A stretch of 61,952 bases of DNA, the filler included, from Choristocarpus tenellus KU-1152 (taxonomy: Eukaryota > Protista > Phaeophyceae): NCBI GenBank assembly GCA_964200185.2. It is 9 parts of 9 records of this genome, joined end to end, with 100 filler letters (N's around TTAATTAATTAA, not from the genome) between each part and the next. Parts side by side here need not be neighbours in the genome. Positions count along the whole stretch, not along the records: positions 41,373 to 45,700 come from CAXNAD020015105.1; 8 more parts are not named here. The stretch is one strand, 5' to 3'. Below, piece by piece: positions 1-61,952 of this stretch. How positions within the stretch are numbered: the first letter of the stretch is position 1; every line of letters starts with the position of its first letter. The notes under the pieces were generated by a model that was not told the DNA's origin, made no database searches, and saw nothing but the letters and a program-made list of their open reading frames with translations. The translations under genes and the position numbers were made by a program.

Positions 1-61
1 CCACGACATGAAAAATTGATGCCAAATTGACAGCCTTCACCCCCCCAGAAACTTTGAGCCC
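1..61. mobile_element. Terminus of a family-B-like MITE
   Basis: Ends in cccccccagaaactttgagcc, matching the ...ccccagatact(t)cgagcc terminus at 17790-17806. Confidence 0.45.
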
Positions 62-152
62 TAACAAAAATGCAGACTACAGATGGATACAGATCTGCAA
101 GCAACTACCCCTCTCCCAAAGTACCTGCGCCAGATGTGCGATATGATCTTAC

Positions 153-3100
153 CTCTAGCTGCTCCACATTTCCAACAACAGTGCTGACTCCAGCCAATCC
201 CCTGAACTCAAACTTGTACTGATATCCATACCCACTGTCTGATGACCCATCTCCCTCTCGGGATACGATGATATGACCTTCATCACCCTCGTCCAATCCT
301 CCAGAGTCGTCCAAGTCAAATCCAAGTGATTCAATGGCTACCTGTATGTCGGCAGCAGATGCGCCAAACTCGATACATTGAGTTACTGCTTCCTCTCCAT
401 TGTGCCTCCATCTCAATCGGAAGAATCCTTGCCCATGAAGTGGTTCAACCACGCTAGTTGCAGTCAGTGTAAGCTGCTGGACCTCAGCCACACTCTTCCC
501 AGTGCCTGAGCGGGATGATTGCACCTGTTCCTGAAGAATGAGTGTAACGTTTGCTGCAACTGAGTCGGCACCTGTTGCTGCTCGGAACACAGCTGCAAAG
601 GTGATAGATTTGCCATCAGCAGCCACAGACTCTACCTTATGTGTGATATCTGCTCCTCCATATGATCCATCAACTCTAATAACATCTCCTTGACCCAGAT
701 AGCCATTCACATAGCTGCCGTTTGAGATAGGTACCTCAGTTGAAGGATACAAGTCCATTCCAGTGGTATTTAGGGTCAAATTTGTGGGAAGTGGTACATC
801 CGCGATGCTGGGGAGGTCAGAAATAGCAGCGGCAATGTCATCAGCAGATGCACCCCACTCTAGGCATTCAGTTGTGGATGTGGGGGGGTTAGAAGAGTGA
901 TCACTGTAAGTTAGTCGGAAATAATCCCCCAGCACGTATCCTGCTTCTGTGGCAAGGGTGAGTTTCTGCTGCTCAACCCTACCTCCCTCTTGCACTGTGG
1001 ACACAAAGAGGTGTGGGGCGGATGGCTGATTTGAGTTGTCAGGGCATTCCCCGTTGATTCCTGAAACCACCAGTGCATTGACATCTCCGGCTACTTTATC
1101 TCCTTCGAAGTACACTGAGTGAACATATGGTCTTCCATGAGAGCCAGATCCTCGGCGTGTCACAACCACTCCAGCAGTATCGATGCCTGCTAATGCCTCA
1201 AGTGCTTCATCGACATCATTAGCTGTTGCATCAAATGGTAGGCAGCTTGTTTCTTCAGATAGACCTGAGTGGGTGAAACTCAGCTTCCAGAAGATTCCAG
1301 ACACGGATTCATCTGCTGCTAGAGTCACGGTCTGGACTTCAACCCCCACACGCCTCAGAGCATATGTAGACCCCATCAATCGTACCTCTCGCCCGGCAAT
1401 CACTTTTGCTGATAGTTCATTATCGGTTTCTAGAAGGGGAGAACCAAGAGCTGCAATTGACCTGTTGTTAGCAATACAGGACACATATTGAAAATACAAA
1501 TTGAGCTCTTTCGCAGTGGAGCAAGACAGTTGTATCAAGGTTGGTATCAAGAAGCAGATTCAGTCTTTCTGACGTTCAACTCTGCTTGAAGTAGTACACT
1601 GTATGAAATGTGAAGTCTTTCAGAGTCTTTCCAACGTCTAGAATTTAGCCTTCCCCAACATAGGTGTGGACTTGAGTTGGCTCACTTCTTCTTGATTTCT
1701 GGTTAGCACAGGTAACCTTGGATCGGTCTCTTACTACTTTGAGGATAACTTGAGCTTGATCCAATGCTCAAGAGATATCCAACAAGAAGTGTCTGGCACT
1801 AACTTCGCTTCAGTAATTTCGAGAATTTGCTGAACATACCTACTTTAGGATTCAATTTTTCACGAAGTGCAACACACCTGTGACCCTCGCCACCAGGGTA
1901 GTCCAAGAAACCTTCTCCATTAGTCCCTGCAAGTGTCCCATCAGCTTGAGCCTCATCCCCACCCATACGTATCACCATACCAGGAGCCAAGTAATTCCGC
2001 AGGTCAATATCAGACTCCAATGTTGCATATGATCCGTCCCTTTCCACTGTGGCTACTACACCTTCTAATTTATGTGGAGTGTAATAGTCAAGCCACACTG
2101 AGACATCTCCAATACTTGATAGATCCTGTGTTTGGGTATGTATTATTCAAAGGGTCATTTGTGTGATGCACTGTGATGACTCAGGTATGGTCCACAAGTT
2201 TTTTACAAGGTGAAACAAGGAGAAAACGACAAGATTTTTGGGGTAATTCATGACTGGTGCAAGTACTCCGAAGTAATTGTTTTCAAGGTATCTCATTCTC
2301 ATTCAGAGTCAATCCGACCCAAACAAATGAACTCAAAGCACTTTTCAATAATACAAAAACAAGCAGTCAAACTGGTGCATCAAGTACTAGAAGATACACA
2401 TTATTTTGATGCCAGTCTACATACAGAACAGGACAATATACATACTCCAGGAACTCTTGGGAGTTCTTCATGTGGAGTTGACCATTGTGACAACTCCAAA
2501 GATCACGTACAAAGTAAGTATGAGCCAAAATATCTTAGAGGGTAGGGCCGCGTCCACTTGGGGTCCAAAACCCAATGTTGCGATTTTAAGTGTAAATATC
2601 CTTAACACCTTTTCATAACATACACATTTTGCCTACTCTGAAACATTTTGGAGTAGGAAGATGTCATAAAAAACCCATGGGAAGCCAAGCCCCAAAGGAT
2701 AAACAGGGTAAAATTCCTACCCTCTAAGATACTTTCACTCTAATATCATATTCTAAGAGCATATTGTTGACAATCCACGATACAGACAACTGTCAAAGAT
2801 ATGCAGTAATTTGAGGAAATGGAAAGACCAACTATCATGCACAAGCAGCAGTGGAAGACCATCACACACTGTGCAGTCCACCTGGGTCAACGAATAATAA
2901 ACAAGAACAACAATAATGCAGCTAACAGAACCACACATTTTCTTGACCGGTATGCCCAAGATTGGAACCATGCAATACATACTGAAAAATGTCATGTTCA
3001 TGCTGTGATTTTCATATTTTCTGTGACAACCCACTTTCAGCATACCATCATAAGTGATCTATGGGACACAACAATCATGGTGATATATCAAATTGCTGAT

Positions 3101-6100
3101 TTGCAATTTCATGTGACCTTAAAATACACACCTCAAGCACAGCCTCTATTGCAGTATCTCCAGCTGTGTAGTGCACTGGCTCTGTTGACTCGCCATTAAA
3201 GTTTAGGGTGAAATATCCTGCCATTTCTTCAGCACCCTCTGTAATGGTGTGTGTTGTCACAACAGGAGATGAACCCAAAAGATTGGAGCTCACTGGGACA
3301 ATGGCATCAACATTGCCTGTGCCTGAAGGGAAGGTCTTCCCACTGTAGGCACCAGGAATAGTGAGAAAGCGAACCTGTTGTTTTCGATGTTGAGAAGGTT
3401 CAGGTTGACCCTCATGGAGACACGATCAGAAAATGCAAGACTGAGGATGACATGGAGGCGTTCATGGTCTTGAGTTGAGCTAGTTGGCATACTTGAGTCT
3501 AGCACAATAGGCGTCACATCTTGTGTTCGTCTTCTTGAGAAACATATATTTTCCTATATTCCCTTTTTGGTTAGCCTTTCTTGCATATTTGAGCTCTAGG
3601 AATCGTTCACTTCCTCTTTTTTCCCCTCTTCTGTGAGGAGAAGGGTTAAACTGAATATGGAGTCAAACTATCTTAGAGGGTAGAGCCTCTTCTGTTTGGG
3701 GGCCAAAATCCATTGTTGCCATTTTGATATAATTTTGACTATCGTGTTTGTTAGAAAATGTCAATATCCTTCTTCCAGACACACTTTTTCATAGTTTTTT
3801 TCATGAAACTACTCCAAAATGTAAACATTTTACCTACTCTGAAACATTTCCGAGTAGGAAAATGTGTTAAAAAACTCGTGGGAAGCTAAGCCCCAAACAG
3901 ACAAGCAGGGAAAAACTCCTACCCTCGAAGATACTTTCACTCTGAAATGGGTATATGCCAATACCAAATCACCTAACCCTAACCCTAATACCACATCACC
4001 TACCTTCCAGACATATCCGCCAATTGTGTTATCCTCAACAGCTACAGCACCCCATCCCCCAGTATTGTTGGAAGGGTAAGGATCACGGTTGACATGCACA
4101 TCACTGATGGTTGACATCTCCTCCAATTTGCGCATCATGCGTTCCTCGGGCTCATCAAATCTCACTTCTCTGTAGTTTCCCCAATCAGGGATATCAAGTC
4201 AATATTAGGTCTTCTGAATATGAGTGGATGTTGAAATATGGTATGGACAAGTATAGCACGGAAACATGGGGAAAAATCTAGTGTAACATATTTCAAAGCA
4301 ATTTATGTTTGAGGTTCCATCCCATTTTAAAGGCTCTTTCCACTGAGTTGAAATTTCAGTAAGTTCTTATGGGGATCAATGGAAATATTTTTATTCTGTA
4401 CAGCAGAGTGCATCAAATACTCAGTAAATGGCACCTTGAGCCTCCAGCATCATTGTAGTCCAATGAGAATGTCCCTGACAGGCTTGTTGACCCTAGCATT
4501 GTCTCTGTGACAGTGGGCTGGGAGGTGTGGTCGACTACTCCATCCAGTGTTTGGTTGACGGAGAGAAAAGACATGTCTCCTGCACCAGGAGGTGTTTCTC
4601 CAGGGTTCTGGGTGAATGTGATCACCCACTCCATTGTACCATACTGGTCAATAACCGATCTGCTCACATCCACCTATTGAGACCAAGAGTGGATAGGTGA
4701 TCAGACCTTGGTGTGTAAGAAGATCTGGATTGGAGGATTGCAGTACCAGGCCAGCATAGAGTACTGCTCTATGTATTGTGTACTCAGAGTACCTAGAGCT
4801 CAAGAGTAGAAATGAATATTTTGAATAATAATGAGGGAACTAATATAAAGAGAGGGAACTCGAGGGAAAAAAATGATGGCAACATCAGAAGTTGGGAAAT
4901 TCTTTAAATTCGACTCTAACCATACCCACTGACAATTTTGATATATGCTGGCTAAGATATGAAGACAAAGGAAAAGAACAAGAGCCAAAGTATCTTAGAG
5001 GATAGCACTGCATCCATTTGGGTGTCAAATTCCAATGTTGCGATTTTGATGTAATTTTGGCTATCGTGTTTGTTAGGAAGTGTCAATATCTATGTTTTGG
5101 ATACACCTTTTCATAATGTATACATTTTACCCACTCCTATACATTTTGGAGTAGGAAAATGTCGTAAATAGCCCCCATGGGAACCCAAGCCCCAAATGGA
5201 CAAACAGGGAAAAACTCGTACCCTATAAGATACTTTCACTCCCAATCTAGTAGCCTGCAACATACTGCATGCAGGTCCAAACAAGGCTTCAAACCTCAAC
5301 AGCAATTGAGCACTCCTGGGAATTCTCACCCTATCATAATCATCACTCTGGCTTTACCTGTCTTGTTCCATTGGAGCAGTCCTCAATAGCAACCTTTACC
5401 TCCTGAGCTGCAGCGTTCCATGTTACAGGGTATATATTTGTACAGTTTCCATCCTCTGGAACAGAAAACTGGGTGAAGTTACCTCGAAGAACAACTCCAT
5501 CCTTGCAACCCTCGGAGATGCATGATAGAGGACTCACTGTACCATTGGTGAGAGTTTCTGCATCAACCCTTCCCATTAAGAATTAGACAGCCAAATGCAG
5601 GTGGTCGCGGAAGGTGTTGGTTGTTAGTGATCGAACGGGCATAGAGCACTTCTATTGTTCATGGACTGCGACCCAACCATATTTCATGTTTTCTTCTTTT
5701 CTGTATACTCTGCAAGCATTAGTGACTTCAATGCACAGAGATTCAGCAAGAGATGGATGATAATCATGTCAACAAACCTCTGCCACCCAGTGAGTGGTGG
5801 GCATGTAGTAGTGTTGCTCGATGTATTGAAGGCAAGCCCATTTTCTTCGCCTGGATCTGGTACATTGCCCTCAAATCCTACAAAATGAATTGTCCAGGTG
5901 TATCCGTTAGGTGCCGTGGTTGATGGAAGCGACCAGATCTCATCACTTGGAGGAGTTGAACGGGTTACCTGCATTGTGGGAATCGGTGAATGTACAATGC
6001 ATATCATTTTCTTTGATTGAATTGCAAAGCACATACTAAAAATTGGGATCATGGGGCACCAAAGAGAGGAATTTGCATGTTGAACTCAATATGACAGGGC

Positions 6101-9100
6101 AGGCTGCACTTCTCAAACAGAAGGAAGAAATCAAGTATGCTAAATTTAAGGTAGATCTCTTGTCATCATGCCTATGGACAATGACCACACTACTGTTTGC
6201 TTGTGAGAACCAGACAGAGACTACTTATCCCTGTCCTGGACCTTGTGGAAGTATGTCATTTTCCACAATCCCCCCTCTATAACAAGTGAATGAATGCCAT
6301 TCTCGTGCAAGTTGTCTAAATAATGGCAGCGCGTCACCATGCTTGAGGAAAAGATTTGGTATGGTTACAGATAGGTATAACTAATATGAATCAGGTGGTT
6401 TCTTTCCTACGCAACATTTCACGTCACTGTTCAGATTGGCGCAGACCTTTGAAAATATACGCAATTGCATAATCCCTTTTGACACGGATAAATATTAGGA
6501 AGTAAATTTTTTTTTAGTGGCTGAGTTGGGTACAGAAATATTTTCAACTTTCACACCAAAGACATATATATATATATATATATATATCAATACACTGCAC
6601 CAATGGTCACATCCATCTGACAATTTGCTCACCACTACATCTTTGGCATACACAGGGCTGGTTGCCTCAAGATGCATAGCCATAGACTCAGCAGTGGCAT
6701 TCCAGCTGATGCAGGCACTTTGATTTCCTCCTAGAGATATTACATAGCCCGGTTTCGTCTCAAACTTGTCGGATGCAGACAATGCCAGATCGTAGACCTT
6801 GATGACCTGACAATTTGTCGAGTTGGGTGGGCGAAGCCAGGTAGAGCGTAGGTGAGAAAATATTTCAATGCCGGTGAAAATGATGTATGGTTCCATGTCT
6901 AGCACATTGCTTTCAGGTGTGCATACAGCATTATAAATATATGATATACTTCACTTATGTAAAGTTTACGTCTTATTTCTATGTATATTGCTTGGTAGTC
7001 TGTGGATGAAGATCCACTTACAGAATTTAAGCATATCGGAGACGATATTAGTCATGACAGATGTCTCTATGGTACACCTCATACACCAGGCCAGAGGTGA
7101 TTCCTGCTTGAAAAAATTAATAAAATATTTCTCACTTTTTGGGATGATGACCAATTCAAGTAAGGCAACTCAGAATTTAGCTGTAACTAGTGATACTTCA
7201 AGAGAAACTGACAGATCAATTATAGACGGATACCAGGTCCCACAAATTCACACCCTTTCTTCTCACTTTCTCTTGACTAGAGATATATTATTGTTTCGTC
7301 GACACAGGAACAGCAAAGGTTCAGCGGTAGTGTTACGAATCAAATACTTTCTTCCATATACTTCAAAATAAGTCATGTTCAACTTAAAAACTTTCGATGT
7401 AGGTACAAGTGCAGGAATTGAGGCTTGCGAATCACTGAGGTCTGCAAATAAAGTATGCAGCGTGAATCCACCCCCAAAAAAAGAACATAAAAAATTTATC
7501 CCTCAATTTTCGATTTCAATATTGTGAATTGAACCTTATCACAGTGACAGAATTGTTGCAATTAGTATCTCCACTCAGTGGTCAGTTCCAAAGTTTTTTC
7601 ACACTGTTATGACCTCACAACTTTTGGTGTGATCACTTCCCTCTTTAAATGAGGAACAACTACATGTTTTAACCCACCTGAACCTCTGGGACACCAGGTG
7701 GCCTTGTGGAGTTATTTGAGGCGTCAAGTACTGTAATCGTGCCGTGTGAAGAGTCTCCATCGCCGTAGACCACGTTGCGAGTACTGGTGCCAAACAATAT
7801 CGATGCATCAGCCTGTGTTGAGTTGAGCTTAGGTACATTTCCCGGGGAGTTGCACAGACTGTCGTCACTACCTGTCTGCTGGCATGGGGTGTCTGCATCC
7901 CGTAAAAATGTAATTAGCCAGGAATAGCCCCCATTGTTCCCCCCAAGGTTTACTGCATTGCGACTGACTTCAACATCACCAACACAATCTGTTGCCTCAA
8001 GTATTTCCTCAACAGAGTTGCCATCTCCGTTGGACTCCTCGGCTGTAGCCCAGGCATTATGAGCAATGGATCCCGTAGTACATTCTGCATCTGCCATCAT
8101 GACCAAATGGCCACGGGTATCCAAAGTTAAGGTGAAGTAACCGCCCAAGGGGTTGGTACCATCTTGAATGGATGTGACCTGTCAACGTTTGAATCAGCAG
8201 TCATAGAAAGAGGTCTTCTTGGAGCAATTCTTGTTGTCTCAAGCCACGTGATGTATTGAGTGGAAAGTTGGTGCATGATCTGATGCTGAAATATATCGAC
8301 TTTTTTGTTACAAAGCTGTCTCTGCTTGAAGCTAGCCCTGATGTTGCTTATTGTTCTTCAAATTTGGAAAACGTTCCGTGTAGTTTCGAAGCACATTATA
8401 AAATCTAGTTCGGGACAACTTAACATGCAAATTTGTTCATAGCTTGCATATTTATCGGAATTCATGAGATCGTTCTGATGAACCTTCATAGCCTGCGTAT
8501 CAATACCTTAGAGGTGAGGAGCTTTCTTTCTGAAGAGAAAAAAACAGCAGAGAAAATTGACTGTTTCACGACAAATAATCTCGCTGACTGGAGCATATCT
8601 CGAAATACACGGTATTGTCAGTGTTCTTGTCGTGAGTAGTATATCCCCAAAATTAATGTTCTGGAGTGCTCTAATGCCTAAAGAACAAGAGCAACTATCT
8701 CCTCAAAAGTATGCAACAATACAAGTACATGCTTTGAAATATGTCTTGTAGAGCCTATACCTTGCAATCCTCCGATCCATCTCCTCTGGACGTGCCAAGG
8801 CCATCACTGGAGCAGTCCATATCAAGGAGGAATCCAACATTCTTCCCCCAGGACTTTGAGAAGCGGCCTTGTCCCGTGGATGGCCAAGTATCTTCCCAAC
8901 TAGCTGAAACTCCTTCCCAGTTACCGTCAATATATGATTCAGAGGCAGAGTGGTCTGTGGGATTGTGCCAAATGTTTGAGTCAAAAACAATAGTCCAAGT
9001 ATAGCCACCAACCTGCTGCTTACGATCCAATGTTTCCTCTGACCGTGTGACATCCACTTGAGAAGGGTAGATGCTTGAGAGGGAGTTGAGGGCTGACTGA

Positions 9101-11296
9101 ACTGATGCAGCCGAGGCATCATAAGGGATCTCACTTGTGGGTTCACCATTATACGACAGGGTGAAGGTTCCTGTAAGCTGGTTACCTTGCTGAATCTCTA
9201 CAATGGAGAGATCTACACCATATCCAGTGAGGTTGTGTGATGATGACTCGATATCAAGCTGGTCACCACCTACTGTCTGGTTAGAGAATGTCACCTCCCA
9301 GATGTAGCCCATTGCCTCAGAGGGTCCTGTGCGAGTGACAGACACCGCTGTGATTCCAAATGTTGCTTCATATGTTCCATTCACGGATTTTATTGGAGAG
9401 TCTGTCACCAGAAGTTTGTCGGCTCTCTCTGAAGTGGAGTCCTCAACGCCATCAACAGTGTAGTACTCTCCGTCCAAGAGCAGCCAGTTAGACACTTCGA
9501 TATGGCTGGAGTTTTGTGGGTACCAAATGTGAACCTGAGAAGAATTGAACGTGGCATTTACTACCAGTGAACCCTCCAAAAAGAACGCCTCAGAGAACCG
9601 GAACTTAAAATCGTCCTCGCTGATGAAGGAACTGAAATACGTTGCATTTGTGGAAAGGCAATCGTCGCTGTTAGGGCAGAATGTGAGCCCAAATGATCCA
9701 CCTATTTCATTACCATCCCGTGCTGTCCCCACCAACACTGTTGCTGGATCTCTTACGTTTGAAGTGAGGGAGCTATTGCCCTGCATTGTTGGCACATCCC
9801 CCGGTCTTGTGTCAAACGTTACAGACCAATTATATTGCCCTGACCATTTGTACACCCCTTCAGGCCAGTAGACGTGGCGGTCCACACTAACGCCTCCAAA
9901 TACTTGGGTGTTGTCCAAACCTCGCACAGCCTCCAATGCTGCCTCCACCTCAGCAGATGTGGAACGCCAGCTGAGGGACCCTGATGTGTAGTTCTCATGC
10001 CAAGTTGCATCACCCTCTTTCTCATGTGGGTATGACAATGAAAGGGAGAAGGTTCCTCCGATGAAAGATCCATCCACCTCTGTGGTGACCTGGCACTGTC
10101 TCCCCTCTGGCGGGGTAAGGACATTCATATCCTCATTCGTTGAGGTTAATGGACTTGTTCCAGTGGTATTGCACCTTAAGGTCCGTACATTACCATTAGT
10201 ACAGTAGAAAGTAATATTGTATTGGTAGCCGATGACTTCTACATCTCCAAGACCAAAGTCAAGGGTAGATAAGGCAGGTATCTCGTCACGAACAACCTCT
10301 AGACAGCCAGCGGAGTTGTTGATTTGTGCCAGACCTTGCAACTCATCCTGTAGATCAGCTGCTGAAACGTCATGGTCCAGGGGATTGTTGGTAAAATCTG
10401 GGTCTGCCTGGAAGCAATTGGTGCTCACTCCATAGGACTCGCCAGGACCTGAGAAGAAATCACCATACTCAGCATAGTATATCCCGCTCACAGATGTAAA
10501 TGCCGTATCTAGAGTAACGATCCTTCCATTCGAGTCAATACTCTCAACTGTGTAATATTCCCAGTCTGTCAGCAGGTCTTTTCCACCAGAGATGGTATTG
10601 ATGCGGAATGTGTCACCAACCTGGACATAACCAACTGTGTCATTGAGATAAGCAACGTCACTTGACATTGTCACATTGACAAATGTAGAATTGATGTTGG
10701 CCTCACAGAAGTACGTGAGATAGAAAGATCCCTCAGGCTCGTTACCTTCGACTAGTGTTGTTAAACTGCTCGGAATAGTTTATCAAAGGTGGGATAGCGA
10801 TGTTAGGTGGAATAACAGTGCAATATTTTCGCATTCCTTGTCAAACTAGTGTGAACAGGGTCTTGGAAGCAGTTCCTTATTCCAAATGGGATTGTGCAAT
10901 TTTGTCACAAGAAAATACTTCTGGAGTGAAAATGCTTACGTTGAAATTCGCTGTTTGAAGTCAACTGGATTATTTCATTTGTCCTCCCAAAATATATCGT
11001 GGGCAGAGATAGTGTTGATGCTCCTAAGGAAATTATTGAACTCTAGCATACCTGCACTCAACATCATCGAGTTGAGTAGTCTGGCTGGTGATACAAGAGT
11101 ACGTGAAGTCGCCTGTGGGAATATTGCCCCGAACACAGGTGCCATCAAAAGTGATATTGTATATTACTTCGAGTGTCCCCATGGGGTAGTCCGCCTCGTT
11201 CGTCACAACCATGCTATGAGTGACGGTGACGTTGTCGATGTTGGCCAATGCGAGAAGGGACTCTTGAACATATTTGGATGCATTGAATGATACAAC
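153..11296 (-). CDS. Giant repetitive ('EVQ'-repeat, titin-like annotated) putative extracellular/surface protein; internal fragment, 11 exons, ~1,844 aa, open at both ends
   Basis: GT-AG exons join in consistent phase: 11052-11296, 8761-10765, 7678-8178, 6633-6806, 5778-5968, 5358-5568, 4435-4673, 4004-4169, 3132-3374, 1878-2125, 153-1461 (5,532 nt). A recurrent module reads EVQxxT...G(T/Y)F(T/R)L...T.C(L/I).(W/Y/F)xAxAxxVxxALExL...VxVxR...GYxWxVxF...GxVxxL. The sequence is acidic, Ser/Thr/Gly-rich and has many NxS/T sites. Confidence 0.85.
2522..2740. mobile_element. MITE family A copy (intronic)
   Basis: ~24-bp TIRs gagccaaaatatcttagagggtag ... ctaccctctaagatactttcactc; the non-coding interior is shared with other copies. 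Confidence 0.85.
3660..3942. mobile_element. MITE family A copy (intronic)
   Basis: gagtcaaactatcttagagggtag ... ctaccctcgaagatactttcactc. Confidence 0.85.
4982..5241. mobile_element. MITE family A copy (intronic)
   Basis: gagccaaagtatcttagaggatag ... gtaccctataagatactttcactc. Confidence 0.85.
6563..6586. repeat. (TA)n microsatellite
   Basis: Directly visible TA run in an intron. Confidence 0.9.
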
Positions 11297-11653
11297 CTGT
11301 CGAGTGATTAGTCATGCAATATGTTGAAATCAAGATTGGTGGACGGAGCGCTAAATTCTTTCACCTAAGTGACTATGTGAGGCAAAATCTGTTTAGAACT
11401 GCAAAAACAGATGCTGATGAACTCTTGGGAGAAAGAGTTGAGCAAAAGGATTCAGACCTTTCAGGTCTCTTAAATCCGGTGGTGCTCTGCAGTAAATCGT
11501 ATGTGGAGTTTCACAAGTTGTGTGGTGCTCAGTTGCTATTTCAAAGCAATGTTTTTAACAACAGGAGGATCATGTGACCAATTTCCTACCACTGGTAGGT
11601 TGCATCTACTTGTTCGGGTCAAATGGGATATTTTCAAAAGCGCAAACATGTTT

Positions 11654-11718
11654 GGATCAAAGTATCTGGGGGGGGGTGGGGGGTGGTTTGTGAGGGGGCG
11701 TCCGTTTCGGTCAAACAT
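11654..11718. mobile_element. Family-B-like MITE terminus truncated by contig end
   Basis: ggatcaaagtatct followed by a G-tract and gtccgtttcgg. Confidence 0.6.
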
Positions 11719-11818
11719 NNNNNNNNNNNNNNNNNNNNNNNNNNNNNNNNNNNNNNNNNNNNTTAATTAATTAANNNNNNNNNNNNNNNNNNNNNNNNNN
11801 NNNNNNNNNNNNNNNNNN
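11719..11818. other. Artificial contig linker (N44-TTAATTAATTAA-N44)
   Basis: 100-bp spacer with stops in all six frames; identical spacers occur 8 times in the window. Confidence 0.97.
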
Positions 11819-13869
11819 CCCAGATACGTTGGGTCTGTGAAAGTATATATGCTTGATGGTATTGCCTTACCCATCCGCTTCGTTCAGTAATTGTTTTTTG
11901 TAATTAATTTTTTATGTGCTGCATCTAAGTGCCTTGGAATAACGATCTCAAAGTCATTGCTACGCTTTGTGGGATGGTGAGTTGGAGGGAAGGGATACCC
12001 CATTACTTATCTGTTCTTTGTGCCCATCTGGCAGAGGACACACCCAAAAAAATGTTGGTATATAAATTATGTGTACTTCAAAGTGTGTTGTTAGTTTCTC
12101 ACACCATATGGTGTATGAGAGCTATTCAATCGAGAGTCCCTCAGTACCTTGAGAAACATTGAACAGTACCTTGAGAAACATTGAAGGTATTTTATTGGTG
12201 AAAGACAAAAGACTAGTGTGGCTGACTCAGTAAAAGTTTTTTTTTTTAAACGGCCCAAGAGTCGATTCAGTGTAACTAGATCAATTTCAGCACGTCACAA
12301 CTTACCTTTCTGCATCAAATCATACTTAACCAGGGGTCAAAAGATATTATTTCAACTGTCCCGGAGGATGTTCAGTCAAAGAGTAGGCAACCAAGAGAGA
12401 CCTTGCAGACTATCTCAACAGAGCTTCAGCTAATTCAAAGTGTCTCTCAATGCTACTCAAAGCCCCAATGCAATGTATTTTACCTCATTGATTTTGCTGT
12501 CTAGTCCGCCAACAAGGTTTGTGTTCAGTCAGAAATATAGGCAGACGGGGAAACAAGCCTGAACAATCCCTTCGAAATCATAGCTTTTTTCAATCATTTT
12601 ACTCCCAAGCATAGCATCAAGTAATAGTTTTTTTTTAATACAATATTTGGGAAACAAAAAAAACAGCAAGAGCTCGATCTGAACAAGAAAAGGAAAAAAC
12701 AGACTTGTTCCGAGTTAAAAATTTCAAGAATCATGGCAAGAGAATGAACTTGAGGAATTGGAATATTTTGTATGGACAAGAGACATCAAATGCATGCATC
12801 CTGTTTTCTTCCATATGATCTGTGCCTTGCCCCCTGGCACTCTTTCGACCGTTTTGCCCTCTACAGAGTAACAAATGCCTAACGGCATTGTCATGAGTGT
12901 GGAAAATTCCAAGTCTCATTTCTGGAACACTCCGAGAATGTTATCCATCAGCAACAAAAAAAGACAAGCGGCCAAGATCAGGTATGGGAAAATGATTCAC
13001 ACATAAGAGAAATTTTGCTAATGCTCAGCTCAACATACCCAAACACTGTGTTTAAGTTCAACCACCAATCATTTGGGTGCCCCTTGGACATTAGTTTGAC
13101 CTTGTTGAGGATGCAGAAGAATGTAAAATGAATATCTAGCTCACAACACACTTCGCATGAAATGACAATAGTCTCAGCATCACATGAAAATAATGCTCCC
13201 CAAATAAATACTCCCGAAGGAACTCCAACCACCTAAGTGCCATAGAGAACGTCCCTTTGACCTTTACTTCTAAGAAGAGCATATTTTGTACATATCTGCT
13301 TATTAAAGAGGCACAGCACATCATCATTTTTTCTGTTTTATGATAATATATATATATATATATAGCACGATCTGTAGAGAGACCTGTGGGGGGAAGGGTA
13401 ACATGTTGAGAGAGGCATAGGAAATGGGAAGTGATATATATATACATGTATGTATGCAAAAAGAAGAAAAAGAAAGTGGAATAATGGAATAATGGAACTA
13501 GACAAAAAAAAAACTGGTACTGCCCTTGTCCTTCTTTGGACCATTGCATACCAAGTTGAGCTTACAGAAAAATGTGTTATAGTTGCTATGTAAGATTTTG
13601 TATTAGTGTTGTATTGTACCTACAGTATTTCAAAAAAGAAGTCCATGTATGTATGTGGGTAGGTGTGTGTGTACTAAAGGTAAGGTTGCACATAGTGATC
13701 TCAATTTCAATTTGAGGCCTTCTTTCCCTATGATATTTTGGTAGGGAAACATTAGTTCTCATATAGATTCAGATATATATTACATTGTGCAGCAATTTAG
13801 ATTTATTTTTTTAGAACTTTGAATGCAATCAATAGACATTGATCGCATGCGGTCAAGGTGTGTGCACAC

Positions 13870-16704
13870 CTTTGGCAGGTCTCCAGACTTTGCAGGAAGA
13901 GACAGCCACTGCACACACCCATTGTTGTCCGTCACAATTATATGGTCCTTGGTCAAAACCAGCCCAACCGCTCTCCAGTCCCCTACAACTCCTTTCTTCC
14001 CTTCCTTCGACTCCACTTGAAGCCCCAAGCATAGTTTGGGATCACCGGTGTTGGCATCAAAGCATAGCTGAACAGCACATGCATAAGGAAGGGAAGGAGA
14101 GAGGTAAGGAGGGAGGAGGAGGAGGGAGGGAGGGGGATGGGGGGAGAGTGTGCGGCAGAGGGGCATGCTACATGCCTAGGGACACACCAAGCTAAGGAGT
14201 AGCCTCAGATTGGGCAAGGTTTGATGGGCAAAGAAATTAACTGTTTTCTTATCACTTATTTGGAGCACACAAGTTGAGTTACACTCCACTTCAAGTGCTT
14301 AAAGCTGTCCCAGGTTGTTGTCAGCCTGAAGCAACCAAACAAATTTTTTTCAACTTTATGGAGAGTAGGGTGTGAAATAGAGTAACATTCAGTCTATACT
14401 ATCTATGAAGTATGTAACTGCCTGTCCACTTGAAGTCAGAGAATTGAACAAGGGTAATAGTCTTCACACACCAACAGAACTAGCTCCAGAGGTATCCAGA
14501 GATAACAGATTAAGCTTCATATTTCTGGTCTCCCTGTGCAACTTCAAGGCCATTGTTTCAATTACACTCAACCTCAACATTGTCCTAGTAACAGCACATG
14601 GACAAAAATAGTCCCCCTACCTGTGCTGCATCCAAACAATAAGAAATACTATCAAGTCTTAACTGATTCGAAGTACAACTTGCAGCATCTGAAAACACCG
14701 TCCACAACTCATCTCACCAACTGTCCTAGCTCATTCACCGTCCAAAAGGTATCCTCATGGCCCCAACAGTGGCAAGTGAATGACTCATGTGCCCCATCGC
14801 CCATTGTCACCAAACTTTCCAGCTGAAACATCTCTGCTGCTGCTACTGAACTGGCTTCACATCCGCCAGGATTTCTAATCGTGCTGGACGGTGCACAAAC
14901 TGCAGCAGAGGGGGATGCACTTGTGACTGTATCGGTATTGTGTGAAGCAGCAGCCTTGTCCTTGCAAGGAGAGCTAGTATTGAGTTCTCCGAGATACCCT
15001 TCCCCTTCCACAACCTCTTGCCCTTCCCTGAGATGGTGGCGCTTGCCCCTTCCAGGGGGAGTGGGCGCCTTGGCCTTTATTGAGGAGATCACCTTGGAGC
15101 AAAGGAAGGTGCGGTAAAGAAGAAGACATGGAGGGAGGGATTTCTTTACCCTGTACCATTTTCAAGTGTTACGAGTGGTTTCATGTCAAGTCTGATAAAT
15201 CATGCTGCTTGAATCCTCCTTCTAAACACTGGAATGGAAAAAAAGAATGAAGGAAAATTGGACAAGATCGTGAACTATCAGCATTAATGTTTTTCGAAGA
15301 TAGGGTTAGGGAACTTAAGTGCTCTCTCTATCCTCTACTTCAATGCATACTAAGCAAAAAGTATTTCAACACCAAGGGGAATCAAATTGGGTCTTACTTA
15401 TTAACCCACAGTGCTGTCTTACCCATGTGTCAACAAGGTTATCCACACGCCAAAACAGAAGACCACTGGCTCCTCCAATGCACAGATGGTCTGTATTAGC
15501 AGGGTTGAAGCTGCAGAACGACATGTCTCCAGGTAGAATCGCCTCAACCACCTCCAAGGTCAAGAAAGTCGTTTGGTTGATGCCCTTGGTGGTGGTAGGA
15601 CCCTCCGGGGTCAATGATACTCCTTATTACATGATCAATAAGTTCACCTTATCATCACCTGATCAATTTCAAGTGAAGAACTGCCCAATTCTCTGCAAGC
15701 TGTGAAAACAAATTTGCATGATCTTCATTTATCTTATTCCCTGAGGTCTACGTTCTCAAGACGATAAATATAGGATAATTGAAGTCATGCAGAGATTTCC
15801 ACAAACACCTTCTCTCCTTTGAGTGCTCCACTATCTCCAGGTATCTTCTCAATGTTCCACACTGTTGCCAAGTGGTCAGTGTGGTTGCCAAAGGCAACCA
15901 TTCGTGCACCATCACGACTGAAGGCAACATCAACAAATCGAAGGTCGGTGCCGCCCTCAAGAGTGCCCTGAAGCTTCGTTTCTGGAAAACTAGGGACAAG
16001 GTTCCAAGGAGATTCTTAGTCTCTTGCTCTGGAGAGATGGTTGGCAAAGGTTAAGGACGGTTGGTTATCTCAATATTTTTCGTTGCTTTATGAAGAAAAG
16101 CTAAATAATACTTATCAGAGAGCGCAAAGAAACTTCACTACTGTACATGACTTTCTCAGAGTTGGAGTGTGTAGGTGAGGGTGTTGTGTACATTATGATT
16201 TTGTTATCAGCATGGTGCTTTACCTGTAAAGGTGGATGGCCGGGTTTACCCTTCCTGCAGGGCAAACAGCGACACGACCAGTCCTCCAATTTGCTGTCAC
16301 TGCCGAAATACCAGCCCATTCGTTCTCCTCCCATAGACATTCGCCATCGCCATCCCCCTATTGTGATTTAGTTCTCAGTGGAACATTTTCTTGTATTTGG
16401 CTGTCAAACTCTACACACCGAGTGCTTGGATACGAAAATGGGAACCTAGCAGCCCATCTGATTGGATTCTTCCCAGCTACTAACCACTCCTCTCTTGCTA
16501 GAACCAGACACCACGAAAGTGTAAGTTTGGCATATCTATGTTCTCGTGAGGCTCAAGCGTTAGGTTACGCACCTTGTCTGGAAGGAGGTGTGTGATGCGC
16601 ACAGCACTGCCGAAGCCGTAAGCAATACTGCTCTCATCCACAAAGGTCAGACGAGTTCCTGGGTATGCAAATGCTCTTTTTGGTTTGAGGTTAATACCAG
16701 GCAT
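13870..16704 (-). CDS. CFAP43: Cilia- and flagella-associated protein 43 (WD40), 5' part; downstream exons uncertain, gene runs off the contig
   Basis: Phase-consistent exons 16573-16704 (ATG), 16224-16357, 15809-15989, 15423-15551, 14718-15092, 13870-14067. The motifs IHLYSFPETKLQGTLEGGTDLRFVDVAFSRDG...TVWNIE, SFNPANTDHLCIGG...LLFWRVD and CHCWGHEDTFWTVNELGQL match the CFAP43/WDR96 N-terminal WD40 region as recalled. Confidence 0.8.
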
Positions 16705-17583
16705 GGCTCTGTTTGCAATTGGTCACTGGATCTGCCGTACTTTACGCCTTCCCAGCCCCTCTACGTCGATAAACACACGCTGGCCACCAATTTCTTCACC
16801 AATGCGTGACCCAGAAGCGTGCAAGGACCTCCAAGGACAAAAATCAACCAGGATTTCCTCTGCTGCCGCTTCCGGATACTAAATGATTGTGTGGAAGGAG
16901 GTGCGCGCCACATGTTGAACTGCTTGTGACGGTTTCAGCTTTGCGCGCAGGTGCGGGAAATATTCCGTATCGCGAGGGATTGTACGTAGAGCAGTATGCA
17001 AGTACTAGTGTTGTGAATGTATATTGTCGTCCGATCAACATCATCAACGAGTTAGAGCCTCTACGCCTTGTCGTACCTGTTTAGCTCGAGCACCTACCCA
17101 ATTATGTTTTGTAACCTAGAGCCTCTACCAATCAACATGGTCTTGAAACTCGAGCGTACACCCCATTTCCCATTTTCCCCATGATATGTTTTTGATGGAC
17201 ATGAACATGGCAAAGACTATGATAAGTCCTAGACAAACGAGATGGGTCGGGTAGGCACAGCAGTGAAGTGCATCAGCAGGGATGACGCTGGGGAAATCGG
17301 GATATCGGGGAAACGCCGTGCGAGTGTTTAGTTGACAAGATCTCCAACCACAACAGAGTGTGGGGAGTGAATGCTTTGTTCATCAGGTCAGGCAACAGTG
17401 GGAGCACCTTCCAAGTTCCATCCGTACGCCAAGGCCCCATCCATATGCCAAGCCTGGAATTTTTGGGACATGATCGGACACCCTGTGCTAGTTTGTATAT
17501 TGTCCTCAAGAGACCAAGCTGAGGACCTCAGGACACAAGTAACTTTCATATTGGACACACTGAATATGGGCTTCGTGGTGAAA

Positions 17584-17806
17584 GACCCAAAAGTATCTAT
17601 GGGGGGGGGGGGGGGGGGACGCACCGGGGGNNNNNNNNNNGGGTGGGGGGGGGCGTGCCACACCAGGGTGTCCATTTGGACCAAAATCAGGAAAAGTGCA
17701 TTTACATCATCCATCCGACGTATGCAACCAAATCACCCAAAATTCGCGACAAAAAAGAATTGACCCCAAATGGACAGTCACTACCCTCCCCCAGATACTT
17801 CGAGCC
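17584..17806. mobile_element. MITE family B copy
   Basis: gacccaaaagtatct+G-tract ... cccccagatacttcgagcc, flanked by aaa/aaa. It is the reverse-complement homologue of 45927-46104. Confidence 0.8.
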
Positions 17807-18767
17807 AAACCATCTTCGTGACTGATGATTACGGTGGGAACTTGGATGGAGGTTGTGATGAGCATTTTGATAGTGGTGTCGATTGGGTGCCACGGGCATC
17901 TGCCCATAACACCCGGAGGAGAAGCCTTCCTGGGCATGGGCCATGCATATTTGCCAGGCTAAGTAGTCCAAGTGCGGATGACAAGCCGTGCGCAGCGATA
18001 CTGACTATTCTTTCGGCGGAGAGAGCGTTTCAAGGCGACAAAAATGGCCACGTGAAGTCTCTGTACCATCAGAATCCGACGATCATGTCTTCAAAGTAGA
18101 AAGTCTGTGTGCAAGTTAGGGCTGGTGAACAAGAGTCAAGAGCAAAGGGACAGCAGGAGTGGACCGTAGAGATTCAGGTTTTCTGTAGGCACTTTGGCAA
18201 AAAGATAGATATGAAATCTAAGCTGAGCTGCTAGAAAAGGAAAGTTAAAGTAGGTCAAGAGGCAAAGGAGGATGAAATATGCAAGGGAGATGAACTCAGC
18301 GACGCAGCAGGAGCTGGTGGTAGTAGTGGGAAAGTGAGCTATGCCCCTCGGATGCAGTATCAAGCAGTCAATTGGGTCAACCCTAAGACTCCTGGCCACC
18401 ATCAGAACTACTAGTCCGAGAAGGTACACATGATGTGTACCATTGCACCACGAGAGGATGGCTTGAGGAAGCTTCATCGTACCAGCAGTTGTGAGCACAG
18501 GCATCTAAGGTTTCACCTTCTTCTATTCCCATCTAGACGAAACACCAGCAGCAGGAGGAGAGGAAGAGGAGGGAAAAGGGGCTGGAATGGGGATAGTAAT
18601 AGTAAACTCTACATTGCTGGTGGCAAGGATGGATGAAGTAAGACCTGTTCCAGAATATGTGTTGCCCAGGCAGGCCAACAGTACTTTGTGCATCGTTTGC
18701 TTTGATTTCCTTTGGAGGAGCATTACGTGAGCAGAAGCAGCTCTGGCACCCAATTATTTTTGGGTCA

Positions 18768-18900
18768 GGGTCAAAGTATCTGGGGGGGGGGTGTCGGCAT
18801 CCGTTTTTCACCCTTTTTTCGATCTTCACTTTTTTGGTGTGTTTTGGTCGCACGTGTCGGATTTGAAAAGTGTGGTTTTGGGTAATGCAAAGCAGACCCT
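18768..18900. mobile_element. Terminus of related non-autonomous element (family C)
   Basis: gggtcaaagtatct+G-tract...ttttggtcgcacgtgtcggatttg; its reverse complement matches 41145-41245. Confidence 0.7.
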
Positions 18901-18960
18901 TGTGTGTTACGCTATGTAAGAGATGGCGTTGTTTGGGCTGTGATAGCCCCCATGTAGATA

Positions 18961-19060
18961 NNNNNNNNNNNNNNNNNNNNNNNNNNNNNNNNNNNNNNNN
19001 NNNNTTAATTAATTAANNNNNNNNNNNNNNNNNNNNNNNNNNNNNNNNNNNNNNNNNNNN
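18961..19060. other. Artificial contig linker
   Basis: N44-TTAATTAATTAA-N44. Confidence 0.97.
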
Positions 19061-19499
19061 TTAAGACCGTTTTCGCAAAACAACCATCCTCGTAGTCCCG
19101 TTCCATCCCCAATTTTGAAAATCCTCTGTTTTTTGGGGAGTTGATGAAAATAATGCTCCCCCCTCGCGATATCAATGCCAGGGTCGTCTGGTCGGTGGAG
19201 ACATATCATGGGAGTGTTGGGCATGTTGAAGTGCAGATTGGTACTGCCTTGGCCGGTTGGGAAACCGTACACCTAATGCGGCATACAGTTAGTCCCCTCT
19301 TAATTTCGCAGGTTAGCATGTGCAAAGAGGTAGCTGACTATACCGGCTTCTCTTGTCGATACCTTTGACATTTTTCTCCTTGCAGATGGTATTCCAAACA
19401 TTGGGGGAAGGGAAAAGTGTGGAGGGAAATATAAGGGATCAGACGAAGGACTACATGTTCTTTCAATGATGGGTTAGGAGATATCAATGAGGAAGATCA

Positions 19500-21200
19500 T
19501 CAGGATTGGGAGGAAATGGTGCAGGCTTGTAAAATAGCGGACTCATTCGAGGAAACAGAGGAAGAAGGACAGATTAGGTCGAAATTGGCCTTGATTATGA
19601 CTGTTAGGATACTTCTGCAGCCGTTGATCATGCCTCTACAATTCTGTGGGTTCAAATCGAGCTTCAACGTGAGGCCTTGTACAGGAAAAAAGCGATTGCT
19701 TTGAGGAGTTCAGAGCCCTTCTTGACAGCGGTGAGGGGTTAGGAGATCTTGTAGACGCTTGGTCCTAGACTAGTCTACTTTCTGTTCGTGTATTTGACTC
19801 ACATGCAACACCTGTATTGATTTACACTACTGAAGGGGTGAGGGGAAGCCTAGAGGAGTGTCTTATCGTATCAGTTTTTGTTTGCAAATACATTCAGGTG
19901 CTGTAGATATGCAAAGCCTGTGTTGACTTATTGTTAGGAGGGGTGGTGGATCTTATTTTCCTGGAGGATCCATCACCTGTGCCTGCTGACCTGCTATCAA
20001 TAAAGAGAATGATGCAGGATGCTCAATGTGAGCAATGGAAGCAATATTGCTTTCTTCCTTTCACATGGAGAACACTTCGTCCACTCTTGGCATGCCAGGC
20101 ACATACTTCGTCTGTTCTAAAAATACTCGTTGATGCAAGGTAACCTCGGTAGTCTCAACTCAACGTATTTAAGAGAGTAGGGGTTTTATTTGTCCGTTCG
20201 GGGCTTGGCTTCCCATGCGTTTTGTATGCCCTTTTTCGGTTTTCTGTGTGAACATTTCGGATTTCGGACTTCGGAGTAGGTAAAATGTATAGGACTATCA
20301 AAGGTGTGTCAGGAGGAAGGATATTGACACTTCCTAACAAACACGATAGCCAAAACTAATCCAAATCGCAACTTTGGATTTATGACCCCGAACGGACGCG
20401 GCCCTGCCCTCTTAAACGCTTTGACTTTCTCTGCAGGCCTCCAAAAAGTTCATGGGCAATTTCGGTGCAGCTCCCTTAGATCACGCCGCAAATGGTTCCA
20501 TAATGTAATTCATGGAAAAAATGTGCCATGGGCTTCTGACAACCCAGTCGGGTAAGGACCCGTGAACATCCACATACTTGGCCACCAAAACCAGTCACTC
20601 CACACTCCAAGTGGAAGCCTGTTGCTATGCTGAATTGTGAGGGAATGCAAATTTCATAGGGAATTCAAGGTTTACTTCATGTGCACAAATGAATGCAAAC
20701 ATCAGAATGGCAACACATGGTATAATACTGTACTGTCATTGAGCAGAGCATAATTGTAAGCATTTCAGATAAGATCACCTTGGATTCATGTCAATTGTAA
20801 TAGCATGGCATGACGGACTCTCCGAGCTCACATGGCACAGAATCCAACCATCGGTCACAAACATCCCTTGCGGTTGTCCCTTCAACTGGAACATATTTAA
20901 GCAGCACAGGCAGGCTATCAGGACTTGTCGCATTGTGACCATTACACTCCCGCTAGACATGCTTGGCAGGCTCTGGACGTAGGGATATACATTGCACCCC
21001 ACACGATCATCTTCCCAAGCATTTCACTTTATACTCCTGGTCTTTGTAACCGTGACACGGAGAAATTCCTTTCGGATACACAGCAGATCATTTATTGTGG
21101 CGAGTACACGATACTTACAGGTAACCGAGGTGGCATGGTGGAGGAACTCCGCTTCGGGCGAAGAAGGTTGCTTGCGAAGTATAGGGTATACGTACTGTAA
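19500..21200 (-). pseudogene. Possible highly decayed LINE-type reverse transcriptase
   Basis: A minus-strand frame near 20890-20940 reads NATSPDSLPVLLKY, resembling the LINE RT 'KAxGPDGxPxELLK' motif. The rest is full of stops, and the boundaries are approximate. Confidence 0.25.
20157..20427. mobile_element. MITE family A copy, reverse orientation, diverged
   Basis: Contains ggggcttggcttcccatg...gatattgacacttcctaacaaacacgatagccaaaa, the reverse complement of the family A interior. Confidence 0.75.
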
Positions 21201-22447
21201 ACTCAAACAATGATTGTTCATAATAGGGTTAGGGTTAGGATTAGGGCATAATAATAAAACTGATAATGATGCTGGAGTATCCTGGATGAGCTAGGTACGC
21301 ACGCGGTAGGGGGGAGAGGAACTGGAGGCTACAGTAGGAAAGGGACAGTCAAATCCCGCCTACGACAAATAATCTCTGTAACAACGTAGGTGGCCCTGTC
21401 TAGATGTGTAGACGTGTCATGCGCTCTAAGCTGCAGACACCAGGGATATGGGCAAGAAGGGGCTTCCTAGATTCTTGGGATGCTTCCCTACCTAGCTCCT
21501 CACCGTGGGATAGAGGAATAGCTAGATTGGTGACACAGGAAGGCAGTGGTACAGCATAGATAGTGGTGAAGAAACAGTTACTTTTTGGGGGGGTTTTCTG
21601 AAATGTGAATAGTTTTCATTGGTTTTTCCCCCGACACATCTATAAAATGTTGGAGGGAATTAATAATATAATAGTATCGTGGAGTATAGATAAATGGAAA
21701 GGGAGTTGCATACAAATATCAATCCATTTGAGTATCCATGTTGGAAAGGTAGTACAAATATATAAAATCGTATCTTATCCTGTCACATTTCAGATTTTAT
21801 ATTATGTTCAAAAGTTGACTATTCCAAAATGAAGTTCCACTTCTCCTTTTTAGAATATATATATTACATATCTTTTGGGAAATGAAAGTATAGACGTTAT
21901 GGTATTTTGAAATGTATCACATACAGAAAATGAGAAAAACTACATTGACTATGTGGTGGAACTTTTGGTACAAAACAAACAGTAGTAGCCAAGAGTCGAA
22001 GACCTCTGGATTTGATGAGGTGTGTGCTGTGTATTCGACAGAAAAATTGGCATTAAACACATCATTGGTGTAGTTAGTATTAGTAATTGTAGAGAATATA
22101 TATTTGAAGGAAAGGTGGACCTTGTGTCATTATATTACTACTACTATTGTACACAAAAAAGTTTCCTCTAGAAGGTCCCTTCATCTATTGGGTCACAGAA
22201 GATATCACAGAATGACACAAGTATCATATACACCTCGTAATACCATTGGTGAAGGCCAGTCGTCAACCTGTTCACGTAACAGTTTGAGAGCTGGCTCACT
22301 CAAAGGTCAAGCTAAGGGAACAGTGAGGAAGTCCACTCTCGGTATTTTTCGGGTTTTACCATTGCAAGAACTCTCAAAAGTCATTCCTACGACAACCTCA
22401 CCATCTGTCCCATCCAGTGGGAAGGTGGTAGAGAGAGAGAGTGAGCG

Positions 22448-24452
22448 ATGGACAAAGATTGTGCAACGGTCAAACGCAAAACTCATTCAGTCAAAGACTC
22501 TGCAGAGGAAGAACAAGTGACTAGTGGGGGATTCTGGTGAGGACTCAAGGGACAAAAGTAGTGTAGTGGTTACTAAAGGTTGAGATGAAACGAAGTCGAG
22601 CTAGTAGAGACTTGATACCCCCTCCTCATTTTCCCCTTTTCGGCGTTGAATATCCTTGTTTGGACATTTCGTGGGTGAAGGAAACCAAATACCGTTGTGA
22701 GGAAGCATCGTCTCAGGGCCAATTTACTTTGGGCGCTCGCCCTTGTCCTGTTCGTGGTCTACATCGCCATCATCATAGTAGATGCCATAGACAAGCGGAA
22801 AAGTCCGACGGCCAGCATCAAGATTAAGGTAAAGGTAGAGTGGGCATCCCTCGCTTTCAGCGATCATTGTTTGCCACCAAGTGCCGAGGCGATTGTCGCA
22901 CTCCGCGTAGCCTATTGTTGTCAAACACGAACAGAACAAACACGAAGTCACAGGGTGCCATCATGATTACGTCCAGTCGGTTCGTTGCGCATTTAGACCT
23001 CTACACAGAAATCACACCCCCTTCTCTCCCACCTTTCCCCACGCCATTTGATTTCTCTAGGACGAACTTTTCGGCTTCCCAGACGTCGCGCTTTGTCTCC
23101 AGGAAAACCAGGGCTGTACTACCGCTGGAGCAGACTGCATTCAGTTAACCTCCTTCTTTTATCTTGCCTACGAAGAGGTGAACTGTCTTTCTGACTTGGC
23201 CAAAACCCAGACCCGTAGTACCCCTGGTTATTGGTCGAAGAGGGTCACCCACCCATTCCGCCAAAAGATTAGTGGATCAACCACTATGCCAAACACAGCA
23301 CACCCATCCGTACTTGAATTTCTGTCGGATGGAAACCACGTTGCGAGGTCATACATAGCTAAGTAGCCCTAGACCTTGCTCCTAGCAGGGGTTCGGAGGG
23401 ATCAGTCATATCAATCAGACGGGTGCATCTTTGCAGTTCGAGTACAACAATCCGAACTGCAAGGCACTTCCTTTGAAGGACTTGGAGATTGTCGGCAGCC
23501 CCAATGAGCTGTTGTTGAACTTGCAGGTGAGCTTAATGGTGTAGTGTAGTGCCTTGCCGCTTGTTTCCTTGTGATGGTCTGGTAGTAGGGTGGTGTGCAA
23601 CCACAATATCTCCACAAGTGGGCAATATGATTTCTGTCCCTGCCCCCGTTGGCACATTTGTTGGTCTTGTACACAATCTTTTTGGTAACCTGTCCAAGAA
23701 GTTTTCCATTATCCCTTACGAGAATAGTATCGTGTGTCCTCTGTTTAAGGTATTCTGTTCCAATGCATGTGCACAGAATGCAGAAGAGACTGTGAATGAC
23801 CCTTCTGACCAATAATAAAGGCACAAAAACCATTCCTTCGAAACTGCAATACGGAATAGCTCTAGATTTCCAAGAGTTCACTGTAGCTCCTTTCACTTTA
23901 AAGTGTTTTTAGTGATCCAAGTAGTCTAACTTGCTTTATACTATCACTTCAAAGTTGGGTGACCACTCCAGTGCCCCACACAATGGCAGATGCTGTGGTA
24001 CCACAACGCGGAAAATGTAACAGATATTAACTACCACGACTGGTGGGTAGACCTGTATTTTCTGGACCTGGACAAAAGTGGGGGCTCTAAGGGTGTTGTT
24101 GATGCCAGGCTTCCATACAACACACTGAATTTAACCACGAACAGTCACTACTCCTATGAAAGCAGTGACGTGGTGAGCATAGATGATGTTCCGCATGCCC
24201 TAGTGCTGCTATTTTGTTTAATTACTTCAGATAAAAAATTTGGAATGAGTTATCATGATGTTTTGTTGTGACTGGACAAGTTAGTAGTTCAGAGTGTGCA
24301 TTACATGACAACTTGGACATACGTGTCAGTTTCACTTGCATTAAATTAGTGGGGGAGTGTCTCAGTGCTTTTGTGGAAAGAAGGGAAGGAGTGGCAGGAA
24401 AACATGTGCTCAACACAATTGTTCCATTTATTTGTGTGCGCATGCGTGCATG

Positions 24453-24487
<35 letters not shown>

Positions 24488-27400
24488 GATCGTCATACTC
24501 TTACAAGTATTGTAATCTGAACGATTTTGTACTATCTCACATCAGTTCAGGATCATGTCTCACTCCAAATTGTGTATGAACGCCACATGAAAAGTAAGAT
24601 GCTAGAGAGCATCAAGGGTAGTATGTCCAAGTTGTCATGTTATTCACGATTTTTCGACCTGCTCGTGTCTCTGCTCCTCACTCTTAAAGGTAATGTCAGT
24701 GAGAGAGTATATCAACCTGAAACCCGCGGGAGGCAAGGAGGATCCACAGAAGGTCTACTCCCATGTATGTCTCTTACAATGTAGCATAGTCTTACTTTTT
24801 AAAGAGTGAATAAAGTTTGATAAGATTATTCCAGGCAACTAACGACACTGAAGTAGTGGTAACGATACTTCTATTGTGGGAAGGGTGGTTGCAGTTTAGA
24901 AGAGCTGGAATATCACATGATTGTTCCTCAAGATCCTTTGCTACTAAACGGTTAGGGGTGTTGTGTTAGTGCTACTTTCCCCTTTTTTGTTTGTATCTCT
25001 GGTTGCACCGACATTGCCTGACTGATTAGATACACTGCCCTCCAGACCCTGTCAACAACCAGGTCCCTACGTTACTGGGATCGACCAGGTTACAATGGGG
25101 AGCAATTTGAGTTCATAAATCTTAATCTCTACATTCTGGGTTTCCGATTTGAATCGATTGAGGAGATGGATCCTGTAGACATGTGGGCAATCATTGGCGC
25201 CATAGGTGGAGTCTGGGGTGAGTACAAATCTTTCATATGTCAAGGGGGTATGTTAGTCCAAATTGAAGGCATTCCTTGTTCAATTTTTACTCTTTCAACT
25301 TCTTATTACCAGATGGGGAGCTGTGATAGGACGTTTAGGGAGGTTCACATGTGGGCTTATCTATATTGACAATTTATTGAACCCTTCTCTCTCTGATTGT
25401 GTAGCTCTTTGAAAATTACTTCACTAAGAAGTAGTGTACAAACCAGGTGGGGGGACAGTGCCAAAGGGAATAGTATTAGTTGTAGTATACTGTATTGTAT
25501 TTTTCCCCATGTCATTACCCATCGGTGTTGTGCAGGGATCAACAACTGCTTGCACAGTGTCCAGACATATGGTTTATTCAATGCGCACACCTTGTGAGTT
25601 GCTAATAATAAAATTCAAGGGTAACAACTTCCCCTCCCTCCAACCTAGGATCCTCCTTGGTTGAGATTCTCCTCATGGAACTACCCTCATTCTTGTGGGT
25701 CTCTCCGATTTCTTGGAAATCTTGGTTTGACTATGTCAACAGTTCTGTTAAAGGCTAAGCCTGACAGAGGGCTAGAGGGTATTTGTACTTGGAATCCACT
25801 GTTCCAGTACGTCTCTTCAAACTCTTGGAATCTTGGTTTGACTATGTCAACAGTTTTGTTGAAGACTAAGACTGAGAGAAGACTGGAGGGCATTTGTACT
25901 TGGACTCCACTATTCCAGTACGACAAGGATGCAGTCCCCATCCTTGCCCTTCCTGTGGCACCAAAGAGATGCAGCGATTCAATATTTAACCAGTGTCATC
26001 TTTCCATGGAGTTTTCTGTTCCCTGTACCCAACTTTCTCCTTACTCTCATACCTCCACCCGATGCAGATATTATTTGTGTAGGATTCGGAATCTTCTTTG
26101 TGTACTCGGAAAAGCAGAAGCCTGACAAGAAGCTGCGTAATTGGACCAAAAGCGTCAGCAAGGCTACAGAGGTCATCAGGGGCCGACATCCTACCTCTGT
26201 CACCTTTAGCGTGAGAACTATAGACCCCCTCCCCCCCCCTCACCCCACCCCTTGATCCAAGGTCCTTTGATGTCATTGTATCTTGAAACGAATAGGTACT
26301 AGCTGATGCCACCCTGTAGTTATAACTTTTCTATATAAAGCACCTCTATTTTCTGTGATGTAGACCTGTGTGTCCAGACTCATATCTTTGTGCGTGGGCA
26401 AAATATGGTTCCCCTTGCAAACACACGTTGTGCTTCTCAGTGTATCAAAGTTGAAAGTGTTGTTGTGTGAATCCTGCCTTCTGCTTGTGCTCTTTTGCAC
26501 CTCCTGTGTTCAAAGAGCACCTGTACGCATGACCTCACTCTTGGACTTATGGCTAGTGAGTGTTTGCAGAGACCTACAGGCATTGCTGATTGATAACCCG
26601 CCCGTCCCCACCAGTTCCTTAAAACGCTTGTGTGTAAAACAAGCATACTTTTCAACAGCAAGCAAAGGTAGAAATATTACAATTAAGTATCTGAGAAGAT
26701 TTCGAGTCTTCTACAGCTGCCTGTCCCAACCTACCCTCCTCCTTCCGCTCTTTATGATTTTGCACTGGTATTCCTGGCGTTTATATGCTCCCTCTATGAC
26801 ACGTTATGGTAGTTCGTCCACTGAGTGACTTGAGCAGCTCCTGAACAGTTTTCTGTTAAATCTCTCTTTAGGACGCCGTTTACAAAAGGTTCCACATTCA
26901 TCAATATGTTGATCCCCTGAAGCGGTGAAGAAAAAAGGGTCCTAACAATCCACCCTTACTGACTTGCCATTCCCTTACATATATATACTTGGATACCAAG
27001 GACTTGTTCCCAATTCTCCCAACCCCCTCTTTCACCGGTGCTAGGGTGTCGAATTGGATGTAACTGGAGAGGATCTTCCCCCAGATTGGCTGAAGAAGAA
27101 GCGACCTAATGGTTCTGTGTACTACATCAACATGAGGACAGGGGAGTTCCTTGATAAGTCTCCCTTGAGCACACACCCACTTGGGAGTGGGGTGAGTCTC
27201 TGTGACACCAGTGGTTCCTGGAACAGGTCGCAGGTGAGCTGAACATGATATAGGAAAAAGCTCTAGAGCTCTAAGCAAGATTTTTTGGTTTCTCATTTGC
27301 CCCAGGATACTATAGCCCTCCTCAATAATGGAATCCCCCCCCCCCTCTCTCTCCCCAACCCACAGCTGTTGCACTATCTGTGGGGGAGGAGCATGTGCCT

Positions 27401-30400
27401 TGTTTTGTGCTGCCAATGTAGATAGTATGTGTTTCTACAATGCATATTTTTGTAGCTCTGTTCCCTTTGTGGAAACCAAAAACTTGGTGCTGGTGGTGGA
27501 TATAAGATTAAGTCAACATTACTATTGCTGTATAGTACGTGAGTAAATTCATGTTTACACTATGAAATGTTTAGGGCATACAAAAACTGTATAGTTACAA
27601 AGCCTTTGTTGTAAGCATCGAAGACTCTTTTTTGGTGTTCATCATCCTTTCTTGTACGTTTCTTTCTCCCTTATGACACCACCTACAGCACACCTGGGCT
27701 TAAAAAGTACTATAAATTTATGTAGGGCAGAGGTGAGAGCACTGCAGCAGCACAGTATTAAATTATCTCATCTTTGTGTGTGTTCCAGTGCTGACTTTAC
27801 ACATCTGTAAATGCCTCGCATGTCTTGTGAGAGTCAACCCCTCAGGGTGGAAGGGAGAAGAGCAAGAAGCAACTATAAGGGAGTCATTTTTTAGTCTAGT
27901 CTTCTTTCTCCCCCTTGAGTTTTGTTCAGTCCTTGTGCTGCAGAGTAATTTGCAGGGTGGTTAGAGTCCTTGCAGGGTGCACGTGCATGTTGTGCATGGC
28001 TCACATTTAACCCTTGAGATACTGCATTTACTGTTCGGAGGCAGCCTTAACATATCGGAGCTTATCTATTTTTTCTTTGCTGAATCTTAGGTACAACTAA
28101 ATGTAGTTCGTGCACTACAATATATGCTGTGTGTATCTTTCACTGGTTCTTTTCCCTTTCCACCCAAACCTCAGGGTATGGATTGTCTCTGGCGTTCTAG
28201 AGTTCAATTTTTTCTTATCAAATAAGGATTTTCAATTCTCTTCTTGTCTCATCCCTATATTTCCACATTGCCAGATTTCTTCTGTAGCTTCACTCAATGT
28301 TTGATTGACTCGTCACTTTGCACCAGAGAGAGACCATACCTTGAGGATATCACACTGGGGCAGTTTTTTCCATTGAAAAGTCATTTCTTGAAGTGGATTT
28401 TAAAACGCCTTTACTTTGATTATTTTAACACGTTTGAAAGTCTTACAGAGGGTATTTGCATGCCCCATCGTTATCTCCTACTTACAGTTTACAGTGCCTC
28501 TGACATTGGCTGAAATGTACCCAACGAGTAACAGGGAAATACAAAGCACTCCGAAGTGTGATATGGTCTCGAAAACATTTACATTCAACTTCTTAACATC
28601 ACACAAAGGGAGGGGCTTGATTTTATTCAACAAATTAGTACAGGCGATCGTTAAATTGCATGTTGGCAACCAACCCCTACTATTGCAGCCCTTGTTATTC
28701 TTTCTGGTACTTGGTTGTGATATTCCACCACCTGCCATTCACCCCTCACATTTTCCTGTCTGACCCCTCGATCCTCAGTTGAACAGGTCTGGCCTTGTGT
28801 CATACATGGGTGACAGGGCCGACCTCAAGGTGCGTTGGTCGTGTGGATCGGTATTTGGCAAGCATTTTTATTCTCATATAATCGAGAAATATTTTGGTGA
28901 TATTGTTATGTCCAAATACCTGGAATTGATGATGAGTTTATATTTAAGTTGGAGGTAACTTGAGTTTATTGTTTGCGTACTGGGCATTAAAACGTTGGTA
29001 TTTGAGCATTGTCACTGTCTTGAGTAAGATGAGTACACTACTTGAACATATTTGGTGTGTTAGCATGTTTGGGATGACGACTGAAGGATGTGGCTTTGAA
29101 TTTTGCGATTGGATATGTAGCGAGGATAGAAGTTGTGCAAATATCATTTAGGGGTCTGGCTTGGACGGCAGGCATCCCTGCGCTGGGAGGTTGAGAAATG
29201 TACATGGAAATATTGGAGGTAGAGTGTGGCATACGGTGACTGCAATGTTTGAAAAGGGTAGGCTGAATATATGTGGGGATGGTATGAAGGAGTTAAAGTT
29301 GGGGGAACATGCTCACAACTGTCTCCTACCAGTTTTCCTCACACTAATACATCCAAATCAAGAGTTTTGTAAGATTGAAAAAGTCTCGTACCGTACCCGA
29401 GCGTTTGGGGCATGTTTGGCATCTCACTGGCGTCAGTAGTTTGGGCCCCAAGGAGTTGACCCCATTCATCTATCGGTAATCCAATAGCATGTTGATTTTA
29501 TGCCAAGGGTAAAAATAGAAAATTTAGGGTGTTCCGTCAATAGTTATGACAGGGAATCTCCTCTTCACTTCAGTTGTGAGGTTTGTATCTACATGCAGCT
29601 CCTCTTACAGCCTTGGTCCTGCTTGACGTTAGAGCTGCATTTCAGGCGAGACTGTGATTGAGCATGAATTTACAATCTGTCAGAAATTGAGTTTTCTGTC
29701 GCTGTTTGTAGATTAGATACATCCCTTACGGATGTTAATGTATTTGGTGAAAGTCTGAAGTGTCAATTCGATCCTGACTTTTCTGGTTCTAGCATACTCT
29801 GGGTTAAGTACTGTAAATATATGTATCCTCATCTCTCTCAAAGCATGAATGTTCACATGATATTTACATTCTTGATGGAGACAACCGTTTGATGTGGATC
29901 TCCAGTCTCACCCTTAGTTCAAAACCTCACTTCACCCTCCTTTGTGGGAATACAGGAGGAGGATGAACTTCCCGATGGGTGGGTGAAGAAGACAACTACC
30001 AATAGGAATACATGTAGGTCTAGCTATAGAGCCTTTCCCCCCCTTCCCGTTTCTCACCATTCCATACCTATCCCTTGCTAAGCATTCACTTCAACATTGT
30101 GTATAGAACCTGAGCTACCTACTATACAAGGGCCGTACAATATGATAGAGATGATAAGGGTTTCGTTCTGTGTTGCAGTGCAAATGTGCTGTCACTAGAG
30201 TCAATCCCATCAATCAATCTCCCCTTCTCCCCCACCTCTTCTGCTATCATGTCCAATAGGTAGTTTCGTGTTGTATTTTGCTAGTGGCGATCTTAGAGGT
30301 AGTAGGGTTGTACATTTCTACCTGCCTCCTCCCTCCCCCCCTTCCCCTGATTATGGTAGGTTGCAATACAGCCGTATTTGTAAGGTCGTATTTTCAGTGA

Positions 30401-33220
30401 CTACTGTCCTTGCAAATCGGATATTAAAGTACCTTGTATGTATCCTCTCGTTTCTTACGAATTTATGGTAGACACTCTCCTTCTTTCCCCTTGCACATAT
30501 ATTGGGGAGGCTCTCCTTGTTGAATGTATTTCTACTGTGTGTATCATTCATACGCACATCTGCGGCTTTTTTCCAGAAAGAAACGTTTTCCGCGTTTTTT
30601 TGTAACGGCTTGGGGTTCTGTTGTCTTCAATTGAGCTCATCACTTCAGACCTGTTTGATTGTGATATATTCCGAGTGCCTACTTGTATGGTGGGTTGTTA
30701 ATGTGTCTATTGTGACCCAGCCCAAATGAAATGACTTTGGATTGGCCAAGAGCCAAAGTAAACCAGAGGTCCTCAGTTTTTGCCCGTAACACATTATAAG
30801 TCAGTTTTTCAATCTTTTGCAATTCGCCCATATTTCTATGGATGAAGTGCTAACTTTGACTCATGAGAGTTAGTTCATTCTTTGTTTGAAATATTTGGAC
30901 ATAATTCGGAATATATCCTACACACACTACTACCAAAAAAAGTCGAGTTTTGCATATTTTTGCCGACATCCTTAAAATACAACTTTGAGCACCTCTCCCT
31001 TACTTTGTCTCCAAGCGCTCATCTACTCATCTCTCGTCCTCCCGTCCCTTCGACTTGTGCTATTGTACCAATGTATACTTCGTGGCCAACTTCGCATTCT
31101 GTCACTGCAGACTACCAGGACGAAATCAACAAGGTGGTGAATATTTCAAGTGTACATGAACAGCTTCACATTTTGATGGCGACTTCTTTTCTGGATAATA
31201 CCTGGTTATTTTTGCTATTATTATCCTCTCATAAAAGGACTGATGTGTGAGCTGGCATAGGATGAAAAGTTCGTGAGCCCATGTCTTGTAATAACATATT
31301 TTGACGTGCTTTTTCTTATTGACCCCTTTTCACCTGTGCAGTCCCACCTCCTCCCCCCCTGGTGCAGACAATAGCTTGATGTGTTCTGTACTGTATATCT
31401 GTTGATCTAGTATGTCAAAATCATGACCTAAGACCAACTCAGATCAATGTTCCCTTTGCTTGTACCAAAAAACCCCGATGTACTGCCGGTCTGGAATAAA
31501 AAAACTTCGATTGAAGACAACCTCTTGGGAGAGACCCACACCCCAAGGGACACCGGTGTTCAACCGCCCTACATCTCTTCCCTCAAGGCTGAGCAGGGCT
31601 CAGCAAGTAGGCCCCCCTGCACCATGCTCTGCAGTGGGGCAGAGCATGTCCCAACTGGAGCAGGCACCTGAAAGCCCACCCTGTGCCCCGCAATCCATAG
31701 TGCCAAGGCCAAGAAGTAGGTTACCTCAGCAGCCTTCGCGTGGGGGTGGGCGATCTCCTCAGAGATTCAGTTGGCCATTTTCCATGGCATCACCAAGACG
31801 ATGTTCTTCTCCGATTGGTCCATCCAAGAAGTCATCATCTCTAGTGTCACCACCGAGAACAATTATGGCGCCAGTTGGGCTCTCAGCGGTAGGCTCTCAA
31901 TCCTTGATGCAAGGGGGGGGGCACCTCCCAGGAAATAGCGCAGTACCTCAAGGATGGTGTGTGGAATTCAGTGAGAGGGGTACACCTTGTGAGTAATCCC
32001 ATATGCAATGTTTGCCCAAATCCTTTCAACCACGCCTCGTTGACCTTCCCACCCCCAACCAATAGCTGTATACTTTGAGCAGTTTGACTTTCTGGGGGAA
32101 TATTCTCAAGAGTATTGGGCTACCTTGGGGAGCTAAGTGTAAGATTTGGAGCTTTTCCTTGTTACCAATTTTTTAAGTATGCAAATGCAGTCATTTTTAG
32201 GTTGTATAGGAGTATCCCACAGGATTGACGACACAATTATGCTAGTAGAACTCTGTTCAGTGCTGAGAGCACCAGTTGTTTTGTTGAGGACTAGGTGAAA
32301 AACATCAAGGACTGTTAGGCACAAGTGTCATATCCATCTGAAGCGGGTGATAATTGACTCATGAGAATAATGATGTTTGATTACTATTGCCTAACATTTC
32401 CCTCTTTATGCCCCCCTTTCTTCATGGTTGGACTCCTTGGTGGCTCACTCCCGCCTCGTGTTCACTCGATTGGGGTCCCATCCAGTTTTGAGAAACCCTA
32501 TGACAGGGGAGACTTCGGTGAGATTGGGTGTTGTTGGGTATCCACAGATGACTACAGCACTTGGCATGTGTTACCCAGACTCAGGCCTATCAAATACATC
32601 TAACCTCTCTACCACAAAACAATCACTATTGAGAAAAATATCTTTCCAGGATTGAGGGTGACCCTGTCCAATGTGAATACCAATTGGGGGTTCCCCCCTG
32701 GGTAGGTACACTTGACTGTTCCTAGCCAATGCAGTTGGAACTGAAAATGAACCTGTTTTTTTGTGTTGTTAAACGGCACCGATCGATGAAGATCTGGCGA
32801 GTAGTATTTGGTGATGAAGTAAGCAGGCTGTTTCTGAGGATACACGTGCTGACCTCCACTGTATGGCATAAGCTCAGTTTGAGTTTTCTTTGACAGGGTG
32901 TAATGAAGAGCTTAGGTGGGGTTACAGTGTGGTTCCTCTTTTCTGTAATGTGTGTCTGGTCACATATCAACTCACAATAGATCCATTGTTCCACCCCGTC
33001 CCTGCTGATTCCTGTCCTGATGTGATGTGGTACCTGATCAGCGGATTCATCCCATATAGGGGATTGTTCAATAGTTTGAGTGATGTATATCGCCATGGAG
33101 GCAGAATCAGAACCCCTGGGAAGAGGGGAGAAATGCAGAGGTGATGATAATTGTGCTGCTACAACCATGTGCCGACCTGGAGACCAGTGCAGCTTGTTTT
33201 AGTGGGAGAGAGATAGATGA
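22448..33220 (+). CDS. Two-TM PAC(TMEM206)/ASIC-ENaC-like putative ion channel with three C-terminal WW domains (~620 aa)
   Basis: Phase-consistent exons 22448-22536, 22681-22828, 23061-23177, 23437-23526, 23990-24172, 24690-24764, 25046-25217, 26068-26210, 27045-27233, 28779-28829, 29956-30013, 31111-31133, 31517-31988, 32486-32517, and a tentative last exon 33203-33220. TM1 is LLWALALVLFVVYIAIIIV, followed by SPTASIKIK...FPDVALC. TM2 is ESIEEMDPVDMWAIIGAIGGVWDIICVGFGIFFVY. WW1 is LPPDWLKKKRPNGSVYYINMRTGEFLDKSP, WW2 is LPDGWVKKTTTNRNTYYQDEINKTTSWERP, WW3 is VPQGWCVEFSERGTPFLRNPMTGETS(W). Confidence 0.75.
25711..25922. repeat. Intronic tandem duplication, two ~110-bp units
   Basis: tcttggaa(a)tcttggtttgactatgtcaacagtt...atttgtacttgga.tccact.ttccagtacg occurs twice in tandem. 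Confidence 0.85.
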
Positions 33221-34721
33221 GCTTGACCTTGAGGTCCAGCCTTCAACTTTTCTTGGGTTATATTTCAATCAAAATAGGAACACTTGAGTGCTCACTATGG
33301 AGACAATTTTGATTTCCCATGTTGAGTTTGTGTCTTGGTAGTATTTGTATTAACAGTTTAGACTAGAGTGTGCTGCTTTCCGCACATGGTTGTTTTTGGT
33401 TTCCTTGTATAAGTATTGTTGTAGAATGTGCTCTTTCGCCACAACATGCTTCTTTGGAAGTTTTTGTTTCTTGTACTACTGTAGATATGTTCAATAGGTT
33501 CAAGTAGTACAGTTTCCTACGCTTTTTTTCTCCTTTGAGGAATAGTTGACTGTACTACTGTGCTGAACTGCAATGTTATTTTACATATCGTATAAGGGCA
33601 TGTATTCGTATTGTTGTGTCATACAGGTATTTTACCATACACATGTACTACTACACAGGACTTTTCGTCTTTTTGTTCAAATTTAGAAAAAGCACGAATT
33701 TGGAGTTTGTGTGAGAGTGACTTGAGGTATAGCGAAACATATTTTCACTTTTCTGTATGTTTTAGTGCACAGTGGTGATATCAGTAAAACATAAAGCTGT
33801 ATATTTCAAGTTCATAATGGAGTGCAATTATAACATTTCACGATTGAAAGGACGTAATAGTGACTGAAGTTTATCGATTTTATCAGGATTCGGGTTAGTG
33901 GGTTGTTCATTATCACAAACCTCGTGACCTACCTGGAAGACTCAGTTGTTTCGCCATTGATCTTCATCGCTTTTGATGCAGGATGATGTTCCCGGTCAGT
34001 GATGATTCTTGGATTCAAGGCACGAAAGTTGACCTATTGGAAGTAGATGATTGGTACTCCATGCTATTTGTTAACCTTTCCCCTTTTTTCTTTGAGGTGC
34101 ATAATTTGCATGTATACTATTAGTACATGACGGTTCTTTCAGCCAAGAACGGATTGCAAAAGACGGGTTCATACCTACTTCCTATCATACCATCTCTTAA
34201 GATGGTTGAGTCAAGAAAAAAATTCAAGACCAACAGGGTACTTTAAGCCATCATGAGGAATCATTCCCACCATGATTCAGCCTCAATTCAAGCCGTCAAC
34301 ACCTCTTGTGCATAAAACATCAACGGCAGACACACACCCCCATACAACACAACATGCCATTATCCTTCAGTGAGAAAAGAAATCCCACTTCAGTCATGTA
34401 CTCACGAGTACACAATTTAAATGATGATAATAACCCTTTCCACATAAGAGTAAATGGATAAGTACATATAAACCCTTGCAAACTGGATGTCTCCTACCCT
34501 TCTCAGAGTATGGAAGCATCTCAATCGTGCTGGTCAAAAGACTGCGCATAAAAAATGAACTCAAATTCGACAAGGGAATTTGAACTAGTTCTGTAGAGGT
34601 CCAGCCTCAAGCAGAATCTGCAATACAGTGTGATGTCTGCGCATTGTACAACATAAAATGTCTCATACATGAAACCAGTAAGAAAGTTCAACTGTTGAAC
34701 TTTCTTCGCATGAGAAAACCC

Positions 34722-35978
34722 TCAGCTCTGCTGACCAAATCCGGCAACAAAGATGACAATAGCCAACATCAGAGAAAACGCACACAGCTCCATCAAGAGC
34801 CGCCTACGCGATTCAGGCTTCACCTGCTTTGATAAAAATTACGGGGTATTTTGAGGGGTGAGGGGCAGTAAGGGGAAGCATGAAATCCATTAAGATATGA
34901 AAAGAACACTGGGTGAGCACGATGTATGAAAGTGGAATGTGTGCAATAATCATGGTAGTTTTTGCAGGTTGTGGTATCAACACCACAATGCACTATAATG
35001 TCATAGCAGAGATATTTTATATTCCATGGTTCCATGCCGAGTACTAGGGCAGTGGAAGCAGTTCACACCAAACAAAGTCACAGGATCATGTACTTGATTT
35101 GCAGTTTCATTTGGGGGGCGGAGGGGGGGAGAGGGGGTGGACTGGGTTGGGATGAGTGTCATAAACCAGAAGAGGTGCGACTGGATGTCATATGAGATCT
35201 GTTGAATAGTGGACTGAGTTGAGGCCACAGCCACAGAATCCCATCCACCTAATGTTCAGGGTTGGAAACCTTGGTGGACTCTGCAGGACAATGTAAAGGG
35301 TTACACACAAATACCACACATTGCAAGTATACCAATTGAGTTCGCGATTCATTCATTGCACAGACACAGCTTTAGACTGTGGGAGAGTACACAAGTGGTG
35401 AGTTGACATGGATAGGATACGGGATATGCCTTTAATGCAATTCATAATATCGTATAGCCTACACATTGCTGTTGTAAGGAAGTATGCTCAATTTTGTCAC
35501 TGCAATACCCTATACTTGAAAGACAAAAGCAACACAAGCACCACAGCTAGAAAAACAACTGCACTGTAGAGGTGTGACTACTGTGTATTAGTTAGAGCCA
35601 TGACACACGTGTATCAATTGCTCGTTCAACACCTGAAGAGCACCCCCTCTGTAGCAAAATATTGAGGCCAACACCCTGTAAAAACAAAAGAGAAGAATCT
35701 GCCACCCTGTCAAGCCTAGTATGCAACTCCTGAGAGCACATCACATCATCAATCAACCTCTTCCAGGGCAGATAGATCCCTCTCTCCAGTCACCTTTGTC
35801 AGGCACCACACCCTGATGGGGTTGGTGTGGCCCCCACTTGAAGCTCGTCCACTAGAGATCTCCATGCGGGCATAGGGAAGCCCCTCCAAGTTGGAGCAGA
35901 GTAAGCGCTCTTCCTTGGCCTTATCGCCCCCCCCCTGCCCTCCCCCAAGCCCCTCCGTTCCCATACCAGAGTCGATCC
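34722..35978 (-). CDS. 3' end of an unidentified gene with a C-terminal hydrophobic (tail-anchor-like) segment
   Basis: Candidate terminal exon 34722-34823 follows a cag acceptor and reads VKPESRRRLLMELCAFSLMLAIVIFVAGFGQQS*. A candidate upstream exon at ~35794-35978 is open to the contig end. Confidence 0.45.
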
Positions 35979-36078
35979 NNNNNNNNNNNNNNNNNNNNNN
36001 NNNNNNNNNNNNNNNNNNNNNNTTAATTAATTAANNNNNNNNNNNNNNNNNNNNNNNNNNNNNNNNNNNNNNNNNNNN
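35979..36078. other. Artificial contig linker
   Basis: N44-TTAATTAATTAA-N44. Confidence 0.97.
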
Positions 36079-36370
36079 GCGAAGGGGGTTCGCCCTGTTT
36101 GGCCATCAGATGTGGGGGTGACTGGAAATCAGGGGTGAAGGGGGGTTCGCTCTGGTTGGTCATCAGATGTAGGGGGTGATTGGAAATCAGTGGTGAAAGG
36201 GGTTCGCCCTGGTTGGTCATCAGAGGTGGATGGTGGCTGGAAATCAGTGGCGAAGAGGTCGCACTGGTTGGTCACAAGGGTTGTTAGAATGTGGAGAGAT
36301 AAGGGAATAGGGAGGAATACAAACGTAGAATAAAATAATAATAATCCAAAATTCGCGAGCAAAACACAGT
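36079..36370. repeat. ~59-bp minisatellite array plus conserved flank (dispersed repeat D)
   Basis: Unit tggaaatcagtggcgaagggggttcgccctggttggtcatcaga... The same array and flank recur at 48598-48885. Confidence 0.85.
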
Positions 36371-36449
36371 CGAAATATATGAAAAAAATATGCAAACTCG
36401 ACGTTTTGACCCTGTCGCACTAATGAAAGAGGATGGAGAGTTGTAAAAG

Positions 36450-36480
<31 letters not shown>

Positions 36481-37309
36481 TTGTAAGTCTATTTGTTCTA
36501 GTTCAACGTCGTCACAAACATATACATAAATTTCAATATATATGCGAAGAGAGAAAAATTCCCCTTTTTAAATTTCCTATTTGATTCTCGATGAAAAGGA
36601 ACACCTGAACTAGCCTTGTTTAGGACCCCAATATATATACTACTATTTTGTAGGGGTACAAACATTTGGTAAGGGCGGTTGTTCTTTCATTGATTAGGGT
36701 TAGGTTGTCATATAATCGACAAGAAGAAAGTGTCACAGGCGATATGTCTTGATGGTGGTTTCATAAACACCATTATGACATTAAAGTTCGAGATTTGATA
36801 TATTTGTACTTCTTGATTATTTGTTTATTATTTGGTCATTATGGTCCCCGATTGTGACAGATATTGTTATCAGTCCCTTTTTATACCATGATATTTACGA
36901 TAATCCAAGTGAGAGATCCAGCATACTTGACTACTTGTGCATCAGGAGTCCTATACCTACATCGGCATCATCTATACGACCGTGAAATGGAGCTATACAT
37001 CCTGGGGAGGTAAGTTTTCTGGGGCGCCTGTAACAAAAGCGGTCAAAAAGACCATAATCCCTTGATCAAGGGATCTAGGTGCGTATATCTTCCACGAGGA
37101 TCGGGCTCATCTGTCGCCATCCCTGTGCGCTGTATGTAACGCTAAACGCCGGGCGTGTTGGAGGGAAAACGACGACAGGACTTCCTCTTCATGCAAGGTG
37201 ATCAGGTGCATATTGACTCGATGATGATGTAACCCGACCGCAACATGCCATCCTCCCTGGACCTGACTCGATGCGCAAAACATTTTCTCTCTCTCCTTCT
37301 GTTGGTTTC

Positions 37310-37500
37310 GAGCCAAAGTATCTTAGATGGTAGAGCCGCGTCCATTTGGGGACCAAAATCCACTGTTGCGATTTTGATGTCATTATGGCTATTGTGTTGT
37401 TAGGAATTGTCAATATCCTTGTTCCGGACACACCATTTCATAACGTATACATTTTACCCACTCCGAAACCTTTTGGAGTAGGAAAATAAACAAAAAACTG
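37310..37500. mobile_element. MITE family A copy, truncated at one end
   Basis: gagccaaagtatcttagatggtagagccgcgtccatttgggg... Confidence 0.8.
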
Positions 37501-37514
37501 AAACGATTGAAGTC

Positions 37515-39189
37515 CTATTTCAATTGGTGGGCGGAGTCAAAATGGCTTTCCTCACCCTTCTCCCGCCACTCTACAAGCTTCGGGTATGCATCGGTTAGAA
37601 GGTTCCAGGTATTTAGGTGCGTGGAGTACCTGTCCTTCCCCGGTTCGGGTTTGACGAGGCTCATGAAGATGGCCTTCTGTTCACGGGCTGCTTCCACATG
37701 CTCGGGATGCAACATGCTGCTGGACTTCTCTCCACAATCGCTGAGTTTTATCTTGGTGGCCTCATGGACGTAGCAGTCATCCCTGAATACATGATTTTTG
37801 GTCGCTCTACCAGCCTTCATGAGCCTGAGCTCATGGTCGTATATGACTTATGTGAGGATTTGAGTCTGTACTCGGTACTGTGAAAAATCAGGTTTTGTTG
37901 CCGATTGTAGGAGCTCGGTAATGCACGCCTCCATGAAGGCGTGTGTGATCCCCACGACGAATGCATTGCCGGAGTTGACCGCATCCTCCGTGATGCAGTC
38001 GTTTTCACCATTAGCGGACGTTTCGTCGTCATCCTCATACCTCGTAGTAGATGGCGCTGCAGTTTCTGCATCTCTGCCCTTTCCGACAGAAGCAAAGACA
38101 TCACCCGCAAAAAAGATTGGTTCTAAATCGCGTCCGTCATTCCCATGAGGCTGTTTGAAAGGTCTGATGCATCCAGCACCTTCTCTCAAACTCTTCTTCC
38201 TAATGACCGTCGTTTTGGCCTTCCCTCTACCTCTTGCGGAAGGCTTGTCCCTATGTGAGGAACCTGACGATTTCAAATCAACCGTTGGTGTTGTTGACTC
38301 GGCATGGGCAGAGTCCCCACTTCACTCCAAAGTATCATCCTTCCTTTTTCCCTCTACCTGTTGGGTTGGGATCGACGGACTCATCGCCGCTGCTGCTTAC
38401 CGCATGGATGTTTGAGGACATTACAGGATCACTCCTGACAGGCATGGACTCTGAGTCCGTGTGTAGCTCCCCCCCCACGTCCTCCTGGACATCTTCCTCT
38501 GGACATGACAAAACGCTACAATCAGGCCGGTCCCCATCGCCTTCAGAGTCGTGTTCCGAGGGTGTTGTTGGATGCCTTCCCCCATGGCGTGTCCCGCTTC
38601 CCGCACCTACAGTAGGGTTAGGCGATGGCGTTTCCTGTTCCTTTTCATCACCTAGTGGATCGGGTCCTCCACAAGGTTCAGGCGTGGATATGCCACCAGC
38701 TATCGATGTCTTCGACAATGCAAAATTCCAGAAGGTGGAGAGTCCGTTGATGAGGAGTTGGATACGATTTGGATCGTGGTTGTCCCCGAGGGTGGTGCAT
38801 GTGTTTACGATGCCTCCTGGTCGGGTCTGGAGAAGGGCGACTACACTCTCGTGGGCTGCGCTCGTTTCTGCCTTGAACTTGTCAATGTCGTGCTCGGACG
38901 TGGCGTTATTCTCTGGCGTAAACAATGCTTGTGTCTTGGGTTAGCTCTGTAATGGTGAACGAGTAGGCAAAGGATGAGACGAAGTAGGAGGCAAAACACG
39001 AGGAGAAGGGCGAGATCGAGGAGGCAAAGGATGGGTCAGAGGTTGATGAAAAGGAGATAGCGAACGAAGATATAGAGGAGGAGGCAAAGGCTGAGAAAAA
39101 GATGGAAGCAAAGGACTACGTGCGGTTTGACATACTTGGGCGGATTCTTTGAGGCCATAAATTAGGGAGACAAGCAGGGCTTGTATCAT
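37515..39189 (-). pseudogene. Decayed long, apparently intronless ORF of unknown family (probably TE-derived)
   Basis: ORFs 38941-39189, 38335-38925, 37848-38276 and 37515-37820 are co-linear, separated only by single stops or a frameshift, and bracketed by MITE insertions. Confidence 0.4.
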
Positions 39190-39320
39190 AGGGTTAAGAG
39201 GATGCGGATAGGACTATAGGACATGAACCGCAACATAATTTCCCGTCTGCGCACTGGGTTGTGTCGATCGACACAACACAGCGAAAGTATGAATAAATCT
39301 GTTCGACGAGCATCTTCGAA

Positions 39321-39459
39321 ATATGTATGTCCTTGTTCCGGACACACTTTTCATAACGTACACATTTTACCTACTCCGAAATATTTNNNNNNNNNNGGTA
39401 AGCCAAGCCCCAAATGGACAAACAGGGAAAAACTCGTACCCTCTAAGATACTTTCACTC
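39321..39459. mobile_element. MITE family A partial copy (contains a 10-N gap)
   Basis: ...aagccaagccccaaatggacaaacagggaaaaactcgtaccctctaagatactttcactc. Confidence 0.8.
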
Positions 39460-40399
39460 TGAAGTACGGGTTGAGTTACTTGTGTCTAATTCGGGCATCA
39501 GTGTACCTTGCCTTGATGTCCGACTACCGTGTTCATGCAGTTTCCATCCGATGGGTTATGCATTTACACAATGGTATCGGATACATTGCTACCAGTCAGA
39601 GGTGTCAGTGTATCATATATGATACTCATCATGAGGAGTAGACCTATGTTCTTATTTGTTTAACAGATCGTGTCCAATCCAAGGTTCAGACGACTAAAAT
39701 ATAGAAATTCTATAAACAACTCGTCTCCATCTTTTCGACTAAGTTTCCAAACAATTCACCAAGGCCTGCGATGGATACGTTGTCTTCTTACCAGCGGCTA
39801 ATTATTCCCTGAACCCTACCTAGCTCCCCCCTTCTTCTCAATACTCTATGCACAATCTCATGCTTTGTCCAAGTGTCGACAAACGAGGGCAGATCTCATC
39901 TTCCTTCAAATCTTGGAGGAACATATCTCGAAGTCCACGTCCTATGCTCCTAAGGACAACACCAACCCTGAGCCTATACCACACACGTACCATGAACCCG
40001 ACGAATGACCTGGATCGCCACCCACACACACCAATACTAACCATATCCTTACCCTAACACTTACATTGAGCCCATCTGCATCCCGTGGCAACCTAACTAC
40101 GACAAGCGTCTTACCTGAATTACGTACCAGTGCCGCCATCGACCATACTTACGCCAACTCAACCCTAGCTCATCACGATTTAATCAACCCACTAAACCTA
40201 ACCCCGAATCAAGGGAACTATATCTTAAGATGCTTCCAGCGAAACGTACGACAATAGACCTTGACCAATAACTCTTTGTGAACACATCCAGAATCCGTCG
40301 ACACATAATATCAAAGAAACGCTACACTAACCCGAAAGCAAAGCCTAACCATTTTCCCTTCCTTCATGTCAACAACTTTTACTAACACCCTGACCGACA

Positions 40400-41245
40400 A
40401 ACCCGTTTGTGTACATATCAAATCCGACACATGCAAGCAAATAAACGAAATACTAAATTGAAAACAGTCCATGGAATATTTTTTATTCCTAATGCAAACA
40501 CCGGGACAACAGGCCCTAACTGACAGTCCTCTTTGTGTACATACCAGACTCGACCCATGGTCTTTTTTTCAATTCCTCGTGCTAACACTGAGACGACACA
40601 CCCTAACCGGCAGCCCTCTTTATGTACTAACCAAACCCGACTTATGCAACCAAACAAACCAGTAACTAACCCTAAAACAACCAATGGCATATCTCTCATG
40701 AGTCAAAGTATCTTAGAGGATAGAGCCGTGTCCGTTTGGAGATCAAAATCCAATGTTGCGATTTTGATGTATTTTGGCTATCATGTTTGTTAGAGGAAGT
40801 GTCAATACCCATGTTCTGAACACACCTTTTCAAAACATACGCATTTTATCTACTTCGAAACATTTCAGAGTAGGAAAATGTCAAAAAAATCCATGGGAAG
40901 CCAAGCCCCAAATGGACAGACAGGGCAAAATTCGCACCCTTTCACTCTCATTCTTCATCTTAACTATAGGACCAACATACACTAATCAATAAGCCTGTTT
41001 GAACACATTCGAAATCCGACACATGCAAACGTCGAAACTCCTAACGAAGCCAAAAGAAATGGTGGCATATATATTCCCATTCCTCGTGCGTATGCAAGGG
41101 CAGAAGGGAACCTAACCAACAGCCCTCTTTTTTTCCCCCACATTGCAAATCCGACACGTGCAACCAAATCGCACCAAAATGTGAAAATCGAAAATGGGTC
41201 AAAAACGGACGCTGGCACCCCCCCCCCCCCAAGATACTTTGACCC
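40400..41245. mobile_element. Family C non-autonomous element with subterminal repeats and a nested family A MITE
   Basis: aaatccgacac(a/g)tgcaa recurs at ~40420, ~41012 and ~41147; the terminus is C-tract+aagatactttgaccc. The left boundary is approximate. Confidence 0.55.
40700..40947. mobile_element. MITE family A copy
   Basis: gagtcaaagtatcttagaggatag ... cgcaccctttcactc. Confidence 0.85.
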
Positions 41246-41272
41246 ATAACTTTCTCCCAACTGTTGAAGTCA

Positions 41273-41372
41273 NNNNNNNNNNNNNNNNNNNNNNNNNNNN
41301 NNNNNNNNNNNNNNNNTTAATTAATTAANNNNNNNNNNNNNNNNNNNNNNNNNNNNNNNNNNNNNNNNNNNN
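41273..41372. other. Artificial contig linker
   Basis: N44-TTAATTAATTAA-N44. Confidence 0.97.
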
Positions 41373-41377
41373 ATTAC

Positions 41378-44300
41378 ATGCTCCTTAAACTTATTCCTGC
41401 AACGGGTGGGGGTAACACCTCCCACATGGCTAGGAGCTGTAGTGGAGGTGAACGACCTTCGGGGTCGTTCACTGGTGCTGTACTCAGACTGCATGAACAC
41501 CCAATATCATGCACATGTGTTACATATTGTGGGGAAAAAGGGGGTGGGATGAATAGGATCTCATGCAGTGTTCCATGGCAAGGGGATGAAGCTGAGGGAA
41601 CTGTCTTTAAAAAAACACGAAGACTTACGTCAGGCCAGGCAGTAAACTACCCTAGCCCCGTTGAAACACCTAACAGCCCTGGATGAACTCTCTTTAAAAA
41701 TATTGGTACAAGTTTGGTCGGCAGATGGTCCCTGATGAGAAGTCTGGAGACTATGGACCAGAACTGTTGAAAAATGTTGGAATAAGACTGGCCTTTGGAC
41801 TGACCCTGTTGAAATGTCCAATGGCCCTGGACCAGCCCTGTCAAAAAATATTGGTCCAAGTTCGACCCAAAAAAAGAATACTTACATTTACCTGACTCAA
41901 TGGAAAACCCTCTACAATTCATGTATTGCATGTAATTGATCATAAACACCCAACAATTGCTGCTGTAGTAGGTAGGACAGCTTACCAAGACCAGTGGGAT
42001 TACAACTAACCATATTTTATTTTCAAAAAACATCACTTCAACTTATCCTCATCAATATCCATGCCCACCTCCAACCAAGCCATTGAAAGCAATTGGGATA
42101 GACCACTAAGTATAAATCTCTTGCACAAGCAATCCATCATACATCCCAAAGATGCAAAGGACATACCCATCAAAGCAGCATATATCCAAAATAACATTTG
42201 AGCATTTTGAGAGCTAATCCTACTGTAGCCAAAAGCAAAAAGTAAAGATATTCCCAACAGGGCAAAACATTTGAGCCAACCTATGACTGTTTAACCAATT
42301 AAATAACCCCCTGGATCGATACTAAACATCATATTTCCAAGAGGAGGCATAGAAAAAACAGCAAATGCAAATATAGCAGTAATAGCAGACCTGCACTCAT
42401 TATTTGGTGTATTATTAAGAAATATTTTCTTAATCCATCATCATAAGCTGCTTTAGATCATACGGAGAAAAAAATAGATGATCATCAACTAATCTGCACT
42501 AAACTGCAACTTCCTCATAAAGACACCTCACTAGCATCTGAACCCATCAGCATTACCCTCAACCTAACCTATACATTCCCTATCTAATCGATCAGTCCAC
42601 CTGAGCCCTCACCTGCCCCCATCCCCTCCCATCCTCTTCGGCAATATTGTGTTCCATATGCCAACGCATGTCCTCCTCATCCCACAGCTGTCGATATGGC
42701 CGACCCAAAGACACTACCGGAGCCCTTGCCTTGGAGTCAGGGATGAGGCCCTTGAGGGCTGTTGTTTTCAGTGCCAGGGTTAGCCCCCGGGTCAAGAAAT
42801 GTAAAGTTCATGGTCCAGTGGCCAATCCCAAAGCCGGTCCAGGGTCATCAACCACGAAGGGTAAATAGTTTGTGTGTTAAGATGATAATATTGCTGAATT
42901 TTTGTTCGACAAATTCACAATTTTATCAGGGTTAGGATTATAAGTGGGATGGGGCGTGGTGCTGAACCAGGCACTACATGGAATTGTCTCAGTTGTGGGG
43001 ATCTCCACCAATATCACAACTAGCCAAATTCAAATCCTTGACCCTAGAGTAACAGGACAAAGGAAAATAGTGGGGGGGGGTTGAGAACATTAGAAGCAAT
43101 TTTCTTCTGCCCCATAAGGTACTCTAAGAAAAACAGAAACACCTTGTCCCTCCATCATCCCCCTCGCCCTTCTATGTCCTACTCCGTATGAATATCTACA
43201 CTACCTATCAGTAAAACAGACAAAATTCCATTGAGTCTACTCACCCTCAACAAACTCATCGGGCTCCATGAGAGGATGCAGCCAACTTCCCTGATGCTGG
43301 TCCTGCATCAACACAATGGTGCCAAAGCAAGACACATAGAGGAGTGCTGAGCAAAATGGCAAACAGATGGGTGCAAGCAGGGCCTGATGCAACAGAATTT
43401 CCTGTTACGTCTACTGGGGCGAGACTGTTTTTTTTTATGCATAGCTGTGTGGTAGGCACATGCTAAAGGAAACAGGGTATTGGAGGGGGGGTAAGGAACA
43501 CAGGATCAAAGAAGAAGAGGAAAAAGAAATGAGAACCAAAAACACTTTCCAGGAAATGCATACTTCAATCTGCAGACATACATATATATGTATGCAAAGG
43601 GTACAATTGTTGAAAGGAATACAACTCGCCATGGAGAGTACAGAGTATGAAGAAAAAAAAAGGAAAATGGAGTGTGATCTGCTAGTCTGCAAAAGCTTTC
43701 AGTTCAAAAACAAAAAACTTCAAGCAAACTGCCTCCATCCCCCCATCCTTTGTCCCTGTAAGCACCACAAGCCTGCACCCTGATTTCATCTAGCTCACCA
43801 GTAACTCCCTTGCCAACTTCTCAGGAATGTCCCATTGACTGAGTGTTGTCTTCTGTATTGTGTTGAGGAGTTTCTCATCCGTATGACCCAAATCCTTGAA
43901 GGCATCAGCAGCATGCTTGTTCCACAGATAAGCCAGATCTGGGTCGCCATGGACTTCAGCCTTTAGGGTAAGAGTGCAAGTGTGAGTTGGCAGGGGGGGG
44001 ATAAAAGGAAGTGGTTGAGGTGTGCCTGAAGATGCAAGGTGGGAAAACTAGGTGAGGGAAGCAGTGAAGTCAGGGATACAGAAGGTGAAAGTGGCACCGT
44101 CAATGGGTACTTGTGAGGTCGCGGGCAGGGGATGGAGGCAGGGATACGATCAAGAGTAGAGCAGAAGGAAATTATTACATGCATTTGGTATCACCAGTAC
44201 GATGAGATGCACTGTCAATGTGGAAACAGTGGGACTGGGGGGGGAAAGTTTGGGGGAGTAGGAGCGTCAAGTGTGGCATTCCAATTTAAATGCCAACACA

Positions 44301-45291
44301 GGAGCGATATCTGATTGGTGTACGCATAGGCATGGTGGCCCCATCAGGGTTGAAAACATGGCCTGCAGAGTAAATATAGGGGTGTGATATTGAGGCGCGT
44401 CAGTCCACAGACAGTGGTGACTAGGGTGGGCCAGGCTTACCAGCAGAAGCGGCCGAGGAATGGAGAGAGCATTCATGGTGATGGCGGAGGTGGAGCCATA
44501 ATGGTAAGATGAGTATATGCTTACGTGACTCATGTCGGAATGATATCGGTAAGCAAATTCGGAAAAACGATTCCAGGATGCAAGGCCCAAGACTTCGGGA
44601 CCCGTCTGTGTCAAGCCATGACCACTGTGTGCCGTGCAAGGCGATGGAAAGTGACATAGAGGTAAAATTTAAGAAAAGTAGTATATTAGGGGAGAAAGCT
44701 TACCACCATGTGCGACATAAGGGCGAAAGAACTCAATACGTATCCACGACAGGGTCTAACAAGAATGCGGGCAATGCAACCCCCCTTATTATGTGTCATG
44801 CGTGTAGATTATAGGATCGAAGAGGAATTCGCATGGATCTCCAACAAATTAGACTATACATCTAAGTGAGGGATATCTGCAAGGGAGACGAGAGTGGTGG
44901 CAAGACGGCTTACCACTGGCTCATCTTCATCTTGACTCGAGTCGTCCGGTCGTTTGCGGCGTCCTCTTGGAGTCTTCCCCCTCCCAAGCCCGACCGTAGC
45001 CTTTCCAGAGTCACCCCCTTTCCTATTACTCACCTCCTCCCCACCACTTTCCTTCCCTCCACTACTCTTGATTCTTCCTCTCAATCGCCTCTTCCCCCTG
45101 GTATTGAACCTACGGCCCTTCGCTCTACCCCTGCCGCCTTTTGGCACGGCAATTGCCACAGAGCCACCACATGATGAAGTTGAATCCACAGTCACTGCTT
45201 CCTTTACTTTTCCCTGGTCTAGAGTTCCGAGATTGTCCTTGACGTCTAGGGATCCTGTGACTTCGCGGTTTTCACCTCTTGGGGGGTCCAT
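41378..45291 (-). CDS. Unidentified multi-exon protein-coding gene (partial); basic/Gly-rich low-complexity N-terminal part
   Basis: Phase-consistent GT-AG exons 44914-~45291, 44525-44605, 43799-43960, 43245-43302, 42613-42758 and a tentative 41378-41488. They encode TGPEVLGLASWNRFSEFAYRYHSDMSHAEVHGDPDLAYLWNKHAADAFKDLG...WDIPEKLARELLDQHQGSWLHPLMEPDEFVEALKGLIP... Confidence 0.6.
42144..42476 (-). pseudogene. yccA: Bacterial (Rickettsiales-like) Bax inhibitor-1/YccA family gene fragment, 5' part, with a frameshift and a stop
   Basis: Reads SKAAYDDGLRKYFLIIHQIMSAGL[fs]AITAIFAFAVFSMPPLGNMMFSIDPGGYLIG*TVIGWLKCFALLGISLLFAFGYSRISSQNAQMLFWIYAALMGMSFASLG. This matches the alphaproteobacterial YccA pattern 'DxGLRxYxLxVYxYM...FAPLGI...AQxLFWxYAxLxGxS'. 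It is AT-rich and intronless. Confidence 0.8.
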
Positions 45292-45700
45292 TTTGACCCG
45301 ATGATCCCCTCAATGACCCCCTAAGTTCTCGGTATCTCGGTGGCCTCTCCTCTTCCAATCCTCGTCCAATTAGCAAAAGATGGGACGTTAGTAATCCCAG
45401 GCTGAAGATGTGTATATAGAGGTTGTTGGTGGTTAGGTGATGGGAACAGGGACACTCCCCTTCCGCCTTCCAACCTTTTCAGTTTCTACTTTAGACTATA
45501 GAGAAGATTAAGTCTCTTGATCAGATCATGCCTCATCGCATCATAACTTAAATATTTACTTATCAATATACTAATTTTTGTCGAATACTTGTTCATATTT
45601 TTCCATCATATTTAAACAAAAAATCACCATGTTCAATACATAGATATATGGTAGGAAAGGAGTAGTTAAATCCAGACTACGCCAAATTGTTTCGGTGACT

Positions 45701-45800
45701 NNNNNNNNNNNNNNNNNNNNNNNNNNNNNNNNNNNNNNNNNNNNTTAATTAATTAANNNNNNNNNNNNNNNNNNNNNNNNNNNNNNNNNNNNNNNNNNNN
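45701..45800. other. Artificial contig linker
   Basis: N44-TTAATTAATTAA-N44. Confidence 0.97.
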
Positions 45801-45926
45801 CTAACCTATGTATTCCCCCCCCCCCATAACATACACATAGTGACCAATCAGAAACAAACAAGCCTTCATGGCATTTACATTCAATTTTTACCTTTCCAAT
45901 TTAGAACTGAAATGGTTCAACCCTAA

Positions 45927-46104
45927 GGCTTAACGTATCTGGGAGGGGGTGGCGGCTGTCCATTTGGGGTCAGTTTTTTCTTGTCGCGATTTTTGGGCGA
46001 TTTGGTTGCATACGTCGAATGGTTACTGTAAATTCACTTTTCCTGATTTTGCCTCAAATGGACACCCTGGTGTAGACCCCCCCCCCCCCTAGATACTTTG
46101 GGTT
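45927..46104. mobile_element. MITE family B copy
   Basis: ggcttaacgtatctggg...gtccatttggggtc...caaatggacaccctggtgtagac+C-tract+agatactttgggtt. Confidence 0.8.
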
Positions 46105-47602
46105 CTATGAATGACCTACAAAAGAAAGTCAAGACCCATCCTTTACTACATCTTCTCCATGAGGGTTTTTTTCAAGACAGTTACGGTCTTGTCATTATTA
46201 CGACTGCAGGTGCAGGTTCAATCCATGTACAGTTTTGTTCCTGGTTTGAAATCTGACAACTGGGTGAATCACAAGTCATGTCCCAGACAAAGGTCTGAGG
46301 TGACATTATTCAGTAGGTGCACAGTTCAGATCTCACTTCCACTTGTACAATGATCACATCAGGTCCTAGTTTACATAGGAGATCACAGGGTGTGTCCTTG
46401 GTTTGGGTGCACTTACAGGGTGGACACTCCATGGACCCAGTTGTGAGAAAATGATACCATCAACAGCATCCATCCCACTTGATTAAGAGATGTAATCTGA
46501 GTTAGTTGATGGGTCCTTGCCCATTCTGAGCAGAAAAAATTAGAAAAAAAATGAAAACAAAAATATTGGAGCAAATGACTGAGTTACGTCAAAGACCTTT
46601 TTTTTATTGAGGCGATATCAGTAGCACTTGAGCAATGATAACCAGTGCATAACTGCCAGACAGGAATGGAACTCCATGTTGAGTTAATTTCCAACTCTCT
46701 CACTGTATCATTATGATGGATGGATCAATCGCCTGCCCAAATCCAATGATTAAAATCTCTTCAGTCAAGACACACAACAAATGACTCAAGCAACTACATC
46801 AATAATAATAATAAAAAAAAAACCTTCGACCAGCAATGGGGTTAACAACGCCAGCCTACACACTACGACCAACCAGTGCGGTCTGGGAACAAATCAACAG
46901 TCTACAAACTAACACACACCACTACACTCCAGATACAGGTCATGATTCCCCCACCAGACACTAAACAGAGCAAGCAATTCCTTCAAGAACACTCCCTAAA
47001 AGAAGTCCTCAATCATCACTCCTTCAACGTTTGCTAAACAACTTCAAAACTGATGCCCCAGGCTGGGCTGCTTGCCACACTATGCAAATGTCACATATTT
47101 AATACAGGCACAACGCCCACCCCACCTGCCATGCTGACCTGCAGCTTCTTCTCGTGAGCAGAATCCACAACTCGCTTGCCCCCATCCCTTACTGCTATTA
47201 ATAGTGCACACGCCATTTAACTTGCTACAAAAACTCTCCTACTCGTTTGCACACACACCCCAATACCAGCCAGTTCCTACTCAATGGACTATGATAAGCC
47301 TCAATCTTTCATGTGCACATCAGAGCACAGAGTCACGCCAACACCACCACTATGACTAATAACAATAAAAACATTGAGAGAGGATGGACACGGTAAGAGT
47401 GAGAGCACCCTATGGGCTCAACGTGACAGTTACCCAAATATTGTAGAGGTCGTTCTGATCCCATTGATGTAAATATTGACTTCCAGAAGGTATCCCCAAA
47501 CCTCTCAACCTTCACATGACCCCAGAGCCTCACCACAACCCAAATAACTGTAACCTCCCCTCAACAAGGTATCAGAGTGGAAGGCCACGTGGCTAAGAAT
47601 CA

Positions 47603-47923
47603 CTATGCATCATTGCCTTCCTCAACACCTTTGCTGCCCCCAGCTCCCCCCCCCACCCAAATCCCATCCTTCCCAACGCCTCCAGCCTTGCCATTAAACC
47701 CCCCACCTGCAGGGGCATCAGGTCCATAACGTGCCCCCAAAGCGCTCTCTAGATTGAGTGTAGATGCATCTACCCCCCTCAGTGTACCCAGGGCATTGGC
47801 CATGAATCCTACATCATCCAGGATCCGCTGTCGTCCAGCGACAGTAGAAGGTGCCACACCATCTCGCTCAAAACATTCTGGAACTTTCCTGTTGAGGAGT
47901 ATGAAGATTCGGTGGAACACATC
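47603..47923 (-). CDS. VPS54: Terminal exon of a VPS54-like (GARP complex) protein
   Basis: A cag acceptor precedes DVFHRIFILLNRKVPECFERDGVAPSTVAGRQRILDDVGFMANALGTLRGVD...*, which resembles the Vps54 C-terminal helices (IF...F...STxxGKQRLLxDVxF...LxxL). Only one exon was seen. Confidence 0.55.
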   Translation of the reverse strand, partial: DVFHRIFILLNRKVPECFERDGVAPSTVAGRQRILDDVGFMANALGTLRGVDASTLNLESALGARYGPDAPAGGGFNGKAGGVGKDGIWVGGGAGGSKGVEEGNDA

Positions 47924-48497
47924 CTGTCCAAGGAGAAGTGTCAGTGTCAGTTTCAGTTTCAGTTTCAGTGCCAGTTTCAGGGAGGGGAGGGGAGGGGGAG
48001 GGAGAAGACATGCCCCAGAGTTAGCATCAACAAGAAAATCTATAAAAAACAGTCTAAGAAACAGGACTGTCAACAAGCAGAGTGACAAACAGACTTGAGC
48101 CAGATTATAAGAAACAAGCAGTGGAGACACAATTGATTCAACGGGAAGAAGCTAGTATGAGATTAACAGAATAGATTCTCAGAATAGATTCTGCTTCAAA
48201 GAGGAGCAAAGACCGTAATATACGCGCAGAACAAATTATGTTCTCACTAGAGAACCAGCCAGAAACAACCACTCACTCTAAGAATTGTCCGTCTATTGCC
48301 CTCAAGTCAGGGCGAAGGCTAGGAGACATGTCACAAGAGCTTCAACAACACAAACTAGCAAGGGGGGAACCTGCTGGAGACCGCAATCACAAAGGCACCA
48401 AAAAGAGACAACAAATGAAACTGTAGAAGCAATCATCCACAAGCGTACAACATCAACCACAACAAAAAAGTTGATTCAGAGCAGGTTTGGGAGGGGG

Positions 48498-48597
48498 NNN
48501 NNNNNNNNNNNNNNNNNNNNNNNNNNNNNNNNNNNNNNNNNTTAATTAATTAANNNNNNNNNNNNNNNNNNNNNNNNNNNNNNNNNNNNNNNNNNNN
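48498..48597. other. Artificial contig linker
   Basis: N44-TTAATTAATTAA-N44. Confidence 0.97.
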
Positions 48598-48805
48598 ATG
48601 AGAAATCAGTGGCGAATGGGGGTTCGCCCGGGTTGGTCATCGGATGGAAGGGGTGACTGGAAATCAGTGGCAAAAGGGGTTTGCCCTGTTGGTCATCAGA
48701 GTTGCAGTGGCTGGAAATCAGTGGCGAAGAGGTCGCACTGGTGGGTCACAAGGGTTAGAATGGGGGGAGAAAAGGAATGGGAGGAATGGAAACATAGAAT
48801 AAAGA

Positions 48806-48859
<54 letters not shown>

Positions 48860-48885
48860 CCAGAATTAGTGAGCAAAACAAAATG
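48598..48885. repeat. Second copy of dispersed repeat D with an expanded (TAA)n tract
   Basis: Homologous to 36079-36370; (taa)n at ~48805-48859. Confidence 0.85.
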
Positions 48886-49306
48886 TGATATTGTCTGGAG
48901 AATTGAGAGGTGTGACGTCAGTTGAGGGAATTTGGAGTGGATTTTAGGGTAAGATGAGGTCAAGAGATTTATCTACAATTTTGAAGCAAAATCATTTTTT
49001 TTTTCCATATACAGATTGAGAGGATAATGTTCTGCATTTCTACCCATCACTATTATTATCGTACTTAGTGTTGTACCATACATACAATTATGGTACTATT
49101 TAATATTTATGGTGGTGAATAGTAGTACCATCAACAAGATACAGACTCATGTGGGAACCGTGCACTTCCTGTTCCTTATTTCAAAGTTGATGCTTATTCT
49201 ACCCTGTAGCGCCTCAGAGCAGTATGTATGTCTAAGTCTCAATTCAAGTTACGATTATCGTTCGTTCCCAAGAAGTATAACTACGAAATAACTTAGGGAA
49301 AACTCG

Positions 49307-51481
49307 ATGGGTTGCGCCAAGTCGAAGGAGGATGACTCCTCCTCGGCAGGACTCATGCAAACAAACACTACGTACATAAATCAAGCAGAGGATGCAGCTG
49401 AGTTACTGAGTGGTGCAGGCGAGTTTATGGTAATGCTTTTTGGCAGTGATTTCCCAAAGTATGATGGCACATGGAATGATGGGGTTGCACCTATGCCACC
49501 AAAACTGACCACCGCAAGTGGATCTTTTGTGATATGTAGATCTGCAAATCACATTGTGTTCAAATGGGGTGCGGGTACATCATATATATGAGTGGTAGTA
49601 TTTACTTCAACAGGTCGTTTGATCCCCGAAGCAATTCAATTTTGATTGAAGCCATTCCATTGTAAAAGTGTACCAGAGTGGATACCCAGTTCGACAGTCC
49701 GTAGTATTATAGAGCTAGGCGTACTAGACATCGGAGTTGTTGCAATTCATTGTGTCGGCACAGTATGGGTGCTTGGTAATCTCGATGTCAGCCCTTCAGA
49801 AGGGTCCCACCAAGCGCAATACTCGTTACGACCACGCAATGTCCTGTACAAGCTCACCACCATCTCGTGTCCATCGCAGAAAAGCTGTCCTCCAGGCTTC
49901 AACTTTCCATCTCCTGTAATAAGCTGAAAAATATGGACAAGTTCAGCAAGTCAGATCCGTTTGTGGTGAGACCACTCCCCCTAAGCTTACTGTGTCTCGC
50001 CAGGTTCTGTTGAGAAGAGGGGAAGGTCGCCATTCGCGCTTGGTCCCTTGAATTCTATGAAGTCGGGAAAAGGGGTTGCTGTTTTAGTGATCGACCTGAT
50101 GAAACTCGTGATATCGATCGAGTCCCAATTGCCTAAATGTGGGTAAGCGGTGTGTTGTCTTGTTGGCTATTTTAGGGTCGTCGTGACTGCATCCCCAATC
50201 CACATGATTCCTCATCTCTAGTCCCTCTACCCCCGTTATTACTGCCTTCTTGCTGTACAGATTCTGCTGGTTAACTTCCAGAGTCACGTCTAATCCTACC
50301 TTTTACTTTCCCTTGAGTATTTTCACAACTCATGTTCCCATTCCGACACCCCCAGCTTATGCCTAACCGCCCCAAGCACCTAGCAACTTAACGCTGACCC
50401 AAACTGGGTACGGACCACTGTCAGGTGGTGCGAATGCAGTCGCCTCCAGACGTACAGGAATGGGTGGAAGTTGGACGCACAGAGATAATCTCAAATACGC
50501 TGGACCCTCAGTTTGTGACCCTGATTCCTGTGGTGAGATCCTCCTTCAGTCCAACCTCACAATTTTTTTAATGTCATGTTACGAGTCGTTTCTTTGCTGT
50601 GTTGACTGGGGTTGTGGGGATAAAAGCGAGGGCTTCTCGTGCACCTGTTGGTTGTGGGAAATTCTCTAAGGTCAGTCCACTCTCTTCCCTTGATTGTGGG
50701 GACTGCATGTCTGCTCCGCAGTAGTGATTGAAAAAGGTTGAAGACAATGGGAGATGACCTGCAATCCTGTTGTTGATAAATTTTGTTCTAGACCTATTGC
50801 TATACACCAGTATCTGTCAAATTTTTGCCACTTAAAAAAAAAATATGGTCAGAAAAGACATTAGTGAAAAACCTTCTGACCCCCACTCGCTGTTTTTGTC
50901 CTACTTGTAATTGAGAAGGGTGTAGTGTAGAAATTAAGGTAAGGTTTGTTAGAGACTGACATGTTTCAACAAGGTTGTGTGTGCATAGAGTAGTTGTATT
51001 TTTCAGTTCTCTCTCGGTGAAAGTCTGTGAAGTCTGAAAAATTCAGTAAGACTAATGTATACACACTCTGTTTACTAGATTAAGGATAATTTATTTGTAG
51101 CCATCATAAAGTACCTATATTGCCCTGTCCAATTGTCCTATCCCCTTCTACCTCCATAGTTATTTTTTGAGATAGGGAACAAACTAGGACACTTAAAAAA
51201 TATATCAGAATCGTTCTGCATGTAGATTTTTATTGTTTTTAAGAGATGTTGTGAGTATGCATACATGTGCTGTGTCAAGGATGTATCAACATTTTGAGCT
51301 AGGAGAAAGGTTTGGCGCTCATGTTTTTCTGATTTTTTTTTTCTACCCTCTTTACTATTCAACTACCTCATGTAAGCTGTCCCCATTCTGACAAAATTCT
51401 TTACCCCCTTTGGTCTATTCTTCAACTACCTCATGTAAGCTGTCCCCAGCCCTGTTTTGCCCTGAACGCTTTGGTTGCTCT

Positions 51482-51539
<58 letters not shown>

Positions 51540-52944
51540 ACTCTCTCACAAAAACAACAAAAAATGATGGATGAGAAGACACTTATATAAGATTATAAAN
51601 NNNNNNNNNTACCCCATTTACGCTGTCCCCCTCCCTGTTTTCCCCTGAACGCTTTGGTTGCTCTTCCCCCTCCCCCCCTCCCCCCCTCCCCCCCTCCTCT
51701 CCATTGCCATGTAGACATACAGGTTTGAAGAAGTACAGACAATGAGGTTTGAGGTATATGATGCTGACTCAAGTTTTAACTCCACAGATTCTAGTTGTCT
51801 CAACCTTCAAAAACAGGCAAGTCCCTCCCTCTCTCCCCCACTGTATTCCCCTGTGGTTGTCTCCCCTTGATACTGTTACATATATTTTTGGGCATTTATG
51901 AGAATTCATCCCATTACATTTCATAAGATTAAGAGGTTTGAAGAGGTTGCAGGGGCGAAGGGGTGGTGAGTACTTTATAGTAGTATTGTATAGTAATATT
52001 AACAAGTTTGGGTTAGGACAGTGTAGAATTTTTTTAGATGTTGGAACTTTGCTCAAAGAGGTCGTGTTTGGAAGGATGATTTGTGGGGTGTGGTACTTGT
52101 TACATGGTATTATGTAGGCAAGGATGAATGCTGGACTTGATTTTGAATATTGGTCTATCTGTTCACTAAGAACATTTTATTTATTTTTGTTTCCTCGAGT
52201 TTGGTGCTCTCTGTGCTGTTTGATGAAGCTCACTGTGCTGCTGCTTTGTCTCAACTATGTCCTCTTGCTAGCAAAGGTTGGAAGGGAAAGGCGTCAGAGT
52301 TGTGGGTTTCCCACCCCCCCCCCTTAAACTTTTGTATGTCCTTGTATCTCCTTTCAATGGTGTACTTCAGTACTGAATTGTGGGGTTGATTCATCAACAA
52401 CTTGAGTAGAGCTTTCAAGTTAATTTGTACCCTTTGTATATCTAATTTGTACCCTTTATACGTCCGATTTTTTTGTAAATCGGCACCATAGGTAATGATT
52501 GAGTGTCACCATTCAAGAATACTTTGTAGTGTGTGTACCCCTTCAAACTGTGACAAACTAGCCTTGTAATCTTAATCTTTTCTCTACTATTTTTTTTCTT
52601 GCTTTGTCTGTACTCAAGCGCTACTTTCACATGGTGATTCATGTTATGGTTGCATGTTATTCTTGTAATTTATCTAATTTATCTGAAAAGGTCTGCGTTC
52701 AAGAGATTCTTCTCAACGATGTACTTACTTAATAATTTTTTATTTTAATACAGGATCATCAAGGGTATTCACAGTGTGTACTGGCACAGATAGTAGGATC
52801 TCGGGGCCAGACTTGGCAAGGTGACCTGCAAGGTGGCACACATGAGGCAGGGCAGGGGAGTGCAGGATCCTTGGTTGTTAGGCTGGAGGAGGTGGCCAAC
52901 TCAAACATGGTGGTGGAGTTTCAATTGAAGCCTTCTGAACTCAA
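49307..52944 (+). CDS. Copine (C2-C2-vWA; BONZAI-like), 5' part covering C2A and the start of C2B; truncated by contig end
   Basis: Exons 49307-49418, 49880-49965, 50425-50532, 51715-51816, 52754-52944 encode MGCAKS...LQLSISCNKLKNMDKFSKSDPFVVV...EWVEVGRTEIISNTLDPQF...YRFEEVQTMRFEVYDAD...LAQIVGSRG...VRLEEVANSN, all diagnostic copine motifs. Confidence 0.9.
51483..51537. repeat. Poly(C) tract
   Basis: ~55 consecutive C. Confidence 0.9.
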
Positions 52945-53060
52945 GTGAGAAGAAGAGAACAAAGCAGACATACCTTACAATAAATACATTAATTTCGTAT
53001 ATTATCTTTTGGGGGGGTTGTGAGGAAGGAGGCGTTTTGCGTATCGAAAACACCCGATAT

Positions 53061-53107
53061 GTTATATTGTTATATTGTTATATTGTTATATTGTTATATT
53101 GTTATAT
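53061..53107. repeat. (GTTATATT)n short tandem repeat
   Basis: About six 8-bp units. Confidence 0.85.
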
Positions 53108-53350
53108 GCAAACATTGATGCATCATGTAGGTACACAGTTATATTCTGAGGAGTTTTCGTTGAAGGCTGACTTCCTATGGACCTGAAGAAAAGAAACGTC
53201 GGTGATGATTTTGTACTTTTTTTTATTTTATTTATTTGTTTTCTTTTGGTTCTATTTTTGTGTATGGTGTTGTGTCCACTTTTTTTTTTTGGTGGGGGGG
53301 GGGGGGGGGGGGGGGGGGGGCATTTGGGTTGGGGGGGGGGGGGTATTTTT

Positions 53351-53450
53351 NNNNNNNNNNNNNNNNNNNNNNNNNNNNNNNNNNNNNNNNNNNNTTAATT
53401 AATTAANNNNNNNNNNNNNNNNNNNNNNNNNNNNNNNNNNNNNNNNNNNN
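53351..53450. other. Artificial contig linker
   Basis: N44-TTAATTAATTAA-N44. Confidence 0.97.
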
Positions 53451-53504
53451 CCAAATGGACACCCTGGTGTAGCCCCCCCCCCCTCCCCCCAGATAGTTTG
53501 GGTC
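53451..53504. mobile_element. MITE family B terminus at contig start
   Basis: ccaaatggacaccctggtgtag+C-tract+agatagtttgggtc. Confidence 0.75.
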
Positions 53505-56500
53505 TCTCAGATATAATATCTGAGGAGGATTGAATAGTCATAACGTGGAAATGGAAGGGTCTTCTTCTGCTAATATCTGTTTGTGAATCTGTTTTTTGTT
53601 GGTCCATGGTTGTGATACATGGAGGGGGTGCAGAACCTAGTCTATACTGTGTGCGCTGCCTATCCATGTCTAATCTTTTTGTTGTTCATTGTGGTGAAAG
53701 GCTTTGTCCTGGCCCTCCTTCCTGAATACTAAATATATGTACTAAGTTTTTTTTTTTTTCCAATCCAGTTGGCGACCTGACCCGATCAAGATCCTCGAGG
53801 CCTTGTGGTTGGGTTCAGTTACAAAACGTTCTTCTTACGTACGGAGGCACATTGCGGCATATTACTCTTACATCACTTAGGAGGAAGTTTATCGGGTACC
53901 TAGGTGCCCACGTTTATAGTGGAACCCCCATTATTCTAACCCTATCCCTAACCCTAACAATATCTCTAACCCAACACTGACATTAACAAGAAATTAATAC
54001 AAAACCGAAGAAATTCCTGGTGTTGCAAACCGTAAGATTTTGCGACCAAAATAAAATCGACTAGAGAAAATAATCTATTGCTCGAATTGAATCGACTTGA
54101 ATTGTTCGTGCATGAGGCAAAAACTCCAAAGCCTTCACAGGTCTGTCTTAAGAGGCAAAATCCAAAGTCATGAACAGTGAAATGTGTATTAATTGTGACT
54201 TGTGGGTGGTGACACTTTCTGACGAATATTATGTTCTTCTGTGTGTTACCTCGGACAAGGGAGCCAAACCAATTGAGATGTAGGCAGGTTTGGACCTCAT
54301 CAAATACACTCAATTTCATTACTCTATCCCCGCAAGATATTTTACGCAAAATGATAATCCCTGTTTCCACATACAAATCGACATCACAAATTCAGCAAAG
54401 GCTCTTTCTGTAGTTGTACAAAGGCATATTTTTGCTCTTTCTCTGGATGATTAAGATGCAGCCCTGCCTACCTCTCTCAGTTGGTTTTGACTCAACTTCA
54501 GTAACCAAACATCTATAGCCACCTTCCAACCGTATACCTTTAAAGTGCCCTTCCTTGAGAAGATATTCCTCAAGGTCTGTTGCCTCATATATGACGTCAG
54601 CATTTGCTTCTTGAAGTAAATATCGGGTGGTTTGAGTGGAGCATACAAACCCCCCTCATTCACTTTCTTGTTCACTCCTTCTCAGAGAAGGATCTTGTGA
54701 GGGATTGCTCACCCTCCTGCCTGTCTCCCTCATTCTCTCTTCCTCCTATGGGTCTTACGACTCCCCTTCAGTCTGAAGAACTGTCTGTTCTGTTTCCACC
54801 TCATTCACAATCTACGACAAAAAAAAACACGAATAACCGTACTTTTTCAGTTCTTTTATGCGGTTGTTCCAATTAATCTAACCTAAGCCCATTGAAATGA
54901 CTGCTGTGGTTCACAACTACTGAGTAAAATGCGCAAGCATCAAATGTGAGTGTGGTGACCCTATAAACCTACTAGGGACCTGTTCGCCCAGTAAATCTCT
55001 CCCCACCACATATAGCGTGTGAGAACTCTTTGGACAATGGGAAAGTTTTGGTTACTCCGGTCATGGCCATGTATTTCAAAAAGCAAGTAATATTATTCCA
55101 TCATTTTTTTGGAGGTAGAGCCGCTTCACATACAAATATTTTGTTCTACGAGCAAGTAAAAAGATAGTGGTTGACAAATTAGAAACCCAGACGTTATATC
55201 TTGAAAAATTGAACTAAGATTATATATTTTCACATCATCTCCACTCTCCACTTCTCTTAATATTATTTTTTCAAAGGTTCTTCACATTACAATAATGTAT
55301 TGGAGTAGTTGATATTGGACAAAGACTGTTTTTTCAAATTTCCAAACCAATAAATATCAACACAAACGCTCCTGGATGCGAAGGTATCGCCAAACGGAAG
55401 TAGGTGGTCTATACCTGACGTCCAAGTGGACGTTTATTCATTGTTATTAGTCTTGTATAAGCCACTATTAAGCGCTCCGATGTAGGGGTATAGAACAGTT
55501 CCCCCGACCACCAAGGTGCAAATGCCAAGTGGATTCCTGCGCGTCTTCGTGTTCCAACTGACAATGACATGATGATCTGTTGTAACTACACACATCACTC
55601 TGTTCAACACCTCTTGACCATTTCCAATCATCTAATGGGTTGGATATTGGTGATGAATTTGTGTGACTAAGTTGTTAGCCTGGATCCAGGAATTCGGGAA
55701 GGTTGCTTATCATTCCCCCAAGATAACATCTGGACATTGGTTTCGTATGAGAAGACTTGCTGAGATCGGCAAAGAAAGTCGGAGAGGGAAGAAGGTCGAC
55801 TAGGCACACCCATTGCTTGACCGCGCATTACACCTCTACGCCATCTACCCTTAGGTTTACGAAAGCAGTGTTTTCGTGGTGCAAGGATCATGTCAATGTG
55901 TACACCTGACTTCCCCGTGGTAGGGATGCAGAAGGGCGAGGAGGTGGCAAACTTTCTCCGCTTGCTTGCCTTGCTAGTGGTTGCGGGTGCGTCGTGGGCA
56001 TGGTTTAGCCGCTTGAATACCAAGCGTATGGTAATTATGTTTCTTCACTGGGCCAGGTGAGTCTCAAGACTTGCGACGAGGTACATAGAGGCTTTATTCT
56101 CTCTAACAGGATACAGTTATGGGTATGTGGTCTAATCAATGGTTGTCGACGAGGTGAACATTTTGTTGGAGTCTCTCCTCCTGGTGGGGCCTATGCTCCG
56201 GTCAGGTTTGGGATTGGTGCATCAGCAAATCGGTGCGGTGGTACTCTGTGGTGTGTACTGAAACTCGATATTCGTACGAGGATGTTGACATGCAGGCGAT
56301 ACTACCCTACCAAGCATGGACAATGTTCATCCAGTCTAAGTGAAATGCTGTTGTGCCGCTTTGTGGTCATAAATTGTAGTCCCTCGTCTACTAGCTCACA
56401 GTCTCCTCCTGTCACACAGAAGATATCTTGTTGGGTCCTGTTTGGTGTTTATAGGAATACCGTGATCGCCTAACGTTCTAGATCGAGGTCGGTTGCCTCT

Positions 56501-58769
56501 TCGGCAGAGTACTAACGTTGTTTCGTCCTGCGCCCGCTTCCACCTGGTGGCCCACCATCATCATGTCAACCTGGCAACCAAAGTGGCTTCGGGTATGTCC
56601 TTTCCCAGTCCATCTTGTCCATAATGGTAATGAATTGCTGGTCCTCCAACGAGTCGAAACCATTCATCTACGCCCTAAAGTTCATTGAGCTATCTTCCCT
56701 GAACTTATACTCCCTGAGCAACCTTGCTCTCACTTTAAGCCTCGCCCACATCAACGAGGTAAGAACATCTAAATGTCTGGGAAGGCAATGTTGGTGCCCC
56801 TTTACCCCCCATAAGGAGTTGAACTCCTCCTACCCCCTGGACAAGTGAGTCGGACTTCTTCGGTAGTCAGATATGCTGTAGTCATTCAACAGTCCATTCA
56901 CCTTGCAAATGACACCATAGTGCGCCCTTCAGTTATTGCGTTGTTGTAATTAAATGTGTTGCGAATTGATTCCTAGTCAGGTAGGGTTGGCTGGAGGATG
57001 GACAATGACTGTGTTTGTTTTAGTTGACTTGGGTCCTGGATCCATCGTATCAACTGCTCAAACGATGTGGTGGTACACAATATAAACCCAATACAGTACA
57101 TAACAAATATTAAATTTCAGCTGTATATATATACTCTGTATAGATAGGTCTTTGAAGGTTTACTGTTTTCTTGTTTTCAAGTTTACCACAACTCTCGTTA
57201 GTGTATCATAAGGGTCTTTACCGTAAGCAATACAAAAGTGTTCTTGTTGTGTCTATATTTGTTGTAATTATTTGCCTTGCATGAGATATCAATAGATATC
57301 GCTAATACGGAGGGGTGTATAGCTGTATCTATCGCCAGATCCCTTCCCCACACTTCAATTCTACCAATATCAAAATGTGCTGTTCTTCATAGTGTGTTGT
57401 GTATTAGCGTATTGGTATGGTGAGTCGATATCTGGTGGTATACATTTTATTGTACTCTAATAAGTACTGCTGAGCACTCCTAAACTAGCTCTACCTGATG
57501 GCATCATAATAACAAGAAAAGGTTTGAAAAAACAGTATGTTGAGAACTTACCAATACCTCCGGAGAAGGGGTTGGGGGGTTGTGGTGTTGCACTCATTAA
57601 ATTAATTGGATCTCGGATCTCCTTTCTATACATACAAGAGCTTGGATATTACCGATCAATGATTTCTGCCGTCATCATCGCCCAAAGGATATTAGATCAA
57701 CGGAACTAAACATTGGATAAATGTCCACAGGAAAAAATACTTCAGTCAGTCAAGGTCATCAAATTGGTACTCCCTCACTTGACTCCCCCTAGTGATCCCA
57801 ACTTGACAGAAGCACAGGACGTGTCAATGTATCAGGGGTAAGGATATCAAACTATTAGCTAAGGCCGTCCTGCTTGTGGCTATCCTTCTGGCTCTGAGCT
57901 CGGCCCCCTTTTGGAACAAACTGCTTGTGACTGGCAGCTACTTTTGGGTCACATCCACCGACCCGGTAAGACCTGCCATTTTTGTTATTGTTTATGTCGT
58001 GTCACCCATCCCTGATGTTATCGTGTGGTATTACCACATAATGTGGAGTACAAGGAGCTTGCTGGTATTGAGTCGATAGGCCGATTTGTATGAAGTATAT
58101 AACTGCAAGGTGTAGATGGTAGCATATGCTTGCATGATACACTTGAATTGTAATCTACAGAGGGAAAACAACTTGGGGCGTAGGATATTTTTTATGTTTG
58201 GGTACCATCAATCTGTACTGAGGCAATGAGCTGTGTTTTCCTGCTCCAGAATACTAAGTACCTGTAATGTACACTATTGATAGTATATATAACGCTTCCA
58301 ACTTGACGCGACAGGCTCTGTGATACTGCTTTATAACATTCATTCACAACCACTTCTCAATAAACGTACACGATATTCCAGGTAAAGATTCACTAGCAAA
58401 ATAACTCTTCCCCATACAACATGACGGACTAAGAAAATGAGGATTTACGGTTCCCAATGTCTTGACAGTTTGCTTGTGAGCAAACGATCAGATAACACAT
58501 TTTGCTGCCATTGCATGGGGCAAATGGTAAGAATGATCAAGGTCAAGGTCCCCCCTCTCATTTTTGTTTCACCATGAGCCAAATATTATGCTCCTATGAT
58601 GCTTGAAATCAACATTTCAAATAAAGATTTGCGTGCAGGCCACTCTATTTCTAAGCAACATTTCCCACTATACGGGGCTGAGGCAAAATGAGAAAACGAC
58701 AAATTGGTTTTGAGTCTTGCCTTTAAAAAAAAATCAAAGTTGTACTTACAGCTCTTTTGCATATAGGAC

Positions 58770-59026
58770 TCTTCTGTCCGAACTACGGCCAAGTAGTTGC
58801 ACCTCTGACTAACATCCTTCGGAACAAAGGGTATGCCTCCAAAAGAGATAGGAAGAAGAGTATTCCTTGGGGACCAGAGGAGCAGAAAGCCTTTGAAGAA
58901 CTTAAGGTGCGTCTGGTCTCCCCACCAATCCAAGTCTTTCCTGACTGGGATAAGAAGTTACTTCTTCATACAGATGCCAGTGAGGAAGGGGCTGGAGCAA
59001 CCCTAACCCAGGTACAGGATGATGAC
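58770..59026 (+). mobile_element. Ty3/Gypsy LTR-retrotransposon pol fragment (RT connection / RNase H start)
   Basis: FCPNYGQVVAPLTNILR...WGPEEQKAFEELKVRLVSPP...FPDWDKKLLLHTDASEEGAGATLTQ, the canonical Gypsy RT-RNaseH junction. Confidence 0.9.
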
Positions 59027-59126
59027 NNNNNNNNNNNNNNNNNNNNNNNNNNNNNNNNNNNNNNNNNNNNTTAATTAATTAANNNNNNNNNNNNNNNNNN
59101 NNNNNNNNNNNNNNNNNNNNNNNNNN
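59027..59126. other. Artificial contig linker
   Basis: N44-TTAATTAATTAA-N44. Confidence 0.97.
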
Positions 59127-59185
59127 TTTTTTTTTTGTTTTGTTTTTTTTTTTTAGATTTTTGTTTGGTAATTTTTTTTGAAGTG

Positions 59186-59218
<33 letters not shown>

Positions 59219-60367
59219 GTTAGAAGTGTAGGGTTGAAAGTAGAGTGAGGGGTTTGTACTATACATTGTAGGCTCTTCTCTCTGTACTTATAGTTACTCT
59301 GACTACTCCAGAGCATCTCAAAGTACATCAAAATACAGTAAATGGGGAGGAGAGGGAGGTGGAAGTGGGTGTTAAGAGGTTAGAGGGGGAAAAACAATTG
59401 GGGATGGTATGAGAGTCCTCAGATGAGATATTCAACATGGATAGTATTTATCATCTTGCAACATGGTATTGCAGATGGTACAAAAGTGGACTGCAACCAC
59501 TTTTACTGTGCTTTAACAGGTTCTAACCCTAACCCCAACACTAAGCCCCACGGAGGTGAAGAGATCGAGCAGGCTGCCGTAGTACTATTCATGGTACGAT
59601 AACAACCGGGATAGTTAATGGGGAGCAGTACTTCTAACGCATAGAGAACAGTACTCCAGAGTGCTGCCAAAGAACAACATTTTTTCGTCGAAATCTCAAA
59701 TTTTTTGGGGTGCTTTTTGCACAGGGGATAAAGAACTCTGGACACCACTTTTTTCTGTTTGTCTCCAGGAGATCTATGAAACAGTTATATATTAAATTGG
59801 CTGTATTGTGAAATACACTGAAGTAGAGCAACGTGATAATATGTGATATGTCTTGATAGATAAGAGGAGCACACAGGGCACCAACGATCAACCTCCTCCT
59901 AAGCAGGAACATGCCTGTTTCCAGGAAGCCTCCAAGCTCTCTCTAATCTTATCTCCCTCTCCTTGGCCCAACTCGTTAGGGCATTGTTGATCTCCAATGC
60001 TGCAGATTCTTCACTCTGACTTGGATGTCTGCTTGAGCAAGAATTTATCCGACATTTCGAAACAGTCAAACTTTCCGGGGTAGAAAAGATGAAATATTTT
60101 CAGGTATTTAGCAGTTTGTGATTTTTGATGAAGGATGTAACATACATAACAGAATTGGAGATTTTTCAAAATCGCCCCTCCTTTTCTGTACAGTTTCTAC
60201 TTTTGTATGCAATATATATAGTGAGTGTGGTCATCATTTGATATTTGTTGCAGGATGAGCAAGTTTCCAAGTACAAGTCATTATCAGATAAGCAGATATA
60301 TGTACCATATTGTGTCCAGCCCAGATACGAAATAGAGTATTGCATGACTGTGGTCCTGAAATTAATT

Positions 60368-61450
60368 TTACATACAATATGAACGATTAAGATTTAGGAG
60401 TACTATGATATCGCTGGGGGAGCAATCTGTTTGAGAAATATATCTATAGATATAATCGCCATATTGCAGGCGATTTTGACCTATTGAGCACCTGTTGGCA
60501 AGAAATATATATTGTAAAGAAGAGGGATGAAGGTTTCCTGTGACGCCTGGGTCAGCAGCAGTGCATCCCTCTATCCTCTCTGCCAAGATCATGTATCTGC
60601 CCTTGCATGGAGTGTGGGAGTTATGCCACATTCAACCACATAGATATGGGAAGAGGCATGTTACAGTGTGCAGGAGAGACTGATAACAGAGAAATTTGAC
60701 CTTGCTAGGTATGACGACCTATTTTGTCCAGATGTAGTGGTCAGCAAGGTTGGGTGGGAATACATAGGGCAGGATTATGGAGGAGCGATACGGAGAACCT
60801 AGTGTGCATGTTTAGGTATACAACTATTATTCATATGAGAAGACATTCAAGGATAGGTTGCCTTTTGGAGGGATGAGATTGGACTGCTGCTGTCACCAAT
60901 GACCTTTCCTCTTAGATGTGTGGACATATTTGAAATACAGGCCCAGATCAGATGCTCTATCATCTCCCAATGACTCCTTACATTGAGGAGTAATCTTCAT
61001 GAAGTTGAGGTTCCTTGCACTGAAAGGGGATGTACTTGTATGGGATTGTTCTTGTTCATGTAGCTGTCCTGATATTTTGATTATGAAGAGTAATGGCGCA
61101 CACCATCCAGAGATAAGCCCTGTATTACATCATAGCAACATAACTGAGGATACCATGTCATTGAACTCTAAGATGGAACATGCCAAACTTTGACTCATTA
61201 CCTGGTTACCAATTTGTCTGTGACCATCTGCAGAAGATGCATCCCTCTCCGCCCAGACACAGAGGGTGCTTTCTGCTTGGAGGCGAACATTCTGATTTTC
61301 TCCTCCAGGGAAGATGTCTCAAAACCTTTCAGTACAGATTGATCCCTTACTTCTTCATTGGATTTGACCGAACCATCTTTGGTTGGTTCAAGTGATCTGA
61401 TTGATCCAAGAATCATGGTCAGAGGAGAAAGCACCAGGAGTTTCACTTGG
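60368..61450 (-). pseudogene. Possible decayed LINE-type reverse transcriptase
   Basis: PGVTGNLHPSSLQYIFL...RLQYGDYI loosely resembles the RT motifs GVxQGxxLSPxLFxxF and LxYADD, in the right order. Heavily degenerate. Confidence 0.25.
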
Positions 61451-61775
61451 GTGAGGGAGGGGTGAATGGGTACAAAAAAATATACGTCGAGCTGTTAGTT
61501 CTCTATGTTTTTCAGTTTCTTCCAGTGTCCTACATATTTGAACTTTCACTATTCGGTCCGTTTCTGACAAGAAAGTTTGACCAACTGTAAATATCAACAT
61601 GTGCAATGATGAGATATGCTGTCCCGATTCACAACAACTGCCATTCTCTCTGATCTCAATATCTCCGATTTGGGAATCTTTTCATCCCTAAGAGGTAGAA
61701 TTTGGAGGGGGTGTTGCTGTATGATAGACAACCTTGTGAAGGGGGGTAAAGAGCATGTACATTGCGTGCAATGCA

Positions 61776-61952
61776 GAGTGAAAGTAACTTAGAGGGTACG
61801 AGTTTTTCCCTGTTTGTCCATTTGGGTCTTGGTTTCCCACGGGTTTTTAATGGCAGTTACCTACTCCAAAATGTTTCGGAGTAGGTAAAATGCCTACGTT
61901 ATGAAAAGATGTGTCCAGAACAAGGATATTGACATCTCGTAACAACCATGAT
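61776..61952. mobile_element. MITE family A copy, reverse orientation, cut by window end
   Basis: gagtgaaagtaacttagagggtacgagtttttccctgtttgtccatttggg... Confidence 0.85.

What the first reader, a model, noticed from the sequence alone, without database searches (positions are those of the whole stretch)
22448..33220. Putative PAC/ASIC-ENaC-fold ion channel fused to three WW domains in an alga-like genome
Seen: short exons largely missed by the ORF track splice in phase into a short N-terminus, TM1, a ~215-aa Cys-containing loop with NxT sites, TM2, and a cytosolic tail with three WW domains. Established: trimeric two-TM channels (DEG/ENaC/ASIC, PAC/TMEM206) have a post-TM1 'FPxVxxC'-type strand and a pre-TM2 strand leading into a 'GxIGG'-type helix. 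Both are present here (FPDVALC; ESIEEMDPVDMWAIIGAIGGVW). The short loop without a large Cys-rich thumb, and 'DAIDKRKSPTASIKIK', recall PAC more than ENaC. These families are mainly known from animals, and animal ENaC is regulated by WW domains supplied in trans by Nedd4-type ligases. Inference: a channel carrying its own WW domains is an architecture I do not recognise, and could be an undescribed acid/ion-sensing and scaffolding system.
Basis: partly seen in the sequence, partly recalled or inferred. Interest (0 to 1): 0.88.

Follow-up and report, generated by a model that had tools for sequence, protein, structure and literature searches.

The report
Brown-alga PAC/ENaC-fold channel with WW tail
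A 15-exon gene of the brown alga Choristocarpus tenellus encodes a two-pass membrane protein whose predicted shape matches the animal acid-sensing, ENaC and PAC ion channels, joined in one transcript to WW protein-binding modules, an arrangement kept across brown algae and not described in the papers I could search.

Summary
A unique GT-AG path of 15 exons (22448-33059, + strand) reproduces exactly a 635-aa database protein of Choristocarpus tenellus. Spliced contigs of one public run join exons 1 to 9 at those boundaries, including the TM2 exon to the first WW exon. Homologues from Ectocarpus, Pylaiella, Scytosiphon and Ascophyllum keep the same layout: N-terminus, TM1, FPDVA(L/I)C, a loop of about 230 aa, EEVDPVDxWAIIGAIGGVW in TM2, a basic helix, then WW modules.

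AlphaFold2 models of the alga's protein and of an Ectocarpus homologue match only PAC/TMEM206 and DEG/ENaC channels. Foldseek gives E 5e-11 for PAC. In an exhaustive scan of 48,161 chains the top 11 are all these channels, at Z 10.0-12.2. Pfam ASC is the only family hit by the channel part, just under threshold. No TMEM206 hit appears. A trimer prediction passes its controls.

Only WW2 is canonical here. WW1 lacks the second Trp in all members, and WW3 is degenerate in this species.

Verdict: a real, brown-alga-wide, undescribed branch of the PAC/DEG-ENaC fold with a new domain architecture. Channel activity, gating stimulus and WW partners are untested.

The parts
22448..22536 (+). Exon 1: start codon and cytosolic N-terminus (residues 1-30, phase 2 end)
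   Evidence: Exact match to P0001. Spliced joint 22535>22680 in run X3.
22681..22828 (+). Exon 2: conserved pre-TM1 'VVRKHR', TM1 (about residues 45-63) and DAIDKRKSPTASIKIK
   Evidence: Joint 22826>23059. Pfam ASC profile 15-55 on this exon alone, E 0.1. AF2 helix 32-69.
23061..23177 (+). Exon 3: post-TM1 strand FPDVALC and three of the four conserved ectodomain cysteines (C91, C98, C105)
   Evidence: Joint 23175>23387. Covered by the Pfam ASC match up to profile position 73-111 in homologues.
23389..23526 (+). Exon 4: ectodomain, N-Q-T sequon, fourth conserved Cys (C142)
   Evidence: Joint 23522>23986.
23990..24172 (+). Exon 5: ectodomain beta strands, invariant W167, P206 and Y207, two N-x-T sequons
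   Evidence: Joint 24171>24689.
24690..24764 (+). Exon 6: short 75-bp ectodomain exon (VMSVREYINLKPAGGKEDPQKVYSH)
   Evidence: Joint 24764>25046.
25046..25217 (+). Exon 7: last palm-like strands, acidic EEMDPVD motif and first half of TM2 (WAIIGAIGGVW). Ends in phase 1 at an intron position shared by many brown-algal fragments.
   Evidence: Joint 25216>26067. Pfam ASC profile 399-439, E 0.33.
26068..26210 (+). Exon 8: second half of TM2 (DIICVGFGIFFVY) and the invariant basic post-TM2 segment EKQxPDKKxRNxxKS
   Evidence: Joint 26210>27045 to the WW1 exon. AF2 helices 296-321 and 326-347.
27045..27233 (+). Exon 9: WW1, an atypical WW-like module (EDLPPDW...YYxN..TG....SP) without the second Trp
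   Evidence: Pfam WW E 7e-5, 23.2 bits, profile 1-25. Invariant columns listed. Loose end at 27237 continues into exon 10.
28779..28829 (+). Exon 10: linker between WW1 and WW2
   Evidence: Its first bases are the loose-end consensus of the X3 contig.
29956..30013 (+). Exon 11: first part of WW2 (EEDELPDGWVKKTTTNRNT)
   Evidence: No read evidence was obtained for this junction.
31111..31133 (+). Exon 12: 23-bp micro-exon, middle of WW2 (YYQDEINK)
   Evidence: Supported only by the annotated protein and the alignment with homologues.
31517..31988 (+). Exon 13: end of WW2 (TTSWERP), Pro/Ser/Arg-rich linker with no Pfam match and probably disordered, start of WW3 (VPQGWCVEFSERGTP)
32486..32517 (+). 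Exon 14: middle of degenerate WW3 (FLRNPMTGETS)
33042..33059 (+). Exon 15: end of WW3 (RIHPI) and stop codon. Arg sits where homologues have the second Trp.

Best explanation
The gene encodes a subunit of a homotrimeric two-transmembrane channel-type protein. It belongs to the structural superfamily that holds DEG/ENaC/ASIC and PAC (TMEM206/ASOR).

Proposed topology. The N-terminus and the tail are cytosolic. A compact, glycosylated, disulfide-bonded beta-rich ectodomain of about 229 aa faces the outside or an organelle lumen. It is PAC-sized and has no thumb, finger or knuckle elaborations.

Proposed pore. Three TM2 helices meet at the threefold axis through the invariant small-residue motif G301-x-x-G304-G305. 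An invariant acidic ring (E289, D292, D295) lies at the outer mouth. An invariant E322-K323-Q324-x-P-x-x-K-x-R-N basic segment lies at the inner mouth.

Proposed gating and tail function. A stimulus sensed by the ectodomain (protons, another ion or ligand, or wall or membrane strain) would open a pore lined by TM2. The cytosolic tail would give each trimer up to nine WW-type modules. The canonical ones would dock proline-motif (PPxY-like or phospho-Ser/Thr-Pro) partners, so that trafficking, turnover or signalling proteins are recruited to the channel directly. In animals this link is made in trans by Nedd4-family WW domains that bind ENaC's own PY motifs.

Shown here: the gene structure, one spliced transcript across channel and WW1, conservation of the architecture, and the fold match of the predicted models. 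Supported by prediction only: the trimer. Inferred: ion conduction, selectivity, the gating stimulus and the WW ligands.

The confidence given (0.62) is for the whole statement, including ion conduction. For the narrower claim, a real single gene with a PAC/DEG-ENaC fold and a WW tail, I would put it near 0.9.
For: Gene and transcript:
- An exact 15-exon GT-AG model reproduces P0001.
- Spliced joints link exons 1-9 in run X3 only, with exon-peaked depth.

Conservation:
- The same layout is found in Ectocarpus spp., Pylaiella, Scytosiphon and Ascophyllum.
- 44 invariant columns cluster in pre-TM2, TM2, post-TM2 and WW1.

Fold:
- The AF2 model of residues 1-350 has pLDDT 70.3 and pTM 0.57.
- In Foldseek against the PDB, all top 50 hits are PAC or ASIC. 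PAC scores E 5e-11 and ASIC1 E 5e-8.
- VIA-align gives PAC 7sqg_A Z 12.7, rmsd 5.5, 237 of 270 residues aligned. ASIC1a 9e4d_A gives Z 12.0, rmsd 4.5, 259 aligned. ENaC 9btu_C gives Z 11.7, rmsd 3.7, 191 aligned.
- In an exhaustive scan of 48,161 chains, ranks 1-11 are all PAC or DEG/ENaC (Z 10.0-12.2, 166-267 residues aligned). Rank 12 onward is Z 8.2 or less over 68-95 residues, which is helical hairpins only.
- An independent model of Ectocarpus P0013 gives the same ranking.

Sequence:
- Pfam ASC (PF00858) is the only family hit by the channel part in 6 of 6 members with a complete N-terminus (E 4e-5 to 0.08).
- The TM1 exon and the TM2 exon hit collinear ends of that profile (positions 15-55 and 399-439).

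Trimer:
- ipSAE is 0.52 against a best control of 0.00. The mark was reached by 21 of 30 proteins solved as pairs of one chain and by 0 of 23 solved as single chains. The runs agree in at least 51% of their contacts and the partner's pLDDT is at least 52.
- The interface comprises TM2 297-309 of all three copies plus strands 71-78, 251-258 and 288-291.

Topology: N-x-S/T sequons and four conserved Cys occur only in the loop.

WW modules.
Against: - No electrophysiology or localisation data exist for any member.
- Model confidence is moderate (pLDDT 68-70). Global TM-scores to solved channels are low (0.30-0.45), and rmsd is 4-6 A. The alignment behind the models is shallow and comes only from brown algae.
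- The trimer pass may reflect the predictor's memory of solved PAC and ASIC trimers, and pLDDT in those runs was 53-56.
- Pfam ASC stays below its gathering score. A family profile finds nothing in PDB sequences.
- A DEG/ENaC-type G/SxS filter could not be placed in TM2.
- The tail carries no canonical PY motif, and two of the three WW modules of this species lack the ligand-binding second Trp. The docking capacity of this particular protein may therefore be small.
- Junctions of exons 10-15 rest on the annotation and on homologues, not on reads.
Confidence: 0.62

Rival explanations
1. Same fold, but not a channel. On this reading it is a trimeric (or other) two-pass surface receptor or scaffold. 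Its PAC-like ectodomain binds a cell-wall or extracellular component, and its WW tail couples that contact to cytosolic proline-motif proteins without ion permeation.
For: - A shared fold shows no function (caveats printed).
- The tail makes up half the protein and is built of protein-interaction modules.
- Conservation is as strong in the post-TM2 helix and WW1 as in TM2.
- No G/SxS filter was identified.
- ESM Atlas neighbours with this shape include fungal proteins fused to Kelch repeats. This suggests the 2TM module can serve as an anchor for interaction domains.
Against: - Every solved protein with this fold in the searches is an ion channel.
- The highest conservation in the family is in TM2 itself, with an invariant G-x-x-G-G and flanking charged rings. 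That is expected of a pore and not of a mere anchor.
- The predicted trimer puts TM2 on the axis.
Confidence: 0.22
2. An ERV/ERGIC-type two-pass cargo receptor of the early secretory pathway, with a luminal beta-sandwich, that merely resembles PAC.
For: ESM Atlas shape search lists ERGIC_N/COPIIcoated_ERV clusters among the neighbours, with TM by query 0.38-0.42.
Against: - These rows score below the ASC cluster (0.57) and the unnamed fungal clusters (0.51-0.56) in the same search.
- No ERV or ERGIC structure appears among the top rows of either PDB search.
- No Pfam ERGIC_N or COPIIcoated_ERV hit appears at E up to 10.
Confidence: 0.03
3. Gene-model artefact: the channel gene ends after TM2 (read-through of exon 8 reaches a stop at 26253) and the WW exons belong to a separate downstream gene.
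For: - Without splicing at 26210 the frame stops 14 codons later.
- A paralogous subfamily in Ectocarpus sp. 4 ends shortly after TM2, with no WW detectable downstream.
- Run X3 also holds unspliced contigs over intron 9.
Against: - A spliced contig joins 26210 to 27045 with GT..AG ends, depth 121 and 144 bases on the shorter side.
- The WW1 exon has no in-frame ATG of its own.
- The fusion is present in at least 9 proteins from 5 genera, and the linker and WW1 contain invariant columns contiguous with TM2.
Confidence: 0.02

Closest known systems
PAC / ASOR / TMEM206 (proton-activated chloride channel; Pfam PF15122)
   Same: - Two TM helices flank a compact beta-rich ectodomain of about 220-230 aa.
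- It is the best Foldseek match for both models (E 5e-11 and 3e-8).
- It gives the best VIA-align Z (12.7), with 237 of 270 PAC residues aligned, so nearly the whole PAC subunit is covered.
- A trimer is predicted, with TM2 on the axis.
   Different: - No sequence match to PF15122 at E up to 10 and about 10% identity in structural alignments.
[quoted passage not shown] This family is brown-algal and has several paralogues per genome.
- PAC has a short C-terminus. This protein has a tail of about 310 aa with WW modules.
- Proton gating and anion selectivity are unknown here.
DEG/ENaC/ASIC superfamily (Pfam PF00858 ASC), including the protist homologues reported from Cafeteria and Tunicaraptor (PMC10507113)
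   Same: - It is the only Pfam family with any sequence signal, covering TM1 plus the post-TM1 FPxVxxC strand (E 4e-5 to 2e-4 in five members) and pre-TM2/TM2.
- The fold matches ASIC1a, ENaC, FaNaC, ASIC5, BRTNaC1 and PDPNaC1 at Z 10-12.
- The G-x-I-G-G stretch at the start of TM2 resembles the corresponding ASIC stretch. That resemblance is from my recollection and was not tested.
   Different: - Scores stay below Pfam's gathering cut-off (at most 23.2 against 23.6 bits).
- The ectodomain is about 140-250 residues shorter than the solved DEG/ENaC chains, so only 166-271 of 342-525 residues align.
- It has four cysteines. From my recollection, canonical members have many more.
- No G/SxS filter was recognised.
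- The His of the pre-TM1 region is followed by Arg, not Gly.
- It carries WW modules in cis. Animal ENaC instead carries PY motifs that are read by Nedd4-2 WW domains in trans (PMC2582799).
Nedd4-family WW domains (Pfam PF00397)
   Same: WW2 here, and WW2 and WW3 in Ectocarpus and Ascophyllum, are canonical WW domains (30.6 to 48.4 bits). The Ectocarpus siliculosus homologue is named 'similar to NEDD4-like' by its source for this reason.
   Different: - No C2 or HECT domain is present; the WW modules sit on a membrane protein.
- WW1 lacks the second Trp in every member.
- WW3 of Choristocarpus has lost the YY pair and the second Trp.

Membership tests
DEG/ENaC (Pfam PF00858 ASC) | Sequence reaches the curated Pfam gathering score (23.6 bits) | tested here: not met
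   Channel parts of six members score 12.3-23.2 bits (E 4e-5 to 0.08). P0001 scores 22.2 bits. ASC is nevertheless the only or top family in each.
DEG/ENaC (Pfam PF00858 ASC) | Two TM helices, cytosolic termini, large extracellular loop | tested here: met
   AF2 helices 32-69 and 296-321 flank a beta-rich domain. Sequons and conserved Cys occur only in the loop.
DEG/ENaC (Pfam PF00858 ASC) | Post-TM1 FPxVTxC-type strand and conserved pre-TM2/TM2 entry | tested here: met
   FPDVALC lies at 85-91, inside the ASC profile match (profile 15-73, up to 111 in homologues). The TM2 exon matches profile 399-439.
DEG/ENaC (Pfam PF00858 ASC) | Palm-centred ectodomain fold | tested here: met
   ASIC1a Z 12.0 (259 aligned), ENaC Z 11.5-11.7, FaNaC Z 11.3-11.4. 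All of these stand above the unrelated rows.
DEG/ENaC (Pfam PF00858 ASC) | Thumb, finger and knuckle elaborations with a Cys-rich region | tested here: not met
   The loop is about 229 aa with 4 Cys. Only 166-271 of 342-525 target residues align. The list of subdomains is from my knowledge of ASIC structures.
DEG/ENaC (Pfam PF00858 ASC) | G/SxS selectivity filter in TM2 (the motif is cited in PMC6663466) | tested here: inconclusive
   TM2 reads WAIIGAIGGVWDIICVGFGIFFVY. There is no G-x-S. F314 and G315 of the V-G-F-G stretch are invariant (G313 varies). No residue-level structural alignment was available.
DEG/ENaC (Pfam PF00858 ASC) | Homo- or heterotrimer with TM2 lining the axis | tested here: met
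   This is a prediction only. ipSAE is 0.52 against a best control of 0.00, and TM2 297-309 of all three copies are in contact. The pass may come from the predictor's memory of solved trimers.
PAC / TMEM206 (Pfam PF15122) | Sequence match to the TMEM206 profile | tested here: not met
   No PF15122 hit at E up to 10 for any of six channel parts. A family profile finds no PDB sequence.
PAC / TMEM206 (Pfam PF15122) | PAC subunit fold and size | tested here: met
   Foldseek E 5e-11 and 3e-8 for two models. Z 12.7 with 237 of 270 residues aligned.
PAC / TMEM206 (Pfam PF15122) | Basic residue at the cytosolic end of TM2 that sets anion selectivity (from my recollection of PAC structure papers) | tested here: inconclusive
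   An invariant E322-K323 follows TM2 directly, but equivalence to the PAC lysine could not be checked residue by residue.
PAC / TMEM206 (Pfam PF15122) | Activation by extracellular or luminal protons; chloride conductance | not testable with these tools
   Needs electrophysiology.
WW domain (Pfam PF00397) | Two signature Trp about 20-22 residues apart, a conserved Pro, and a score above 26.9 bits | tested here: met
   Met for WW2 only (residues 440-469, 30.6 bits). WW1 scores 23.2 bits over profile 1-25 and has no second Trp. WW3 scores 16.9 bits, with W replaced by R. In Ectocarpus P0013, WW2 and WW3 score 48 bits each.

The most novel reading that the evidence does not exclude
Brown algae possess a third, previously unrecognised branch of the PAC/DEG-ENaC channel superfamily. 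It dates at least to the split between Discosporangiales and the other brown algae. In this branch the WW-PY regulatory connection, which in animals links Nedd4 ligases to ENaC in trans, is built into the channel subunit itself, so each trimer is both an ion-conducting sensor and a nine-module docking platform. Together with unnamed Mucoromycota proteins of the same shape, one family of which is fused to Kelch repeats, this would mean the fold is ancient and widespread in eukaryotes and repeatedly coupled to cytosolic interaction modules. It would not be an animal invention with a few stray protist copies.
Probability: 0.35. Interest if true: 0.85.

Novelty: new variant of a known kind. Interest (0 to 1): 0.72.

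Why it matters
PAC is described as lacking homologues outside vertebrates and a hemichordate (PMC6663466). DEG/ENaC channels are reported outside animals only in a few unicellular species (PMC10507113).

The recent 60-genome survey of brown algae screened 12 ion-channel classes. The terms ENaC, ASIC and WW domain do not occur in its text (bioRxiv 10.1101/2024.02.19.579948).

A conserved, multi-paralogue family with this fold in a multicellular lineage far from animals would do three things:
- It widens the known range of the fold.
- It offers a minimal ectodomain for asking what the core palm does.
- It gives brown-algal physiology (pH, ionic, osmotic or wall sensing) a new candidate sensor.

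The built-in WW modules make the old ENaC-Nedd4 connection testable from the opposite direction. Ectocarpus, which has several paralogues of this family, would be the natural organism for such tests.

Tried and rejected
- Single-exon searches found nothing useful. PDB sequences with exon 7 gave only one chance-level hit. ESM Atlas features with exon 5 gave only sub-0.9 rows for unrelated bacterial and PD40 clusters.
- A family profile against PDB sequences gave no hit at E up to 10.
- Word-indexed homologue searches were of limited use. P0001 found only itself. The channel-only alignment found 7 brown-algal proteins. The full-length alignment saturated on WW words and added nothing, apart from P0040, a WW-only match.
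- No RNA-labelled run was listed. The run of unknown kind, X3, turned out to behave as RNA.
- Other ORFs of the piece on either strand (8 tested) have no Pfam match. No Rfam family reaches its threshold. They look like chance ORFs in introns and flanks.
- The ERV/ERGIC similarity from the Atlas was considered and set aside (see rival explanations).
- Literature searches for this family found nothing.
- A profile-profile comparison with PF00858 and PF15122 could not be run, because no tool supplied ASIC or PAC sequences and I did not type any from memory.
- No self-joined spliced model was handed to any search tool. Exons were searched singly by reference, and full-length work used the database protein P0001 returned. 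The only joining was inside the script, to check that the exon path translates to P0001.

Full report
**What is in the sequence.**

The piece (19061-35978, 16,918 bp, 38-50% G+C in 1-kb windows) has no long ORF, only short in-frame blocks on the + strand. By hand I found GT-AG boundaries that link these blocks in phase. The resulting order is a start codon at 22448, a TM1 exon, a FPDVALC exon, several loop exons, a TM2 split over two exons, and a WW exon.

On single exons Pfam gave three results:
- WW on 27045-27191 (E 4e-5).
- ASC (PF00858) on the TM1 exon, E 0.1, profile positions 15-55.
- ASC on the pre-TM2/TM2 exon, E 0.33, profile positions 399-439.

The two ASC hits are weak but collinear, falling at opposite ends of one profile among 24,736.

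**Identity of the gene.**

A phmmer search of 1.84 billion representatives with exon 7 alone returned P0001. It is 635 aa and 100% identical over residues 251-307. Its source names it 'unnamed protein product [Choristocarpus tenellus]', on a contig of 16,918 bp. The window piece is therefore that whole contig of an early-branching brown alga.

Mapping P0001 back to the window gives 15 exons. A script that allowed every GT/GC-AG combination within 8 bp of each boundary found one path that translates exactly to P0001. The coordinates are listed under parts. No self-joined model was sent to any search tool. All full-length analyses used P0001 as returned by the database.

**Transcript evidence.**

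No run is labelled RNA. When three runs of the organism were laid on 22400-28399, X1 and X2 gave unspliced contigs. X3 gave exon-peaked depth (about 70-150 on exons against 0-40 in introns). X3 also gave contigs with GT..AG joints at 22535>22680, 22826>23059, 23175>23387, 23522>23986, 24171>24689, 24764>25046, 25216>26067 and 26210>27045. These are exactly the boundaries of exons 1-9.

The last joint links the exon that finishes TM2 to the WW1 exon (depth 121, 144 bases on the shorter side). A loose end at 27237 reads into the first bases of exon 10.

**Family and conservation.**

The same search returned 35 further proteins. Those of 439-647 aa with this motif (P0006, P0008, P0010, P0012, P0013, P0032), plus P0037-P0039, align over the whole length. 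Their shared layout is:
- a cytosolic N-terminus with a conserved VV+xHR;
- TM1;
- FPD(V/L)A(L/I/V)C;
- four conserved Cys;
- a loop of about 230 aa with N-x-S/T sequons;
- the near-invariant block (I/V)E(E/Q)(V/M)DP(V/M)(D/N)xW(A/S/T)I(I/V)G(A/S/T)(I/V)GG(V/I)W;
- the rest of TM2;
- EKQxP(D/E)xKxRNxxK(S/T);
- a WW-like module about 40 residues after TM2;
- in the longer proteins, one or two canonical WW domains.

Named sources are Ectocarpus spp., Pylaiella littoralis, Scytosiphon promiscuus and Ascophyllum nodosum. Together with Choristocarpus, these genera represent several brown-algal orders. The Ectocarpus siliculosus member is labelled 'similar to NEDD4-like', so it was named from its WW domains only.

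Many short hits are single-exon predictions that stop being homologous exactly after GGVW. This fits a conserved phase-1 intron at that point.

A second subfamily (WWALLGSAGGVW) exists. At its locus in Ectocarpus sp. 4 the protein ends soon after TM2, and tblastn finds no WW downstream. The WW fusion therefore characterises one subfamily, not every paralogue.

**Fold.**

An AF2 model of P0001 1-350, built with a 33-row alignment, has pLDDT 70.3 and pTM 0.57. It shows two long helices around a mostly beta domain.
- Foldseek against the PDB: all 50 best hits are PAC/ASOR/TMEM206 (E 5e-11 to 1e-7) or ASIC (from E 5e-8).
- VIA-align on those hits: PAC 7sqg_A gives Z 12.7, rmsd 5.5 A, 237 of 270 residues. 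ASIC1a 9e4d_A gives Z 12.0, rmsd 4.5, 259 residues. ENaC 9btu_C gives Z 11.7, rmsd 3.7, 191 residues. FaNaC gives Z 11.4.
- A scan that does not depend on Foldseek, against 48,161 representative chains, puts PAC, ASIC, ENaC, FaNaC, PDPNaC1, ASIC5 and BRTNaC1 in ranks 1-11 (Z 10.0-12.2, 166-267 residues). Below them come only helical hairpins of 68-95 residues at Z 8.2 or less.
- A second model, of Ectocarpus P0013 (pLDDT 68.3), again ranks PAC first (E 3e-8), then BRTNaC1 and ASIC1.

The caveats are real. Confidence is moderate, global TM-scores are 0.3-0.45, and both sides of the comparison share two long helices. Against that, the coverage of almost the entire PAC subunit, the clean gap to unrelated chains and the replication with a paralogue at 37% identity make the fold assignment solid.

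**Which of the two families?**

By shape and size it is nearer PAC. By sequence the only signal is DEG/ENaC. Pfam ASC is the sole or top hit for the channel part of all six members with a complete N-terminus (22.2, 20.7, 22.6, 12.3, 23.2 and 20.8 bits, against a gathering score of 23.6). No TMEM206 hit appears at E up to 10.

It therefore fails the formal sequence test of both families, narrowly for ASC and completely for PAC. I file it as a separate branch of the common fold.

**Assembly.**

Three copies of residues 33-345 were folded with controls. The score (ipSAE) was 0.52, against 0.00 for the best of 3 controls. The mark was reached by 21 of 30 proteins solved as pairs of one chain and by 0 of 23 solved as single chains. 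The calibration used two copies, and eukaryotic passes may be from memory. The runs agree in at least 51% of their contacts, and the partner's pLDDT is at least 52.

The confident contacts are TM2 residues 297-309 of all three copies against each other (for example 301-301, 304-305, 305-305). They also include strands 71-78, 251-258 and 288-291 around the axis. In DEG/ENaC, and probably in PAC, the TM segments, above all TM2, line the pore (PMC6663466). This supports a trimer but does not show one.

**WW modules.**

In P0001, WW2 (440-469) passes Pfam's cut-off (30.6 bits). WW1 (366-395) scores 23.2 bits over profile 1-25 only. In every member it has E-D-L-P-x-x-W ... Y-Y-x-N ... T-G ... S-P but no second Trp. 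WW3 (606-635) scores 16.9 bits, with FL for YY and Arg where homologues have the second Trp. In Ectocarpus P0013, WW2 and WW3 score 48 bits each.

The tails carry no canonical PPxY except in one Scytosiphon protein. Choristocarpus has nine S/T-P sites after the start of TM2, in the tail; the WW2-WW3 linker is Pro/Ser/Arg-rich.

**Mechanism proposed.**

- Shown: one spliced transcript, a conserved architecture, and a PAC/DEG-ENaC fold for the predicted model.
- Supported by prediction: a homotrimer with TM2 on the axis.
- Inferred from the families: the ectodomain senses an external or luminal stimulus and opens a TM2-lined pore. The invariant acidic ring outside (E289, D292, D295) and the E322-K323 pair inside are the obvious candidates for selectivity and gating. 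I cannot say whether the pore would pass cations or anions.
- Inferred from WW biology: the canonical WW modules dock proline-motif partners, coupling the channel to trafficking, turnover or signalling. This reverses the polarity of the ENaC PY motif and Nedd4-2 WW pair (PMC2582799). WW1, invariant yet lacking the ligand-binding Trp and placed about 40 residues after TM2, more likely has a structural or gating role next to the basic post-TM2 helix.

**Comparison with the literature.**

- TMEM206 is stated to have no homologues outside vertebrates and a hemichordate, and no paralogues (PMC6663466).
- Deg/ENaC homologues outside animals are reported for Cafeteria and Tunicaraptor (PMC10507113).
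- The Phaeoexplorer survey screened 12 channel classes in brown algae. Its text does not contain ENaC, ASIC or 'WW domain'.
- Nine searches of the held library found no paper on this family.

**Wider lead.**

The ESM Atlas shape search lists unnamed Mucoromycota clusters (TM by query 0.51-0.56). One is a 1002-aa cluster with Kelch repeats. They sit beside the PAC and ASC clusters. This is a hint that the fold is more widespread and repeatedly fused to cytosolic interaction domains. I did not follow it up.

**Verdict.**

Function remains to be tested. This is a new variant of a known kind: a brown-algal branch of the PAC/DEG-ENaC fold with a domain architecture not described before.

Noticed in passing
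window 25711-25922 (intron 7): Tandem repeat with a 111-bp unit, 1.9 copies and 88% matches. It creates the long spurious ORF 25661-26125, which has no Pfam match.
   Followed up: partly
window 24438-24500 (intron 5): Low-complexity TG/GA-rich stretch. The reads tool skipped it as a repeat, and DNA contigs of X1 and X2 break there.
   Followed up: no
window 24843 (intron 6): C in the window but T in the contigs of runs X1 and X3. X2 covers the place and shows no T. Probably a polymorphism or an assembly difference.
   Followed up: no
window 27204-28399 (intron 9): The RNA-like run X3 also holds an unspliced contig across intron 9 (depth 28.6, against about 94 on exon 9), and has lower depth in other introns. 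This points to pre-mRNA, intron retention or some DNA in that library.
   Followed up: no
L001:7390-11821 (Ectocarpus sp. 4, CAXMZY020001639.1): A paralogue of a second subfamily (WWALLGSAGGVW) is annotated as two genes (229 aa and 190 aa) that together cover TM1 to TM2. It ends in a short Cys-rich tail, and tblastn finds no WW in the 4.6 kb downstream.
   Followed up: partly
P0002-P0036 (fragments): About 25 short predicted proteins lose homology exactly after GGVW and run into unrelated residues. This fits a conserved phase-1 intron at that codon across brown algae.
   Followed up: partly
ESM Atlas clusters: Unnamed Mucoromycota protein clusters (277, 483 and 708 aa) and a 1002-aa Kelch-repeat cluster share the model's shape at TM 0.51-0.56. 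They may be further unrecognised members of the PAC/DEG-ENaC fold fused to cytosolic interaction domains.
   Followed up: no
P0001 residues 37-42 and homologues: A conserved VV(K/R)xHR motif lies 5-6 residues before TM1. From my recollection, DEG/ENaC channels have a conserved His-Gly before TM1. Here the His is kept but is followed by Arg.
   Followed up: no

What the first reader, a model, noticed from the sequence alone, without database searches (positions are those of the whole stretch)
42144..42476. Decayed Rickettsiales-like yccA fragment embedded in eukaryotic DNA: likely endosymbiont-to-nucleus transfer
Seen: ~330 bp of AT-rich, intronless sequence encodes the N-terminal part of a bacterial BI-1/YccA protein, with one frameshift and one stop. 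It lies within one contig, between spliceosomal exon 42613-42758 and a tentative exon 41378-41488. Established: these motifs are typical of alphaproteobacterial, especially Rickettsiaceae, YccA, and some Rickettsiales (e.g. 'Ca. Megaira') live inside algae. Inference: this is a molecular fossil of a past intracellular infection. The decay and the eukaryotic flanks argue against simple contamination.
Basis: partly seen in the sequence, partly recalled or inferred. Interest (0 to 1): 0.8.

Follow-up and report, generated by a model that had tools for sequence, protein, structure and literature searches.

The report
Dead rickettsial yccA fragment in intron
A 313-base broken piece of a membrane-protein gene (yccA) from a Rickettsia-family bacterium sits inside an intron of an expressed eukaryotic gene; it is a genuine but small and non-functional trace of contact with an intracellular bacterium, of a kind already known from other hosts.

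Summary
On the minus strand, 42457..42144 encodes residues about 15-116 of a 247-residue bacterial Bax inhibitor-1/YccA protein. The best relative is 72% identical over 78 residues (tblastn E 1e-32) and 72% at DNA level over 306 bases. The copy is broken by a one-base deletion (42387-42388) and a TAA stop (42291-42293), has no start codon and lacks the C-terminal half.

An exhaustive search of 1.84 billion proteins returned only YccA-type hits. Two trees place the fragment, with starred support, in a clade otherwise made of Rickettsiaceae bins, one misbinned contig and unnamed metagenome proteins. That clade is sister to chromosomal Rickettsiaceae yccA.

Its closest relatives lie on contigs that look like Rickettsiales plasmids or conjugative elements.

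The eukaryotic setting is also real. A spliced transcript contig joins five exons with GT..AG introns, and the fragment lies in the 1124-base intron 41489-42612. Contigs from a second DNA sample bridge both edges at host-like depth.

Best reading: a fossil of bacterial DNA integrated into nuclear DNA, spliced out and without function. It is a new member of a known kind. The host organism and the age of the insert could not be determined.

The parts
42144..42457 (-). Truncated yccA (Bax inhibitor-1/YccA family) pseudogene fragment, matching residues about 15-116 of a 247-residue protein. GC is 35.1%.
   Evidence: tblastn and blastn; phmmer; trees; GC.
42387..42388 (-). Frameshift. Only two bases (CT) remain of the Leu codon between the motifs ..MSAG and AITAI.., so one base was deleted.
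   Evidence: Frame switch located against homologues.
42291..42293 (-). In-frame TAA stop at a position where homologues have Met or Leu.
   Evidence: Translation and alignment.
41489..42612 (-). Host intron of 1124 bases with GT..AG ends. It contains the fragment in sense orientation.
   Evidence: Joint 41488/42613 in the spliced contig of run X3.
41871..42143 (.). AT-rich flank (36.5% GC) next to the fragment, of unknown origin. It is not the missing C-terminal half of yccA.
   Evidence: Local alignment no better than shuffles; no tblastx, Pfam or plasmid match.
42458..42560 (.). AT-rich flank (39.8% GC) on the 5' side of the fragment, of unknown origin.
42613..42758 (-). Host exon 4.
   Evidence: Spliced contig record 17 of X3. 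Its frame is continuous with exons 3 and 5 (coordinate arithmetic on the frames).
41373..41488 (-). Host exon 5. It runs off the end of the piece.
   Evidence: Spliced contig.
43245..43301 (-). Host exon 3.
   Evidence: Spliced contig.
43798..43959 (-). Host exon 2.
   Evidence: Spliced contig.
44913..45444 (-). Host exon 1, with the 5' UTR. The likely ATG is at 45291.
   Evidence: Spliced contig; ORF list.

Best explanation
A short piece of DNA from a bacterium of the family Rickettsiaceae became integrated into the nuclear DNA of a eukaryote, inside an intron of an expressed protein-coding gene. The donor DNA was most likely a plasmid or an integrative conjugative element carrying a yccA copy. 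Only 313 bases of yccA are recognisable. The piece is cut off at both ends and carries a one-base deletion and a stop codon.

It is removed with the intron and has no function: it is a molecular fossil.

Shown: the bacterial ancestry, the lesions, the intronic position, the linkage to host exons and the single-copy-like depth.

Inferred: the route (DNA released from an intracellular bacterium and joined into a chromosome break), the plasmid or element origin of the donor DNA, and that the event is not very old.
For: Identity and significance:
- The best of 1.84 billion proteins are YccA-type proteins at 64-70% identity.
- Those with a source name are called 'FtsH-binding integral membrane protein' or 'Bax inhibitor-1/YccA family protein'.

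Lineage:
- Near-identical copies of the best hit lie in two Rickettsiaceae bins.
- The fragment sits in an 11-row clade with support 100/97*. This lies inside a 25-row Rickettsiaceae clade (100/100*). In the focused tree it is sister to the chromosomal Rickettsiaceae copies (99/98*).

Donor context:
- The relatives' contigs carry ProQ, HU, a cold-shock protein, SemiSWEET, Rpn nuclease/transposase, TraD, ParA, resolvase and Tn3.
- These neighbours are 57-76% identical to genes on 'Ca. Megaera polyxenophila', Rickettsia rhipicephali and 'Ca. Bandiella' plasmids, which also carry yccA.

Pseudogene state:
- Frameshift, stop, no start codon, and no C-terminal half.
- 3 of 17 invariant columns are changed, against 0-2 in intact members.

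Nuclear setting:
- A spliced contig has four GT..AG joints. No contig of the transcript run X3 was laid between 41518 and 42532.
- X1 has one contig across the whole piece.
- X2 contigs 41984-42307 and 42287-43079 bridge both edges with no differences. Their depth is 5.5-7.9, against 5.8-8.4 for the flanks.

Composition:
- The fragment is 35.1% GC, like the relatives' genes (33.7-36.8%). Host exons are 48-58% and the other introns 43-49%.
Against: - All three runs come from one study, and X1 may be the sample the window was assembled from. Independence is therefore limited.
- In X2 the contigs 41373-41986 and 41984-42307 overlap by only 3 bases, so the link to exon 5 rests on X1.
- The family label of the closest relatives rests on metagenome binning of short contigs, and one near-identical contig sits in a Saccharibacteria bin.
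- No relative above 71% protein identity was found, so the donor itself is unsampled.
- Contigs cannot prove absence from RNA.
- The 270 and 100 bases of AT-rich flank are unexplained.
Confidence: 0.85

Rival explanations
1. The fragment is a partial duplicate of a full-length yccA gene that this eukaryote acquired from Rickettsiaceae and keeps, perhaps in use, elsewhere in its genome. On this reading it is not a direct insert of bacterial DNA.
For: Only this 4.3-kb piece could be examined. The differences from relatives by codon position (0.25/0.16/0.50) look like those between working genes, so the sequence spent most of its history under selection.
Against: No second copy at 95% or more was laid in X1 or X2: depth over the fragment equals one contig. 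GC is still donor-like at 35%, whereas host exons are 48-58%. The codon-position pattern is equally explained by divergence among bacteria before the transfer.
Confidence: 0.08
2. Assembly chimera or contamination: bacterial reads were wrongly joined to a eukaryotic contig.
For: The assembly is fragmentary. All runs are from one study. Rickettsiales DNA often accompanies protist and algal samples.
Against: A real bacterial contaminant would give an intact gene with bacterial neighbours. Here the gene is truncated at both ends, frameshifted and stopped, and nothing else in the piece matches bacterial flanks. Two samples give the same joins with no differences, at host depth. Both sides are exons of one spliced transcript.
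Confidence: 0.04
3. The fragment is functional in the host, for example as an alternative exon, a small membrane peptide or a regulatory element in the intron.
For: It lies in the same orientation as the host gene. GT-type donor-like sites exist inside the intron, at 42531 and 41985.
Against: The longest stop-free piece has no start codon of its own in the homologous part. The reading frame is broken twice. No transcript contig covers it. Three invariant residues are replaced.
Confidence: 0.02
4. It is a decayed copy of the eukaryote's own BI-1/TMBIM/GHITM-type gene, or a chance similarity.
For: The family also exists in eukaryotes, and the Pfam match alone is weak.
Against: E-values are 1e-12 to 1e-39. 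Identity to alphaproteobacterial YccA is 70%, including the YD[ED]GLR motif. The only eukaryote-labelled protein among the hits with E up to 0.001 is one insect entry that is itself flanked by IS110 transposase sequence.
Confidence: 0.01

Closest known systems
[quoted passage not shown] 2015, PMC4324946)
   Same: Rickettsiaceae DNA in the nuclear genome of a eukaryote, taken as evidence of an earlier endosymbiont.
   Different: The Volvox case is about 9 kb with regions similar to four rickettsial genes. This one is a single 313-base piece of one gene in an intron. It is related to plasmid-like copies, and the host is not identified.
Wolbachia-derived nuclear inserts in arthropods and nematodes (reviewed in PMC5541319; filarial 'ghosts' in PMC12693587)
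   Same: Mostly neutrally decaying fossils of an intracellular Rickettsiales bacterium embedded in host chromosomes.
   Different: The donor family is Rickettsiaceae, not Anaplasmataceae. The size is at the small end. No series of inserts has been shown here.
Plasmid-borne yccA of Rickettsiales: 'Ca. Megaira' endosymbiont of Mesostigma viride pMegNEIS296, 'Ca. Megaera polyxenophila' pPCS201, Rickettsia rhipicephali pHJ51, 'Ca. Bandiella numerosa' plasmid
   Same: Same gene family in the same kind of mobile context: ProQ, HU, SemiSWEET, Rpn, TraD, ParB, resolvase.
   Different: These are only about 50-54% identical to the fragment's closest relative. The Megaira and Bandiella copies fall outside the clade that holds the fragment, and the Rickettsia rhipicephali copy groups with the chromosomal Rickettsiaceae copies rather than with it.
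YccA / BsYetJ, bacterial TMBIM proteins. By established knowledge these are seven-helix membrane proteins; E. coli YccA modulates the FtsH protease.
   Same: The fragment derives from this family and covers roughly the first three transmembrane helices.
   Different: It lacks the C-terminal half, where the family's conserved pH-sensing aspartates lie, so it cannot work like them.

Membership tests
Bax inhibitor-1/YccA family (Pfam PF01027) | Significant sequence match to family members. | tested here: met
   Phmmer E 1e-12 and tblastn E 1e-32 to proteins whose precomputed Pfam domain is Bax1-I. The direct Pfam scan gives only 18.4 bits against a cut-off of 34.1, because the stop-free piece is short.
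Bax inhibitor-1/YccA family (Pfam PF01027) | Complete protein of about 230-250 residues with seven helices, including the conserved C-terminal half. | tested here: not met
   Only residues about 15-116 are present. Downstream DNA does not match the rest of the gene. Frameshift and stop. It is a fragment of a member, not a working member.
Nuclear insert of bacterial DNA (lateral-transfer fossil) | Phylogenetic nesting inside a bacterial clade. | tested here: met
   Clades with support 100/97*, 100/100* and 99/98*.
Nuclear insert of bacterial DNA (lateral-transfer fossil) | Physical linkage to host sequence in sequence data beyond the assembly itself. | tested here: met
   The X1 contig spans the whole piece, and X2 contigs bridge both edges of the block. 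Caveats: one study, contigs rather than raw reads, and only a 3-base overlap at 41984-41986 in X2.
Nuclear insert of bacterial DNA (lateral-transfer fossil) | Flanks are genuine eukaryotic genes. | tested here: met
   A spliced contig has four GT..AG joints and one open frame across five exons (frame arithmetic).
Nuclear insert of bacterial DNA (lateral-transfer fossil) | Copy number like the host genome, not like a bacterium. | tested here: met
   Equal contig depth over fragment and flanks in X1 (15.3) and X2 (5.5-8.4). Contig depth is a coarse measure.
Nuclear insert of bacterial DNA (lateral-transfer fossil) | Empty site in related species or strains, which would give the polarity and age of the insertion. 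| not testable with these tools
Rickettsiales plasmid / conjugative-element cargo (donor context) | Donor gene flanked by plasmid or conjugative-element genes. | tested here: inconclusive
   This holds for the closest relatives. The insert itself keeps no flanking bacterial DNA, so the donor's own context is inferred.

The most novel reading that the evidence does not exclude
The fragment is the visible tip of a larger, fairly recent influx of plasmid or conjugative-element DNA from an unsampled freshwater Rickettsiaceae lineage into this host's nucleus. That would mark a host lineage with an undescribed current or recent rickettsial symbiont. It would also suggest that symbiont plasmids, not chromosomes, are the preferred donors of such nuclear inserts.
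Probability: 0.25. Interest if true: 0.55.

Novelty: new member of a known kind. Interest (0 to 1): 0.4.

Why it matters
The fragment is a clean example of bacterial DNA fixed in a eukaryotic intron, backed by transcript and junction evidence. It records contact between this host and a Rickettsiaceae lineage that public data do not hold at more than about 71% protein identity.

Such fossils help to map the past host range of Rickettsiales in microbial eukaryotes. They can also be mistaken for contamination, or used wrongly as evidence of it. The link to plasmid-like donor contexts is a small new point. A single 313-base dead fragment does not change any general picture.

Tried and rejected
- **Rest of the gene or bacterial neighbours in the intron or the piece.** tblastx and blastn against the closest bacterial loci, and local alignments against shuffles, found nothing beyond 42144-42457. 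I had suspected by eye a weak continuation into the C-terminal half in another frame; this was not supported.
The N-terminal extension is not supported.
- **The 131-residue ORF 41650-42042 (-) in the AT-rich flank.** No Pfam, NCBIfam or plasmid match.
- **Solved structures.** No hit for the 85-residue piece.
- **Host gene function.** No Pfam hit on any exon-bearing piece, and the ESM Atlas gave only scores of 0.80 or less.
- **Word-index protein search.** Not used for the host gene. Its length window (0.55-1.75 times the query) cannot reach a protein of at least 286 residues from single exons.
- **Joined spliced model.** Only the exon phases were checked, by arithmetic.
- **Rfam, tRNA and tandem-repeat scans.** Nothing relevant.
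- **DNA-level search of plasmids.** No match; it is too insensitive at 72% identity.
- **Closer donor in metagenome contigs.** None above 71%.

Full report
**What is in the sequence**

Translating the minus strand of 41950-42560 in three frames gives three collinear pieces.
- A piece ending in ..YDDGLRKYF..MSAG, in one frame (from 42457).
- After a shift of one base, a piece beginning AITAI.. and ending ..GGYLIG.
- After a TAA at 42291-42293, an 85-residue stop-free piece (window:42036-42290:-). Only its first 49 residues, down to 42144, belong to the similarity.

At the frame switch only two bases (CT, 42388-42387) stand where all relatives have a Leu codon, so one base was deleted. An in-frame stop stands directly upstream of 42457, and there is no start codon.

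**Is it more than chance, and what is it?**

- Pfam sees Bax1-I only weakly: E 0.002 and 18.4 bits against a cut-off of 34.1. NCBIfam and the solved structures see nothing. This is expected for so short a piece.
- The exhaustive phmmer search of 1.84 billion representatives gave 14 hits. The best was E 1.1e-12 with 70% identity over 53 residues to a 247-residue protein, P0001.
- All hits carry the alphaproteobacterial YccA N-terminal motif. Where sources name them, the names are 'FtsH-binding integral membrane protein' or 'Bax inhibitor-1/YccA family protein'.
- Tblastn of P0001 on the piece gives 72% identity over 78 residues plus 48% over 29 residues (joint E 1e-32), covering residues 15-116.
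- At DNA level the block 42145-42446 is 72% identical to the gene in three genome bins, E 2e-39.
- Homology stops sharply at 42144. The next 270 bases, and the 150 bases on the other side, align no better than shuffled sequence to the rest of the bacterial gene or to its neighbours.
- No other part of the 4.3-kb piece matches the bacterial loci.

The object is therefore a 313-base internal piece of yccA, truncated at both ends.

**Which bacteria?**

- A scan of one genome per species found copies 98% identical to P0001 in two bins labelled Rickettsiaceae, from freshwater lakes. One 89% copy lies in a bin labelled Saccharibacteria, which is probably misbinned.
- The next tier, at 51-60% identity, is made up almost entirely of bins labelled Rickettsiaceae or Rickettsiales, plus 'Ca. 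Tisiphia' and Orientia. Two bins in this tier are labelled only Alphaproteobacteria. Other Alphaproteobacteria follow at 50% or less.
- For the trees, the window fragment was read through with X at the two breaks.
- The 89-row maximum-likelihood tree places the fragment in an 11-row clade (100/97*). That clade lies inside a 25-row clade holding all Rickettsiaceae rows (100/100*), which a long branch separates from all other Alphaproteobacteria.
- A focused 37-row tree, with four Rickettsiales plasmid copies added and rooted on other Alphaproteobacteria, gives the same 11-row clade (100/97*). It is sister to the chromosomal Rickettsiaceae copies (99/98*). The 'Ca. Megaira' and 'Ca. Bandiella' plasmid copies fall outside.
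- The position within the 11-row clade is unresolved.
- A metagenome scan found no relative above 71% identity. The donor is an unsampled member of this clade.

**A refinement: the relatives are on mobile DNA**

- The contigs that carry P0001 and P0023 hold ProQ, HU, a cold-shock protein, a SemiSWEET transporter, Rpn-type nuclease/transposases, TraD, type I restriction-modification subunits, GapR, ParA, resolvase, Tn3 transposase and group II intron reverse transcriptases.
- yccA is also carried on sequenced plasmids of Rickettsia rhipicephali, 'Ca. Megaera polyxenophila', the 'Ca. Megaira' endosymbiont of Mesostigma viride and 'Ca. Bandiella numerosa', in similar company.
- The neighbours of P0001 and P0023 are 57-76% identical to genes on those plasmids: HU 76% and 68%, ProQ 57%, Rpn 62%, SemiSWEET 60%, cold-shock protein 58%.
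- This supports the Rickettsiales assignment independently of binning. It also suggests that the donor DNA was a plasmid or conjugative element. That is an inference, because the insert keeps no bacterial flank.

**The eukaryotic setting**

Three public runs from one study hold the piece. Laying their contigs on it gave the following.
- Run X3 has a 1016-base contig at depth 142. It joins 45444-44913, 43959-43798, 43301-43245, 42758-42613 and 41488-41373. All four skipped parts have GT..AG ends on the minus strand, so this is a spliced transcript.
- By coordinate arithmetic on the frames, the five exons keep one open frame from the ATG at 45291, for at least 286 codons.
- The yccA piece lies in the fourth intron (41489-42612, 1124 bases), in the same orientation as the host gene.
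- No X3 contig was laid between 41518 and 42532. Contigs cannot prove absence.
- X1 has one 4624-base contig across the whole piece with no differences. It may be the source of the assembly.
- In X2, a different sample, contig 41984-42307 bridges the 42144 edge and contig 42287-43079 bridges the 42457 edge and runs through exon 4. Both show no differences, at depth 5.5-7.9 against 5.8-8.4 elsewhere.
- The X2 link to exon 5 is weaker, with only a 3-base overlap at 41984-41986.
- No further copy at 95% or more was laid.

The host gene has no Pfam or Atlas match.

**State and age**

- GC of the fragment is 35.1%, like the relatives' genes (33.7-36.8%). Host exons are 48-58% and the other three introns 43-49%.
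- An AT-rich zone of about 690 bases (41871-42560) is wider than the homologous block, and its extra parts are unexplained.
- Differences from the nearest relatives by codon position are 0.25/0.16/0.50. This is close to the 0.29/0.13/0.57 seen between two intact relatives at the same overall distance. Most of the divergence therefore arose under selection in bacteria, and neutral decay since integration is modest.
- Signs of decay do exist: the two lesions, and 3 of 17 columns invariant in 21 Rickettsiaceae-clade proteins changed (Y to H, P to L, L to F), against 0-2 in any intact member.
- No absolute date can be given.

**Mechanism**

Shown:
- bacterial ancestry;
- truncation and lesions;
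- intronic location and removal by splicing;
- host-like depth.

Inferred, from established knowledge of Wolbachia and Rickettsia nuclear inserts and of organelle-derived inserts: DNA released from an intracellular bacterium, or possibly from ingested prey, was captured during repair of a chromosome break. It persisted because an intron tolerates it.

**Comparison with what is known**

This is the same kind of object as the rickettsial sequences in the Volvox carteri nuclear genome (PMC4324946) and the Wolbachia fossils of arthropods and nematodes (PMC5541319, PMC12693587). It differs in being very small, in lying within a spliced intron with transcript proof, and in its affinity to mobile-element-borne yccA copies.

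**Verdict**

It is a new member of a known kind, of moderate to low interest (0.4). Interest would rise if a genome-wide screen shows many such pieces, or if the host belongs to a lineage not known to harbour Rickettsiales.

Noticed in passing
window 45646-45700: The last ~50 bases of the piece belong to an extremely abundant repeat. Summed contig depth is about 116,000 in X1 and 42,000 in X2, against 15 and 6 for the rest. Many contigs carry different sequence to the left of 45646-45657, several of them sharing a GGAGGGAGAGGAGCGGGAGG-like stretch. The contig probably ends here because of this repeat. No Rfam or tRNA match.
   Followed up: partly
window 41598-41862: Inside the same intron there is a local family of direct repeats: 59-base units at 41656-41714 and 41804-41862 (75% identical), and 22-base sub-repeats ending in CTGTTGAAA at 41751, 41793 and 41825. 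Origin unknown; they are not related to the yccA piece.
   Followed up: no
window 44441-44757 (minus strand): Open stretches ending at good GTAAGC donor sites (44703, 44440) look like exons, but the transcript contig skips them; it joins 44913 directly to 43959. They may be alternative exons or chance.
   Followed up: no
P0008 (KAJ6644989.1, Pseudolycoriella hygida, on a 192-Mb contig): This is a 453-residue 'hypothetical protein' of a fungus gnat. It consists of a YccA N-terminal part flanked on both sides by repeated IS110-type transposase sequence, and it groups with 'Ca. Tisiphia' (95/81*). It is probably another rickettsial insert or contaminant in a eukaryote assembly.
   Followed up: partly
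L009 (CAITDW010000104.1): A 4.4-kb contig with a yccA 89% identical to the Rickettsiaceae-bin copy is filed in a 'Candidatus Saccharibacteria' bin. This is probably a misbinned plasmid-like contig.
   Followed up: no
L092 and NZ_CP013134.1 1206-1349 (Rickettsia rhipicephali plasmid pHJ51): Two yccA-like stretches have no annotated gene in the PLSDB table. One, at 7631-8278, reads without a stop over the 216-residue match (about 87% of the protein); the other is a short piece at 1206-1349.
   Followed up: no
L001, L087-L089: A conserved gene string, ProQ - small ORF (68 residues) - HU - (other genes) - YccA, recurs on contigs from different metagenomes. It sits next to type I restriction-modification genes, TraD, GapR, ParA and resolvase. 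This looks like a widespread plasmid or conjugative-element backbone of freshwater Rickettsiaceae.
   Followed up: partly
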